Source: a virus. Taken from it: DNA of 21,494 bases. The position numbers were made by a program, and so were the translations under genes. The stretch is taken from positions 1 through 21,494 of IMG/VR virus record IMGVR_UViG_3300020215_000050; one strand, 5' to 3'. How positions within the stretch are numbered: position 1 is the stretch's first letter; the number at the start of each line of letters is the position of its first letter. A model generated the notes under the pieces. The model worked only from the letters and a program-made list of their open reading frames with translations, was not told where the DNA came from and did not search any database. Below, one piece after another: positions 1-21,494 of the stretch.

Positions 1-34
1 TCATCCACAACACCTTCACCCGCCTCGTCGTCAT
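1..34 (-). CDS. 5' end of a hypothetical protein running off the left edge (MTTRRVKVLWM...)
   Basis: GAGAGG RBS-like motif 8 nt upstream of the ATG at 34; frame is open to the window edge. Confidence 0.4.
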   Translation of the reverse strand, partial: MTTRRVKVLWM

Positions 35-52
35 CTTCACAACCTCTCAAAG

Positions 53-127
53 TGGAGCCGGATGCCTGAATCGAACAGGCGCCGCTGCCGTACGAAGGGA
101 GCAGTCTACCACTAATCCTAATCCGGC
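53..127 (-). tRNA. tRNA-Thr(CGT)
   Basis: Acceptor GCCGGAT/ATCCGGC-T-CCA; anticodon loop TT-CGT-AC (one C.C mismatch in the stem); T-arm GCCTG-TTCGATT-CAGGC; weak D-stem. Confidence 0.85.
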
Positions 128-128
128 C

Positions 129-203
129 TGGAGCCACCCGAAGGACTTGCGCCTTCCTCTCCGTCCTACCAAGACGGGGCCTCGCTTTCTAGGCGTGGGC
201 GGC
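129..203 (-). tRNA. atypical tRNA-Thr(GGT)
   Basis: Acceptor GCCGCCC/GGGTGGC-T-CCA; D-stem GCCT/AGGC; anticodon arm CCGTC-TTGGTAG-GACGG; T-stem GAAGG/CCTTC but loop CGCAAGT; A at position 8; no GG in the D-loop. Confidence 0.8.
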
Positions 204-220
204 TCATCAACCTCTCAACG

Positions 221-248
221 AAAAGGGCCCCCAATCTCTTGGGGGCCC
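221..248 (-). terminator. intrinsic terminator
   Basis: GGGCCCCCAA-gaga-TTGGGGGCCC followed by TTTT on the minus strand. Confidence 0.75.
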
Positions 249-249
249 C

Positions 250-415
250 GGCTCTTTGAAACCCTGCAGTGCAGCAGGTTACAGCACGGTACCCCCGTCC
301 CTTACGGTCGGGTCAATGGTCTTGTGACCACCGAACGTTCCTGTGCCAAACTTGCTCACTGCTCTCTAACTCCCTAGACCAAAGTTGGTGGAGCCAACCC
401 GGTCGCGTTCAACTG
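250..415 (-). ncRNA. candidate structured RNA (or mRNA for a 26-aa peptide at 279..359) between a late promoter and a terminator
   Basis: Several hairpins (GACCGGGTTGG/CCAACTTTGGTC; GGTGGTC-ACAA-GACCATT; CC-GTAA-GG; AACCTGC/GCAGGGTT); GTG-start ORF MSKFGTGTFGGHKTIDPTVRDGGTVL. Confidence 0.4.
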
Positions 416-420
416 TGGCT

Positions 421-428
421 TATTTATC
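421..428 (-). promoter_or_regulatory. T4-type late promoter (GATAAATA)
   Basis: Resembles the gp55-dependent TATAAATA box; AT-rich island immediately after the stop of the upstream CDS. Confidence 0.6.
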
Positions 429-842
429 TTAAGCCCGGGCGCCAGTCAACATTTTTTTGACCGACTCCACCAGCCCCGGCTTGTAGGCCGGGTCCCTGAC
501 GGGCTCGGGCCGCCCATAGACGGGGTCCCGTCCCTCGACCCAGGCCTGGATGACGTCGTAGGTGATTTTTCTATCACCAAACTTCTGGGCTATCTCCATG
601 GTCCTCTTGACGTGGGGCCGCTCGTGGGTCTTGGCCTCCATCGAGGCGTATGGCCTCCCCCTGAGGAACCCGTAGGCCAGGAGGGCCGCTCGGGCCTCGG
701 CCCTGAGCTCCATACGGTGGCGCCGAAGCCCCCAGAAGACCGCGTCGTCGGTCCTGGGCCGCCTTCTCTTCCGCTCCTCGCGCTTGATGGTCTTGATCTC
801 GTCGCCGAGGCTGATGACTTTGACTCTGAGGTATTCCCTCAT
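429..842 (-). CDS. hypothetical basic phage protein
   Basis: 137 aa, GGAGAG RBS, high-GC3 codon usage; motif HR..LR.EAR...LAYGFLRGR.Y resembles a recurring phage hypothetical family (from recall). Confidence 0.8.
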   Translation of the reverse strand: MREYLRVKVISLGDEIKTIKREERKRRRPRTDDAVFWGLRRHRMELRAEARAALLAYGFLRGRPYASMEAKTHERPHVKRTMEIAQKFGDRKITYDVIQAWVEGRDPVYGRPEPVRDPAYKPGLVESVKKMLTGARA

Positions 843-918
843 CTCTTCTCTCCGGTTTTTGTGTGATCGAAAAATGCATGAAGCTTCTCGATCGCGGAGA
901 GGAGGGGGCCTAGGCCAT

Positions 919-957
919 TCAGCCGAAGCCGGAGACGGGGATGATGGGCTTGGTCAT
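919..957 (-). CDS. possible 12-aa peptide MTKPIIPVSGFG
   Basis: ATGA overlap with the stop of the upstream gene; codons mostly end in G/C. Confidence 0.25.
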   Translation of the reverse strand: MTKPIIPVSGFG

Positions 958-1190
958 CGGATGTCCTTTATGGACTTGAACCTGGTCTTCTTGCCCGAAC
1001 CGAACTCGGTGTGGACGAAGTGGTCGGGTTTCTCGTCGTGGGGGCAGGTCGAGCCGTCGGCCTTACACCCGACCGCCATGCCGTAGGGCTTGCCGCCCCT
1101 CGATACGTCGTAGGTGTGCGTCATGTGGGCCGAGCCCCTGCGGGCCCTGGAGACCTTCACGTCCTCGTTGAACTCTCGGTAGGTCTTCAT
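954..1190 (-). CDS. putative internal (head-packaged) protein, N-terminus MKTYREFNE
   Basis: 78 aa; start reassigned to the ATG at 1190 overlapping the upstream stop; N-terminus matches the T4 IP capsid-targeting sequence. Confidence 0.75.
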   Translation of the reverse strand: MKTYREFNEDVKVSRARRGSAHMTHTYDVSRGGKPYGMAVGCKADGSTCPHDEKPDHFVHTEFGSGKKTRFKSIKDIR

Positions 1191-1447
1191 TTCACCCACT
1201 TCTTCTGCCGGGGCGGCCTGCCGTAGGCGGGCGTCAGGGTGTCCACCTTGACGGGCTTCTTCATCCGCTTGTGGTAGGCGGCCATCTCCTTGGCCTTCCG
1301 GGTGGCGTTGTACTCGTCCACATGGGTCGAGACGATCTCGCCGTCGTGGTGGACGAACCACCTACCCTGGTATTGACCCACCCGCACGCCCGTCTCCCGG
1401 TCGTGGTAGTGGTTCTCAGCCTCGTTGAACTCTCGGTAGCTCTTCAT
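1187..1447 (-). CDS. putative internal (head-packaged) protein, N-terminus MKSYREFNE
   Basis: 86 aa; start at 1447 after an AGGA RBS directly downstream of the tRNA CCA; the longer ORF would overlap the tRNA. Confidence 0.75.
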   Translation of the reverse strand: MKSYREFNEAENHYHDRETGVRVGQYQGRWFVHHDGEIVSTHVDEYNATRKAKEMAAYHKRMKKPVKVDTLTPAYGRPPRQKKWVK

Positions 1448-1458
1448 GGGTTGATTCC

Positions 1459-1533
1459 TGGAGGGACCGGCGGGAGTCGAACCCGCTTTGGTCGGATTGA
1501 AAGCCGATGCATTGCCACCACTGCCACGATCCC
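1459..1533 (-). tRNA. tRNA with 8-nt anticodon loop CTTTCAAT (Glu TTC, TCA or quadruplet; identity undetermined)
   Basis: Acceptor GGGATCG/CGGTCCC-T-CCA; D-arm GCA-GTGGTGGCAA-TGC; TCGG-CTTTCAAT-CCGA; canonical T-arm GCGGG-TTCGACT-CCCGC. Confidence 0.8.
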
Positions 1534-1535
1534 GA

Positions 1536-1611
1536 ACTAGTGCATCCCAACCGCGTAAACTAGCGTGAACAGAACAAAACAGATGAACGCTATTCCGTAG
1601 GGATTCACAGT
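1536..1611 (-). ncRNA. candidate small structured leader RNA (long hairpin with 20-nt U-rich loop)
   Basis: GTGAATCCC/GGGATGCAC outer stem, TAGCGT/ACGCTA inner stem; begins at the predicted transcription start and ends 2 nt before the tRNA. Confidence 0.45.
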
Positions 1612-1643
1612 TATTTATTACCACGAATCGTCTCAAAAGTCAA
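1612..1643 (-). promoter_or_regulatory. overlapping sigma70-type (TTGACT-N17-TAATAA) and late (ATAAATA) promoters
   Basis: -35 at 1638-1643, -10 at 1615-1620, late box at 1612-1618. Confidence 0.65.
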
Positions 1644-1809
1644 AGCCGACGGGCCGGCCCTACGACGTCAGCCAGAGGCAACACATCTACTTGACCGCCG
1701 TCCCACCACTGCCCGCCGACCCCCGGTCCCCGAAGGGACCGGGAAAGCCACTCGGAGGGACCCCTTGGAGTCGCGGGGAAGGGGGGAGTCGCCTCCGAAT
1801 CTCGGGTAC

Positions 1810-1845
1810 AAAAAAGGCCCGGCCAGGTTTGGGCCCGGCCGGGCC
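1810..1845 (-). terminator. intrinsic terminator after the OMP gene
   Basis: GGCCCGGCC...GGCCGGGCC stem plus TTTTTT. Confidence 0.8.
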
Positions 1846-1893
1846 CCTGCTAGCTCGCTCCGATGTAGCTGGGGAGCGTAATCTGAGGTAGAG

Positions 1894-2691
1894 CTAGAAG
1901 CCGAAAGTGAGAACCGCCTCGATCGACTTGAACAGACCCGGATCGAGCTCGTGATCGAACCCAGAGCTGTCCTCAACCTCGACGTCTCCGACGTGTAGGA
2001 CGCGACCCCGAACGCCGAGGGCGATGTTCTCGGTCAAGCCGACGTCGACGCCCGCCATCGCCTGGACGGCCAGGTTGGTGTCGCTGTCGTCAAGCCGCCA
2101 GCCGCTCACGCCGTCTATGGTGACGTCGTTGATGTTGACCCAGGCAGCGCCTACGCCCACGCCGACGTAGGGACGGATGACCCCGCCTACCGGAAAACCG
2201 AGGATGGCGTTGACCATGGCCGTCAGGATGGAGACGTCCCCGCCCAGGCCGAATGTCGGACAGTCCACACCCGGGATATCGCATAGATCGACCGAGATGT
2301 CGTCCGTCGGCGTATCGACGGAGAGCACGAGGCTCTCGAGGGTAGCCTCGTCAAAGTCCTGGCGCATCCAGCCGAGTTCGCCCTCGATCGCTAGCATGCC
2401 GTTCAGCTGATAGCCGATGGCGCCGCCGATCCTGGGTCCGCCGTCCGTGTCGACGGATGCCTCGGCATCGAGGCTGATGCAGACCTCTTTGGCCGTGCCC
2501 TCATCGAAGCATTCGCTGAAAATGCCGATGTCGTCGTCCCACTCCTCCCCGAACTTGTAGCCGCCGTGGATCGAGGCGTACCAACCCGAGCTCTCCTCCA
2601 CAACCGGCTCCTCAATTATGTCGGCAGCCATCGCTGGGGTCCCCAGCAGCAGCACCGCACTGACCAACGCGGTCGTCCCCAGTAGTTTCAT
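1894..2691 (-). CDS. outer-membrane beta-barrel protein (OmpA-TM/Omp25/RopB-like)
   Basis: GGAGG RBS before the ATG at 2691; signal peptide ending AMA-ADI; amphipathic beta-strands (GWYASIHGG, IGGAIGYQ, IRPYVGVGVGAA, QAMAGVDV); C-terminal Phe. Confidence 0.9.
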   Translation of the reverse strand: MKLLGTTALVSAVLLLGTPAMAADIIEEPVVEESSGWYASIHGGYKFGEEWDDDIGIFSECFDEGTAKEVCISLDAEASVDTDGGPRIGGAIGYQLNGMLAIEGELGWMRQDFDEATLESLVLSVDTPTDDISVDLCDIPGVDCPTFGLGGDVSILTAMVNAILGFPVGGVIRPYVGVGVGAAWVNINDVTIDGVSGWRLDDSDTNLAVQAMAGVDVGLTENIALGVRGRVLHVGDVEVEDSSGFDHELDPGLFKSIEAVLTFGF

Positions 2692-2719
2692 CGTGTCACC
2701 TCCATTAGTTGACCATGCC

Positions 2720-2748
2720 ACCGTAAGCCGGCGGGAGGCGCATGTAAA
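2720..2748 (-). promoter_or_regulatory. sigma70/early-type promoter TTTACA-N17-TACGGT for the OMP gene
   Basis: 17-nt spacer; same -35 as the promoters at 6458-6486 and 9538-9566. Confidence 0.5.
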
Positions 2749-2809
2749 TACACCCGCGGAAAGGTTCCACGGGTGTGATATTTTTGTTTTGATGTGATGG
2801 AAAAACGAC

Positions 2810-3112
2810 CTAGTCGTTGTAGCCCTTGACTTTGATGGGCTTGGCGCCGGCCTTCTTGAGCCTTCGGTCCTGGTCCTTCTGAAGCTTCATGGCGGCATCG
2901 ACCCGTCTCTGAAAGCCTTCCTTGTCCCTCGCCTCGGAGAGCTTGTCGGACTTGGCGTCCCGGTTGACTGTCTTCGACGGCTCCTTGGGGGAGTCCCAGC
3001 TCCTGTCGACCTTGGGGCCCTCCTCCTCGTCGGGCAGGGGCCCGTCCTGGAAGTTCCCGTCGGGCATCGCCTTCTTGGCCTTCTCGGCTATGAACTCCCG
3101 GTAGGACTTCAT
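2810..3112 (-). CDS. putative internal (head-packaged) protein, N-terminus MKSYREFIAE
   Basis: 100 aa, highly charged; near-identical to the T4 IP capsid-targeting sequence MKTYQEFIAE; ATGA-coupled to the upstream gene. Confidence 0.85.
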   Translation of the reverse strand: MKSYREFIAEKAKKAMPDGNFQDGPLPDEEEGPKVDRSWDSPKEPSKTVNRDAKSDKLSEARDKEGFQRRVDAAMKLQKDQDRRLKKAGAKPIKVKGYND

Positions 3113-3453
3113 CCCTTCACCTTCCGGTTCTTCTGGTAGCGCTTGTACTCGCGCTCGGCCCTGTCGTTCAGCTCGGCGCCCCTGCCCTTGAGGAAGTGGG
3201 CGGCGCTCGCGCCGGCGACCGTGTGGGCGACCTTGGATGCCTGCTTGTGTCGCTTTGCCTTGTGGAGCAGCCTGGCCTTCTCGCCGGCGTCCGAGGTCTG
3301 TGCGGCCTTCTTCTCGAGCTTGCCGCCGGCCCTGCCGTGGTCGCGGCCCCGTGCGATCAGGTCGCTGGCCTTGAAGTTCCGCTCGTGTTCACCCGAGTAG
3401 CCGCCCCTGTTGCGGATGTAGACCTCGCTGACGAACTGGCGGAGCGTCTTCAT
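3109..3453 (-). CDS. putative internal (head-packaged) protein, N-terminus MKTLRQFVSE
   Basis: 114 aa, basic; CTS-like N-terminus; GGGGA RBS. Confidence 0.8.
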   Translation of the reverse strand: MKTLRQFVSEVYIRNRGGYSGEHERNFKASDLIARGRDHGRAGGKLEKKAAQTSDAGEKARLLHKAKRHKQASKVAHTVAGASAAHFLKGRGAELNDRAEREYKRYQKNRKVKG

Positions 3454-3517
3454 TAGATCCCCCGGTCGTCCACGATACCGATGGCGTCGCCGCTGTCGAT
3501 GTAGTCGATCTCCCTCA

Positions 3518-3706
3518 TCAGCCCTCGAGCTCCTGGTTCATGACGGAGGACCCGCCCAGTCCCGTCGGACAGCCCGATCGGGTGCAGACGTATCCCATGA
3601 CGCCGGATATACTAAGCCCGCACTTCGGGCAAGTCAAAACGGTCCGCTCGGCCAGGAACTCCGGCTCGGAACGGTCGGTGTACTCGGAAAGAAACTCTTT
3701 GGACAT
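3518..3706 (-). CDS. small Cys4 (CPKC...CTRSGC) zinc-finger-like protein
   Basis: 62 aa; GAGGGG RBS right after the tRNA-Tyr CCA; contains EFLSE and EFLAE motifs. Confidence 0.7.
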   Translation of the reverse strand: MSKEFLSEYTDRSEPEFLAERTVLTCPKCGLSISGVMGYVCTRSGCPTGLGGSSVMNQELEG

Positions 3707-3724
3707 CAGCCCCTCTGGTGAGAT

Positions 3725-3815
3725 TGGTGGGCCCGCGAGGAATCGAACCTCCCGTCAGCCACCCCGCTTATTTCATAGACCGAGGTTTTACAGACCCCTG
3801 CGGGGAAACGGACCC
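3725..3815 (-). tRNA. D-armless tRNA-Tyr(GTA)-like RNA with long variable region
   Basis: Acceptor GGGTCCG/CGGGCCC-A-CCA; anticodon arm GGGGT-CTGTAAA-ACCTC; T-loop TTCGATT; only TTTCCCCGCA in place of the D-arm. Confidence 0.8.
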
Positions 3816-3838
3816 GCGCTATAGTAGTCGTCGGCCAT
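3788..3838 (-). CDS. 16-aa mini-ORF MADDYYSAGPFPRRGL reading into tRNA-Tyr
   Basis: AAGGAG RBS 8 nt before the ATG, directly after a late promoter box; stop TAA lies in the anticodon loop. Confidence 0.4.
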   Translation of the reverse strand: MADDYYSAGPFPRRGL

Positions 3839-3857
3839 GGAACAAGCTCCTTTGGGC

Positions 3858-3865
3858 TATTTAGG
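3858..3865 (-). promoter_or_regulatory. T4-type late promoter variant (CCTAAATA)
   Basis: TAAATA core upstream of the tRNA-Tyr and internal-protein genes. Confidence 0.55.
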
Positions 3866-3870
3866 CAGAA

Positions 3871-4154
3871 CGGGACCCCAAACCTTAGGAGAAAGGGGTC
3901 CCGCCTGGAGATGATCGCGTCGAAAAGGAGCAACCTGATGACGCTTTCATCAACTCCGCAGCTCCCGAGTAGTCTCGGGAGATGAATGATGTTCGCCCTC
4001 GCGGGCTGGACACCTCGCCACGCGGCCTCTACGGGGGCCGCGGCCCGGACCTTCGGTACATCAAGCCCATTGCTCGATCCTCCAGTCGGCGTCTTTCCCG
4101 GATGATGCCCCCTGGGACGGGAGTGCCGGGAAAGTCTCGTGGGCGTTGACGCCC
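3871..4154 (-). ncRNA. candidate ~285-nt multi-hairpin ncRNA
   Basis: No substantial ORF; at least seven stems, including GCCC-GCGA-GGGC, CTCCCGAG/CTCGGGAG, CTTTCCCGG/CCGGGAAAG and CGGGACCCC/GGGGTCCCG. Confidence 0.5.
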
Positions 4155-4158
4155 GAAT

Positions 4159-4237
4159 TGGAAGCGGGAGTGGGACTTGAACCCACGTAGACCTGGTTAT
4201 GAGCCAGGGCTGGGAACCTACTCCAGTCTATCCCGCC
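4159..4237 (-). tRNA. tRNA-Met(CAT) (Met versus lysidine-Ile not resolved)
   Basis: GGCGGGA/TCCCGCT-T-CCA; CCTGG-CTCATAA-CCAGG; GTGGG-TTCAAGT-CCCAC. Confidence 0.9.
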
Positions 4238-4251
4238 GGCTATGTATACGC

Positions 4252-4280
4252 ATGTTAACTTTTTCCATGCGGCAAGTCAA
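4252..4280 (-). promoter_or_regulatory. sigma70-type promoter TTGACT-N17-TAACAT
   Basis: -35 at 4275-4280, -10 at 4252-4257, 14 nt upstream of tRNA-Met. Confidence 0.7.
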
Positions 4281-4281
4281 T

Positions 4282-4309
4282 AAAAAAGGCCGGTTTTCAC
4301 CGGCCTTTT
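4282..4309 (-). terminator. intrinsic terminator (possibly bidirectional)
   Basis: AAAAGGCCGGT-GAAA-ACCGGCCTTTTTT. Confidence 0.85.
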
Positions 4310-4333
4310 GGAACTCTCTGCGGCTTGGTTGCC

Positions 4334-4534
4334 TTACTTCTTGGCGACCGGAGCCGGGGCAGCAACACCGACCGGGGTGTTCGTGACCTTGCGGAGCCAC
4401 ATGACGACGCCGCCGATGACGACCATCGCGAGGTCGGCATACTCAGCCGGAATGATCTGCGCGAGGTCTGCAGCCTGAATGCCTCCGAGGAACGCGATCA
4501 GCGCGCCGAAAGCAATCGTTCTCCAACCTTTCAT
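4334..4534 (-). CDS. small two-TM membrane protein, putative holin
   Basis: 66 aa, two hydrophobic helices, basic C-terminus; late promoter upstream and terminator downstream. Confidence 0.7.
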   Translation of the reverse strand: MKGWRTIAFGALIAFLGGIQAADLAQIIPAEYADLAMVVIGGVVMWLRKVTNTPVGVAAPAPVAKK

Positions 4535-4570
4535 ATTCGTAATCCCCCTGTTGAACCCTTGTGTTCCCGC

Positions 4571-4578
4571 TATTTATG
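4571..4578 (-). promoter_or_regulatory. T4-type late promoter (CATAAATA)
   Basis: ATAAATA 36 nt upstream of the holin-like ATG. Confidence 0.6.
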
Positions 4579-4691
4579 CGGGAGGGGCTCTTTCAGGGAA
4601 AGAGGGGCGGGGAGGGTAGTGCCTCCCCGCCTGCCCGGGACCACACTCACTACAGGTTTACCCGGGACTACCCGACTTATGAGGCCGGGGT

Positions 4692-4768
4692 TGGTGCGCC
4701 TGGGTGGACTCGAACCACCACGACTCTGGTTTCTGAGACCAGCGACTTTACCGTTTGCCCACAGGCGC
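4692..4768 (-). tRNA. tRNA-Leu(CAG), short variable loop
   Basis: GCGCCTG/CAGGCGC-A-CCA; CTGGT-CTCAGAA-ACCAG; GGTGG-TTCGAGT-CCACC. Confidence 0.92.
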
Positions 4769-4915
4769 GCTTGAGGGCGGGGATGCCGGGAGCTACCCGG
4801 CTTCACGTCGTGAACCCCTGTCACTAGCCCGTGGCGACCGGGCGTGGAGGGTGCTTGTCAAATCGGCAGCGTCTCAGCTGCCGAACAGAGGGCCGATGCC
4901 CTCGCATCCTCCAAT

Positions 4916-4993
4916 TGGTGCGGAAGGTTGGACTTGAACCAACAAGCGCCTGGCTCTCGACCAGACAGGTTTACCGATTTCCTTCACTTCCGC
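4916..4993 (-). tRNA. tRNA-Leu(GAG), short variable loop, C33
   Basis: GCGGAAG/CTTCCGC-A-CCA; TCTGG-TCGAGAG-CCAGG; GTTGG-TTCAAGT-CCAAC. Confidence 0.88.
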
Positions 4994-4999
4994 TTTGAC

Positions 5000-5103
5000 T
5001 GGTGGAGGTCGGGACGCTTGGCCTTCGCGTTGCCCGACTGTTCTCTCGCGATGAAAGAACTCCGTCGATTCCGCCCGTTTCTGATGGGCTCCTCTGTCGC
5101 TCC
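5000..5103 (-). ncRNA. 104-nt CCA-ended tRNA-mimic-like RNA of unknown class
   Basis: Fills the gap between tRNA-Asn and tRNA-Leu; 5' GGAG pairs with the 3' CTCC-A-CCA; three internal hairpins; no TTC T-loop. Confidence 0.55.
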
Positions 5104-5111
5104 ATAAAATT

Positions 5112-5190
5112 TGGCTCCTCCTCTTGGAATCGAACCAAGCTAGTTTCGGTTTAACAGACCGCCGCGTGCACCTTGCTCGCCTTAGGAGGA
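5112..5190 (-). tRNA. tRNA-Asn(GTT)
   Basis: TCCTCCT/AGGAGGA-G-CCA; CGGT-CTGTTAA-ACCG; CTTGG-TTCGATT-CCAAG. Confidence 0.9.
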
Positions 5191-5191
5191 A

Positions 5192-5281
5192 TCGGCGCCG
5201 AGGGAATCGAACCCTCCCGAGAACTCCGGTCCGGAGCTAAGGGGGTATAAGTCCCTCCCGCACTGACCAGTGCTGACGCCA
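5192..5281 (-). tRNA. tRNA with TAT anticodon (Ile AUA) and long variable arm, no encoded CCA
   Basis: TGGCGTC/GGCGCCG acceptor; D-arm GCACT-GGTC-AGTGC; loop CT-TAT-AC; variable stem AGCTCCG/CGGAGTT; GAGGG-TTCGATT-CCCTC. Confidence 0.8.
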
Positions 5282-5295
5282 TCAAACTCGCGACT

Positions 5296-5325
5296 TATAT
5301 ATCCCGCAAGCCGCTAACCTGTCAA
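5296..5325 (-). promoter_or_regulatory. sigma70-type promoter TTGACA-N18-TATATA heading the tRNA operon
   Basis: -35 at 5320-5325; -10 box 14 nt upstream of the first tRNA. Confidence 0.65.
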
Positions 5326-5574
5326 TTTGTAGTTGATGGCTGCCGCGAAGAATCTCGCCGCCTCCAGCCCCTGGATCACGATGACGTTGGCGTCTCGCTC
5401 GATCTGCTCCTCGGTCCTCGGCGTCTTGAACTGCTTGCACTCGATGTAGACGGGGCCGGCGGCGCACTCTACGCAGAAGTCGAGGTTCTTCGTCGAGGCC
5501 GATTGTCTCGTAAACTGGATGCCGGCCCGGCGAAGCCCAGACTCGACGATCGCCTCCACCGGGTCCCGGCTCAT
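5314..5574 (-). CDS. small hypothetical protein, PD-(D/E)XK nuclease-like motif
   Basis: 86 aa; LDF...VYIECK resembles the D...ExK signature; ATGA-coupled. Confidence 0.7.
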   Translation of the reverse strand: MSRDPVEAIVESGLRRAGIQFTRQSASTKNLDFCVECAAGPVYIECKQFKTPRTEEQIERDANVIVIQGLEAARFFAAAINYKLTG

Positions 5575-5858
5575 GCGTCCAACAGGACGCCGCCGCCCAT
5601 GTCGTCGATGACGATGCGGACTCGGCCGGCCTTCACGAGCTTGCGGATCTCGCCCATCGTCGTGTCGTCCGGCAGCTCTGTGTCCTCGGGCTTGAGCAGG
5701 TACCGCAGCCGGAGCTTCTCAGGGAAGTGGGCCTGTGACCTCAACTCACGGGCGATGTCGGATGCGAAGAACACGGCCCTCGCTTGGGCGAGAGTGATGT
5801 CGTCGGGAAATGCCCGGGTGAGCATGCTCTCTATGCTGAGCGATTTCGGCAGCGCCAT
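5571..5858 (-). CDS. hypothetical protein
   Basis: 95 aa, AAGGAG RBS, abuts both neighbours. Confidence 0.75.
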   Translation of the reverse strand: MALPKSLSIESMLTRAFPDDITLAQARAVFFASDIARELRSQAHFPEKLRLRYLLKPEDTELPDDTTMGEIRKLVKAGRVRIVIDDMGGGVLLDA

Positions 5859-6038
5859 TTAAGTCTCCTTTACCGTCATGATCCACACCCCGCGCTTCTT
5901 GTCCTCGACCAGCTCGCCGACGATCGTGTAGCCCATCTCCCTGTAGACCCTCGCGAGGGGGATGAGCCCGCCCTTCGTGAACGCGGTGATCTCAAAGGAA
6001 GATCTCGACGTTTCCGTTTTCGTCTTCGATGCGCACAT
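5859..6038 (-). CDS. hypothetical protein (59 aa, MCASKTK...)
   Basis: GGAGAGG upstream of the ATG at 6038; fills the gap with high-GC3 codons. Confidence 0.6.
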   Translation of the reverse strand: MCASKTKTETSRSSFEITAFTKGGLIPLARVYREMGYTIVGELVEDKKRGVWIMTVKET

Positions 6039-6450
6039 GCCTCTCCACGATCCTCCTTCTCCATCTCCTGACGCCCACGGCGTCGGTGTATTCCTCCCAC
6101 GAGTTCGCCTGGTTGCGCCTCGGGATCTCCTTGATGTAGACGTCGATCCGGTCCGCGTGCTCCTTCCTGACGCAGCAGGAGCAGTGGACGGGCTTGTGGG
6201 TCCACCCGTTGACCGGGTCCCACTTGCCATAGTACAGGTGCCGGTAGGGGCTGTTCTTTCCGAGCCTACCCCTGAACGTCACCTTGCGCTTGTTGCCGGT
6301 GCGTCCCCCGCCCGTCTTGTTGAGGGCCTTGACCCGGTGCTGGAGCCTCCAGAGCTTCCGCCACCCCTCGAGCGAGCCGGTGTCGAAGGTGAAGGCGTAC
6401 CCGTTCGTCCGTCCCCTGTCCCTGTAGATGGGTGGCTTGGAATCTTCCAT
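5992..6450 (-). CDS. hypothetical basic protein, probably from a leaderless mRNA
   Basis: 152 aa from the ATG at 6450, which lies 7 nt after a -10 box. Confidence 0.75.
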   Translation of the reverse strand: MEDSKPPIYRDRGRTNGYAFTFDTGSLEGWRKLWRLQHRVKALNKTGGGRTGNKRKVTFRGRLGKNSPYRHLYYGKWDPVNGWTHKPVHCSCCVRKEHADRIDVYIKEIPRRNQANSWEEYTDAVGVRRWRRRIVERHVRIEDENGNVEIFL

Positions 6451-6457
6451 GGTAGCC

Positions 6458-6486
6458 ATTCTACCACTTTTTGCGGTTTTTGTAAA
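6458..6486 (-). promoter_or_regulatory. early promoter GTTTACA-N17-TAGAAT
   Basis: T4-early-like -35 (GTTTAC), 17-nt spacer, TG motif before the -10. Confidence 0.75.
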
Positions 6487-6487
6487 C

Positions 6488-6895
6488 TCAGGAGGCGCCC
6501 GCCTGGAAGCCGTGCGTCTCGAGCCAGAGCCGCTTCTCGCCGAACAGCCCGCCGACGTTCACCCACCGCTGGAAGGCGTGGGCGGAGCCCCACGACCCGG
6601 CGGGCATCCAGTGGTTGATGACGTCGCCGACCGTCCACAGCATGCTTCGGTGGAACGGGTCGACGCGGCCCCACACGACGCTGAACGGCTCGTTGAGGAG
6701 GACCGCCTTCAGCCAGCCGCCCGGCTCGAGGCCGAACAGGGCGTATGCGGCCAGCGCCTGCTCGCAGTAGTCGCTGCAGACGATGTCGCGGCCGATCTTA
6801 AAGATCTCCTTCCAGGCGCGGACGACGTCCTCGCGGGCCTCGTCGCAGTTGACGCCGTTGATGACGACGTCGCTGTCGCATATCTTGTGTACCAT
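6488..6895 (-). CDS. hypothetical phage protein (PGG.L.AVL.N...WGS motif)
   Basis: 135 aa, GAGG RBS, high GC3. Confidence 0.8.
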   Translation of the reverse strand: MVHKICDSDVVINGVNCDEAREDVVRAWKEIFKIGRDIVCSDYCEQALAAYALFGLEPGGWLKAVLLNEPFSVVWGRVDPFHRSMLWTVGDVINHWMPAGSWGSAHAFQRWVNVGGLFGEKRLWLETHGFQAGAS

Positions 6896-6898
6896 GCC

Positions 6899-7294
6899 TC
6901 ACCTCTTGTCGTAGCGGACGAGGGCCGTGTCCCTTTCGAGCACGATGCTCGCCTTCCCCTTCCTGTAGACCGCCTGGCGGCGGCGGGTCCTGTCGTCGAT
7001 GACCCGACCGGGCGAGTAGACCCAGCTCGGGTCGTTCTGTAGGTACCGTCTCAGGCACTCGAAGCCGAGTCGGTTCCTGAACCGAATCCGCTCGCCCCAC
7101 ACGTGCCGGTTGCCGATGTCGTGCATCGGGTTGCCTCCGTAGTTGCGGACGATGAAGGAGCTCATCTCGTAGAGGCTGCCGGTCTCCATCTTGAGGGAGA
7201 CGGAGGCCGGGTCGCCCCGGGGCGGCCTCCAGTTCAGCTCGTTCTTCTTCTTCCAGTCGTCGACCTGCCACTGGCTTCTTGCGTGCAGTCTCAT
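6899..7294 (-). CDS. hypothetical protein, paralogue of 7291..7683
   Basis: 131 aa, ATGA-coupled, GAGG RBS. Confidence 0.8.
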   Translation of the reverse strand: MRLHARSQWQVDDWKKKNELNWRPPRGDPASVSLKMETGSLYEMSSFIVRNYGGNPMHDIGNRHVWGERIRFRNRLGFECLRRYLQNDPSWVYSPGRVIDDRTRRRQAVYRKGKASIVLERDTALVRYDKR

Positions 7295-7683
7295 TTCCTC
7301 ACTCCGAATATGACGGTCCAGCCGACGGCGGGTATGCGGCTCGGACTGTCGCGCGCGATGCGTACGTAGGCCCGACGGTCCCGATGCTCATACACGATGT
7401 GTCGCGGGGTGTTCTCCATCAGGTACCACGTCCCGTCGCCCTCGAGGTAGCGCTCCAGGGACCTCGCCCCCAGCTCAGTCATCAGCACGATGCTCGTCGA
7501 TACGCGGCGCTCCAGGGTGCCCGACACGACGTGGACGGCGAGGTTGAGGCAGTCGCGAACCCATTCCCTCATCTTGGTCGGCGAGTCGAGGGGCATGAAT
7601 GGGGGGCCGGAGTATCTCTCCGGCCTCCAGTTTCGTTCGTTCCGCCTGTCCAAGACGTCCCGGCTGGTGTTCCTCAGCCTCAT
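7291..7683 (-). CDS. hypothetical protein, paralogue of 6899..7294
   Basis: 130 aa from the ATG at 7683 (ATGA overlap with the DUF932 stop). Confidence 0.78.
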   Translation of the reverse strand: MRLRNTSRDVLDRRNERNWRPERYSGPPFMPLDSPTKMREWVRDCLNLAVHVVSGTLERRVSTSIVLMTELGARSLERYLEGDGTWYLMENTPRHIVYEHRDRRAYVRIARDSPSRIPAVGWTVIFGVRK

Positions 7684-8624
7684 GACGCGTCGGCGTACTC
7701 CTTCGCCTTCGTCAGGGCCTCGAGCTTGCGGCCGCGGTTCGTGCCGTACCAGCTGGAGACCAGCCGGCTGTCGTCGTTCTGACCGAGCTCGTGGTCGGCC
7801 ATGTACGTGACGGCGTTGAACGCCTGCCACCAGCTGCCCTTGGCGAAGTTCGCTCCGGGCTGCTTCTCGACGGTCTCGATCGCCGCCTGGGCGTGCCGGC
7901 TCATCTCCTTCTTTCCGCCGCGGTTGCTCGTCAGCGGGAAGACCTCGTTGAAGTAGCTCACCAGGGTGTCCTGGGTGTACTTCTTCGAGCCGAGGAACTT
8001 CGCGATCTCGCGGTAGTCGGCGAACTTGACGTGGGCGATGCCCAGCAGCTTCTTCGCCTCCTCGGGGTCGAACTTCTTCCGGTGGTTGAGGGTGATCATC
8101 TTGTCCGCGTGCTTCGACAGGGACAGGGTGAGCGTGTTCCAGCACACGACCCGGATCGGCGTCATGCGGACGTCGAGGGCGTGGCCGAACCGGTGCGGGT
8201 TCGTAAAGAGCAGGTAGTTCTCGACCTGGTCGCCGCGGAAGAGCTCGAACGTCTCCTTCACCTTGGCGAGGCACCACACGATCTGTCCGCCCTTGAGCGA
8301 GCCGGCCGTGTGCATCTCCATGTCGCCGGCCATCACGAACTCGTGGAAGAAGTCGAACGCCTCCTGGTTCTGCACCGGGTTCCAGGCGTCCGTCACGACG
8401 TCGAGCTGCTTGCCGTCGCTCGAGCGGACGAGGGCGGCGTGGCCGGTCTCCTCCTCCTGCATCGTCACCGGGTTGGAGATGGTCGCGGGGACCTTGACCA
8501 CCTTCCAGTCCAGCTGGGCGGCCTTGAGCATCTGCCGGGGCGTCAGGTCCGCGGGGACCTTCTTGCCCAGGCCGTGCCAGGGCACCTGGCCGGCGTACGC
8601 CATCGTCTCAACTTTGTGGGCCAT
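7680..8624 (-). CDS. DUF932/DUF945 family phage protein
   Basis: MAH.VETMAY..VPWHGLG, PVQN.EAF.FF, AGSL.GG, TPIRVVC.NTL and GSWWQAFNAVT motifs; AAGGAGG RBS. Confidence 0.92.
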   Translation of the reverse strand: MAHKVETMAYAGQVPWHGLGKKVPADLTPRQMLKAAQLDWKVVKVPATISNPVTMQEEETGHAALVRSSDGKQLDVVTDAWNPVQNQEAFDFFHEFVMAGDMEMHTAGSLKGGQIVWCLAKVKETFELFRGDQVENYLLFTNPHRFGHALDVRMTPIRVVCWNTLTLSLSKHADKMITLNHRKKFDPEEAKKLLGIAHVKFADYREIAKFLGSKKYTQDTLVSYFNEVFPLTSNRGGKKEMSRHAQAAIETVEKQPGANFAKGSWWQAFNAVTYMADHELGQNDDSRLVSSWYGTNRGRKLEALTKAKEYADAS

Positions 8625-8659
8625 TTGTTACCTCCTTGGATCTTCAATTCCTAGGATTT

Positions 8660-8688
8660 ACAGTAACACGAAAATAGACTTTTGTCAA
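8660..8688 (-). promoter_or_regulatory. sigma70-type promoter TTGACA-N17-TACTGT
   Basis: Consensus -35, 17-nt spacer, AT-rich upstream sequence. Confidence 0.7.
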
Positions 8689-8691
8689 AAC

Positions 8692-8722
8692 AAAAAAAAC
8701 CGAGCCGTTTTACCGGCTCGGT
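8692..8722 (-). terminator. intrinsic terminator
   Basis: ACCGAGCCG-gtaaaa-CGGCTCGGT plus T-run. Confidence 0.85.
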
Positions 8723-8736
8723 CCAGATGGTCGTGG

Positions 8737-9477
8737 TTACTCGACTGGCGTGTAGGCGGTCGAGCTCAGGAGCTTGACCCGGCCGGCGGACGGCTTGTGG
8801 GCCTTGCCGGTCTGGACGACCTTGGCGAGGGTCACCTTCGCGGTGGACTCGGCGTAGGCCGCCTTCTCGAGGAAGTTGGCCCGGACCTTCTCCTCCGGGG
8901 CGCCCTCGGTCTCGTACTCGGGCTTTTCCTTCGTGACCTCGGCGATCGACTCGAGCATCGTCTTCTCGGCCGTCATGCCGCCGCCGGGGCGGAACTGGGT
9001 GGCGATCTTCACCGCCGTCCGCTTCTTCTTCCGCCGCTTGGGGGCGGCAACCCTGACCGGACGCTTGCGCTTCCGCCAGACCACCGTCCCGTCCTCGTGG
9101 ACGTCCACGTAGCCCTGGACGACCGACAGCTGCCTCAGCGCCCAGTGGGCGGTCCCGTAGGCGTACCCCTCCTTGTCGAGGAAGGCGAACACCTCCTTGC
9201 GGGAGGACGTACCCTTGTCCTTGAGGAACAGGTGGGCGAGCTTGACCGCTCCCTTCCTATGTTCCCTGACGACCGGGGAGGCGTGGCCGTTGGACGTCTC
9301 GTCCGCGTGCTCGTCCTCCTCGTCGTCGGTCTCCGTCTCCGCCGTCATACCCAGCTGCCTCATGGCGACCGTGTAACCCAGGTCCTTGATCTGCTTGATC
9401 AGGGACATCAGGTCGGCGTCGAAGACGTCGCCCTCGATGGTGAACGCATGGTTCACCTCAGACTTGGTTTCAGTCAT
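8737..9477 (-). CDS. putative DNA-binding protein (acidic tract, two winged-helix-like segments, K/R-rich linker)
   Basis: 246 aa from the ATG at 9477 with GGAG RBS; own promoter and terminator; function inferred from composition only. Confidence 0.75.
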   Translation of the reverse strand: MTETKSEVNHAFTIEGDVFDADLMSLIKQIKDLGYTVAMRQLGMTAETETDDEEDEHADETSNGHASPVVREHRKGAVKLAHLFLKDKGTSSRKEVFAFLDKEGYAYGTAHWALRQLSVVQGYVDVHEDGTVVWRKRKRPVRVAAPKRRKKKRTAVKIATQFRPGGGMTAEKTMLESIAEVTKEKPEYETEGAPEEKVRANFLEKAAYAESTAKVTLAKVVQTGKAHKPSAGRVKLLSSTAYTPVE

Positions 9478-9537
9478 TACGATTCTCCACTTTTTCAAAG
9501 AGCCCGCTGGCCACGGTTTTTCGCGACCAACCCGGCC

Positions 9538-9566
9538 ATCATACCACATGATTACCGAAATGTAAA
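9538..9566 (-). promoter_or_regulatory. early promoter TTTACA-N17-TATGAT with AT-rich UP element
   Basis: 17-nt spacer, TG motif before the -10, AAAAATAAT upstream. Confidence 0.78.
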
Positions 9567-9586
9567 ATTATTTTTGCGTACGTTGG

Positions 9587-9686
9587 AAAAAAAGTCCCCG
9601 GCTCGCTTGCCGGGGACCAGGTGGACCGATCCGCTTGGGGAAGACCGGTCAGGGGGAACTCCATGCAGGGGAATCGCAAACCATAA
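9587..9686 (-). ncRNA. candidate ~100-nt sRNA with repeated UUCCCC motifs, ending in the terminator at 9587-9617
   Basis: Own promoter (9692-9720), no ORF with an RBS, terminator GTCCCCGGC/GCCGGGGAC-T7. Confidence 0.6.
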
Positions 9687-9691
9687 TGAAA

Positions 9692-9720
9692 AATATATCT
9701 TCATCCGGCGTGCTTGTCAA
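9692..9720 (-). promoter_or_regulatory. sigma70-type promoter TTGACA-N17-TATATT
   Basis: Near-consensus; overlaps the end of the peptidase gene. Confidence 0.7.
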
Positions 9721-10219
9721 TCGCGGTCCTTACCCAGCGCTCCCCCCTGAGGCCGCGGGCGTCCACCCACTGGATCACGAGGCCGTAAGCCCTTCCGTGG
9801 GCTTCGATCTCCCAGGGGAGGTCCCAGTAGTCAAGCTTCTTGGCGTCGACGACCTCGTCGCCGAATCTGTAAACTTCTTCGCGGTTTTTATGCTGCCAGT
9901 GTTCGCGGTTTGTCCACTGCTTGATGTGGACCATCTCGTGGGCGATGGTGTTGAAGACGGTCGATACCCGCTTGCTCGTGTCGACCTCGATGAGGAAGTT
10001 TCGACAGCGGGGATCGTTTTCCCAGCTCGCTATCCCCCAGTTCTTTTCCGTTTCGTAAAGTTTACCGTCCAGCACGATTTCCACGGTGATTCGTCGGCGG
10101 ACGTCGGGTCGGATAAATTTTTCGGCACAAAAAAAGATTAGATCCCGGACGAGCCTGCGCTCCCGTCGTCCCAGCTTGCCGCCGCGGCGGCGCCTGAACA
10201 CCACCCGCATATCCCCCAC
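9701..10219 (-). CDS. HExxH zinc metallopeptidase-like protein
   Basis: IAHEMVHIKQ ... YWDLPWEIEAHG motifs; late-promoter box CATAAATA at 10235-10242. Confidence 0.85.
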   Translation of the reverse strand: MGDMRVVFRRRRGGKLGRRERRLVRDLIFFCAEKFIRPDVRRRITVEIVLDGKLYETEKNWGIASWENDPRCRNFLIEVDTSKRVSTVFNTIAHEMVHIKQWTNREHWQHKNREEVYRFGDEVVDAKKLDYWDLPWEIEAHGRAYGLVIQWVDARGLRGERWVRTAIDKHAG

Positions 10220-10242
10220 CCCTCAGGATGGGGGTATTTATG

Positions 10243-11679
10243 TCAGCCGACGAGATTCTTGAGCCTGGCCGCCCGGTCGCGCATCGAGCCGCCGAAGGCC
10301 CCGCGGTCGAAGACCGGGGTTTCGTCCTGGTCCTTCCCGTTGACCTTCTGGTCAACCTTGGTCCCGGGCTCCTGGGCAAGCTCGGACTGGGCCTTGTCGT
10401 CGAGGTTGAAGAGACGCATCCGGCTCTTGTCTATCCCGACGACGAACCTGCGGTAGTAGGCCGGGTCGCCGAACCGGTTCTTCAGCTGCTTGATCATCAT
10501 CTGGCCGAGCTTCTCAAGCTCCTCGGACTGCATGATCGCGTACATGAAGTCCGCCGTGGCGGGCAGGCCGAAGGACTCCGAGGTGTCCTCGAGCCCGACG
10601 TCGGTCGAGCCGTAGCCCTGCCTGGTAGTCTGGGTGGCCGTGATGATCGGGACGCCCTGCTCTACGGCCAGGCCCCTGAGCTCCTCGGCGATGGACTTGA
10701 TCAGGGTGTAGGAGTTGACCCCCGTGCCCGCCCGCACCCTCGAGCTCGTGCAGATGTTGATGTAGTCGACGTAGATGACGTCGGGCGTGAAGTTCCTCTT
10801 GAGCCTGAGCTCCTTGAGGAGGGCCCGGAAGTGACCGACGTGGGCCGTGGCGGTCGGGTACTCCTTGATGATCAGCTTGCCCACGGTCCGCTCCCTGACC
10901 CGCTGGACCCGCTGGTCGTACATCTCTCGGCTCAGGCTCATCAGCTCGTCGACCGTGACGCCGAGCAGGTTTGCGTCGATCCTCTCGGCGATCTTCTCCT
11001 CGGCCATCTCGTTCGTGATGTAGAGGACGTTCTTCCCGTCCATCATGTTGAACGCCGACTGGTGGCACATGACGAGGGTCTTGCCCACGCCGGTGCCGCC
11101 CAGGATGACCGTGAGGGTCTTCCGCTCGATGCCGCCCTTGGTCACCTTGTTGAGGATGTCGATGTCGAACCGCAGCTTCTCGGCCTTCGTGTGGTAGTAC
11201 TCCCACCGCATCGTCGAGTCCTCGATGTAGTCGTGGCCGACGTGGGTGTCGAAGGACAGGGACAGGGCGGTGGTCAGCAGCTCGGGGATCGAGGAGACGG
11301 TCCTCTTCCCCGACTTGTCCTCCATTATGCCGATCGACTCCATGATCGCGTTGTAGAGGGCCTTCTGCTGGCAGAACTTCTCCGTCGTCTCGCAGAGCCA
11401 CTTCAGGTCCGTGTTCTCCGACCTGAGGTTCTCGATGACGATCTTGGCGTCCCGGTAGTGCTCCTCGGGCACGCCCTCCTTGGACTGGAGGTCGATGAGC
11501 AGCGCCTCGCGGGTCGGCAGGCTGTTGTACTTGCCGACGTAGTCGTTGATCAGCTGGAAGGTCAGCTTCTCCGACGGGGTGTGGAAGAAGTCTTCGTTGA
11601 GGAAGGGGATGACCTTGCGGGTGTAGGTCTCGTTGAAGACGAGGTGGCTGAGGATCGTGAGCTCGACGAATGCTTCCAT
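10243..11679 (-). CDS. 41: replicative DNA helicase (T4 gp41-like, DnaB family)
   Basis: Walker A GGTGVGKT, KLIIKEYPT, VDYINIC, IAEELRGLAVE, SESFGLPATAD, KQLKNR. Confidence 0.97.
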   Translation of the reverse strand: MEAFVELTILSHLVFNETYTRKVIPFLNEDFFHTPSEKLTFQLINDYVGKYNSLPTREALLIDLQSKEGVPEEHYRDAKIVIENLRSENTDLKWLCETTEKFCQQKALYNAIMESIGIMEDKSGKRTVSSIPELLTTALSLSFDTHVGHDYIEDSTMRWEYYHTKAEKLRFDIDILNKVTKGGIERKTLTVILGGTGVGKTLVMCHQSAFNMMDGKNVLYITNEMAEEKIAERIDANLLGVTVDELMSLSREMYDQRVQRVRERTVGKLIIKEYPTATAHVGHFRALLKELRLKRNFTPDVIYVDYINICTSSRVRAGTGVNSYTLIKSIAEELRGLAVEQGVPIITATQTTRQGYGSTDVGLEDTSESFGLPATADFMYAIMQSEELEKLGQMMIKQLKNRFGDPAYYRRFVVGIDKSRMRLFNLDDKAQSELAQEPGTKVDQKVNGKDQDETPVFDRGAFGGSMRDRAARLKNLVG

Positions 11680-11680
11680 G

Positions 11681-11959
11681 CTAGACGTTCTTCTGGAGGT
11701 CGATGACGTCGAGCCTCCTCCACTCCTCGTTGCCCAGGCCGTCGAGCCACTTCTGCTCGATGTGGTGGCTCTGGCTGACCACGGTCCTCTTCATGCTGAA
11801 GGGCCACAGGTAGCCCCAGCACGTCAAGTTCACCACCCGCAGGTAGGGCGTCGGCGTCCACATCGGTACCTGCTGGGCGACGGCGTTCTTGATTTCGACA
11901 GAAGTCAGTTCGGGATTGACTTCGGCAGCTTCGTTCTTCTTCTTTACGTTACGGGCCAT
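11681..11959 (-). CDS. hypothetical protein
   Basis: 92 aa, tightly packed between neighbours. Confidence 0.7.
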   Translation of the reverse strand: MARNVKKKNEAAEVNPELTSVEIKNAVAQQVPMWTPTPYLRVVNLTCWGYLWPFSMKRTVVSQSHHIEQKWLDGLGNEEWRRLDVIDLQKNV

Positions 11960-12168
11960 ATGATCACCACTCTGTTGTAGTTCTTAGCCGTGTCGGCGTC
12001 CTTGAGGTCCATCTCGTCGATGACGTCCCCGTTGTGCGGGCTCATGAGGTAGATGCCCGGGTTCGGGTCGACCTCGTAGAAGTTGTTGCCCTCGGAGTCG
12101 GCGGCGATCACCACCTCGCACTCGCCGGGAAACTTCTTCAGGATCTGGATGAACGTATCAAGCCTCAT
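11944..12168 (-). CDS. hypothetical protein (D.EGN.F motif)
   Basis: 74 aa, GGAG RBS, overlaps the uvsX stop. Confidence 0.75.
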   Translation of the reverse strand: MRLDTFIQILKKFPGECEVVIAADSEGNNFYEVDPNPGIYLMSPHNGDVIDEMDLKDADTAKNYNRVVIIWPVT

Positions 12169-13225
12169 CGACCATCTCCATCACTTCCTCGGCGCTCGTG
12201 TCAACGGGTTTGCCGTACTGGAACTCGTTCCTGACGCCCTCCTCGATGCGCTCGAGGATCTCCTTGGTGTAGAACCGGGCGCCGTTTTTGTTGATCGCGG
12301 ACGGGAAGTGCTTGGAGCCGTCGGGGAACTCGAAGCGGGTCGAGACCTTCTTGAGCACCCCGTACTTCTCCGCGAGGGGCAGGAGGCCGTAGTAGCGGTC
12401 GAGGCCCTTGTCGTACGTCAGGAGGACGTCGACGACCTTGTTCTCCCGCGACATCCTGCTCTTCCACATGCGGACGTGGACGACGTTGCCGATGACCTCG
12501 TCGTCGACCTTCTCCTTCCGCTTGGACAGCATGGCGATCGAGTCGGCCGAGTACTTGAACCCGGCGCCGCCCGAGATCTCCTGGGTCGGGTACATGCCGC
12601 CGATGCCCGCGTAGGTGTGGTTCGTCACGATCATTGGGATCTGCAGCTTGGCGCAGGGCAGCCTGAGGGTCCGGAACGCGGCCTTGACGATCTGGGGCCG
12701 GGTCATGTCCTTGACCTCCTTGCCCTCGCGGGTGTCCTCCATCTCCTTCGAGGTGGACAGCTGCCCGAGCGAGTCCAGCACGAGGAGGAGGGGAGGCCTG
12801 TCCTTCTTGTCAACCTTCTGGTAGGCGTCTATGAAGCTCAGCGCCTTGTGCTTGAAGTCCTGGACTGTGATTGGCTCCCCGATAACAACCCGGCGCGGGT
12901 CGATCCCCCGCTCCGTGAGGAGGGTCCGGTTCACGGAGGATTCCGAGTCGTAGTAGACGACCCCCGCGCTCGGGTTGCTATCGAGGAAGTACTTGCAGAT
13001 GCCGAGGGTGAAGAAGGTCTTCCCCGTCGTGGTCTCACCCGCGAAGCCGAGAAACTTGTTGTTGGGCATGCCGCCCCAGATGGAGCCGGACAGAACGGCG
13101 TTCAGCGTGTACGAACCCGTGTCTATGAAGCCGGTGAACTCCGCGGCGTTGGTGCCGTCCGCTGCGATCGAGAGGTCCTCGTCCTTCAGCTGGTCGACGA
13201 TGTTCTTGAAGAAGTCGTTGCTCAT
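12158..13225 (-). CDS. uvsX: RecA-like recombinase UvsX
   Basis: FIDTGSYTLNAVLSGS, GETTTGKT, VLDSLGQL, VTNHTY, SGGAGFKYSA. Confidence 0.96.
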   Translation of the reverse strand: MSNDFFKNIVDQLKDEDLSIAADGTNAAEFTGFIDTGSYTLNAVLSGSIWGGMPNNKFLGFAGETTTGKTFFTLGICKYFLDSNPSAGVVYYDSESSVNRTLLTERGIDPRRVVIGEPITVQDFKHKALSFIDAYQKVDKKDRPPLLLVLDSLGQLSTSKEMEDTREGKEVKDMTRPQIVKAAFRTLRLPCAKLQIPMIVTNHTYAGIGGMYPTQEISGGAGFKYSADSIAMLSKRKEKVDDEVIGNVVHVRMWKSRMSRENKVVDVLLTYDKGLDRYYGLLPLAEKYGVLKKVSTRFEFPDGSKHFPSAINKNGARFYTKEILERIEEGVRNEFQYGKPVDTSAEEVMEMVDEA

Positions 13226-13262
13226 TCCTTATCTCCTACAGGCGCGCGCTACGCCGAGTCAA

Positions 13263-15752
13263 CTACAAAAATGCATCGAGGTTGGCGACGGGCTCGTGGT
13301 GCCAGCGGGCGACCTCGAGTATGGAATCCAGCGGCTCGAGGAACGCCTTCTCGAACTGCATGTCGTAGTCTACGTAGCGATCGAGCCCGAGCTCGCGGGG
13401 CAGGTAGCCCGGGCAGGCGAGGATGTCCTCCCTCAGCGGGTTGGGCGTCCTCATGTAGCAGTACCGTATCTTGTCCCCGCTCGTGATCGTCTGGGCCGGC
13501 ACCTTGGCGTCGGCGATGGCCTTGTTGTAGAGGAGGGCGGCCCTCACGTGCTGGGGCGTGCCCTTCTTGTATATGGAGCGGGAGTCCCGGTAGTCGCCGA
13601 GGTTGTTGACGGTCCTCGGGAAGGCGACGTCCTCGAACCCCAGCGTATAGAAGTGGTGCCTGAAGGCGTCGATGAACTTATGCAGCTGCGGCTCCGTCCC
13701 CGACATCACTATCTTGATCGCGTCCTTGAGCGCCTCCCTGCACACCTCGGGGGTGCTGGACTTGACCGCCTCGATTCCCGTCATGTCGATCTTGGGCTCC
13801 TTGAACCGGACCCCCTCGGCGTCGAGCACGTTGAGGACGTACCTCTTCTTGGTCAGCACGATCGCCCGGTCGCAGATCTTCTCCCGCTTCATCCTGAGCT
13901 TGGCTTCCCTGGCGTTCAGGTACTTGGCGAGGTCGTCCGTCGCCTGCTTGATGACCTTGTCCCTCAGCATGGCGCAGGTCTGGTCGACGAAGTCGAGGAG
14001 GACCCGCTTGTCCGTCTCATTGGGGAACATCGCCTTCACGAGGTCGTCCAGGCACAGGTAGAGGGAGTCGGTGTCCGCCCCCACCACCCGGTCCTTCCTG
14101 GTGCCCAGCAGCTTGTTCAGGTACTCGTTGATCCTCTTGATCGCGAACCTGGTGGCGAGGCGGGAGGTGAGGGTCACGGACTCCGAGAGGGCGATGGAGA
14201 AGTAGCGGAAGTAGGCGTTGGAGAGGGCGCCGTACGCCGAGTTGAGCTGGTACTTCCTCGCGAGCTGGATGTTGTAGAGGGTGGACGCCTCCCTCTCGAG
14301 GGCCTCCTTCTTGACCGGGTCCTTCTCGGCCTCCTCGGCCTGCTTGACGGGGATCATCTGCTTCTTGACCGCGGCCCGGTGGGCGTAGATCTTCTCCATC
14401 AGGTACGGGAGGAAGCCCTGCGGGTTCCGCCTGTACCGATGGCAGGAGCCCGTGAAGCACTCGTCCTCGGGGACGCCCAGGTCCTCGAGCCTGTCCAGGA
14501 GCTCGTCGACGTCCCAGTTCTTCTCGTAGCTCTTTCCCAGGTAGGTCTCGGGGGAGATGTTACAGAGCATTATCACGTGGGGGTACAGGGAGTCGAAGTC
14601 GAAGCTGACGACCCAGTTGTACAGCCCGGGCATGGACTGCTTCACCCACCCGCCCTGGAAGCTGTCGGGGACCGCGACGGGCTTCCTCGGCACGACTATT
14701 TTCTGTGACAGCAAATGGTTGTGGATGATCACGTCCCACATCCTGACGGTGCCGAACGCGTCCGTGAACGGGATCTTGGCGTCGTAGCTCAGGTAGTAGA
14801 CGAGGTTGAGAAGGCCGAGCTTGGCGTCGAGCTTGTCTACCAGGTCAACGTCCCGGATGTTATACTCCATGAACCGCTGGTGGTCCCTCTCATATAGATC
14901 CTGTAGGTCCCTGAAGTCGGAGTAGTCGAGCTTCTTCTCCTTGAGCTCGACGTAGGAGATGTAGTTGAGGGAGTAGGACTCACGGGGCTCCATGATGAAC
15001 TTCTCATACATGCGCTTGTAGTCGAGAGCCGTGATGCCGATGAACTCAAAGGTCTGCTGGGTCTTTCCGAACTTGTCATGGGCCTCCCTCTCCTCTATCA
15101 TGCCCCACGGGGACAGGGCCTTCACGAAGTCGTCGCCGAGCACCCGTCGAATCCGGTTGACCAGGTACGGGATGTCGAAGAAGTCGATGTTCCACCCCGT
15201 GATGACGTCGATCGGGTTCGCCCGCCACGTCTGCAGGAACTGGTAGAGCAGGTCCACCTCGTCCTCGCAGCGGTGGTACAGGACGTCGTTCCGGTGCGGG
15301 GCGAAGTCCTTCACGCCGAAGGCGTACACCCGACCGGCGATCTTGGCCGTGATCGAGGTGACGGGGGACTCGGCCTTCCTCGGGTCGGGGAAGGCGCCCT
15401 TCGCGCCGACCTCGACGTCGATGTTGGCGACGCATATCCAGCTGGAATCGAACTTGACCTCCCCCGGGTACCTGTCGTTGAGGTACGGGTAGAGGAAGTC
15501 GGTCATGCCGTAGTAGTTGAAGTTCTCGACCCCGTCGTAGCGCTCGACGAACTTCTTGGCCTCCCACACGGACGGGAAGTCGATCCTGTCCGCGGGCTTG
15601 CCGTCGAGGGTTCTGTACTCGGCGTCGGGTCTTCGTGAATCGACGAACAGGTACGGCTTGATCTTGAACCGATGCTGGACGTGCTTGCCGTCGTCGATCT
15701 CGCGGAGCAGCAACTCGCCCCGCCTCAGGATGGCGTGTGTGTAGAATCTCAT
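13263..15752 (-). CDS. 43: family B DNA polymerase (T4 gp43-like)
   Basis: Exonuclease motifs DVEV, TGWNIDFFDIPYL, YNIRDV; polymerase motifs SFDFDSLYP, KYQLNSAYG, DTDS, KKRY. Confidence 0.98.
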   Translation of the reverse strand: MRFYTHAILRRGELLLREIDDGKHVQHRFKIKPYLFVDSRRPDAEYRTLDGKPADRIDFPSVWEAKKFVERYDGVENFNYYGMTDFLYPYLNDRYPGEVKFDSSWICVANIDVEVGAKGAFPDPRKAESPVTSITAKIAGRVYAFGVKDFAPHRNDVLYHRCEDEVDLLYQFLQTWRANPIDVITGWNIDFFDIPYLVNRIRRVLGDDFVKALSPWGMIEEREAHDKFGKTQQTFEFIGITALDYKRMYEKFIMEPRESYSLNYISYVELKEKKLDYSDFRDLQDLYERDHQRFMEYNIRDVDLVDKLDAKLGLLNLVYYLSYDAKIPFTDAFGTVRMWDVIIHNHLLSQKIVVPRKPVAVPDSFQGGWVKQSMPGLYNWVVSFDFDSLYPHVIMLCNISPETYLGKSYEKNWDVDELLDRLEDLGVPEDECFTGSCHRYRRNPQGFLPYLMEKIYAHRAAVKKQMIPVKQAEEAEKDPVKKEALEREASTLYNIQLARKYQLNSAYGALSNAYFRYFSIALSESVTLTSRLATRFAIKRINEYLNKLLGTRKDRVVGADTDSLYLCLDDLVKAMFPNETDKRVLLDFVDQTCAMLRDKVIKQATDDLAKYLNAREAKLRMKREKICDRAIVLTKKRYVLNVLDAEGVRFKEPKIDMTGIEAVKSSTPEVCREALKDAIKIVMSGTEPQLHKFIDAFRHHFYTLGFEDVAFPRTVNNLGDYRDSRSIYKKGTPQHVRAALLYNKAIADAKVPAQTITSGDKIRYCYMRTPNPLREDILACPGYLPRELGLDRYVDYDMQFEKAFLEPLDSILEVARWHHEPVANLDAFL

Positions 15753-15800
15753 GTCGGGAACGACCCTATTTAGGCCGTAAGCTGGGAGTCAAAAAGAAAA

Positions 15801-16379
15801 TTAGGGGTTGAGCGACTTCGGCATCAGCCTGCGCGGGTCCTCGATCGTCAGCGCGTACGGGGTGTCCTCGATGCCCTCGTACTCCGGGCTGCCGCCGGCG
15901 GTGCCCGTCTGCTCGCCGTTCCCGCCCTCGCCCTCCTTGTCGCCGAAGATCTCCACGTACATCCCCTCCTCGATCGCCTTCTGGGCCTTCCTGAACCCGC
16001 TGGCGTCTTCCTGGGTGTACGGGAGCTTGTGGGCGCGGGGCTGGTTCTCCCCCGAGTAGCGGAGGGCCACGCGGGGATCGAGAAGCTCCATCCCGGTCAG
16101 CATCCACTTGTGGTTCCTGACGATCCAGATATAGATGGCGCCCTCCTGCTTGTCGTCGGGCTCCTCTATGATGACGGAGAGGAGCCTGGCCCGCTCCTTC
16201 TCCACGCCGCCGACGGGCCACCCCTTGTAGCTCTCCATCGAGAAGAAGATGGAACTCGCGAGGAAGAAGGAGGCCGCGACGACGACGGTCTTGAGCGCGT
16301 ACTTGGCCGGCACGAAGTACAGGGTGCTGCACAGGAGCACCGCGTAGGCCACGCAGTAGATGATCAGAAGCTTGTTCAT
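15801..16379 (-). CDS. membrane protein (two N-terminal TM helices), third gene of the ExbB/ExbD-like module
   Basis: 192 aa from the ATG at 16379 (ATGA overlap); GWP, IYIW and PRAHKLPY motifs. Confidence 0.8.
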   Translation of the reverse strand: MNKLLIIYCVAYAVLLCSTLYFVPAKYALKTVVVAASFFLASSIFFSMESYKGWPVGGVEKERARLLSVIIEEPDDKQEGAIYIWIVRNHKWMLTGMELLDPRVALRYSGENQPRAHKLPYTQEDASGFRKAQKAIEEGMYVEIFGDKEGEGGNGEQTGTAGGSPEYEGIEDTPYALTIEDPRRLMPKSLNP

Positions 16380-17029
16380 GGGATGCCTGCCCCGTCGCGG
16401 AGCACCTTGACCAGGCTCTTCTGGTGGTACTCGATGTTGCCGATGATGCCGTTGGCGTCGATGTTGAACGAGAAGGCGGTCTGCTCCTCCCACACCTTGT
16501 TGAGGACGACCTGCTTGTCCTGGTAGAGGCGGATGTGCGGGTTGAGCTTCTGCAGCTGCACCTTAACCGGGATGGGCTGCTTGGCCTGGCCCGTCTGGAC
16601 GTAGGCGCCGTCGAAGATGCAGGTGTAGAGGTGGACGTTGACCGTGTACCGGCCCGGGAGGAGTCCCCGCAGGATCGTGTACTCCTTGTTCTCGTCCACA
16701 GTATAGACCTGGTTGCCCACGGCCACCGTGTCGCTCCTCTTGCCCAGGTCGTCTCTCTCCAGGTGCATCAGCCCGACGTCCTTGTTGAGGAAGAAGGACT
16801 TAGCCCCGGTCGGGTCCTGGACCCACAGGTCGACGTCGCAGTCCGACTTGCTGTCCCACTCGGCCGTGATCATGACCTCGGCCTTGTGCTGGATGCCCTC
16901 GCTCTGCTTCTTGTTCGGGTTCGCGAGCAGGATCGTGAGGAAGAACAGGACGAAGATCGTCATGCTCGAGTTGAGCAGGAAGTCGATGAAGCTGGTCTTA
17001 GACGAGTACGAGCGCTTAGTCGAGAGCAT
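16376..17029 (-). CDS. single-pass membrane protein with ExbD/MotB-like Asp-containing TM and a periplasmic beta-rich (YfaP-like) domain
   Basis: TSFIDFLLN followed by a hydrophobic helix; W....D.D.DLWVQDP.G, LERDDLG and PGRYTVNVHLY motifs. Confidence 0.82.
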   Translation of the reverse strand: MLSTKRSYSSKTSFIDFLLNSSMTIFVLFFLTILLANPNKKQSEGIQHKAEVMITAEWDSKSDCDVDLWVQDPTGAKSFFLNKDVGLMHLERDDLGKRSDTVAVGNQVYTVDENKEYTILRGLLPGRYTVNVHLYTCIFDGAYVQTGQAKQPIPVKVQLQKLNPHIRLYQDKQVVLNKVWEEQTAFSFNIDANGIIGNIEYHQKSLVKVLRDGAGIP

Positions 17030-17531
17030 GGTGCTTCATATCCAGGGCGTAGTCAGCCGCGAAGGACTGGACCTGCATAACAACCCCGGCCATGACGCCG
17101 ATCAGCGTCACGTAGAGCGCCGTGCCGTAGTTCTTGCCGATGCCCGCGAGCATGCTCGGGAGGGCCGCCGCGTCCGCGGTCAGGTTGACGTCGCCGAAGG
17201 CCACGAGCATCATGCCGATGAAGCCGATGAGCGACCCGATCAGCCCGACGGACAAACAGATCTGACCCCAGAAGAAGCCCACGTTGGTCTTCATCTTGAG
17301 GACCTCGTAGGCGTGGGTGGAGTCGCCGTCATAGGACTCGATGTCCCGGCAGACCCTGCCGATGTGCCACGAGACGAGCCAGAACAGGACGTAGGCGAGG
17401 AGGGTCAGCTTGGTGTGGTCCGCCTCCCAGATCATGTTGGCGATGCCGACCTTGTACGCCCAGAACGACCCCGTGGCGACGAGGGCGTTGGTCACGAGCC
17501 AGGTAATGAACGGCCTCTTGGAGAACTGCAT
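17016..17531 (-). CDS. MotA/TolQ/ExbB proton-channel family protein
   Basis: Four hydrophobic segments; GLIGSLIGFI and GIGKNYGTALYVTLIG match the family signature. Confidence 0.88.
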   Translation of the reverse strand: MQFSKRPFITWLVTNALVATGSFWAYKVGIANMIWEADHTKLTLLAYVLFWLVSWHIGRVCRDIESYDGDSTHAYEVLKMKTNVGFFWGQICLSVGLIGSLIGFIGMMLVAFGDVNLTADAAALPSMLAGIGKNYGTALYVTLIGVMAGVVMQVQSFAADYALDMKHHALD

Positions 17532-17791
17532 CAGTGCACCTGGTGGGACTTGCGGAAGACGTTTGCCTGGGAGTCCATGACGCCGTCGATGATCCTGGAC
17601 ATCTGGTGGATGACGCCGGCGGTGAACACCATCGGCCTCTCGTTCCTGGTGACGTCACGGATGACGACCATGACTCCGCCCTCCGTGTCCGTCACGACGT
17701 TGAAGTATAGGTTCTTCTCGTCGACGAGGTCCTTCCTCGTCAGCTCGACGACCCTCTGCTCGGCGGACTTCACCTCTTTAATCGCAGCCAT
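17531..17791 (-). CDS. hypothetical protein
   Basis: 86 aa, GGAGG RBS, TGATG-coupled to the ExbB-like gene. Confidence 0.75.
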   Translation of the reverse strand: MAAIKEVKSAEQRVVELTRKDLVDEKNLYFNVVTDTEGGVMVVIRDVTRNERPMVFTAGVIHQMSRIIDGVMDSQANVFRKSHQVH

Positions 17792-17954
17792 AGGACCCTC
17801 CTGCTTTCTTTCTGAGGTCTACACCCCTGTGGAGATAGAAGTCAATTATCGCATCGGTGATCTCCGAAACTTTTTTGGAATCCAGCCCCAGCCTCTCGAC
17901 CAGGTGCTTGGACAGCTCGTAGCGCTCGAAGTCACGACGCAGGATCATCATCAT
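17778..17954 (-). CDS. small hypothetical protein (58 aa, MMMILRRDFERYELSKHL...), absent from the ORF track
   Basis: GAGG RBS; overlaps the regA end and the next start; fills the gap. Confidence 0.6.
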   Translation of the reverse strand: MMMILRRDFERYELSKHLVERLGLDSKKVSEITDAIIDFYLHRGVDLRKKAGGSYGCD

Positions 17955-18354
17955 TCCTCTTCTTTCCGACTGTATACTTTGAGACGAGCTTCCAGGAGCC
18001 CTTCTCCTTGTGGGGGATCACCTTGATGTCGGAGAAGGCCACCCTCTGCTCAATGAGCGTCCGGTCGATGACCTCGCACAGGCCCCACTGGGCGAGCAGG
18101 TAGGCGATCGTGTTCCTCCTGGCCCGGTCGACGTCGTCCATGTCCGTCTGCTTGCCATCGAGGATCATCATCTCCTTGAAGTGCGTGATGTAGTAGCGGC
18201 CCCGCTTGTGGAGTATGTGGCAGCTCTGGTAGAGGTAGCGGCCGTCGTCCCGCTCGACCGCCAGACCCATCCGGGTCAGCGTCTCCTTTATCTTCAGGAA
18301 GTCCTGGGGCTCACCGAGGCGAACCTCCACGAAGCTTTCCACCACCGAGTTCAT
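17932..18354 (-). CDS. regA: translational repressor RegA
   Basis: DFLKIKETLTRMG, LYQSCHILHKRGRYYITHFKEM, RRNTIAYLL.QWGL, W.LVSKY; T4 synteny. Confidence 0.96.
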   Translation of the reverse strand: MNSVVESFVEVRLGEPQDFLKIKETLTRMGLAVERDDGRYLYQSCHILHKRGRYYITHFKEMMILDGKQTDMDDVDRARRNTIAYLLAQWGLCEVIDRTLIEQRVAFSDIKVIPHKEKGSWKLVSKYTVGKKRNDDDPAS

Positions 18355-18736
18355 CGACCCTTGTTCTTCTCGTTGCGGCCTCGAGCTCCCCCCGCGACAG
18401 CGTGCGGGCGATCTCGAGGGCCCTTGCTCGATTTACTCCGTAGCGCCTCTGGACGGCGTCCAGGATGACATCCTGGTCAGGCTTGTGCCACTTCCCGAAG
18501 CGCTTTCTCGGCCGAAGGGTATTTAGGTAGTAGTCGAATTGGAGCTGAGGAGGCAGGTGGGGGCAGAGGTTCATGTCGTTGGCGTAGAAGACGGAGTCCT
18601 CGAACATCGAGAAGTGCCGGTTCGCCAACCAGGCGTTGTACTCCCGCTCCGCCCTCGCGGGGTCGACGTCCTCGCGGATGAGGTCCCTCTTGGTGTGGGA
18701 TGCGGCGTCGATGTAGTCGAAGGGCTTAGCCACCAA
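18311..18736 (-). CDS. 62: clamp loader small subunit (T4 gp62-like)
   Basis: PFDY, YNAWLANRHFS.F.D.V.YAN.MN, QFDYYLN.LRPRKRFGKW; start may be the GTG at 18733. Confidence 0.93.
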   Translation of the reverse strand: MVAKPFDYIDAASHTKRDLIREDVDPARAEREYNAWLANRHFSMFEDSVFYANDMNLCPHLPPQLQFDYYLNTLRPRKRFGKWHKPDQDVILDAVQRRYGVNRARALEIARTLSRGELEAATRRTRVDELGGGKLRGGSPR

Positions 18737-18830
18737 TGCCTCTGTCCCTGTTCCTCTTGCTGCAGTAGTTCATCCAGGCCCCGAGGAGATGGGCGATGAA
18801 CATATAGAACCTGTCTCTGAGTCTAGCCAA
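18726..18830 (-). CDS. possible 34-aa protein (TTG start)
   Basis: GGGGA RBS; overlaps both neighbours and fills the gap. Confidence 0.4.
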   Translation of the reverse strand: MARLRDRFYMFIAHLLGAWMNYCSKRNRDRGIGG

Positions 18831-19014
18831 GGTCGTCCCCGCAGTTGGTGCAGTGCATGTCGGGCTCGTGCGCGTCGGGGTTGAACCACACGACGGGGTA
18901 GGGGTGGCCGCGGAACCGGCACCAGATCACCGTGTGCCAGCTCTCGTCCCGGCGCTTCCTCTGAAACAGGTAGTACCAGAAGCTCGGGTAGAGAAGGGAG
19001 AGGAGCCTACCCAT
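18823..19014 (-). CDS. small protein with C...GH / C..C zinc-binding-like motif
   Basis: 63 aa; WCRFRGH...HCTNCG. Confidence 0.65.
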   Translation of the reverse strand: MGRLLSLLYPSFWYYLFQRKRRDESWHTVIWCRFRGHPYPVVWFNPDAHEPDMHCTNCGDDLG

Positions 19015-19168
19015 TGAGCCAGACCAGGCCGTAGAAGGTGGCGGCGGACGTCGCGGCGAAGCTCAAGATCCCGACGACCCAGGCTACAAGTCGTGTGAGG
19101 GGTCGATGCCGCGGCGGAGCATCTCGCCGTTGAAAGCCATCACCATCTGGAAAAACCACCATTCCCAT
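19007..19168 (-). CDS. small single-TM membrane protein (53 aa), absent from the ORF track
   Basis: AGGGGGA RBS; MGMVVFPDGDGFQRRDAPPRHRPLTRLVAWVVGILSFAATSAATFYGLVWLNG. Confidence 0.55.
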   Translation of the reverse strand: MGMVVFPDGDGFQRRDAPPRHRPLTRLVAWVVGILSFAATSAATFYGLVWLNG

Positions 19169-19183
19169 CTCGTCAGGATCCCC

Positions 19184-20128
19184 CTAATCACGGAACTTCG
19201 CGTCCATCATCAGCTCGGTCAGCCAGGCCAGGGTGTTGATCTCCTGGTCCGCGGCGAACGCGCTCTTGTACATGTAGTCGGCCGTCTTGACCACCACGAG
19301 TGGGATCGTCGACGGGGTGAAGTGGTCGTACATCTGGTCGTAGACCTTCCGCATCAGCTCGTGGGCCTCGATGTGGCGGTTGGTCGCGCACCACTTGACC
19401 ATGCCCTGGAAGTCCTTGGACCGCATCAGGCCGACGAGCTCCTTCACGAGCACCTCCGTCGCGGGGGTCTTGGACAGGACGCCGGAGTCGATCCTGCCGT
19501 GGTAGCTGTACTGGTGGATCGTGTTGAGGGTCTTCCTCAGGTCGGGGAAGTTCCTGCGGATGACGTCGGCGACGACGGGGGCCTCGTAGGGGATCCCGTT
19601 CTCGTCGAGGATGCCCTTTACCCTCTTCATGAAGGCGGCCATCACGTAGGGCTCTTCTTCAGGAAGAACCTGGAAGGGGACCTCGACCAGCCTGGACCTG
19701 AGGGGCTCGATGATCTTGTAGGGGAAGTTGCAGGTCAGGATGAACCCGCAGTTGCCGCTGTACTCCTCCATGAACGCCCTGAGGGCGGGCTGGGTGGACT
19801 GGGCGTTGAGGTGGTCGGCCTCGTCGAGGATGACGTACTTCCTGCCCCCCGAGAAGGACCTAGCGGACGCGAACTGGGTGATCTCCGTCCTCAGCGTGTC
19901 GATGTTGCCGTGGAGGGAGGCGTTTATGAAGAAGTCGTCCCCGCCGACGTCGCGGATCATCGCCTTCGCCGCCGTGGTCTTGCCGACGCCGGCCGACCCC
20001 GTGAGAAGGAGGTTCGGGATCAGCCGGGCGTCGACGAAGGACTTCAGCTTGGCCTTGATGCGGTCGGGAAGGATGCAGTCCTCGACCGTCCGCGGGCGGT
20101 AGCGCTCTATCCAGAGGGGCTCGGTCAT
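19184..20128 (-). CDS. 44: clamp loader large subunit (T4 gp44-like AAA+ ATPase)
   Basis: LWIERYRP, GSAGVGKTT, ILDEAD, ALRAFMEEYS, FILTCN, PLRSR, FPDLRK; start at ATG 20128. Confidence 0.97.
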   Translation of the reverse strand: MTEPLWIERYRPRTVEDCILPDRIKAKLKSFVDARLIPNLLLTGSAGVGKTTAAKAMIRDVGGDDFFINASLHGNIDTLRTEITQFASARSFSGGRKYVILDEADHLNAQSTQPALRAFMEEYSGNCGFILTCNFPYKIIEPLRSRLVEVPFQVLPEEEPYVMAAFMKRVKGILDENGIPYEAPVVADVIRRNFPDLRKTLNTIHQYSYHGRIDSGVLSKTPATEVLVKELVGLMRSKDFQGMVKWCATNRHIEAHELMRKVYDQMYDHFTPSTIPLVVVKTADYMYKSAFAADQEINTLAWLTELMMDAKFRD

Positions 20129-20361
20129 CGGGCGAACGCTATCCTGGCGGACTCGACGAACCAGTACAGGGGCCAAATGAGGCCCGAGCCGACGGCAGCC
20201 GTCTCGGCGTGGTCGATGCACCACGCGGCGGTCTGCCTGTCATAGACGGTGGACTGGGCGTGGAGGCGCAGGCAGTCCTGCGGGAACTCATGGAAGTTAT
20301 GCCCGATCGTCGCCCACGCGCCGGCCAGGTAAACGAAGAGAATCAGGAGTGCGGTTTTCAT
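20125..20361 (-). CDS. small membrane protein
   Basis: 78 aa, hydrophobic N- and C-termini (IWPLYW); ATGA-coupled to gene 44. Confidence 0.7.
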   Translation of the reverse strand: MKTALLILFVYLAGAWATIGHNFHEFPQDCLRLHAQSTVYDRQTAAWCIDHAETAAVGSGLIWPLYWFVESARIAFAR

Positions 20362-20398
20362 CTTGCTCGACTACACCAGCGACCGCGCGGATGTACAA

Positions 20399-20662
20399 CT
20401 ATTTGTTGATCCTGACCGTCCAGGCAAAGAACGACCCGACGAACCACTTGCCGATGAACAGGAACAGCGGCAGATTGACCAGAAACGCGGCGGCCAGGGC
20501 GGGCCAGCACAGGACGAACCGAAAGATGGCCGGCCACGTGCCCCGATCGAACCGGGCGCTGCCGGTCAGCTCGAGCTGGGAGAAGCGGCAGGCGATCAGG
20601 AGCCCGATGAAGACGACGACGTCACCGGCGAGATAGAGAATGAGCCAGTCCTGCCACTCCAT
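20399..20662 (-). CDS. small membrane protein
   Basis: 87 aa from the ATG at 20662 (TGATG overlap); two hydrophobic stretches. Confidence 0.7.
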   Translation of the reverse strand: MEWQDWLILYLAGDVVVFIGLLIACRFSQLELTGSARFDRGTWPAIFRFVLCWPALAAAFLVNLPLFLFIGKWFVGSFFAWTVRINK

Positions 20663-21012
20663 CACAGACCCCTCGTCGACAGCCCTATCGGCTGCCCAGT
20701 GTTCATCTTGACCTGGACGCACCGGTCGTCCCACAGCTCGATCATCGCGTAGTCCTTGACGCAGGTGACCTCGAGCTCGGGCAGGCCGGCATGGTCCCTG
20801 AGCCAGCGGTGGATCTCCTCGGTGACCTCCGCGGCCTCCTTGGCGTCCCCGCTGACGCGGGCCGTAAAGATCTTGACCTTGTGTCCCTTCTCGAGCCAGG
20901 CCTTGACCCTGTCGACCATCGGCCAGACGGGCCGGCCGATGTGCGTGTGTCCCTTCCACCCGCCGTACTCGGCGAGCGTGCCGTCGAGGTCGACCCCGAT
21001 CCAGCCCGACAT
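20662..21012 (-). CDS. HAD-superfamily phosphatase (PNK phosphatase-like domain)
   Basis: DLDGTLA motif I, IFTAR motif II, K, WDD motif IV. Confidence 0.88.
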   Translation of the reverse strand: MSGWIGVDLDGTLAEYGGWKGHTHIGRPVWPMVDRVKAWLEKGHKVKIFTARVSGDAKEAAEVTEEIHRWLRDHAGLPELEVTCVKDYAMIELWDDRCVQVKMNTGQPIGLSTRGL

Positions 21013-21353
21013 CAGACCTTCTCAGGCCACTTGACCTGACCGCCACTGAATGTCTTGTTCTTAATGAGTTCCACCTGACCAGTGTCACCATTGAACATGA
21101 AAACATCCACGGTATCTTCGTCATGGACACGAGTGATAATGGCGGGCCAACACCACTTAATGGTGTCGATGGCACCGGTCAACTGGACAATTCTTCCCAC
21201 TGATGGCTTCTGCTTGGGGATGAACCTGTACGGGTCGTCCTTGAACTCCTTGGCCTTCTCGCCGACCGTCTCCGCGGCGTCCTGGATCTTCTCGGCTGCC
21301 TCGCCGGCGATGTCGCCGATGGCCTCGCCCAGCTTCTTGAATGCGTCTCGCAT
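21012..21353 (-). CDS. hypothetical protein (helical N-half plus PSVGRIV...PAIIT domain)
   Basis: 113 aa, GGAG RBS, TGATG-coupled. Confidence 0.75.
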   Translation of the reverse strand: MRDAFKKLGEAIGDIAGEAAEKIQDAAETVGEKAKEFKDDPYRFIPKQKPSVGRIVQLTGAIDTIKWCWPAIITRVHDEDTVDVFMFNGDTGQVELIKNKTFSGGQVKWPEKV

Positions 21354-21354
21354 G

Positions 21355-21494
21355 CTAAATCTCCACTATCTTGGGGGCGTACCCCGCATGGTTCGTCTCG
21401 CCGGGGTAGCCCCGGGGATGACACACGACCCTCGTCGAGCCGATCATGTAGTCCATCGGCTCGTGGGTGTGTCCGTGTACCCACAGCTTGGGGG
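21355..21494 (-). CDS. 3' end of a calcineurin-like metallophosphoesterase (truncated by the window)
   Basis: Translates as PKLWVHGHTHEPMDYMIGSTRVVCHPRGY...; GHTH motif. Confidence 0.85.
   Translation of the reverse strand, partial: PKLWVHGHTHEPMDYMIGSTRVVCHPRGYPGETNHAGYAPKIVEI

Follow-up and report, generated by a model that had tools for sequence, protein, structure and literature searches.

A phage tRNA-Tyr gene from a conserved non-cloverleaf class, with a probable pseudoknot core in place of the D arm

We describe a 91-nt tRNA-like gene on the minus strand (3815..3725) of the window, by which we mean the whole 21,494-nt stretch of viral DNA that was analysed (IMG/VR record IMGVR_UViG_3300020215_000050, positions 1 to 21,494). 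The gene has a GUA anticodon, A73 and an encoded CCA, and it has no D hairpin. Judged from its own sequence and from those of its relatives, it is a real, intact member of a conserved class of pseudoknotted tRNA-Tyr. We consider it probable that this is an intact phage tRNA-Tyr gene of a conserved non-cloverleaf class, built around a pseudoknot core, used in translation and, more speculatively, rewired against nucleases. On the minus strand its 5' half reads GGGUCCGU UU CCCCGC A GGGGU CUGUAAA ACCUC G GUC UAUGAAAUAA and its 3' half, after UAUGAAAUAA, reads GCGGGG UGGCU GAC GG GAGG UUCGAUU CCUC GCGGGCCC A CCA (Table 1). The original prediction described a D-armless tRNA, and its reading of the sequence stands: with a 7-bp acceptor (GGGUCCG/CGGGCCC, next UUUCCCCGCA, then the 5-bp anticodon stem) only 10 nt lie between the acceptor and anticodon stems and the D hairpin is absent; the CCCCGC found there is exactly complementary to GCGGGG of the variable region (helix X); and the ~28-nt variable region is closed by GUC/GAC (helix V), with UGG present after the helix. 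Both CCCCGC/GCGGGG and GUC/GAC are Watson-Crick throughout in the window copy, and the chance of a random perfect 6-mer complement in a 28-nt region is roughly 0.006. The non-Watson-Crick pairs of this copy are U.G at 4-69 and 8-65 and A.G at 17-35; it also has AAUAA before and UGG after the 3' strand of helix X, the CUGUAAA loop and the ACCA end.

Table 1. Features of the tRNA-Tyr gene, in window positions, and relatives in named loci.
Feature	Position	Strand	Basis
Whole gene, non-cloverleaf tRNA-Tyr(GUA), 91 nt	3725..3815	-	covariance models R1, R2
Acceptor 5' strand, nt 1-8 GGGUCCGU, 8 bp with 3729-3736	3808..3815	-	covariation
Linker UU, nt 9-10	3806..3807	-	TT in 41/51 family sequences
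Helix X 5' strand CCCCGC, nt 11-16, where the D arm would begin	3800..3805	-	covariation, RNAalifold
Anticodon arm: A17, 5-bp stem, loop CUGUAAA, stem 3' strand	3782..3799	-	5/5 stem pairs covary
Anticodon GUA	3789-3791	-	within loop CUGUAAA
Helix V 5' strand GUC, nt 36-38, variable-arm stem	3778..3780	-	pair counts, 51 sequences
Loop UAUGAAAUAA, ends in conserved AAUAA	3768..3777	-	A-rich ...AAUAA in nearly all members
Helix X 3' strand GCGGGG, nt 49-54, within the variable-arm loop	3762..3767	-	covariation, RNAalifold
UGGCU; UGG = candidate G18 G19 stand-in	3757..3761	-	YGG after helix X, 49/51
Helix V 3' strand GAC, nt 60-62, crosses helix X	3754..3756	-	pair counts
T arm: 4-bp stem GAGG/CCUC, loop UUCGAUU	3737..3751	-	covariation, RNAalifold
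Acceptor 3' strand GCGGGCCC, discriminator A73, CCA	3725..3736	-	ACCA in 46/51
Family members unannotated in GenBank phage records	L002:513-600, L003:463-550, L004:582-670, L358:792-880, L005:1191-1278		

Standard gene finders pass over this gene, and the family exposes a blind spot of ARAGORN and Rfam. ARAGORN did not call it in the default, intron or mitochondrial modes, and the call made with -ps80 was rejected as a spurious fold with a four-base 'aaac' anticodon. An Rfam search with E up to 10 gave no RF00005 match at 3725..3815, the sole Rfam match over exactly these coordinates being a tmRNA at 10.9 bits; the gathering score of RF00005 is 29 bits, a threshold that the window gene does not reach and below which the copy of phage Rembedalsseter (26.3 bits) also falls. 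Megablast of the region against phages returned no match. Just 9-10 nt lie between the acceptor and anticodon stems, where a canonical tRNA has its D stem-loop. A local CCCC-GCA-GGGG hairpin of the window copy was considered and set aside, as it is not conserved (for example CCCCACAUCGG in L002).

Relatives are widespread. By blastn against GenBank phages, full-length relatives were found in the Pseudomonas phages Rembedalsseter, SCYZ1 and Lyrsu01-03, and further ones in the oyster-derived phage HSd1 and in Rhizobium phage RHph_N3_2 (87.2 bits); the GenBank records of these cultured or complete phages leave the family gene unannotated. A covariance model built from four of the blastn-found phage sequences (R1) was applied to loci from pattern scans of IMG/VR, metagenomes and species genomes, and gave 72 matches at 42-110 bits, with the ordinary tRNAs of the same loci below 30; once identical copies are merged, 51 distinct sequences (87-98 nt) remain, and they come from phage contigs, metagenomes and no fewer than five cultured phages. 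The window copy scores 100.6 bits with R1, and 92.8 bits (E 1.6e-25) with a second model (R2) from whose building it and its closest relative, L184, were left out; A17.G35 is then its sole non-standard pair, and the runner-up in the window, an ordinary tRNA-Leu, reaches 25 bits. Species genomes gave one strong match in 185,579, namely L184 itself, a MAG contig with a tRNA array; the pattern used there demands AATAAG and ACCA, which bounds what the scan could detect, and judged with that pattern the pseudoknotted family looks phage-borne. Rare members have the same pseudoknot architecture with other anticodons: GCA at L114:8433-8523 and L313:13117-13205, both on contigs that also carry a GUA member, and the Arg-like UCU at L005:1191-1278 and L100:3493-3579, the HSd1 copy being among these two. 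A scan for more Cys-type members returned L114 alone.

The evidence for the fold is comparative. In a structure-blind MAFFT alignment of the 51 sequences (A5), pairs were counted against shuffles and against slid partners: over the whole structure 95.3% of cells are paired, compared with 68.3% in shuffles and 39-49% when partners are slid by 1-3 columns, double changes occur at 22 pairs compared with 16.7 in shuffles, and 0/500 shuffles match the observed values on any measure. Covariation of CCCCGC/GCGGGG among homologues had been proposed as the test of helix X, and the helix passes it, with 98.4% of its cells paired through 26 different complementary sequences and double changes at 4/6 pairs. 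Its pair 15-54 is found as all four Watson-Crick types (AU15 CG15 UA11 GC9) and its pair 14-55 is nearly as varied (CG21 GU14 UA9 GC5 AU1). In helix V, pair 37-69 is CG28 UA12 GC6 AU2 UG2, and 49-50 of the 51 sequences retain pairs 36-70 and 38-68. A fourth variable-stem pair (35-71) was rejected, being unpaired in 24/51; column 35 pairs instead with column 17, and this pair is standard in 40/51 members. Because their strands follow the order X5' < V5' < X3' < V3', helices X and V make a pseudoknot; and as the GUC/GAC stem that crosses helix X covaries too, the rewired topology first suggested from one sequence is a true pseudoknot.

The same alignment settles the layout of the acceptor branch. 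Acceptor pairs 1-7 covary among the 51 sequences, and an eighth pair is formed by alignment columns 8-89 (GC21 UG17 UA8 AU2 CG2, 1 unpaired), whereas the 7/5 reading (pair 72-89) was rejected, being unpaired in 42/51. Because the partner of nt 8 is the nucleotide that comes directly after the T stem, the layout of the acceptor/T branch is 8/4 and not 7/5. The elements of the original stem layout were right, and two of its details are corrected: nt 8 is paired, which makes an 8-bp acceptor and a 4-bp T stem, and the variable stem has 3 bp rather than 4. The 8/4 arrangement, the extra 17-35 pair and the widespread family with its rare Cys- and Arg-anticodon members had all been overlooked. RNAalifold, run on the structure-blind alignment, returned the 8-bp acceptor, helix X, a 6-bp anticodon stem (17-35 added) and the 4-bp T stem. 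On a tree made from the other columns, pair types changed ~18 times at 15-54, ~14 at 14-55, ~16 at 37-69 and ~13 at 8-89, rough numbers given that the alignment is short. Folded alone, the window copy takes another structure (MFE -36.0 kcal/mol; the comparative nested fold without helix V reaches -32.8) with a folding z-score of -0.94, and the comparative structure is not recovered from the single sequence.

How might such a chain build a tRNA? Two nucleotides follow the 8-bp acceptor, and a 6-nt strand then runs straight into the anticodon stem, its partner sitting in the long variable-arm loop between AAUAA and UGG. The resulting 6-bp helix, stacked on the anticodon stem, would fill the place of the D stem, and the 3-bp variable stem crosses it to form the pseudoknot; in effect, the D loop and one half of the D arm would have been moved behind the anticodon arm. 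The acceptor branch comes to 12 bp (8 + 4), and the continuous stack consists of the 6 bp of helix X, pair 17-35 and the 5-bp anticodon stem (6 + 1 + 5 layers), about as many layers as a normal tRNA gains from its anticodon stem, its D stem, pair 26-44 and the layers of its core. Because it runs directly into the anticodon stem, the strand of nt 11-16 has the polarity to take the place of the D-stem strand 22-25, and the variable-loop strand would then take that of 10-13. The YGG that follows helix X in 49/51 sequences would be placed where G18 G19 would be, making it a candidate for contact with the conserved T loop, and the conserved AAUAA before the 3' strand of helix X may dock in the groove. 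The window RNA would in this way keep the L-shape, as was first suggested.

Several lines of evidence argue for a working tRNA-Tyr. The GUA anticodon is kept in 47/51 members, ACCA in 46/51 and G1-C72 in 46/51; the anticodon loop is CUGUAAA or CUGUAAC in 46/51 and the T loop UUCRAWU in 47/51. The window copy has G34 U35 A36, A73, G1-C72 and a long, though remodelled, variable arm, as well as the T loop UUCGAUU and the CCA, in agreement with the Tyr determinants claimed for it from the start. Bacterial TyrRS reads the variable arm of its tRNA, and the remodelling of this arm in the window RNA counts against the tRNA-Tyr interpretation. The two GCA members differ in sequence yet both carry U73, and GCA with U73 is the identity set of CysRS (PMC5389517); the shared discriminator fits selection for charging. 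In G000, the 123-kb T4-like record (CheckV 74% complete, T4-like replication genes, 64% G+C), ARAGORN finds ten tRNAs, none of them Tyr, and the window gene is the only tyrosine tRNA found; a TyrRS gene was not found in this 74%-complete record. Host TyrRS would charge the RNA through GUA, A73 and G1-C72, and the charged RNA would decode UAY in translation. From these features the window gene is most likely a working tRNA-Tyr.

The genomic setting of the family suggests that its members do more than fill a gap. In the window, ARAGORN calls seven further tRNAs, each on the strand of the pseudoknotted gene, and the six that look standard encode CCA, as this gene does. A TAAATA box lies 42 nt upstream of the first base (3858..3863, minus strand), T4-late-promoter-like by consensus match only, and L184 has a similar box (AATAAATAG) 17 nt upstream. 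In cultured phages of 41-47 kb, the family member is accompanied by at most one other tRNA-like gene. It is the only one in Rembedalsseter (45 kb), where it stands behind TTGACA-17-TATACT with an extended -10, and in SCYZ1 it stands behind a perfect TTGACA-17-TATAAT, these sigma-70 promoters matching the consensus at 11/12 or 12/12 positions. The member lies just upstream of terS in the Pseudomonas phages, and in HSd1 the only tRNA-like gene is the UCU-anticodon member. A canonical class II tRNA-Tyr shares the array with a member in 14/71 loci (L282, L284, L289, L311, L323 and L338 among them), often adjacent, within 10 nt. This discards the idea that the member always replaces the canonical tRNA-Tyr: the rewired tRNA does not serve solely to stand in for the normal one, and probably offers something beyond it. 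The variable stem of the co-resident canonical tRNA-Tyr (GCC/GGC) resembles helix V, which is consistent with an origin by duplication.

What the rewiring might offer is suggested by anti-phage defence. Cleavage in the variable arm is how retron-Eco7 and Septu PtuAB deplete tRNA-Tyr, and the tRNA-Tyr of T5 escapes because its variable loop is distinctive and its promoter strong (PMC11555353, PMC13096335). By analogy, our leading guess, a speculative one, is that the rewiring is an escape from defence nucleases that cut the variable arm of tRNA-Tyr; a variable loop buried in helix X could serve this end. The T5 tRNA also has an altered variable arm, and strong promoters are seen here in the small Pseudomonas phages; the T5 molecule is a normal cloverleaf, whereas the window RNA is a pseudoknot. 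We give only modest weight to the fuller version, in which a natural, translation-competent elongator with a pseudoknot core was derived from class II tRNA-Tyr so as to bury the cut site of PtuAB-type Septu/retron nucleases while still being accepted by TyrRS, EF-Tu and the ribosome.

The main rival explanation is that the RNA is a tRNA-like decoy or anti-defence RNA, which would mimic tRNA-Tyr and occupy or block a host nuclease directed at tRNA-Tyr, or another tRNA-binding factor, without being used by the ribosome. Such a role could explain why a canonical tRNA-Tyr stands beside the member, often in tandem, in the 14/71 loci, and why consensus promoters precede it in small phages with almost no other tRNA, tRNA-Tyr being a known defence target. 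Yet the 12-bp acceptor branch, the T loop, CCA, A73 and a MiaA-/Tgt-type anticodon loop are all retained, the discriminator switches with the anticodon in the GCA members, which points to charging, and the member is the sole Tyr tRNA in G000 and in many arrays. On balance we regard the decoy as unlikely. We give still less credit to the possibility that the RNA is a working tRNA in which helices X and V never coexist but form in alternative or sequential folds, with no static pseudoknot. Covariation indeed demonstrates selection of each helix rather than their coexistence, and the 7-14 nt loop between the helices is unlike that of classical H-type pseudoknots; however, both helices are kept in nearly every member, the loop lengths permit X and V at once, and neither RNAalifold nor the slid controls revealed a competing conserved pairing. 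Finally, a decayed tRNA pseudogene or a coding or leader-peptide region (ORF 3706..3933, mini-ORF 3838..3788) can practically be dismissed: standard finders do reject 3725..3815 and ORFs do overlap the gene, one of 16 codons with two Tyr codons ending in the anticodon loop, but there are 51 distinct relatives with compensatory changes, their lengths (87-98 nt) differ by non-multiples of three and the mini-ORF is missing in L184. This mini-ORF (3788-3838, minus strand; MADDYYSAGPFPRRGL) has GGAG ~8 nt before its ATG, its two Tyr codons lie just before the tRNA 5' end and its stop is the UAA inside the anticodon loop; from the sequence it is probably fortuitous, because it is absent upstream of L184.

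A working tRNA-Tyr with a pseudoknot core is best placed by comparison with known tRNAs. It has in common with canonical class II tRNA-Tyr(GUA) (RF00005) the GUA in a CUGUAAA loop, A73, G1-C72, CCA, the T loop and the long variable arm, and the canonical copies beside members in L282, L323 and L338 have a similar variable stem (GCC/GGC, GUC/GAC). A D hairpin and a 7/5 branch characterise the canonical molecule; the window RNA has an 8/4 branch, no D hairpin and an enlarged variable-arm loop, part of which pairs with nt 11-16. The (8/4) tRNAs and allo-tRNAs of bacteria and phages (Mukai et al., 2017, PMC5389517) share the 8-bp acceptor, the 4-bp T stem, a 6-bp helix in the D position, a 6-bp anticodon stem and the long variable arm, and they too are found in phage tRNA clusters. 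The stack of helix X on the anticodon stem in the window RNA has the same 6 + 6 arrangement as allo-tRNAs and tRNA-Sec (PMC5389517). However, the (8/4) tRNAs are cloverleaves with a normal D stem-loop, a long stem closed by a tetraloop, whereas the window RNA has its partner strand on the 3' side of the anticodon arm. The (8/4) tRNAs described so far in that paper are for Ser, His, Cys and diverse allo-anticodons, and neither a Tyr member nor a pseudoknot was found there (PMC5389517). Mitochondrial D-armless tRNAs (tRNA-Ser(AGY), nematode; PMC7609411) likewise have no D hairpin between the acceptor and anticodon stems, but they are shortened and flexible with no replacement helix and belong to organelles, while the window RNA is longer than a class I tRNA, rebuilds the helix and belongs to a family in phages of bacteria. 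Full-text literature searches and a reading of PMC5389517 and PMC7609411 gave no published description of this pseudoknotted tRNA design without a D hairpin.

Tyrosine-accepting viral tRNA-like structures, such as the 3' end of brome mosaic virus, are pseudoknotted and present a tRNA-like shape to TyrRS, as the window RNA would; structures of this type form the 3' ends of plant RNA virus genomes and are not known to have an anticodon function. The window RNA differs from them in being a free-standing gene with a full anticodon arm and an unrelated sequence.

Other unusual tRNA-like genes are found in the same record. Outside the window, G000 holds three on the plus strand that default ARAGORN missed (40129-40211, 41380-41462 and 41465-41545, that is L357:130-212, 1381-1463 and 1466-1546), with the Arg anticodons UCU, UCG and GCG. 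All three have a 7-bp acceptor, a 7-8 nt linker into the anticodon stem and no D hairpin; farther on come a variable region of 22-24 nt, in which GGUAACUGGAGG is conserved, a T stem of 5 bp and CCA. A pattern scan for this type added 9 distinct relatives whose anticodons are ACG, GCG or UCU, and RNAalifold gave three arms only for the set. In the window, a tRNA gene at 1459-1533 (minus strand; RF00005, 42 bits) has an 8-nt anticodon loop, CUUUCAAU, which ARAGORN reads as a four-base anticodon 'ttca'; to judge from this loop, it may read UGA or a quadruplet codon. At 5191-5285 (minus strand) ARAGORN reports an 86-nt tRNA-like gene with a UAU anticodon and a long variable arm, and draws its acceptor stem poorly paired. 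This gene abuts a tRNA-Asn without a spacer, has no encoded CCA and matches tRNA-Sec weakly, at 23.6 bits, which is under the cut-off; it resembles the UAU allo-tRNAs that Mukai et al. (2017) described. Model R2 also gives a weak match of 14.5 bits at 129-203 (minus strand), directly upstream of a tRNA-Thr (53-127); the site is called by neither ARAGORN nor Rfam and may be another aberrant tRNA, or nothing.

The elongator tRNAs described outside organelles in the literature searched are all cloverleaves, and a conserved, probably functional pseudoknot tRNA would demonstrate that a chain of another topology can also arrive at the L-shape. The family would account for phage arrays that seem to lack a Tyr tRNA, and it connects tRNA architecture, in a way that can be tested, with the anti-phage nucleases directed at tRNA-Tyr; a parallel rewiring in the Arg tRNAs of the same genome, if true, would make this a general phage strategy. 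For tRNA engineering, the pseudoknotted tRNA may be of use as a natural scaffold that looks orthogonal. The gene is present in cultured Pseudomonas and Rhizobium phages, which makes these proposals directly testable.

Follow-up and report, generated by a model that had tools for sequence, protein, structure and literature searches.

Tandem tyrosine codons in a mini-ORF that runs into a non-canonical phage tRNA(GUA): a possible member of a class of cognate-codon leaders

Can a phage tRNA gene carry, directly in front of it, a short reading frame that gauges the demand for the tRNA through codons of its own amino acid? A locus in the window, i.e., the whole stretch of 21,494 nucleotides analysed here, raises this question. 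This stretch forms the first 21.5 kb of a viral contig of 123 kb; the contig has 64% G+C, its DNA polymerase and helicase are phage T4-like, and nearly all of its genes lie on the minus strand. Within the window, a frame of 16 codons features two adjacent Tyr codons, enters a tRNA(GUA) gene, and terminates in the anticodon loop. The original prediction likened this mini-ORF to an attenuator leader peptide, and allowed that it might instead be the chance stump of a gene interrupted by the tRNA. Our answer, which we give a little less than an even chance of being correct, is that the mini-ORF is a real, ribosome-accessible leader, that it belongs to a recurrent class of leaders, rich in cognate codons, before the tRNA genes of phages and tRNA arrays, and that it couples the supply of Tyr-tRNA to the maturation of the phage tRNA-Tyr.

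All elements of the leader, namely the late box, Shine-Dalgarno (SD) sequence, start codon, Tyr codons, tRNA, and stop, were confirmed on the minus strand as they had been read, and the predicted succession of CTAAATA, an AAGGAG ribosome binding site (RBS), and an ATG...TAA frame is exact, at 3864-3788. The features of the locus are as follows.

3864-3858, minus strand: T4-type late box CTAAATA, which heads a transcript with the mini-ORF, the tRNA, and the small late ORFs downstream
3852-3847, minus strand: SD sequence AAGGAG, recognized by sequence, with the ATG 8 nt further downstream
3838-3788, minus strand: leader ORF of 16 codons, reading Met-Ala-Asp-Asp-Tyr-Tyr-Ser, then nine codons from the tRNA body, then TAA
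3838-3836, minus strand: start codon ATG, followed by GCC GAC GAC
3826-3824 and 3823-3821, minus strand: tandem Tyr codons TAC and TAT, at -11 to -6 nt relative to the tRNA 5′ end
3725-3815, minus strand: non-canonical tRNA(GUA) with encoded CCA, an 8-bp acceptor stem, a 4-bp T stem, a long variable arm, and no D arm
3800-3805, minus strand: 5′ half of a pseudoknot, CCCCGC, which replaces the D arm and pairs with 3762-3767
3789-3791, minus strand: anticodon GTA, of which T35-A36 together with A37 form the stop codon of the leader ORF
3790-3788, minus strand: leader stop TAA, equal to U35-A36-A37 of the loop CTGTAAA (3793-3787)
3762-3767, minus strand: 3′ half of the pseudoknot, GCGGGG, in the variable-arm loop and next to a conserved TGG
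3518-3706, minus strand: next ORF, 62 aa, with its own SD sequence GAGGGG, beginning 19 nt past the CCA end on the same late transcript

The five nucleotides AGC GC are the whole gap between TAC-TAT (3826-3821) and the first base of the tRNA, G3815, which bears out the claim that the two Tyr codons lie just before the tRNA 5′ end. The frame starts at -23 and stops at tRNA positions 26-28. Since a 62-codon ORF with its own RBS follows 19 nt after the CCA, the tRNA lies in the 5′ part of a late mRNA; this ORF has no PHROG match. Deleting the tRNA (91 nt with CCA) in thought would add six codons to the mini-ORF, which would then stop at a TGA sharing bases with the start codon ATG of the next ORF (TGATG, 3708-3704, minus strand); this overlap may go back to an earlier, coupled arrangement, or be due to chance.

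CTAAATA occurs three times in the window, vs 0.26 expected, and genome-wide it is found nine times on the minus strand vs once on the plus strand. The shorter TAAATA has 28 occurrences on the minus strand and 3 on the plus strand, the majority immediately ahead of starts, and most of these boxes are followed by a purine-rich SD and an ATG 2-50 nt downstream. The consensus of T4 late promoters is TATAAATA. The box in front of the mini-ORF is likewise TATAAATA-like, strand-biased, and located just upstream of late starts, and because of its likeness to the T4 consensus, CTAAATA at 3864-3858 presumably acts as a T4-type late promoter. Furthermore, the start site of the mini-ORF is not chance-like: the 123-kb genome has 10 coding-strand sites with AAGGAG followed at 5-10 nt by ATG, 9 of which open ORFs of at least 57 aa, with the leader ORF (16 codons) being the only short one. 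The leader alone is weakly folded (-5.7 kcal/mol vs -8.0 for shuffles). At several other CTAAATA boxes of the whole genome (107059, 93959, 80601, 71549, and 54866, all on the minus strand), an ATG follows 2-7 nt on with no SD, which suggests leaderless or nearly leaderless late mRNAs. In some T4-like relatives (L058 at 4533 on the minus strand, L015 at 4913, and L178), the odd tRNA is preceded at a distance of only 1-2 nt by a TAAATA or TATAAATA box, a position that would place the late transcription start inside the tRNA.

The tRNA that the mini-ORF enters is called neither by ARAGORN nor by the Rfam tRNA model at gathering score, and the Rfam family it matches best is tRNA-Sec (22 bits). It has the acceptor stem, discriminator A73, CCA end, and T loop (TTCGAWT) of a bacterial-type tRNA-Tyr, and its 7-nt anticodon loop features U33, GUA, and A37. 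The D arm with G18-G19 is missing, and the anticodon stem follows the 8-bp acceptor stem after only 9 nt. Pattern scans retrieved ~90 distinct homologues from viral contigs, metagenomes, bacterial tRNA arrays, and one cultured phage, Pseudomonas phage Rembedalsseter (L001, 1501-1588, minus strand), in which the odd tRNA is unannotated; scanning for the motif in the variable loop proved too unspecific, with one extra member gained. In an alignment of 41 homologues, 93.9% of the cells of the proposed structure are paired, and the covariation score is 0.697, vs 0.183 in shuffled controls and no more than 0.148 when partners are slid. The acceptor stem is 99.4% paired in these sequences, with an eighth pair that is GC in 28, UG in 9, AU in 2, and UA in 2, and the pseudoknot helix is 97.6% paired, with changes on both sides in four of six pairs. 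The fold energy of the tRNA alone is no better than that of shuffles (z -0.03), and an exact 25-mer of the tRNA was unmatched in metagenomes. The covariation in the 41 homologues indicates that the tRNA at 3725-3815 is real but non-canonical. The predicted tRNA-Tyr thus appears to hold in function-like terms, with its GUA anticodon, but its fold is unusual and escapes both programs.

The anticodon GUA is also found in four viral-contig matches (L033, L045, L051, and L105) to a pattern that leaves the anticodon free. In a tRNA array on the Lacipirellula chromosome, the odd GUA gene is located among 27 tRNAs called by ARAGORN, none of which is for Tyr. The family comprises ~90 loci (e.g., L068 2429-2517 and L109 5110-5199) of phage and tRNA-array tRNA(GUA) in which pairing with the variable-arm loop replaces the D arm. 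Its members feature an 8/4 acceptor/T geometry, with a second subgroup at 7/5, and are missed by ARAGORN and Rfam. Geometries of 8/5, 9/4, or 8/4 are known from tRNA-Sec and allo-tRNAs. Like these, the window tRNA has a 12-bp acceptor/T stack (8+4) and a long variable arm, but it differs from them in its GUA anticodon and in the D-region strand, which pairs with the variable-arm loop in place of forming a D arm. All known bacterial tRNAs have been stated to be cloverleaves (PMC11551756), and no published description of the odd tRNA fold was found in the literature.

Is the leader a constant companion of this tRNA? An SD-like motif, a start codon 6-8 nt on, 1-3 codons, and then Tyr-Tyr precede 4 of 31 unique odd-tRNA homologues (the window, L068, L004, and L001), where shuffles predict 0.03. 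The same arrangement of RBS, start, and Tyr-Tyr was found in none of the 60 homologues of a second, independent batch, in none of 68 canonical phage tRNA-Tyr genes, and not in the T4-like relative L058. The layout totals 4 of ~91 odd-tRNA homologues, with 87 of ~91 lacking it. The original prediction had proposed looking for an RBS, ATG, and Tyr codons before homologous tRNAs; they are mostly not kept, and the Tyr leader is not a trait of the odd-tRNA family. The Tyr pair of L004 lies at -11 to -6, as in the window, and that of L068 at -12 to -4. In the latter (2408-2517), an SD, an ATG, and three TAT codons occupy the 40-nt spacer of a tRNA array, with the TAT run ending 3 nt upstream of the odd tRNA. 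L001 has a near-perfect sigma-70 promoter with the ATG in its spacer, and the Tyr codons stem from its -10 box. TAYTAY was also considered as a general upstream element and discarded, as it occurred 4 times vs 1.06 in the first set (P = 0.014) but once vs 1.58 in the second.

With the phage's own Tyr usage of 3.3%, at least two Tyr in six codons have P = 0.015 and an adjacent pair has P ~0.005 by chance; by itself, the Tyr-Tyr pair is weak evidence. As predicted, the stop at 3790-3788 is the TAA of the anticodon loop. However, this is largely a by-product, because a GUA anticodon followed by A37 always spells U35-A36-A37, and some upstream start-codon frame ends at the loop stop in 31 of 83 phage tRNA(GUA) loci. 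The loop stop is trivial and is not evidence of more than chance.

A different line of evidence comes from leaders before other phage tRNAs. In the L068 array, other tRNAs too are preceded by mini-ORFs with SD and ATG, all of them rich in residues that match the tRNA downstream: tRNA-Arg(UCU) is preceded by four Arg, the pair tRNA-Arg(UCG) and tRNA-Gln by Arg and Gln, and tRNA-Pro by Pro-x-Pro. The wider sample consisted of the 2,034 unique tRNA genes in all retrieved loci, which had been fetched for leader-unrelated reasons. A leader was defined by an SD core 4-10 nt before an ATG, a frame that ends no further than 30 nt upstream of the tRNA or within it, and no overlap with an upstream T loop; 49 leaders with 465 codons pass. 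These contain 53 cognate residues, vs 24.4 +/- 5.3 by label permutation (P < 5e-5) and 33.3 +/- 4.5 in dinucleotide shuffles. The other two frames of the same leaders hold 23 and 28 cognate residues, and the reverse complement holds 24.7 per frame. Without the SD, ATG frames show only a 1.13-fold level of cognate residues, and GTG/TTG frames with an SD show no excess. The excess is thus about twofold and specific to the ORF frame, the SD, and the ATG. With L068 and every Tyr case left out, 36 cognate residues are still found vs 19.5 (P = 0.0019), and permutation at the level of clusters, a stricter test, yields 64 vs 40.4 (P = 0.0008). The class signal comes from roughly a dozen leaders, and dropping the six strongest loci yields P = 0.067.

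Several of these leaders are striking on their own. In L232, Met and seven Ser codons of five kinds end exactly at tRNA-Ser(GCU) (4677-4787), and in L170, five Lys are found in 11 codons before tRNA-Lys. A prediction was set that further homologues of the L232 tRNA-Ser carry a Ser leader, and a scan was made with the tRNA body alone. The one new homologue, L303, the third of that tRNA-Ser, meets this expectation with an SD, an ATG, Pro-Asp-Asp, and an unbroken run of five mixed Ser codons. Previously unused arrays from these records feature six Arg codons (AGR and CGN) before three consecutive tRNA-Arg (L304), His-His and Glu before tRNA-Glu and tRNA-His, Asp-Ile before tRNA-Asp and tRNA-Ile, Lys and Trp before tRNA-Lys and tRNA-Trp, and Pro-x-Pro before tRNA-Pro. 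The tRNAs behind these leaders pass Rfam gathering. Members of the class are seen in L068, L232, L303, L304, L311, L187, and L170. The leaders end between ~5-10 nt before the tRNA and well inside it (~15-20 nt before in the case of an L068 leader to a Ser(CGA) tRNA), with their cognate codons ~4 to 35 nt upstream. The window ORF shares this build, with an SD and ATG frame that enters the tRNA and two Tyr in six codons. One tRNA region of Caulobacter phage phiCbK was uninformative on leaders, and no published description of leader ORFs before tRNA genes was found in the literature. Cognate-codon leaders before phage tRNAs seemingly make up a wider class that has gone undescribed in papers.

Leaders of differing isotypes also start alike (window 3838, L187 1573, L303 7337 on the minus strand, L068 2408, and L136). 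Their shared starts are Met-Ala-Asp-Asp, Met-Pro-Asp-Asp, and Met-Asp-Ser, often with Asp directly before the cognate run; Met-Ala-Asp-Asp is common to the window leader and the Pro leader of L187, while Met-Pro-Asp-Asp opens the Ser leader of L303. The similarity of these N-termini may reflect common design or common origin. Of eight leaders able to reach the anticodon loop, six stop there, where one third are expected (the window, L004, L068 and L304 for Arg, and L109 and L311 for Lys), at U36-A37-R38 or U35-A36-A37. Some of these are homologous to each other, and the count offers a weak hint that termination within the anticodon loop is favoured. The Ser(CGA) gene of L068 (~2205-2300, plus strand) is an uncalled tRNA-like gene with a long variable arm, which scores 26.4 bits in Rfam, just under the cut-off; the ORF before it has an SD and ATG, 14 codons, and the ending Ser-Arg-Ser-Ser.

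Leader-peptide sensing is established for amino-acid operons (PMC1183508, PMC3082878). The window leader shares with the ribosome-mediated attenuators (trpL, hisL, pheL, thrL, leuL, ilvL, and the pheM of pheST) a short leader ORF with its own SD and start, and with the trpL type adjacent codons for the amino acid of the product, at which ribosome speed is the presumed signal. Unlike in the trpL type, the regulated product in the window is a tRNA and not an enzyme, the ORF runs into the regulated RNA, there is neither a terminator/antiterminator pair nor space for one, and the regulatory codons are only two. No terminator-like site was found, and the 5 nt between the Tyr codons and the tRNA leave no room for one. 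The leader and tRNA together fold no better than shuffles (z 0.08), and the leader-tRNA duplex of -31.6 kcal/mol is ordinary (P = 0.36; 0.63 against genomic 42-mers). A switch between alternative folds was rejected, as folding is no better than in shuffles and complementarity between leader and tRNA is not above chance. The attenuator idea is therefore sustained in part: cognate codons are enriched about twofold in SD and ATG leaders across the class, but this locus lacks a terminator, and alternative pairing in it does not exceed chance. Another parallel is found in Salmonella mgtL and mgtP (of mgtA and mgtCBR), where pausing at Pro codons in a short leader alters the downstream RNA with no classical intrinsic terminator, and which act through refolding of the leader RNA and Rho. 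The window leader is similar in having few cognate codons in a short leader, but differs in that no refolding is detectable.

In the coupling proposed here, the mini-ORF would be translated, and the ribosome would compete with RNase P and with folding of the tRNA. A bacterial ribosome covers ~12-15 nt downstream of its P and A sites; therefore, a ribosome that finishes the leader has to unwind or cover the RNase P site along with the acceptor strand on the 5′ side, and one pausing at the cognate codons halts on the threshold of the tRNA. With TAC in the A site, the leading edge of the ribosome is at about +1 of the window tRNA. If TAC-TAT is decoded fast, ribosomes would run on into the pre-tRNA, unwinding its 5′ half and covering the RNase P site until they reach the UAA of the loop. 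If Tyr-tRNA is scarce (e.g., through cleavage by a host anticodon nuclease), ribosomes would pause with TAC or TAT in the A site and the leading edge at about tRNA +1 to +5, and the tRNA body would fold and the tRNA be released. We infer from this geometry that fast decoding would disturb maturation and slow decoding would free the tRNA. The sign of the effect is uncertain, because a ribosome paused at TAC-TAT may itself occupy the RNase P site and thus hinder the enzyme. Against the coupling stand the 87 of ~91 homologues that lack the layout and the other tRNAs of the same genome: among its 11 tRNAs, an SD and ATG frame runs into the tRNA(GUA) at 3725-3815 only, and the other ten have no such leader.

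The main rival to the coupling is a serious one, although we consider it less likely than the coupling. The start site would be a relic or an accident, in which the late promoter and RBS are real (e.g., as what is left of a gene start that was displaced by the arrival of the tRNA in the late-operon leader), the 16-codon frame is without function, and chance accounts for the two Tyr codons. The 87 of ~91 homologous tRNAs without the layout agree with this, as do the automatic stop in the loop and the lack of a structural switch. Furthermore, the Tyr-Tyr pair has P ~0.01 and was singled out by a reader scanning 21 kb, and without the 91-nt tRNA, the frame would end at the TGA overlapping the ATG of the next ORF (3708-3704), as in an older coupling. 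However, a relic does not account for cognate-codon leaders that recur before other phage tRNAs far above chance, nor for the match in build between the window leader and another leader of the class, which extends even to their first residues. The gene that a displaced start would have left behind was also sought, and both a blastn-short search with the leader and a six-frame peptide-word search of the genome came up empty, with no paralogue or interrupted-gene remnant.

Two further explanations dispense with Tyr sensing. The leader might be translated for reasons independent of Tyr, such that the loading of ribosomes shields the late transcript (e.g., from Rho or RNases) or times how the tRNA and the small ORFs downstream are processed, with the Tyr codons being incidental. 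A strong SD and ATG behind a late box and the position of the tRNA in the 5′ portion of an mRNA encoding small late proteins would suit such a role, which we nevertheless regard as unlikely, since it leaves the frame-specific excess of cognate residues in such leaders unexplained. It is also conceivable, but very improbable, that TACTAT is a -10-like promoter element with a transcription start at or near the mature tRNA 5′ end, and that the Tyr codons are mere appearance. In the nearest homologue, L001, the same heptamer TACTATA does overlap the -10 of a near-perfect TTGACA-17-TATACT promoter, and the window, L004, and L068 have TAYTAY within -12 to -4. Yet a sigma-70 scan found no promoter at TACTAT in the window, while the early promoters of this phage show clear TTGACW boxes; the distance of 12-20 nt from the SD-like motif to TAYTAY fits codons and not a fixed spacer; and the Ser, Arg, Lys, and Pro leaders would remain unexplained.

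Returning to the coupling of Tyr-tRNA supply and tRNA maturation, a more general proposal can be tentatively made, to which we assign a less than even likelihood: phage tRNA genes can carry a built-in demand gauge, i.e., a leader of the tRNA's own amino acid that abuts or overlaps the tRNA, and in which ribosome speed decides folding or processing. Such a gauge would need no terminator, would sense depletion of tRNA by host anticodon nucleases, and would cover many isotypes (Tyr, Ser, Arg, Lys, Pro, His, and Trp). We know of no earlier feedback device for a tRNA gene, and a leader that reads its tRNA's own codons would, if the proposal is correct, be the first known. It would also provide a simple sensor of tRNA depletion, and would imply that there can be meaning in ORFs overlapping a tRNA gene, a kind usually dropped by annotation pipelines.

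Why phages carry tRNAs, and how these are controlled, has become an active question again since tRNA-cleaving defences were found. Phage tRNAs are known to act as counter-defence against tRNA-cleaving systems (PMC11555353, PMC10264068, PMC11464382). Destruction of tRNA-Tyr by host nucleases and its rescue by phage tRNA-Tyr have been documented, with the tRNA-Tyr of T5 countering the PtuAB of retron-Eco7 (PMC11555353). As in these cases, a phage tRNA-Tyr at the window locus would be valuable when host tRNA-Tyr is depleted, which provides a reason to sense the decoding of Tyr. Unlike the counter-defence tRNAs, which feature high constitutive expression from a strong promoter, the window tRNA has a putative sensing leader and a different fold.

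No close relatives of the phage were retrieved, and the neighbouring 114-aa and 62-aa proteins matched only zinc-ribbon-like sequences. Ten bases, GAGCTTGTTC, are common to the window leader (3841-3850) and to L110 at ~3325-3335, a contig of an alphaproteobacterial MAG in which the shared GAGCTTGTTC sits upstream of the odd tRNA; this sharing is probably due to chance. The window also has a tRNA with an 8-nt anticodon loop (TTCA) at 1459-1533 on the minus strand, and the T4-like relative L058 features a tRNA with the amber-reading anticodon CUA (4681-4754, minus strand), which ARAGORN calls as Pyl.

Follow-up and report, generated by a model that had tools for sequence, protein, structure and literature searches.

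tRNA genes and other features around the unit

The stretch of DNA analysed here (hereafter the window) comprises 21,494 nt, positions 1 to 21,494 of a 123-kb IMG/VR record (IMGVR_UViG_3300020215_000050) that is ca. 74% complete and has a GC content of 61%. This genome carries several T4-type genes, namely those of the gp43 polymerase, the gp41 helicase, UvsX and the gp44 clamp loader, and the phage is present in several soil metagenomes; none of the sequencing runs listed for the stretch is an RNA run. Among the sequences searched, the best match of its DNA polymerase is at most 47% identical and that of its DUF932 protein (PF06067; gene at 7680-8624, minus strand) is at most 63% identical. 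Judging from its genes, the phage is an orphan lineage of T4-like soil phages.

All tRNA genes detected by ARAGORN in the window are on the minus strand, and the tRNA region, which extends over ca. 10 kb, contains 17 ARAGORN-called tRNAs with small ORFs interspersed. Reading along this strand, tRNA-Ile(UAU) with its long variable arm (5276-5191, ARAGORN) is followed by tRNA-Asn(GUU) (5190-5112; ARAGORN, and 29.6 bits with Rfam), by a CCA-ended tRNA-like unit of 104 nt (5000-5103) that was delineated from its sequence, its fold and its identity in other assemblies, by tRNA-Leu(GAG) (4993-4916; ARAGORN, and 46.2 bits with Rfam) and, past a structured gap of 147 nt, by tRNA-Leu(CAG) (4768-4692). 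The CCA is encoded in both tRNA-Asn and tRNA-Leu(GAG). The unit starts 8 nt past the encoded CCA of the former and ends 6 nt ahead of the latter, a position already proposed in a first-pass annotation of the sequence and confirmed here by ARAGORN and by the sequence itself. The 8 nt represent an AU-rich leader (AAUUUUAU, 5104-5111, minus strand) with a U at position -1, and the 6 nt correspond to a trailer, GUCAAA (4994-4999, minus strand). The DUF932 gene is located 2.6 kb upstream of the unit. An encoded CCA occurs in 17 of the 20 tRNAs called by ARAGORN in this phage, so that its presence in the unit marks the latter as being of the tRNA type. The only flag raised between tRNAs by a terminator scan corresponds to the anticodon arm of tRNA-Leu itself.

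Several neighbouring features deserve a description of their own. The tRNA-Ile(UAU) (5191-5276, minus strand) displays a long paired variable arm, has no encoded CCA and abuts tRNA-Asn with a zero spacer; the sole model that it matches is that of tRNA-Sec, at 23.6 bits, and its copy in soil run X7 (see below) has diverged, with 6 differences in 45 nt. Immediately upstream of this gene, an AT-rich box (TATATAAG, 5294-5301, minus strand) is similar to late promoters of the T4 type (TATAAATA); on this basis, the transcript that would contain the unit has a candidate start here. About half of the phage tRNAs have a GGAG or GGAGG located 3-8 nt past their CCA (for instance at 4908-4912 of the window), and in several cases a small ORF that starts ca. 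14 nt past the tRNA has its ribosome-binding site there. This tRNA-SD-ORF layout is recurrent in the phage, both in the window and in a 20-kb stretch of a 189-kb assembly of the same phage (L176), and the GGAG found at the 5' end of the unit is therefore not special by itself.

Elsewhere in the array, a tRNA with an 8-nt anticodon loop occurs at 1459-1533 (minus strand), for which ARAGORN gives the anticodon UUCA and Rfam a tRNA score of 42.4 bits. Beyond the start of the window, a 118-nt gap between tRNA-Val and tRNA-Lys (L176:18419-18536) contains a canonical-looking T-arm (GGUGGUUCGACUCCGCC), ends in ...CUCCA and may be a further uncalled tRNA-like gene. A gene encoding a 66-aa membrane protein is found within the tRNA array at 4334-4534 (minus strand). 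Homologues of this protein, 49-68% identical, are confined to unrelated phages, in which they lie within blocks of structural or lysis-type genes and, in one case, two genes past a CHAP-domain gene; on these grounds the product may be holin-like.

Sequence and predicted structure of the unit

The unit is read from 5103 to 5000, its nucleotide p being window position 5104 - p, and all the features described in this section lie on the minus strand. Its overall outline is that of a four-way junction resembling a cloverleaf, in which an acceptor-like helix is accompanied by three hairpins. The acceptor-like helix is formed by GGAG (nt 1-4, 5100-5103) and CUCC (nt 97-100, 5004-5007), which pair with a probability of 0.96-0.98, and the 3' strand is followed in the sequence by a discriminator A and the encoded CCA (5000-5003), together making an RCCA end. 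In the position of a D-arm, hairpin 1 (5073-5089) pairs GCCC with GGGC (15-18/28-31; probability 0.99) and has a 9-nt loop without GG; directly after it comes the motif GGAAUCGACGG (nt 32-42, 5062-5072). Hairpin 2 (5040-5060) occupies the position of an anticodon or variable arm and consists of 8 bp, GUUCUUUC/GAGAGAAC (44-51/57-64; probability 0.99-1.0), with a closed loop of 5 nt, AUCGC, that offers no usable anticodon. Hairpin 3 (5008-5038), in the position of a T-arm, is made according to the fold and the pair probabilities of 6 bp, GUCGGG/CCCGAC (66-71/91-96), a 2-nt bulge, 4 bp, ACGC/GCGU, and a 9-nt loop, GAAGGCCAA; its 3' strand meets the acceptor 3' strand with a gap of 0, as would a T-stem, and the T-loop motif is absent.

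The minimum free energy (MFE) structure of the unit, at -37.3 kcal/mol (z = -2.17 versus dinucleotide shuffles), includes all of these helices. It contains 26 base pairs, of which 25 are Watson-Crick, and the third pair of the acceptor-like helix is A3-U98, that is, A3-U70. The GGAG/CUCC-A-CCA end, the stacked GUCGGG/CCCGAC and ACGC/GCGU helices and the two extra hairpins that the first-pass annotation had listed were all recovered in this structure, with pair probabilities of 0.84-1.0 across the unit.

The 147-nt gap between the two tRNA-Leu genes (4769-4915, minus strand) folds more strongly than the unit, with an MFE of -71.4 kcal/mol and a z-score of -3.2 to -3.5, and has no match in Rfam. 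A three-way junction occupies its first ca. 70 nt; GGAGG/CCUCC closes this junction, and A-CGCC comes next. A GGAG...CCUCCAC frame is thus common to this gap and to the unit, the gap being devoid of CCA.

Occurrence of the unit in other assemblies and genomes

The same phage was found in three further assemblies, namely a 189-kb ENA contig, a Logan contig and a JGI contig, none of which shows any difference in the unit (four assemblies in total). Contigs of four soil runs were further aligned to the stretch. Those of run X3 span the whole unit with 0 differences, one base differing elsewhere in the stretch. Run X7, which belongs to another study and another year, contains a 272-nt contig that joins position 5114 directly to 4993; its tRNA-Asn is identical at 72/72 positions and its tRNA-Leu(GAG) at 78/81, and the flanks outside the tRNAs are unrelated. 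The 120-nt segment absent from this contig (4994-5113, minus strand) corresponds to the unit, both of its spacers and the CA of the Asn CCA. That it is missing as a block indicates that the gain or loss of the unit concerned its entire slot, and also that the unit is dispensable for that relative.

Searches with nhmmer and blastn-short detected no homologue of the unit, and a blastn comparison of the region with 50,697 phage records returned matches only to tRNAs. When viral contigs were scanned for the motif GGAATCGACGG..CTCCACCA, 14 matches were obtained, all due to chance and located in coding DNA. The 3' 20-mer of tRNA-Asn, taken as an anchor, had 0 matches in viral and metagenome contigs and a single chance match in coding DNA of an Acidobacteriaceae MAG, with no tRNA at the site; a 20-mer of the unit likewise gave one chance match in metagenome contigs, in a bacterial coding region. 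As for the proteins encoded nearby, an 86-aa protein matches only itself, and homologues of the 66-aa protein and of a 95-aa protein occur in unrelated contexts.

A covariance model built from the unit, R1, was run over the 123-kb genome, the 20-kb stretch of the 189-kb assembly, 80 related loci (0.96 Mb) and five distant relatives with complete sequences, and in none of them did it find anything but the unit itself. Where acceptor pieces of permuted tmRNAs scored 12-13 bits (E values of 1.8-3.9 over 0.96 Mb), the matches are regarded as noise. The covariance-model search yielded no family members, and the new ncRNA class that the first-pass annotation had thought possible cannot be claimed since no second, diverged copy was found. 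For the same reason, covariation speaks neither for nor against the fold. In the distant T4-like loci analysed here, 5 of the 44 inter-tRNA gaps hold units with an acceptor helix plus CCA that are not called by ARAGORN.

Relationship to tRNAs

The unit has the discriminator and 3' CCA of a tRNA and sits in a tRNA array; it has neither the 7-bp acceptor stem (4 bp here), nor the 5-bp T-stem, the T-psi-C loop, G18G19 or the 7-nt anticodon loop that carries U33 and, at 37, a purine. By manual inspection, an alternative register of hairpin 2 that provides a 7-nt loop retains only 4 pairs. No match to RF00005 occurs on 5000-5103, whether at the gathering score or at E up to 10, ARAGORN makes no call over the unit, even with introns allowed or the threshold set at 60%, and a search of the unit against Rfam at E up to 10 matched no family. 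These results, together with the missing T-loop, GG-containing D-loop and 7-nt anticodon loop, rule out that the unit is a tRNA. The first-pass annotation had expected from Rfam and ARAGORN either nothing or a partial tmRNA match; no match to a tRNA, a tmRNA or another family was obtained, and every detector tried agrees with its central statement that a discrete, structured, CCA-ended unit that is neither a tRNA nor a tmRNA fills this tRNA slot. An origin by duplication of a neighbouring tRNA was also rejected, the similarity to the phage's own tRNAs not being significant (best p = 0.015 in 26 comparisons).

A looser kinship would be that of a decayed or rearranged tRNA, or of a functionless by-product, that is still excised between two tRNAs; the ancestor was perhaps a class II tRNA, the long variable arm of which became hairpin 2 while the anticodon arm was lost. 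We regard such a relic as unlikely, although the arms do follow each other as in a cloverleaf and the 1-nt gap between hairpins 2 and 3 equals that between a variable arm and a T-arm. The neighbourhood is also compatible with decay, in that it includes aberrant or low-scoring members (tRNA-Asn with its 29.6 bits, tRNA-Ile(UAU) and a Tyr-like unit that match only the tRNA-Sec model at 22-24 bits), and the X7 relative does without the unit. Against this stand the lack of significant similarity to the phage's own tRNAs, the silence of RF00005 and of ARAGORN under the relaxed settings given above, and the state of the unit itself: none of its 26 pairs (25 Watson-Crick) is disrupted and it retains its CCA, neither of which would be expected of a drifting relic.

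Comparison with chance structures

An ordinary structured spacer, or a leader of tRNA-Leu, could carry a CCA and a terminal helix by coincidence. GC-rich DNA folds well by chance, the z-score of the unit is only -2.17 and, as seen above, a GGAG past a tRNA is common in this phage. A pattern was defined for a 118-nt spacer in which an NCCA lies 3-12 nt from the end, a Watson-Crick helix of 4 bp is formed with the first 12 nt, and a hairpin of 6 bp abuts directly. Of 246,328 118-nt windows of the phage's own genome, those over the unit among them, 71 show this slot-fitting pattern (2.9e-4), as do 25 of 300,000 shuffled versions of the spacer (8e-5). With a looser definition, in which the 5' strand may lie anywhere 60-125 nt upstream, 22 of the 4,382 CCA sites in the genome qualify. 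Because the strict pattern is rare and the loose one is found 22 times, most of the weight is borne by the fit to the slot: taken by itself, the fold energy is no more than mildly unusual, and the slot architecture is much rarer. A frequency of ca. 1e-4 to 3e-4 for the full pattern amounts, over the ca. 20 spacers of the array, to well under 1%, and we hold a mere spacer or leader to be improbable.

Relationship to tmRNAs

The first-pass annotation had likened the unit to the tRNA-like domain of tmRNA, a likeness that stands for one motif and for the order of the elements and fails for the rest. Indeed, GGAAUCGACGG matches the tmRNA D-loop analogue GGAUUCGACGG at 10/11 positions, and the succession of acceptor, motif, closed helix, hairpin and acceptor-ACCA parallels a tRNA-like domain in which P2 is capped. 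The unit has no 7-bp acceptor stem and no canonical T-arm, and the absence of a G3:U70 pair, of a T-loop and of a tag ORF, which the annotation had itself remarked upon, was verified, the pair being A3-U70. Models of standard, permuted and mitochondrial tmRNAs (RF00023, RF04321, RF01849-51 and RF02544) have no match on the unit at E up to 10, and ARAGORN in tmRNA mode produced nothing credible at a lowered threshold. As a positive control, RF00023 scores the 83-nt CDS-less tmRNA of mycobacteriophage DS6A at 43.2 bits. Reverse-complemented, the motif GGAAUCGACGG is also a T-loop (UCGAUUCC), which explains opposite-strand matches to T-arms in blastn-short searches. The D-loop analogue GGAUUCGAC of tmRNAs is placed directly past the acceptor strand; in the unit, GGAAUCGAC is present, 28 nt from this strand and behind an extra hairpin.

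In many distant T4-like uncultured phages (among L016-L095), a circularly permuted two-piece tmRNA is located 0.5-3 kb downstream of a DUF932 gene (PF06067), as exemplified by L022:6233-6631, L040:12668-13094, L068:11858-12209 and L052:7565-7904, with tags that include ANDERFALAA; these are recognised by the Rfam beta, alpha and permuted models at 92-161 bits. No tmRNA gene was found in the 123 kb of the present phage, nor was an SmpB gene or a gene for a CCA-adding enzyme. A two-piece tmRNA of which the 147-nt gap would be the coding piece was considered and rejected, with no match to a tmRNA model and no plausible tag frame (frames were read by eye).

We have to weigh whether the unit derives from a tmRNA reduced to its tRNA-like domain and titrates SmpB, EF-Tu or AlaRS. 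Besides the motif and the order of the elements, this would agree with the 3' end of the unit, CCCGACCUCCACCA, which resembles that of a phage tmRNA, CCCCACCUCCACCA (L052), and with the presence of permuted tmRNAs downstream of the same DUF932 gene in the distant T4-like phages. A precedent is on record, in that the CDS-less mini-tmRNA of phage DS6A inhibits the host tmRNA according to PMC11915505, which cites Mao et al. 2009. A derivation of this kind is nonetheless very unlikely given the A3-U70 pair, the 4-bp acceptor stem, the missing T-loop, the extra hairpin inside the "D-loop" and a motif that is also simply a reversed and complemented T-loop. RF00023, which detects the DS6A tmRNA, and the permuted models are silent at the unit, ARAGORN makes no credible tmRNA call, and no SmpB gene accompanies it in the 123 kb. 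The tmRNA-mimic idea of the first-pass annotation is not supported. Finally, a protein-coding reading is out, since the sole frame across the unit (AUG at 5105, 47 codons, running into tRNA-Leu) has a GC3 of ca. 52% by manual third-position count versus 0.81-0.97 in the genes scored nearby and no gene was called at the unit in three independent assemblies.

Proposed expression and role of the unit

The interpretation that we favour, with moderate confidence, is that the unit is the gene of a non-decoding tRNA-like small RNA which belongs to the phage tRNA operon and is freed by tRNA processing, in the manner of T4 RNAC and RNAD. It builds on what was directly observed: the sequence has the architecture described, chance rarely produces it, and the unit failed when tested as a tRNA or a tmRNA. 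From this we infer the co-transcription, processing and stability of the unit RNA. A minus-strand transcript would comprise the unit together with tRNA-Ile(UAU), tRNA-Asn and the two tRNA-Leu genes, and the host tRNA-processing enzymes would release the unit from it. A segment lying between two tRNAs in one precursor is freed when RNase P generates the 5' ends of the tRNAs. At the unit, RNase P would cut before G1. The substrate has a U at -1, its G1 is paired to a C, its acceptor helix is stacked on a hairpin, and it ends in RCCA. A further RNase P cut, just ahead of the downstream tRNA, would leave a tail of 6 nt, which exonucleases would trim until stopped at the encoded CCA beside the duplex. 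With an acceptor stem of only 4 bp and no T-loop, the unit is unlike the best bacterial RNase P substrates, which counts against the proposed processing; the modest z-score of the fold, the failure to find a diverged homologue and the absence of the unit from the X7 contig also count against the interpretation as a whole. With the loop of its middle hairpin sealed at 5 nt, the product of the unit cannot read codons.

As to its role, our leading guess is that the unit RNA, by its tRNA-style end, would divert a protein that reads acceptor-CCA ends, whether as a competitor or as a decoy; an enzyme of a tRNA-targeting defence could be such a protein. This fits with the fact that phage tRNAs counter tRNA-targeting defences (PMC10264068, PMC11464382, PMC11555353). 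Non-decoding tRNA look-alikes are natural candidates for a part in this arms race, and the unit would be an extreme case, reduced to the CCA, a short acceptor helix and the hairpin stacked on it. A more specialised version, which we consider rather doubtful, is that of a T-loop-less mimic of the tRNA or tmRNA end, purpose-made as a minimal decoy to occupy a host factor that reads acceptor-CCA, on a scaffold unlike the catalogued tRNA-like RNAs; candidate targets would be SmpB or EF-Tu, RNase P itself, or a defence enzyme that modifies the CCA or cleaves tRNAs. As an orphan of a single lineage, the unit is a lead rather than a result.

Comparison with known tRNA-like RNAs

The non-decoding tRNA-like RNA favoured here can be compared with four kinds of known molecules. 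With canonical and class II tRNAs, the unit shares the four-way junction, the order of the arms, a stem in T-position that abuts the acceptor strand, the discriminator with CCA and the slot in the array, but it is devoid of T-psi-C, G18G19 and a 7-nt anticodon loop and has an acceptor stem of 4 bp. RNase P also accepts as a substrate the acceptor/T-arm minihelix, and phage RNAs that it processes include the C4 RNA of P1 and P7 and the CI RNA of P4. The unit has in common with these substrates a helix stacked on a hairpin, an RCCA end and a G at +1; in contrast with minihelices, its acceptor strands are split by three hairpins and its stack is of 4+6 bp, rather than 7+5 bp with a T-loop.

The CDS-less tmRNAs of phage DS6A (NC_023744, 28478-28560) and of jakobid mitochondria (PMC11915505, PMC3590771) are short and have a tRNA-style acceptor end, like the unit, and their central helix is likewise capped and a tag frame is likewise absent; a GGNNUCGAC-type motif follows their acceptor strand, and a resembling one lies 28 nt past that strand in the unit. 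The tmRNA of DS6A is, in addition, phage-encoded, as is the unit. It differs, however, by its 7-bp acceptor stem, its G3:U70 pair and its canonical T-arm, GAGUUCGAUUCUC, where the unit has 4 bp, A3-U70 and no T-loop.

Extra stable RNAs have been known in phage tRNA clusters since the 1970s, with RNAC and RNAD of T4. RNAC (species 1, NC_000866 70908-71046) and RNAD (species 2, 71053-71171) are 139 and 119 nt long, versus 104 nt for the unit, and their roles remain unknown (PMC3014915, PMC9697503). The T4 genes rnaD and rnaC, located 1 and 6 nt past their upstream neighbours, are found at the end of the tRNA cluster, whereas the unit is placed between two tRNAs. RNAC keeps a canonical T-arm (GGGUUCGAAUCCC) that the unit does not have, and no similarity in sequence or by covariance model links rnaC or rnaD to the unit, the only shared motif being, by reading, a UCGA core. 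RNAD ends in ...GCACC followed by A, and the ends of RNAC are tRNA-like. All three are non-tRNA small RNAs encoded 1-8 nt from their neighbours, on the same strand, in a T4-type tRNA cluster, and they are presumably co-processed with it. Among the non-decoding tRNA-like RNAs of phage tRNA clusters, the unit is rated as having a distinct, T-loop-less scaffold.

Follow-up and report, generated by a model that had tools for sequence, protein, structure and literature searches.

Gene layout of the locus

We analyzed a 21,494-nt stretch of IMG/VR record IMGVR_UViG_3300020215_000050, referred to here in its full length as the window, which comes from an uncultured high-GC T4-like phage. An earlier note had placed three overlapping ORFs between regA and gene 43, and the ORF reading bears this out: genes A, B, and C occupy positions 15801-17531 on the minus strand, and the stop of the upstream orf86 overlaps the ATG of A (TGATG). 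The features of the locus, in window coordinates, are:

regA: 18354-17932, flank of the trio (Pfam Translat_reg, E 5e-39)
orf58: 17954-17778, small ORF between regA and A
orf86: 17791-17531, small ORF between regA and A
Gene A: 17531-17016, minus strand, 171 aa, minimal channel subunit of the MotA/TolQ/ExbB family
Overlap of A end and B start: 17016-17029, minus strand, 14 nt, translational coupling
Gene B: 17029-16376, minus strand, 217 aa, single-pass subunit like ExbD/TolR/MotB/ZorB
Asp16 codon of B: 16984-16982, minus strand, GAC, presumed ion-binding residue in the TM helix
Overlap of B stop and C start: 16376-16379, minus strand, 4 nt (ATGA), translational coupling
Gene C: 16379-15801, minus strand, from ATG, 192 aa, two-helix membrane protein
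gp43 DNA polymerase: 15752-13263, flank of the trio (43% identity to cyanomyovirus gp43)

Both overlaps within the trio were read in the sequence. For C, a longer GTG-started frame reaching up to 16493 was rejected as unneeded and the ATG start was taken. The two small ORFs between regA and A, orf58 and orf86, were absent from the earlier note's description; we rejected them as parts of the cassette, as they have no relatives adjoining the trio elsewhere.

Judged from sequence, A, B, and C are genuine genes and not chance ORFs; each has many relatives at 20–47% identity. A PHROGs search of A, B, C, orf58, and orf86 returned no family, and neither blastn with the region nor tblastn with A gave a match among 50,697 phage records. 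Late-promoter-like TATAAATA boxes number zero between 10.2 and 21 kb and six elsewhere in the window. No convincing terminator was found inside the cluster, and scans for sigma-70 promoters and terminators gave chance-level results. In the source phage, the trio is probably transcribed together with the early/middle replication genes.

Gene A encodes a minimal channel subunit

The MotA/TolQ/ExbB signature previously proposed for A is real, being weak in the single sequence and clear at the family level. Taken alone, the window protein reaches E 0.014 and 15.6 bits against PF01618, under the 22.9-bit cut-off, while 26 of 29 members of the A family match this model, with a best E of 2.4e-11. Against the PDB, the A-family profile has its best match in MotA (8gqy, E 3.8e-6), followed by TolQ (2.7e-5) and then by ZorA, ExbB, and PomA; the top 22 matches belong exclusively to the MotA/TolQ/ExbB superfamily. 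The same profile recovers canonical-length PF01618 proteins at E 1e-14 to 1e-17. ZorA models match A weakly (PADLOC, E 0.0065; NCBIfam, also weak), and the nearest Atlas neighbors are viral 'MotA/TolQ/ExbB' clusters (structure TM 0.90). A word-based protein search with A alone recovered only A itself, and single-protein IMG/VR scans with A and with B gave no match. The phage T4 transcription factor 'MotA' was rejected as a relative, being an unrelated protein that has only the name in common.

Three hydrophobic helices are clear in A, and a fourth, at the N-terminus, is weaker. Its conserved motifs are G96-x-x-G99-(T/S)100, T142, and G145, and D38 is invariant. Across 92 sequences, G96 is kept in 96%, G99 in 100%, T142 in 95%, and G145 in 100%; position 100 is Thr in 96% of them and Ser in the window protein. 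The pore helices thus carry the conserved small and hydroxyl residues of the G-L-x-G-T and A-x-x-T-T-x-x-G type, and on these sequence grounds A is a member of the MotA/TolQ/ExbB superfamily.

Between its outer and pore helices, A lacks the large cytoplasmic domain of MotA and ExbB and has only ∼26 residues (61–86) in its place. Because so few residues separate the helices, A is a minimal variant of the PF01618 family. To our knowledge, a cytoplasmic domain is a feature of every characterized member of the MotA/TolQ/ExbB family, and A may differ from its characterized relatives in its mode of action.

Gene B combines a membrane aspartate with a periplasmic beta-sandwich

B consists of a basic N-terminus (K5, R6, and K11), a TM helix at 10–35, a short linker, and a beta-sandwich at 52–200; its predicted model contains one TM helix and an all-beta sandwich (pLDDT 91.5). 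We confirm that it is a single-pass protein with the motif TSFIDFLL at the start of its TM helix, and that this motif includes Asp16. The membrane Asp, whose conservation had been put forward as a test, is present in 138 of 139 relatives and replaced by Glu in the remaining one; it is invariant in alignment A8. Its position is equivalent to that of D25 in ExbD, D23 in TolR, and D32 in MotB. B accordingly has a single TM helix in the N-in orientation, whose conserved Asp is close to the cytoplasmic end.

The window protein has no match to the Pfam models for ExbD (PF02472) and MotB_plug (PF13677), and only 2 of 74 B members match MotB_plug (E about 0.005). In the PDB, the B TM profile finds ZorB (8vvi_A) as its best match, at a weak E of 0.088, and the alignment includes the Asp. 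We therefore assign B to the ExbD/TolR/MotB type from its topology, its one conserved Asp, and its gene context, with no significant sequence match.

The periplasmic part of B is an all-beta sandwich and not an ExbD/TolR-type or OmpA-like domain, and no ExbD or OmpA-like chains are among the fold matches listed for B. The best fold match of the sandwich is TerD (2qz7; Z 9.8, rmsd 3.5 Å over 129 residues, 13% identity) and the second is again TerD (2kxt, Z 9.1), the next match reaching only Z 5.9; the Pfam TerD model found no sequence-level match in B. The YfaP-like label given to this domain by the earlier note is supported by hhalign of the B family against Escherichia coli YfaP (probability 89%, E 2e-6, 75 columns), an alignment that covers the D-x-D-L-(W/H)-V...P-G-x-Y motifs, but it is not borne out by Pfam: PF09906 (DUF2135) had no match in the window protein, in any of 74 relatives, or in a six-frame genome search. 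The Atlas feature score of B to a YfaP cluster, 0.83, is a lead only. The domain is best described as TerD-like by fold and YfaP/DUF2135-like by profile.

TerD is a Ca2+-binding tellurite-resistance protein, cytoplasmic and stand-alone. Its beta-sandwich fold is resembled by the periplasmic domain of B, but the B sandwich, unlike TerD, lies in the periplasm, attached to a TM helix of the stator type. Invariant residues in B are D65, D67, D93, G96, E116, R121, G126, and P164. The sandwich retains invariant Asp/Glu/Asn residues, and by analogy it probably binds Ca2+.

Gene C and its lysozyme fusions

C is, as had been described, a two-TM protein with a soluble domain. Two N-terminal hydrophobic helices form a hairpin, and behind it lie a G-(W/Y)-P motif and a small alpha/beta domain; then come a loop rich in Gly and Glu, modeled with low confidence, and a C-terminal strand that is conserved (predicted model, pLDDT 71.8). 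C has a conserved family, in which G53, R115, and G139 are invariant. Searches of the soluble part against Pfam, PHROGs, and folds gave no informative match: the fold searches mostly aligned the helical hairpin only, and their remaining matches were low-probability and OB-like. Within these Pfam and mostly hairpin-limited fold searches, no match to TolA or TonB was obtained. C departs from the TolA/TonB layout: in place of a single TM anchor, an extended linker, and a C-terminal domain binding an outer-membrane partner, it has a hairpin of two helices and then a compact domain.

In three loci (L055, L057, and L082), C is fused at its C-terminus to a complete T4-type lysozyme domain (Phage_lysozyme, PF00959, E 3e-49), and the same fusion forms an 86-member viral Atlas cluster. 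Since the lysozyme is fused to C, the soluble end of C is expected to lie in the periplasm, and the cell wall is indicated as the target.

Distribution and synteny

Relatives of B comprise 1461 representatives in a 50%-identity library and 247 IMG/VR matches; pattern scans with B used a nine-row alignment, the 74-row one being too diverse for them. The trio stays intact as a unit across hundreds of phages and in some bacteria. Synteny was scored on 80 viral contigs carrying B. All 76 testable cases have A upstream, and all 79 testable cases have C downstream, so that the co-occurrence on which the earlier reading depended is found in other genomes and in the same order. This strict order persists across trio proteins of only 20–45% identity. 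The A-B-C order with overlapping stops and starts also recurs in isolated Rhizobium phages, in temperate phage 16-3, and on bacterial chromosomes.

The similar trios that the earlier note mentioned from other T4-like phages were found. The trio is not confined to lytic T4-like phages, further carriers being 60–70 kb phages, temperate phage 16-3, and chromosomes. The chromosomal version in Alphaproteobacteria has a longer A (250–290 aa), with a bigger insert between the helices, and its neighbors are ordinary housekeeping-type genes. Replication or metabolic genes, and not a lysis cassette, surround the trio in the source phage and at most loci.

No other gene was consistently linked to the trio across the surveyed loci. 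A trypsin-like protease adjoins it in L003, phage 16-3, L013, and L081, and lies a few kb away in L006 and L094; we rejected it as a fourth core part, because it adjoins the trio in 4 of ∼150 surveyed loci and is absent from the 123-kb record of the source phage.

Comparison with known ion-driven motors

The closest parallel in overall logic is with TolQ-TolR-TolA and ExbB-ExbD-TonB, which likewise comprise a channel, an Asp-bearing single-pass protein, and a membrane-anchored periplasmic third protein; the A-B-C gene order matches that of tolQ-tolR-tolA. The last two helices of A share motifs of the G-x-x-G-T and T-T-x-x-G type with TolQ and ExbB, both of which are among the A profile matches, and B resembles TolR and ExbD in having one N-in TM helix that bears a conserved Asp. 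The output is directed to the periplasm in Tol and Ton, as it would be in the trio. The differences are equally plain. TolQ and ExbB are about 230–245 aa long and have a cytoplasmic domain, whereas A has 171 aa, lacks that domain, and possesses an additional, MotA-like N-terminal helix. The periplasmic domain is alpha/beta in ExbD and TolR and a TerD/YfaP-like beta-sandwich in B. C, with its hairpin and small domain, showed no TolA/TonB-like features in the fold searches, and genes for Pal, TolB, and TonB-dependent receptors are not linked to the trio. The likeness of C to TolA/TonB would lie in its role and its place in the gene order rather than in family membership.

The flagellar stators MotAB and PomAB share the four-helix layout with A and the Asp at the cytoplasmic end of the TM helix with B. 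In contrast to these stators, A lacks the torque-generating cytoplasmic domain, B lacks the plug-linker and the OmpA-like peptidoglycan-binding domain, and the trio is phage-borne, without flagellar genes.

Zorya ZorAB is an anti-phage 5:2 motor (PMC11890865; Nature 2025 paper cited in PMC12505986). The trio is connected to it by the weak ZorA matches of A, by ZorB as the best match of the B TM profile, and by the link to phage biology, but the long tail of ZorA and the peptidoglycan-binding domain of ZorB are absent from A and B, respectively, and the ZorC/D/E effectors are missing. PADLOC found no match for B or C. The trio thus falls outside Zorya: it is carried by a phage and not in a defense island, and its neighbors are replication genes. 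Our search of the literature on ExbB/ExbD, DUF2135, stators, rotary motors, and Rhizobium phages found no published study of the trio, and this type goes unmentioned in PMC12505986, the broadest of the surveys of MotAB relatives that we found.

A putative ion-driven machine and its alternatives

We propose, with a probability of roughly 0.68, that the three proteins assemble in the inner membrane into a machine of their own, akin to MotAB, ExbBD, TolQR, and ZorAB, with the periplasmic partner C as the part that is moved or gated. By homology, A subunits would ring a pair of B helices, and protons or Na+ would travel along a path formed by the conserved Asp16 in B and the polar A helices with their Gly and Thr lining, driving a movement of A against B. 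A 5:2 stoichiometry and motor activity would follow from the same homology. Because A has almost no cytoplasmic domain, the work would be delivered on the periplasmic side, where the B sandwich could serve as an anchor or sensor. C would take the part of TolA/TonB: anchored in the membrane, it would reach into the periplasm as an arm that the motor moves or gates, and its target would be the cell wall or envelope; in one viral subgroup this arm would end in a lysozyme. As the cassette is probably transcribed with early/middle replication genes, its effect would most likely be to condition the infected cell's envelope in a manner dependent on membrane energization, with local wall remodeling, control of a wall-degrading activity, and exclusion of later invaders as candidate outputs. 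Ion flow, the binding of C to A/B, and the biological role are in this sense what we infer for the trio. Prediction of the A+B+C complex at 1:1:1 gave scores of 0.07 and 0.01 for C as partner, against a mark of 0.32; these scores weigh neither for nor against the complex.

We also considered whether the complex might be a gated ion leak and not a motor. A and B would then be a proton channel that the phage opens for depolarization, with C and the B sandwich as the gate, serving lysis timing in a pinholin-like way or the abortion or exclusion of a competing infection. Unplugged MotAB-type complexes leak protons, A is almost devoid of a cytoplasmic domain, and the lysozyme-fused C is reminiscent of membrane-tethered endolysins, which are released upon depolarization. 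We nevertheless regard this leak reading as unlikely, with the trio lying outside lysis cassettes in the source phage and most loci, and with a stable chromosomal version in Alphaproteobacteria that is hard to square with a purely lethal channel. Of the roles suggested in the earlier note, namely superinfection exclusion, envelope remodeling, and interference with host Ton/Tol/Zorya systems, the lysozyme fusions favor one at the envelope or cell wall rather than an action on host motors. A further possibility is that small A or B subunits enter and disable host Tol, Ton, flagellar, or Zorya complexes. Such poisoning could act as counter-defense, or exclude Tol/Ton-dependent phages and bacteriocins, and many phages and colicins do need Ton or Tol; the weak ZorA matches of A in PADLOC and NCBIfam and the ZorB match of the B TM profile agree with it. 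But A is no more similar to ZorA than to MotA or TolQ, homologues occur on bacterial chromosomes, and the cassette is always a trio that brings its own A+B pair, with all pore residues conserved, and its own third partner. A decoy would have no need of a working Asp or of a conserved C, and we consider this reading quite improbable.

Least probable of all, in our estimation, is that the three genes are unrelated neighbors, or that the likeness to MotA and ExbD reflects convergent hydrophobic helices without an ion-driven mechanism. The low scores of the window proteins against known families would fit this, but co-occurrence and order are strict despite the low identity (20–45%), the family-level profile matches are solely to MotA, TolQ, ExbB, ZorA, and PomA, and the Asp and pore motifs are conserved exactly where expected. 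Returning to the ion-driven machine, we tentatively raise the possibility that the trio is an energy-gated cell-wall device of a new class, in which a miniature 5:2 motor would position, move, or switch a peptidoglycan-directed periplasmic arm via its TolA-like partner C, the arm being itself a lysozyme in some phages, and would couple wall remodeling, lysis control, or exclusion of later phages to the PMF of the infected cell; bacteria might use the longer chromosomal version for envelope upkeep.

Implications

Few ion-driven 5:2 motors are known, namely those of flagellar stators, Ton, Tol, gliding/T9SS, and Zorya, and each one newly found so far has been a new use of membrane energy outside the cytoplasm. 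The trio would be the smallest member so far, with a new output domain in the B subunit and a new third partner, and it is widespread among viruses. Its role is directly testable in culturable carriers, the Rhizobium phages P10VF and RHph_I1_18 and temperate phage 16-3, and the lysozyme fusions provide a concrete handle on its target.

Gene layout of the trio

The source of the window is a T4-like phage, uncultured and GC-rich (about 61%), represented by a 123-kb IMG/VR record with an estimated completeness of 74%. Its minus strand encodes, in order, the gp44 clamp loader, gp62 (Phage_clamp_A), regA, orf58, orf86, genes A, B and C, gp43 DNA polymerase, a RecA/UvsX-like protein, and a DnaB-like helicase. 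The trio is tightly packed, with a TGATG junction ahead of A, a 14-nt overlap between A and B, and an ATGA overlap between B and C. When the ORFs were read in the sequence, the coordinates and description of the trio in the earlier note proved right, although it had omitted two small, translationally coupled ORFs between regA and A:

17954-17778, minus strand: orf58
17791-17531, minus strand: orf86
17531-17016, minus strand: gene A (171 aa)
17029-16376, minus strand: gene B, single-pass membrane protein
16379-15801, minus strand: gene C, two-helix membrane protein

Neither orf58 nor orf86 matched Pfam, PHROG, NCBIfam or PADLOC, and neither had a relative adjoining the trio in the other loci surveyed. 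Elsewhere on the minus strand, a DUF932 protein (314 aa, E 1.5e-38; 7680-8624) lies downstream of the replication genes, and a 258-aa ORF without a Pfam match at E 0.001 (20399-21175) lies upstream of gp44, at the place expected for gp45 (sliding clamp).

Conservation of the trio across viruses

We surveyed IMG/VR and found 80 loci with B, on contigs of 4 kb to 527 kb. All 76 loci with enough upstream DNA have an A-family ORF immediately upstream of B, and a C-family ORF lies downstream of B in 79/79, with one unrelated gene inserted between B and C in three. Such inserts include L017:3657-4436 and L018:3720-4586, and one carries a CxxxCxxC radical-SAM-like motif. The trio occurs at another genomic position in a second T4-like contig, adjoining gp59/gp32 (A and C each 25% identical), in a marine 148-kb contig, and in isolated Rhizobium phages that fall into three size classes. 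In temperate phage 16-3 it is loosened into p038, p040, and p042, with the small genes p039 and p041 lying between them; p038 (L007:2208-2624) is a very divergent A-type protein with G-F-V-G-T and S-T-x-x-G motifs that the A profile missed.

No fourth gene was consistently linked to the trio among the surveyed loci. A trypsin-like (periplasmic-type) serine protease was considered as a partner and rejected, being found in only 4 of ~150 surveyed loci and absent from the window phage's 123-kb record. Such genes adjoin the trio or lie no more than a few kb from it at:

L003:4172-5203, L007:1181-2080, L013:3049-4059, L081:1172-2197, L094:9434-10099: trypsin-like serine protease

Gene A is a minimal MotA/TolQ/ExbB-type protein

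On its own, A matched the MotA_ExbB model at E 0.014 (15.6 bits, cut-off 22.9) and also grazed ZorA models. Its family, defined as relatives gathered from syntenic loci plus a profile search, settles its membership, because these relatives match PF01618 (26 of 29 members, best E 2.4e-11). The top 22 PDB matches of the family profile were all MotA, TolQ, ZorA, ExbB or PomA (MotA 8gqy at 3.8e-6, TolQ at 2.7e-5), and the profile retrieved PF01618 proteins of canonical length (E 1e-14 to 1e-17). Across 92 sequences, D38 at the start of the second helix is invariant, and the two C-terminal helices conserve G96, G99 (100%), Thr/Ser100, T142, and G145 (100%). The nearest ESM Atlas neighbours of A are viral 'MotA/TolQ/ExbB' clusters of 175-181 aa, one with 2537 members, a lead borne out by the PF01618 counts, profile matches, and conserved residues. 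It is A that places the trio in the MotA/TolQ/ExbB superfamily. The second and third helices of A are only about 26 residues apart, in the place where MotA, ExbB, and TolQ carry a large cytoplasmic domain, and A is therefore a minimal member.

Gene B pairs a conserved aspartate with a beta-sandwich

An exhaustive HMMER search returned 1461 representative relatives of B, 797 with E below 1e-10; those with named source records are all labelled 'hypothetical'. A basic N-terminal stretch precedes a transmembrane helix (residues 10-35, model pLDDT 91.5) carrying Asp16. This residue is unchanged in 138 of 139 aligned sequences, the one exception having Glu. In ExbD, TolR, and MotB, the ion-binding Asp characteristically occupies this position. 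MotB_plug was matched by 2 of 74 family members, and the best PDB match of the N-terminal profile was a weak one, to ZorB with the Asp aligned (8vvi_A, E 0.088; a structure from the Zorya study PMC11890865). These comparisons lend weak support to placing B with the ExbD/TolR/MotB family.

Residues 52-200 are modelled as a beta-sandwich whose two best structural matches are TerD proteins (Z 9.8 over 129 residues, rmsd 3.5 Å, and Z 9.1), in agreement with Foldseek, followed by a Ca2+-binding protease C-terminal domain (Z 5.9). D65, D67, D93, D94, N114, and E116, all acidic or polar and all invariant, would suit a TerD-type metal site. The proposed 'YfaP-like' label for this periplasmic domain is reasonable, since its profile aligns with that of E. 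coli YfaP (89% probability, E 2e-6, 75 columns), yet the short Pfam DUF2135 model did not match. B is assigned to no described family.

Gene C and its lysozyme fusions

C begins with two hydrophobic helices and a G-(W/Y)-P motif, followed by a small alpha/beta domain, a low-confidence Gly/Glu-rich loop, and, at the C-terminus, a conserved strand. Its relatives share 20-39% identity, and G53, R115, and G139 do not vary among them. Its soluble part had no explanatory match in Pfam, PHROG or fold searches, and C is assigned to no described family. In three viral contigs, a full T4-type lysozyme domain (PF00959, E 3e-49 and 6e-50) is fused to the C-terminus of C:

L055:735-1622: C-lysozyme fusion
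L057:2982-3869: C-lysozyme fusion
L082:2768-3661: C-lysozyme fusion

A shape search with the C model found the same architecture in a viral Atlas cluster (86 members, 297-aa proteins, all with PF00959). Peptidoglycan is the substrate of lysozyme, so the C-terminal portion of C must be periplasmic and, given two helices, both ends lie outside; the short, positively charged inter-helix loop, presumably cytoplasmic, agrees with this. The fusion links the trio to the cell wall.

A chromosomal version with a longer A

A scan of species-representative genomes gave 60 loci. In Alphaproteobacteria (Rhodospirillaceae, Geminicoccaceae, and others), large contigs or whole chromosomes encode a longer A (250-290 aa) with the usual insert, then B and C, among ordinary chromosomal genes:

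L093:5001-7726 and L097-L142: long-A trio, bacterial contigs

At L093, the trio is followed by a 271-aa protein whose signal resembles that of a lipoprotein (lipobox-like LLMLGC). In the B-protein tree made with FastTree, the long-A rows group together (28 of 29, local support 96), apart from viral and short-A rows, and the window's B belongs to a group of eight viral rows (support 98). This tree is quick and unrooted, and we therefore claim no direction of transfer.

Proposed mechanism and expression

By homology, A would form a ring around paired B helices, and ion flow via the Asp16 site would drive their relative movement. The output must be periplasmic, since A has practically no cytoplasmic face. 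The B sandwich may serve as anchor or sensor, and C, if bound to the complex, as the driven arm. The trio would work most like TolQRA and ExbBD-TonB, with C analogous to TolA/TonB in role and gene order but unrelated to them. Our literature search found no paper on the trio; the broadest survey of MotAB relatives that it found (PMC12505986) covers non-flagellar homologues with various DUF appendages and does not describe this type or phage-borne ones. Candidate processes are wall remodelling, control of wall hydrolases, exclusion of later invaders, and envelope stability.

Near-matches to the T4 late-promoter box TATAAATA number six in the window, where chance alone would give 0.76:

421, 1612, 2743, 4241, 4571, 10235: near-matches to the late-promoter box

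None lies between 10.2 and 21 kb, the replication block that includes the trio, and for this reason the trio is probably co-expressed with the replication genes in this phage and conditions the envelope during infection.
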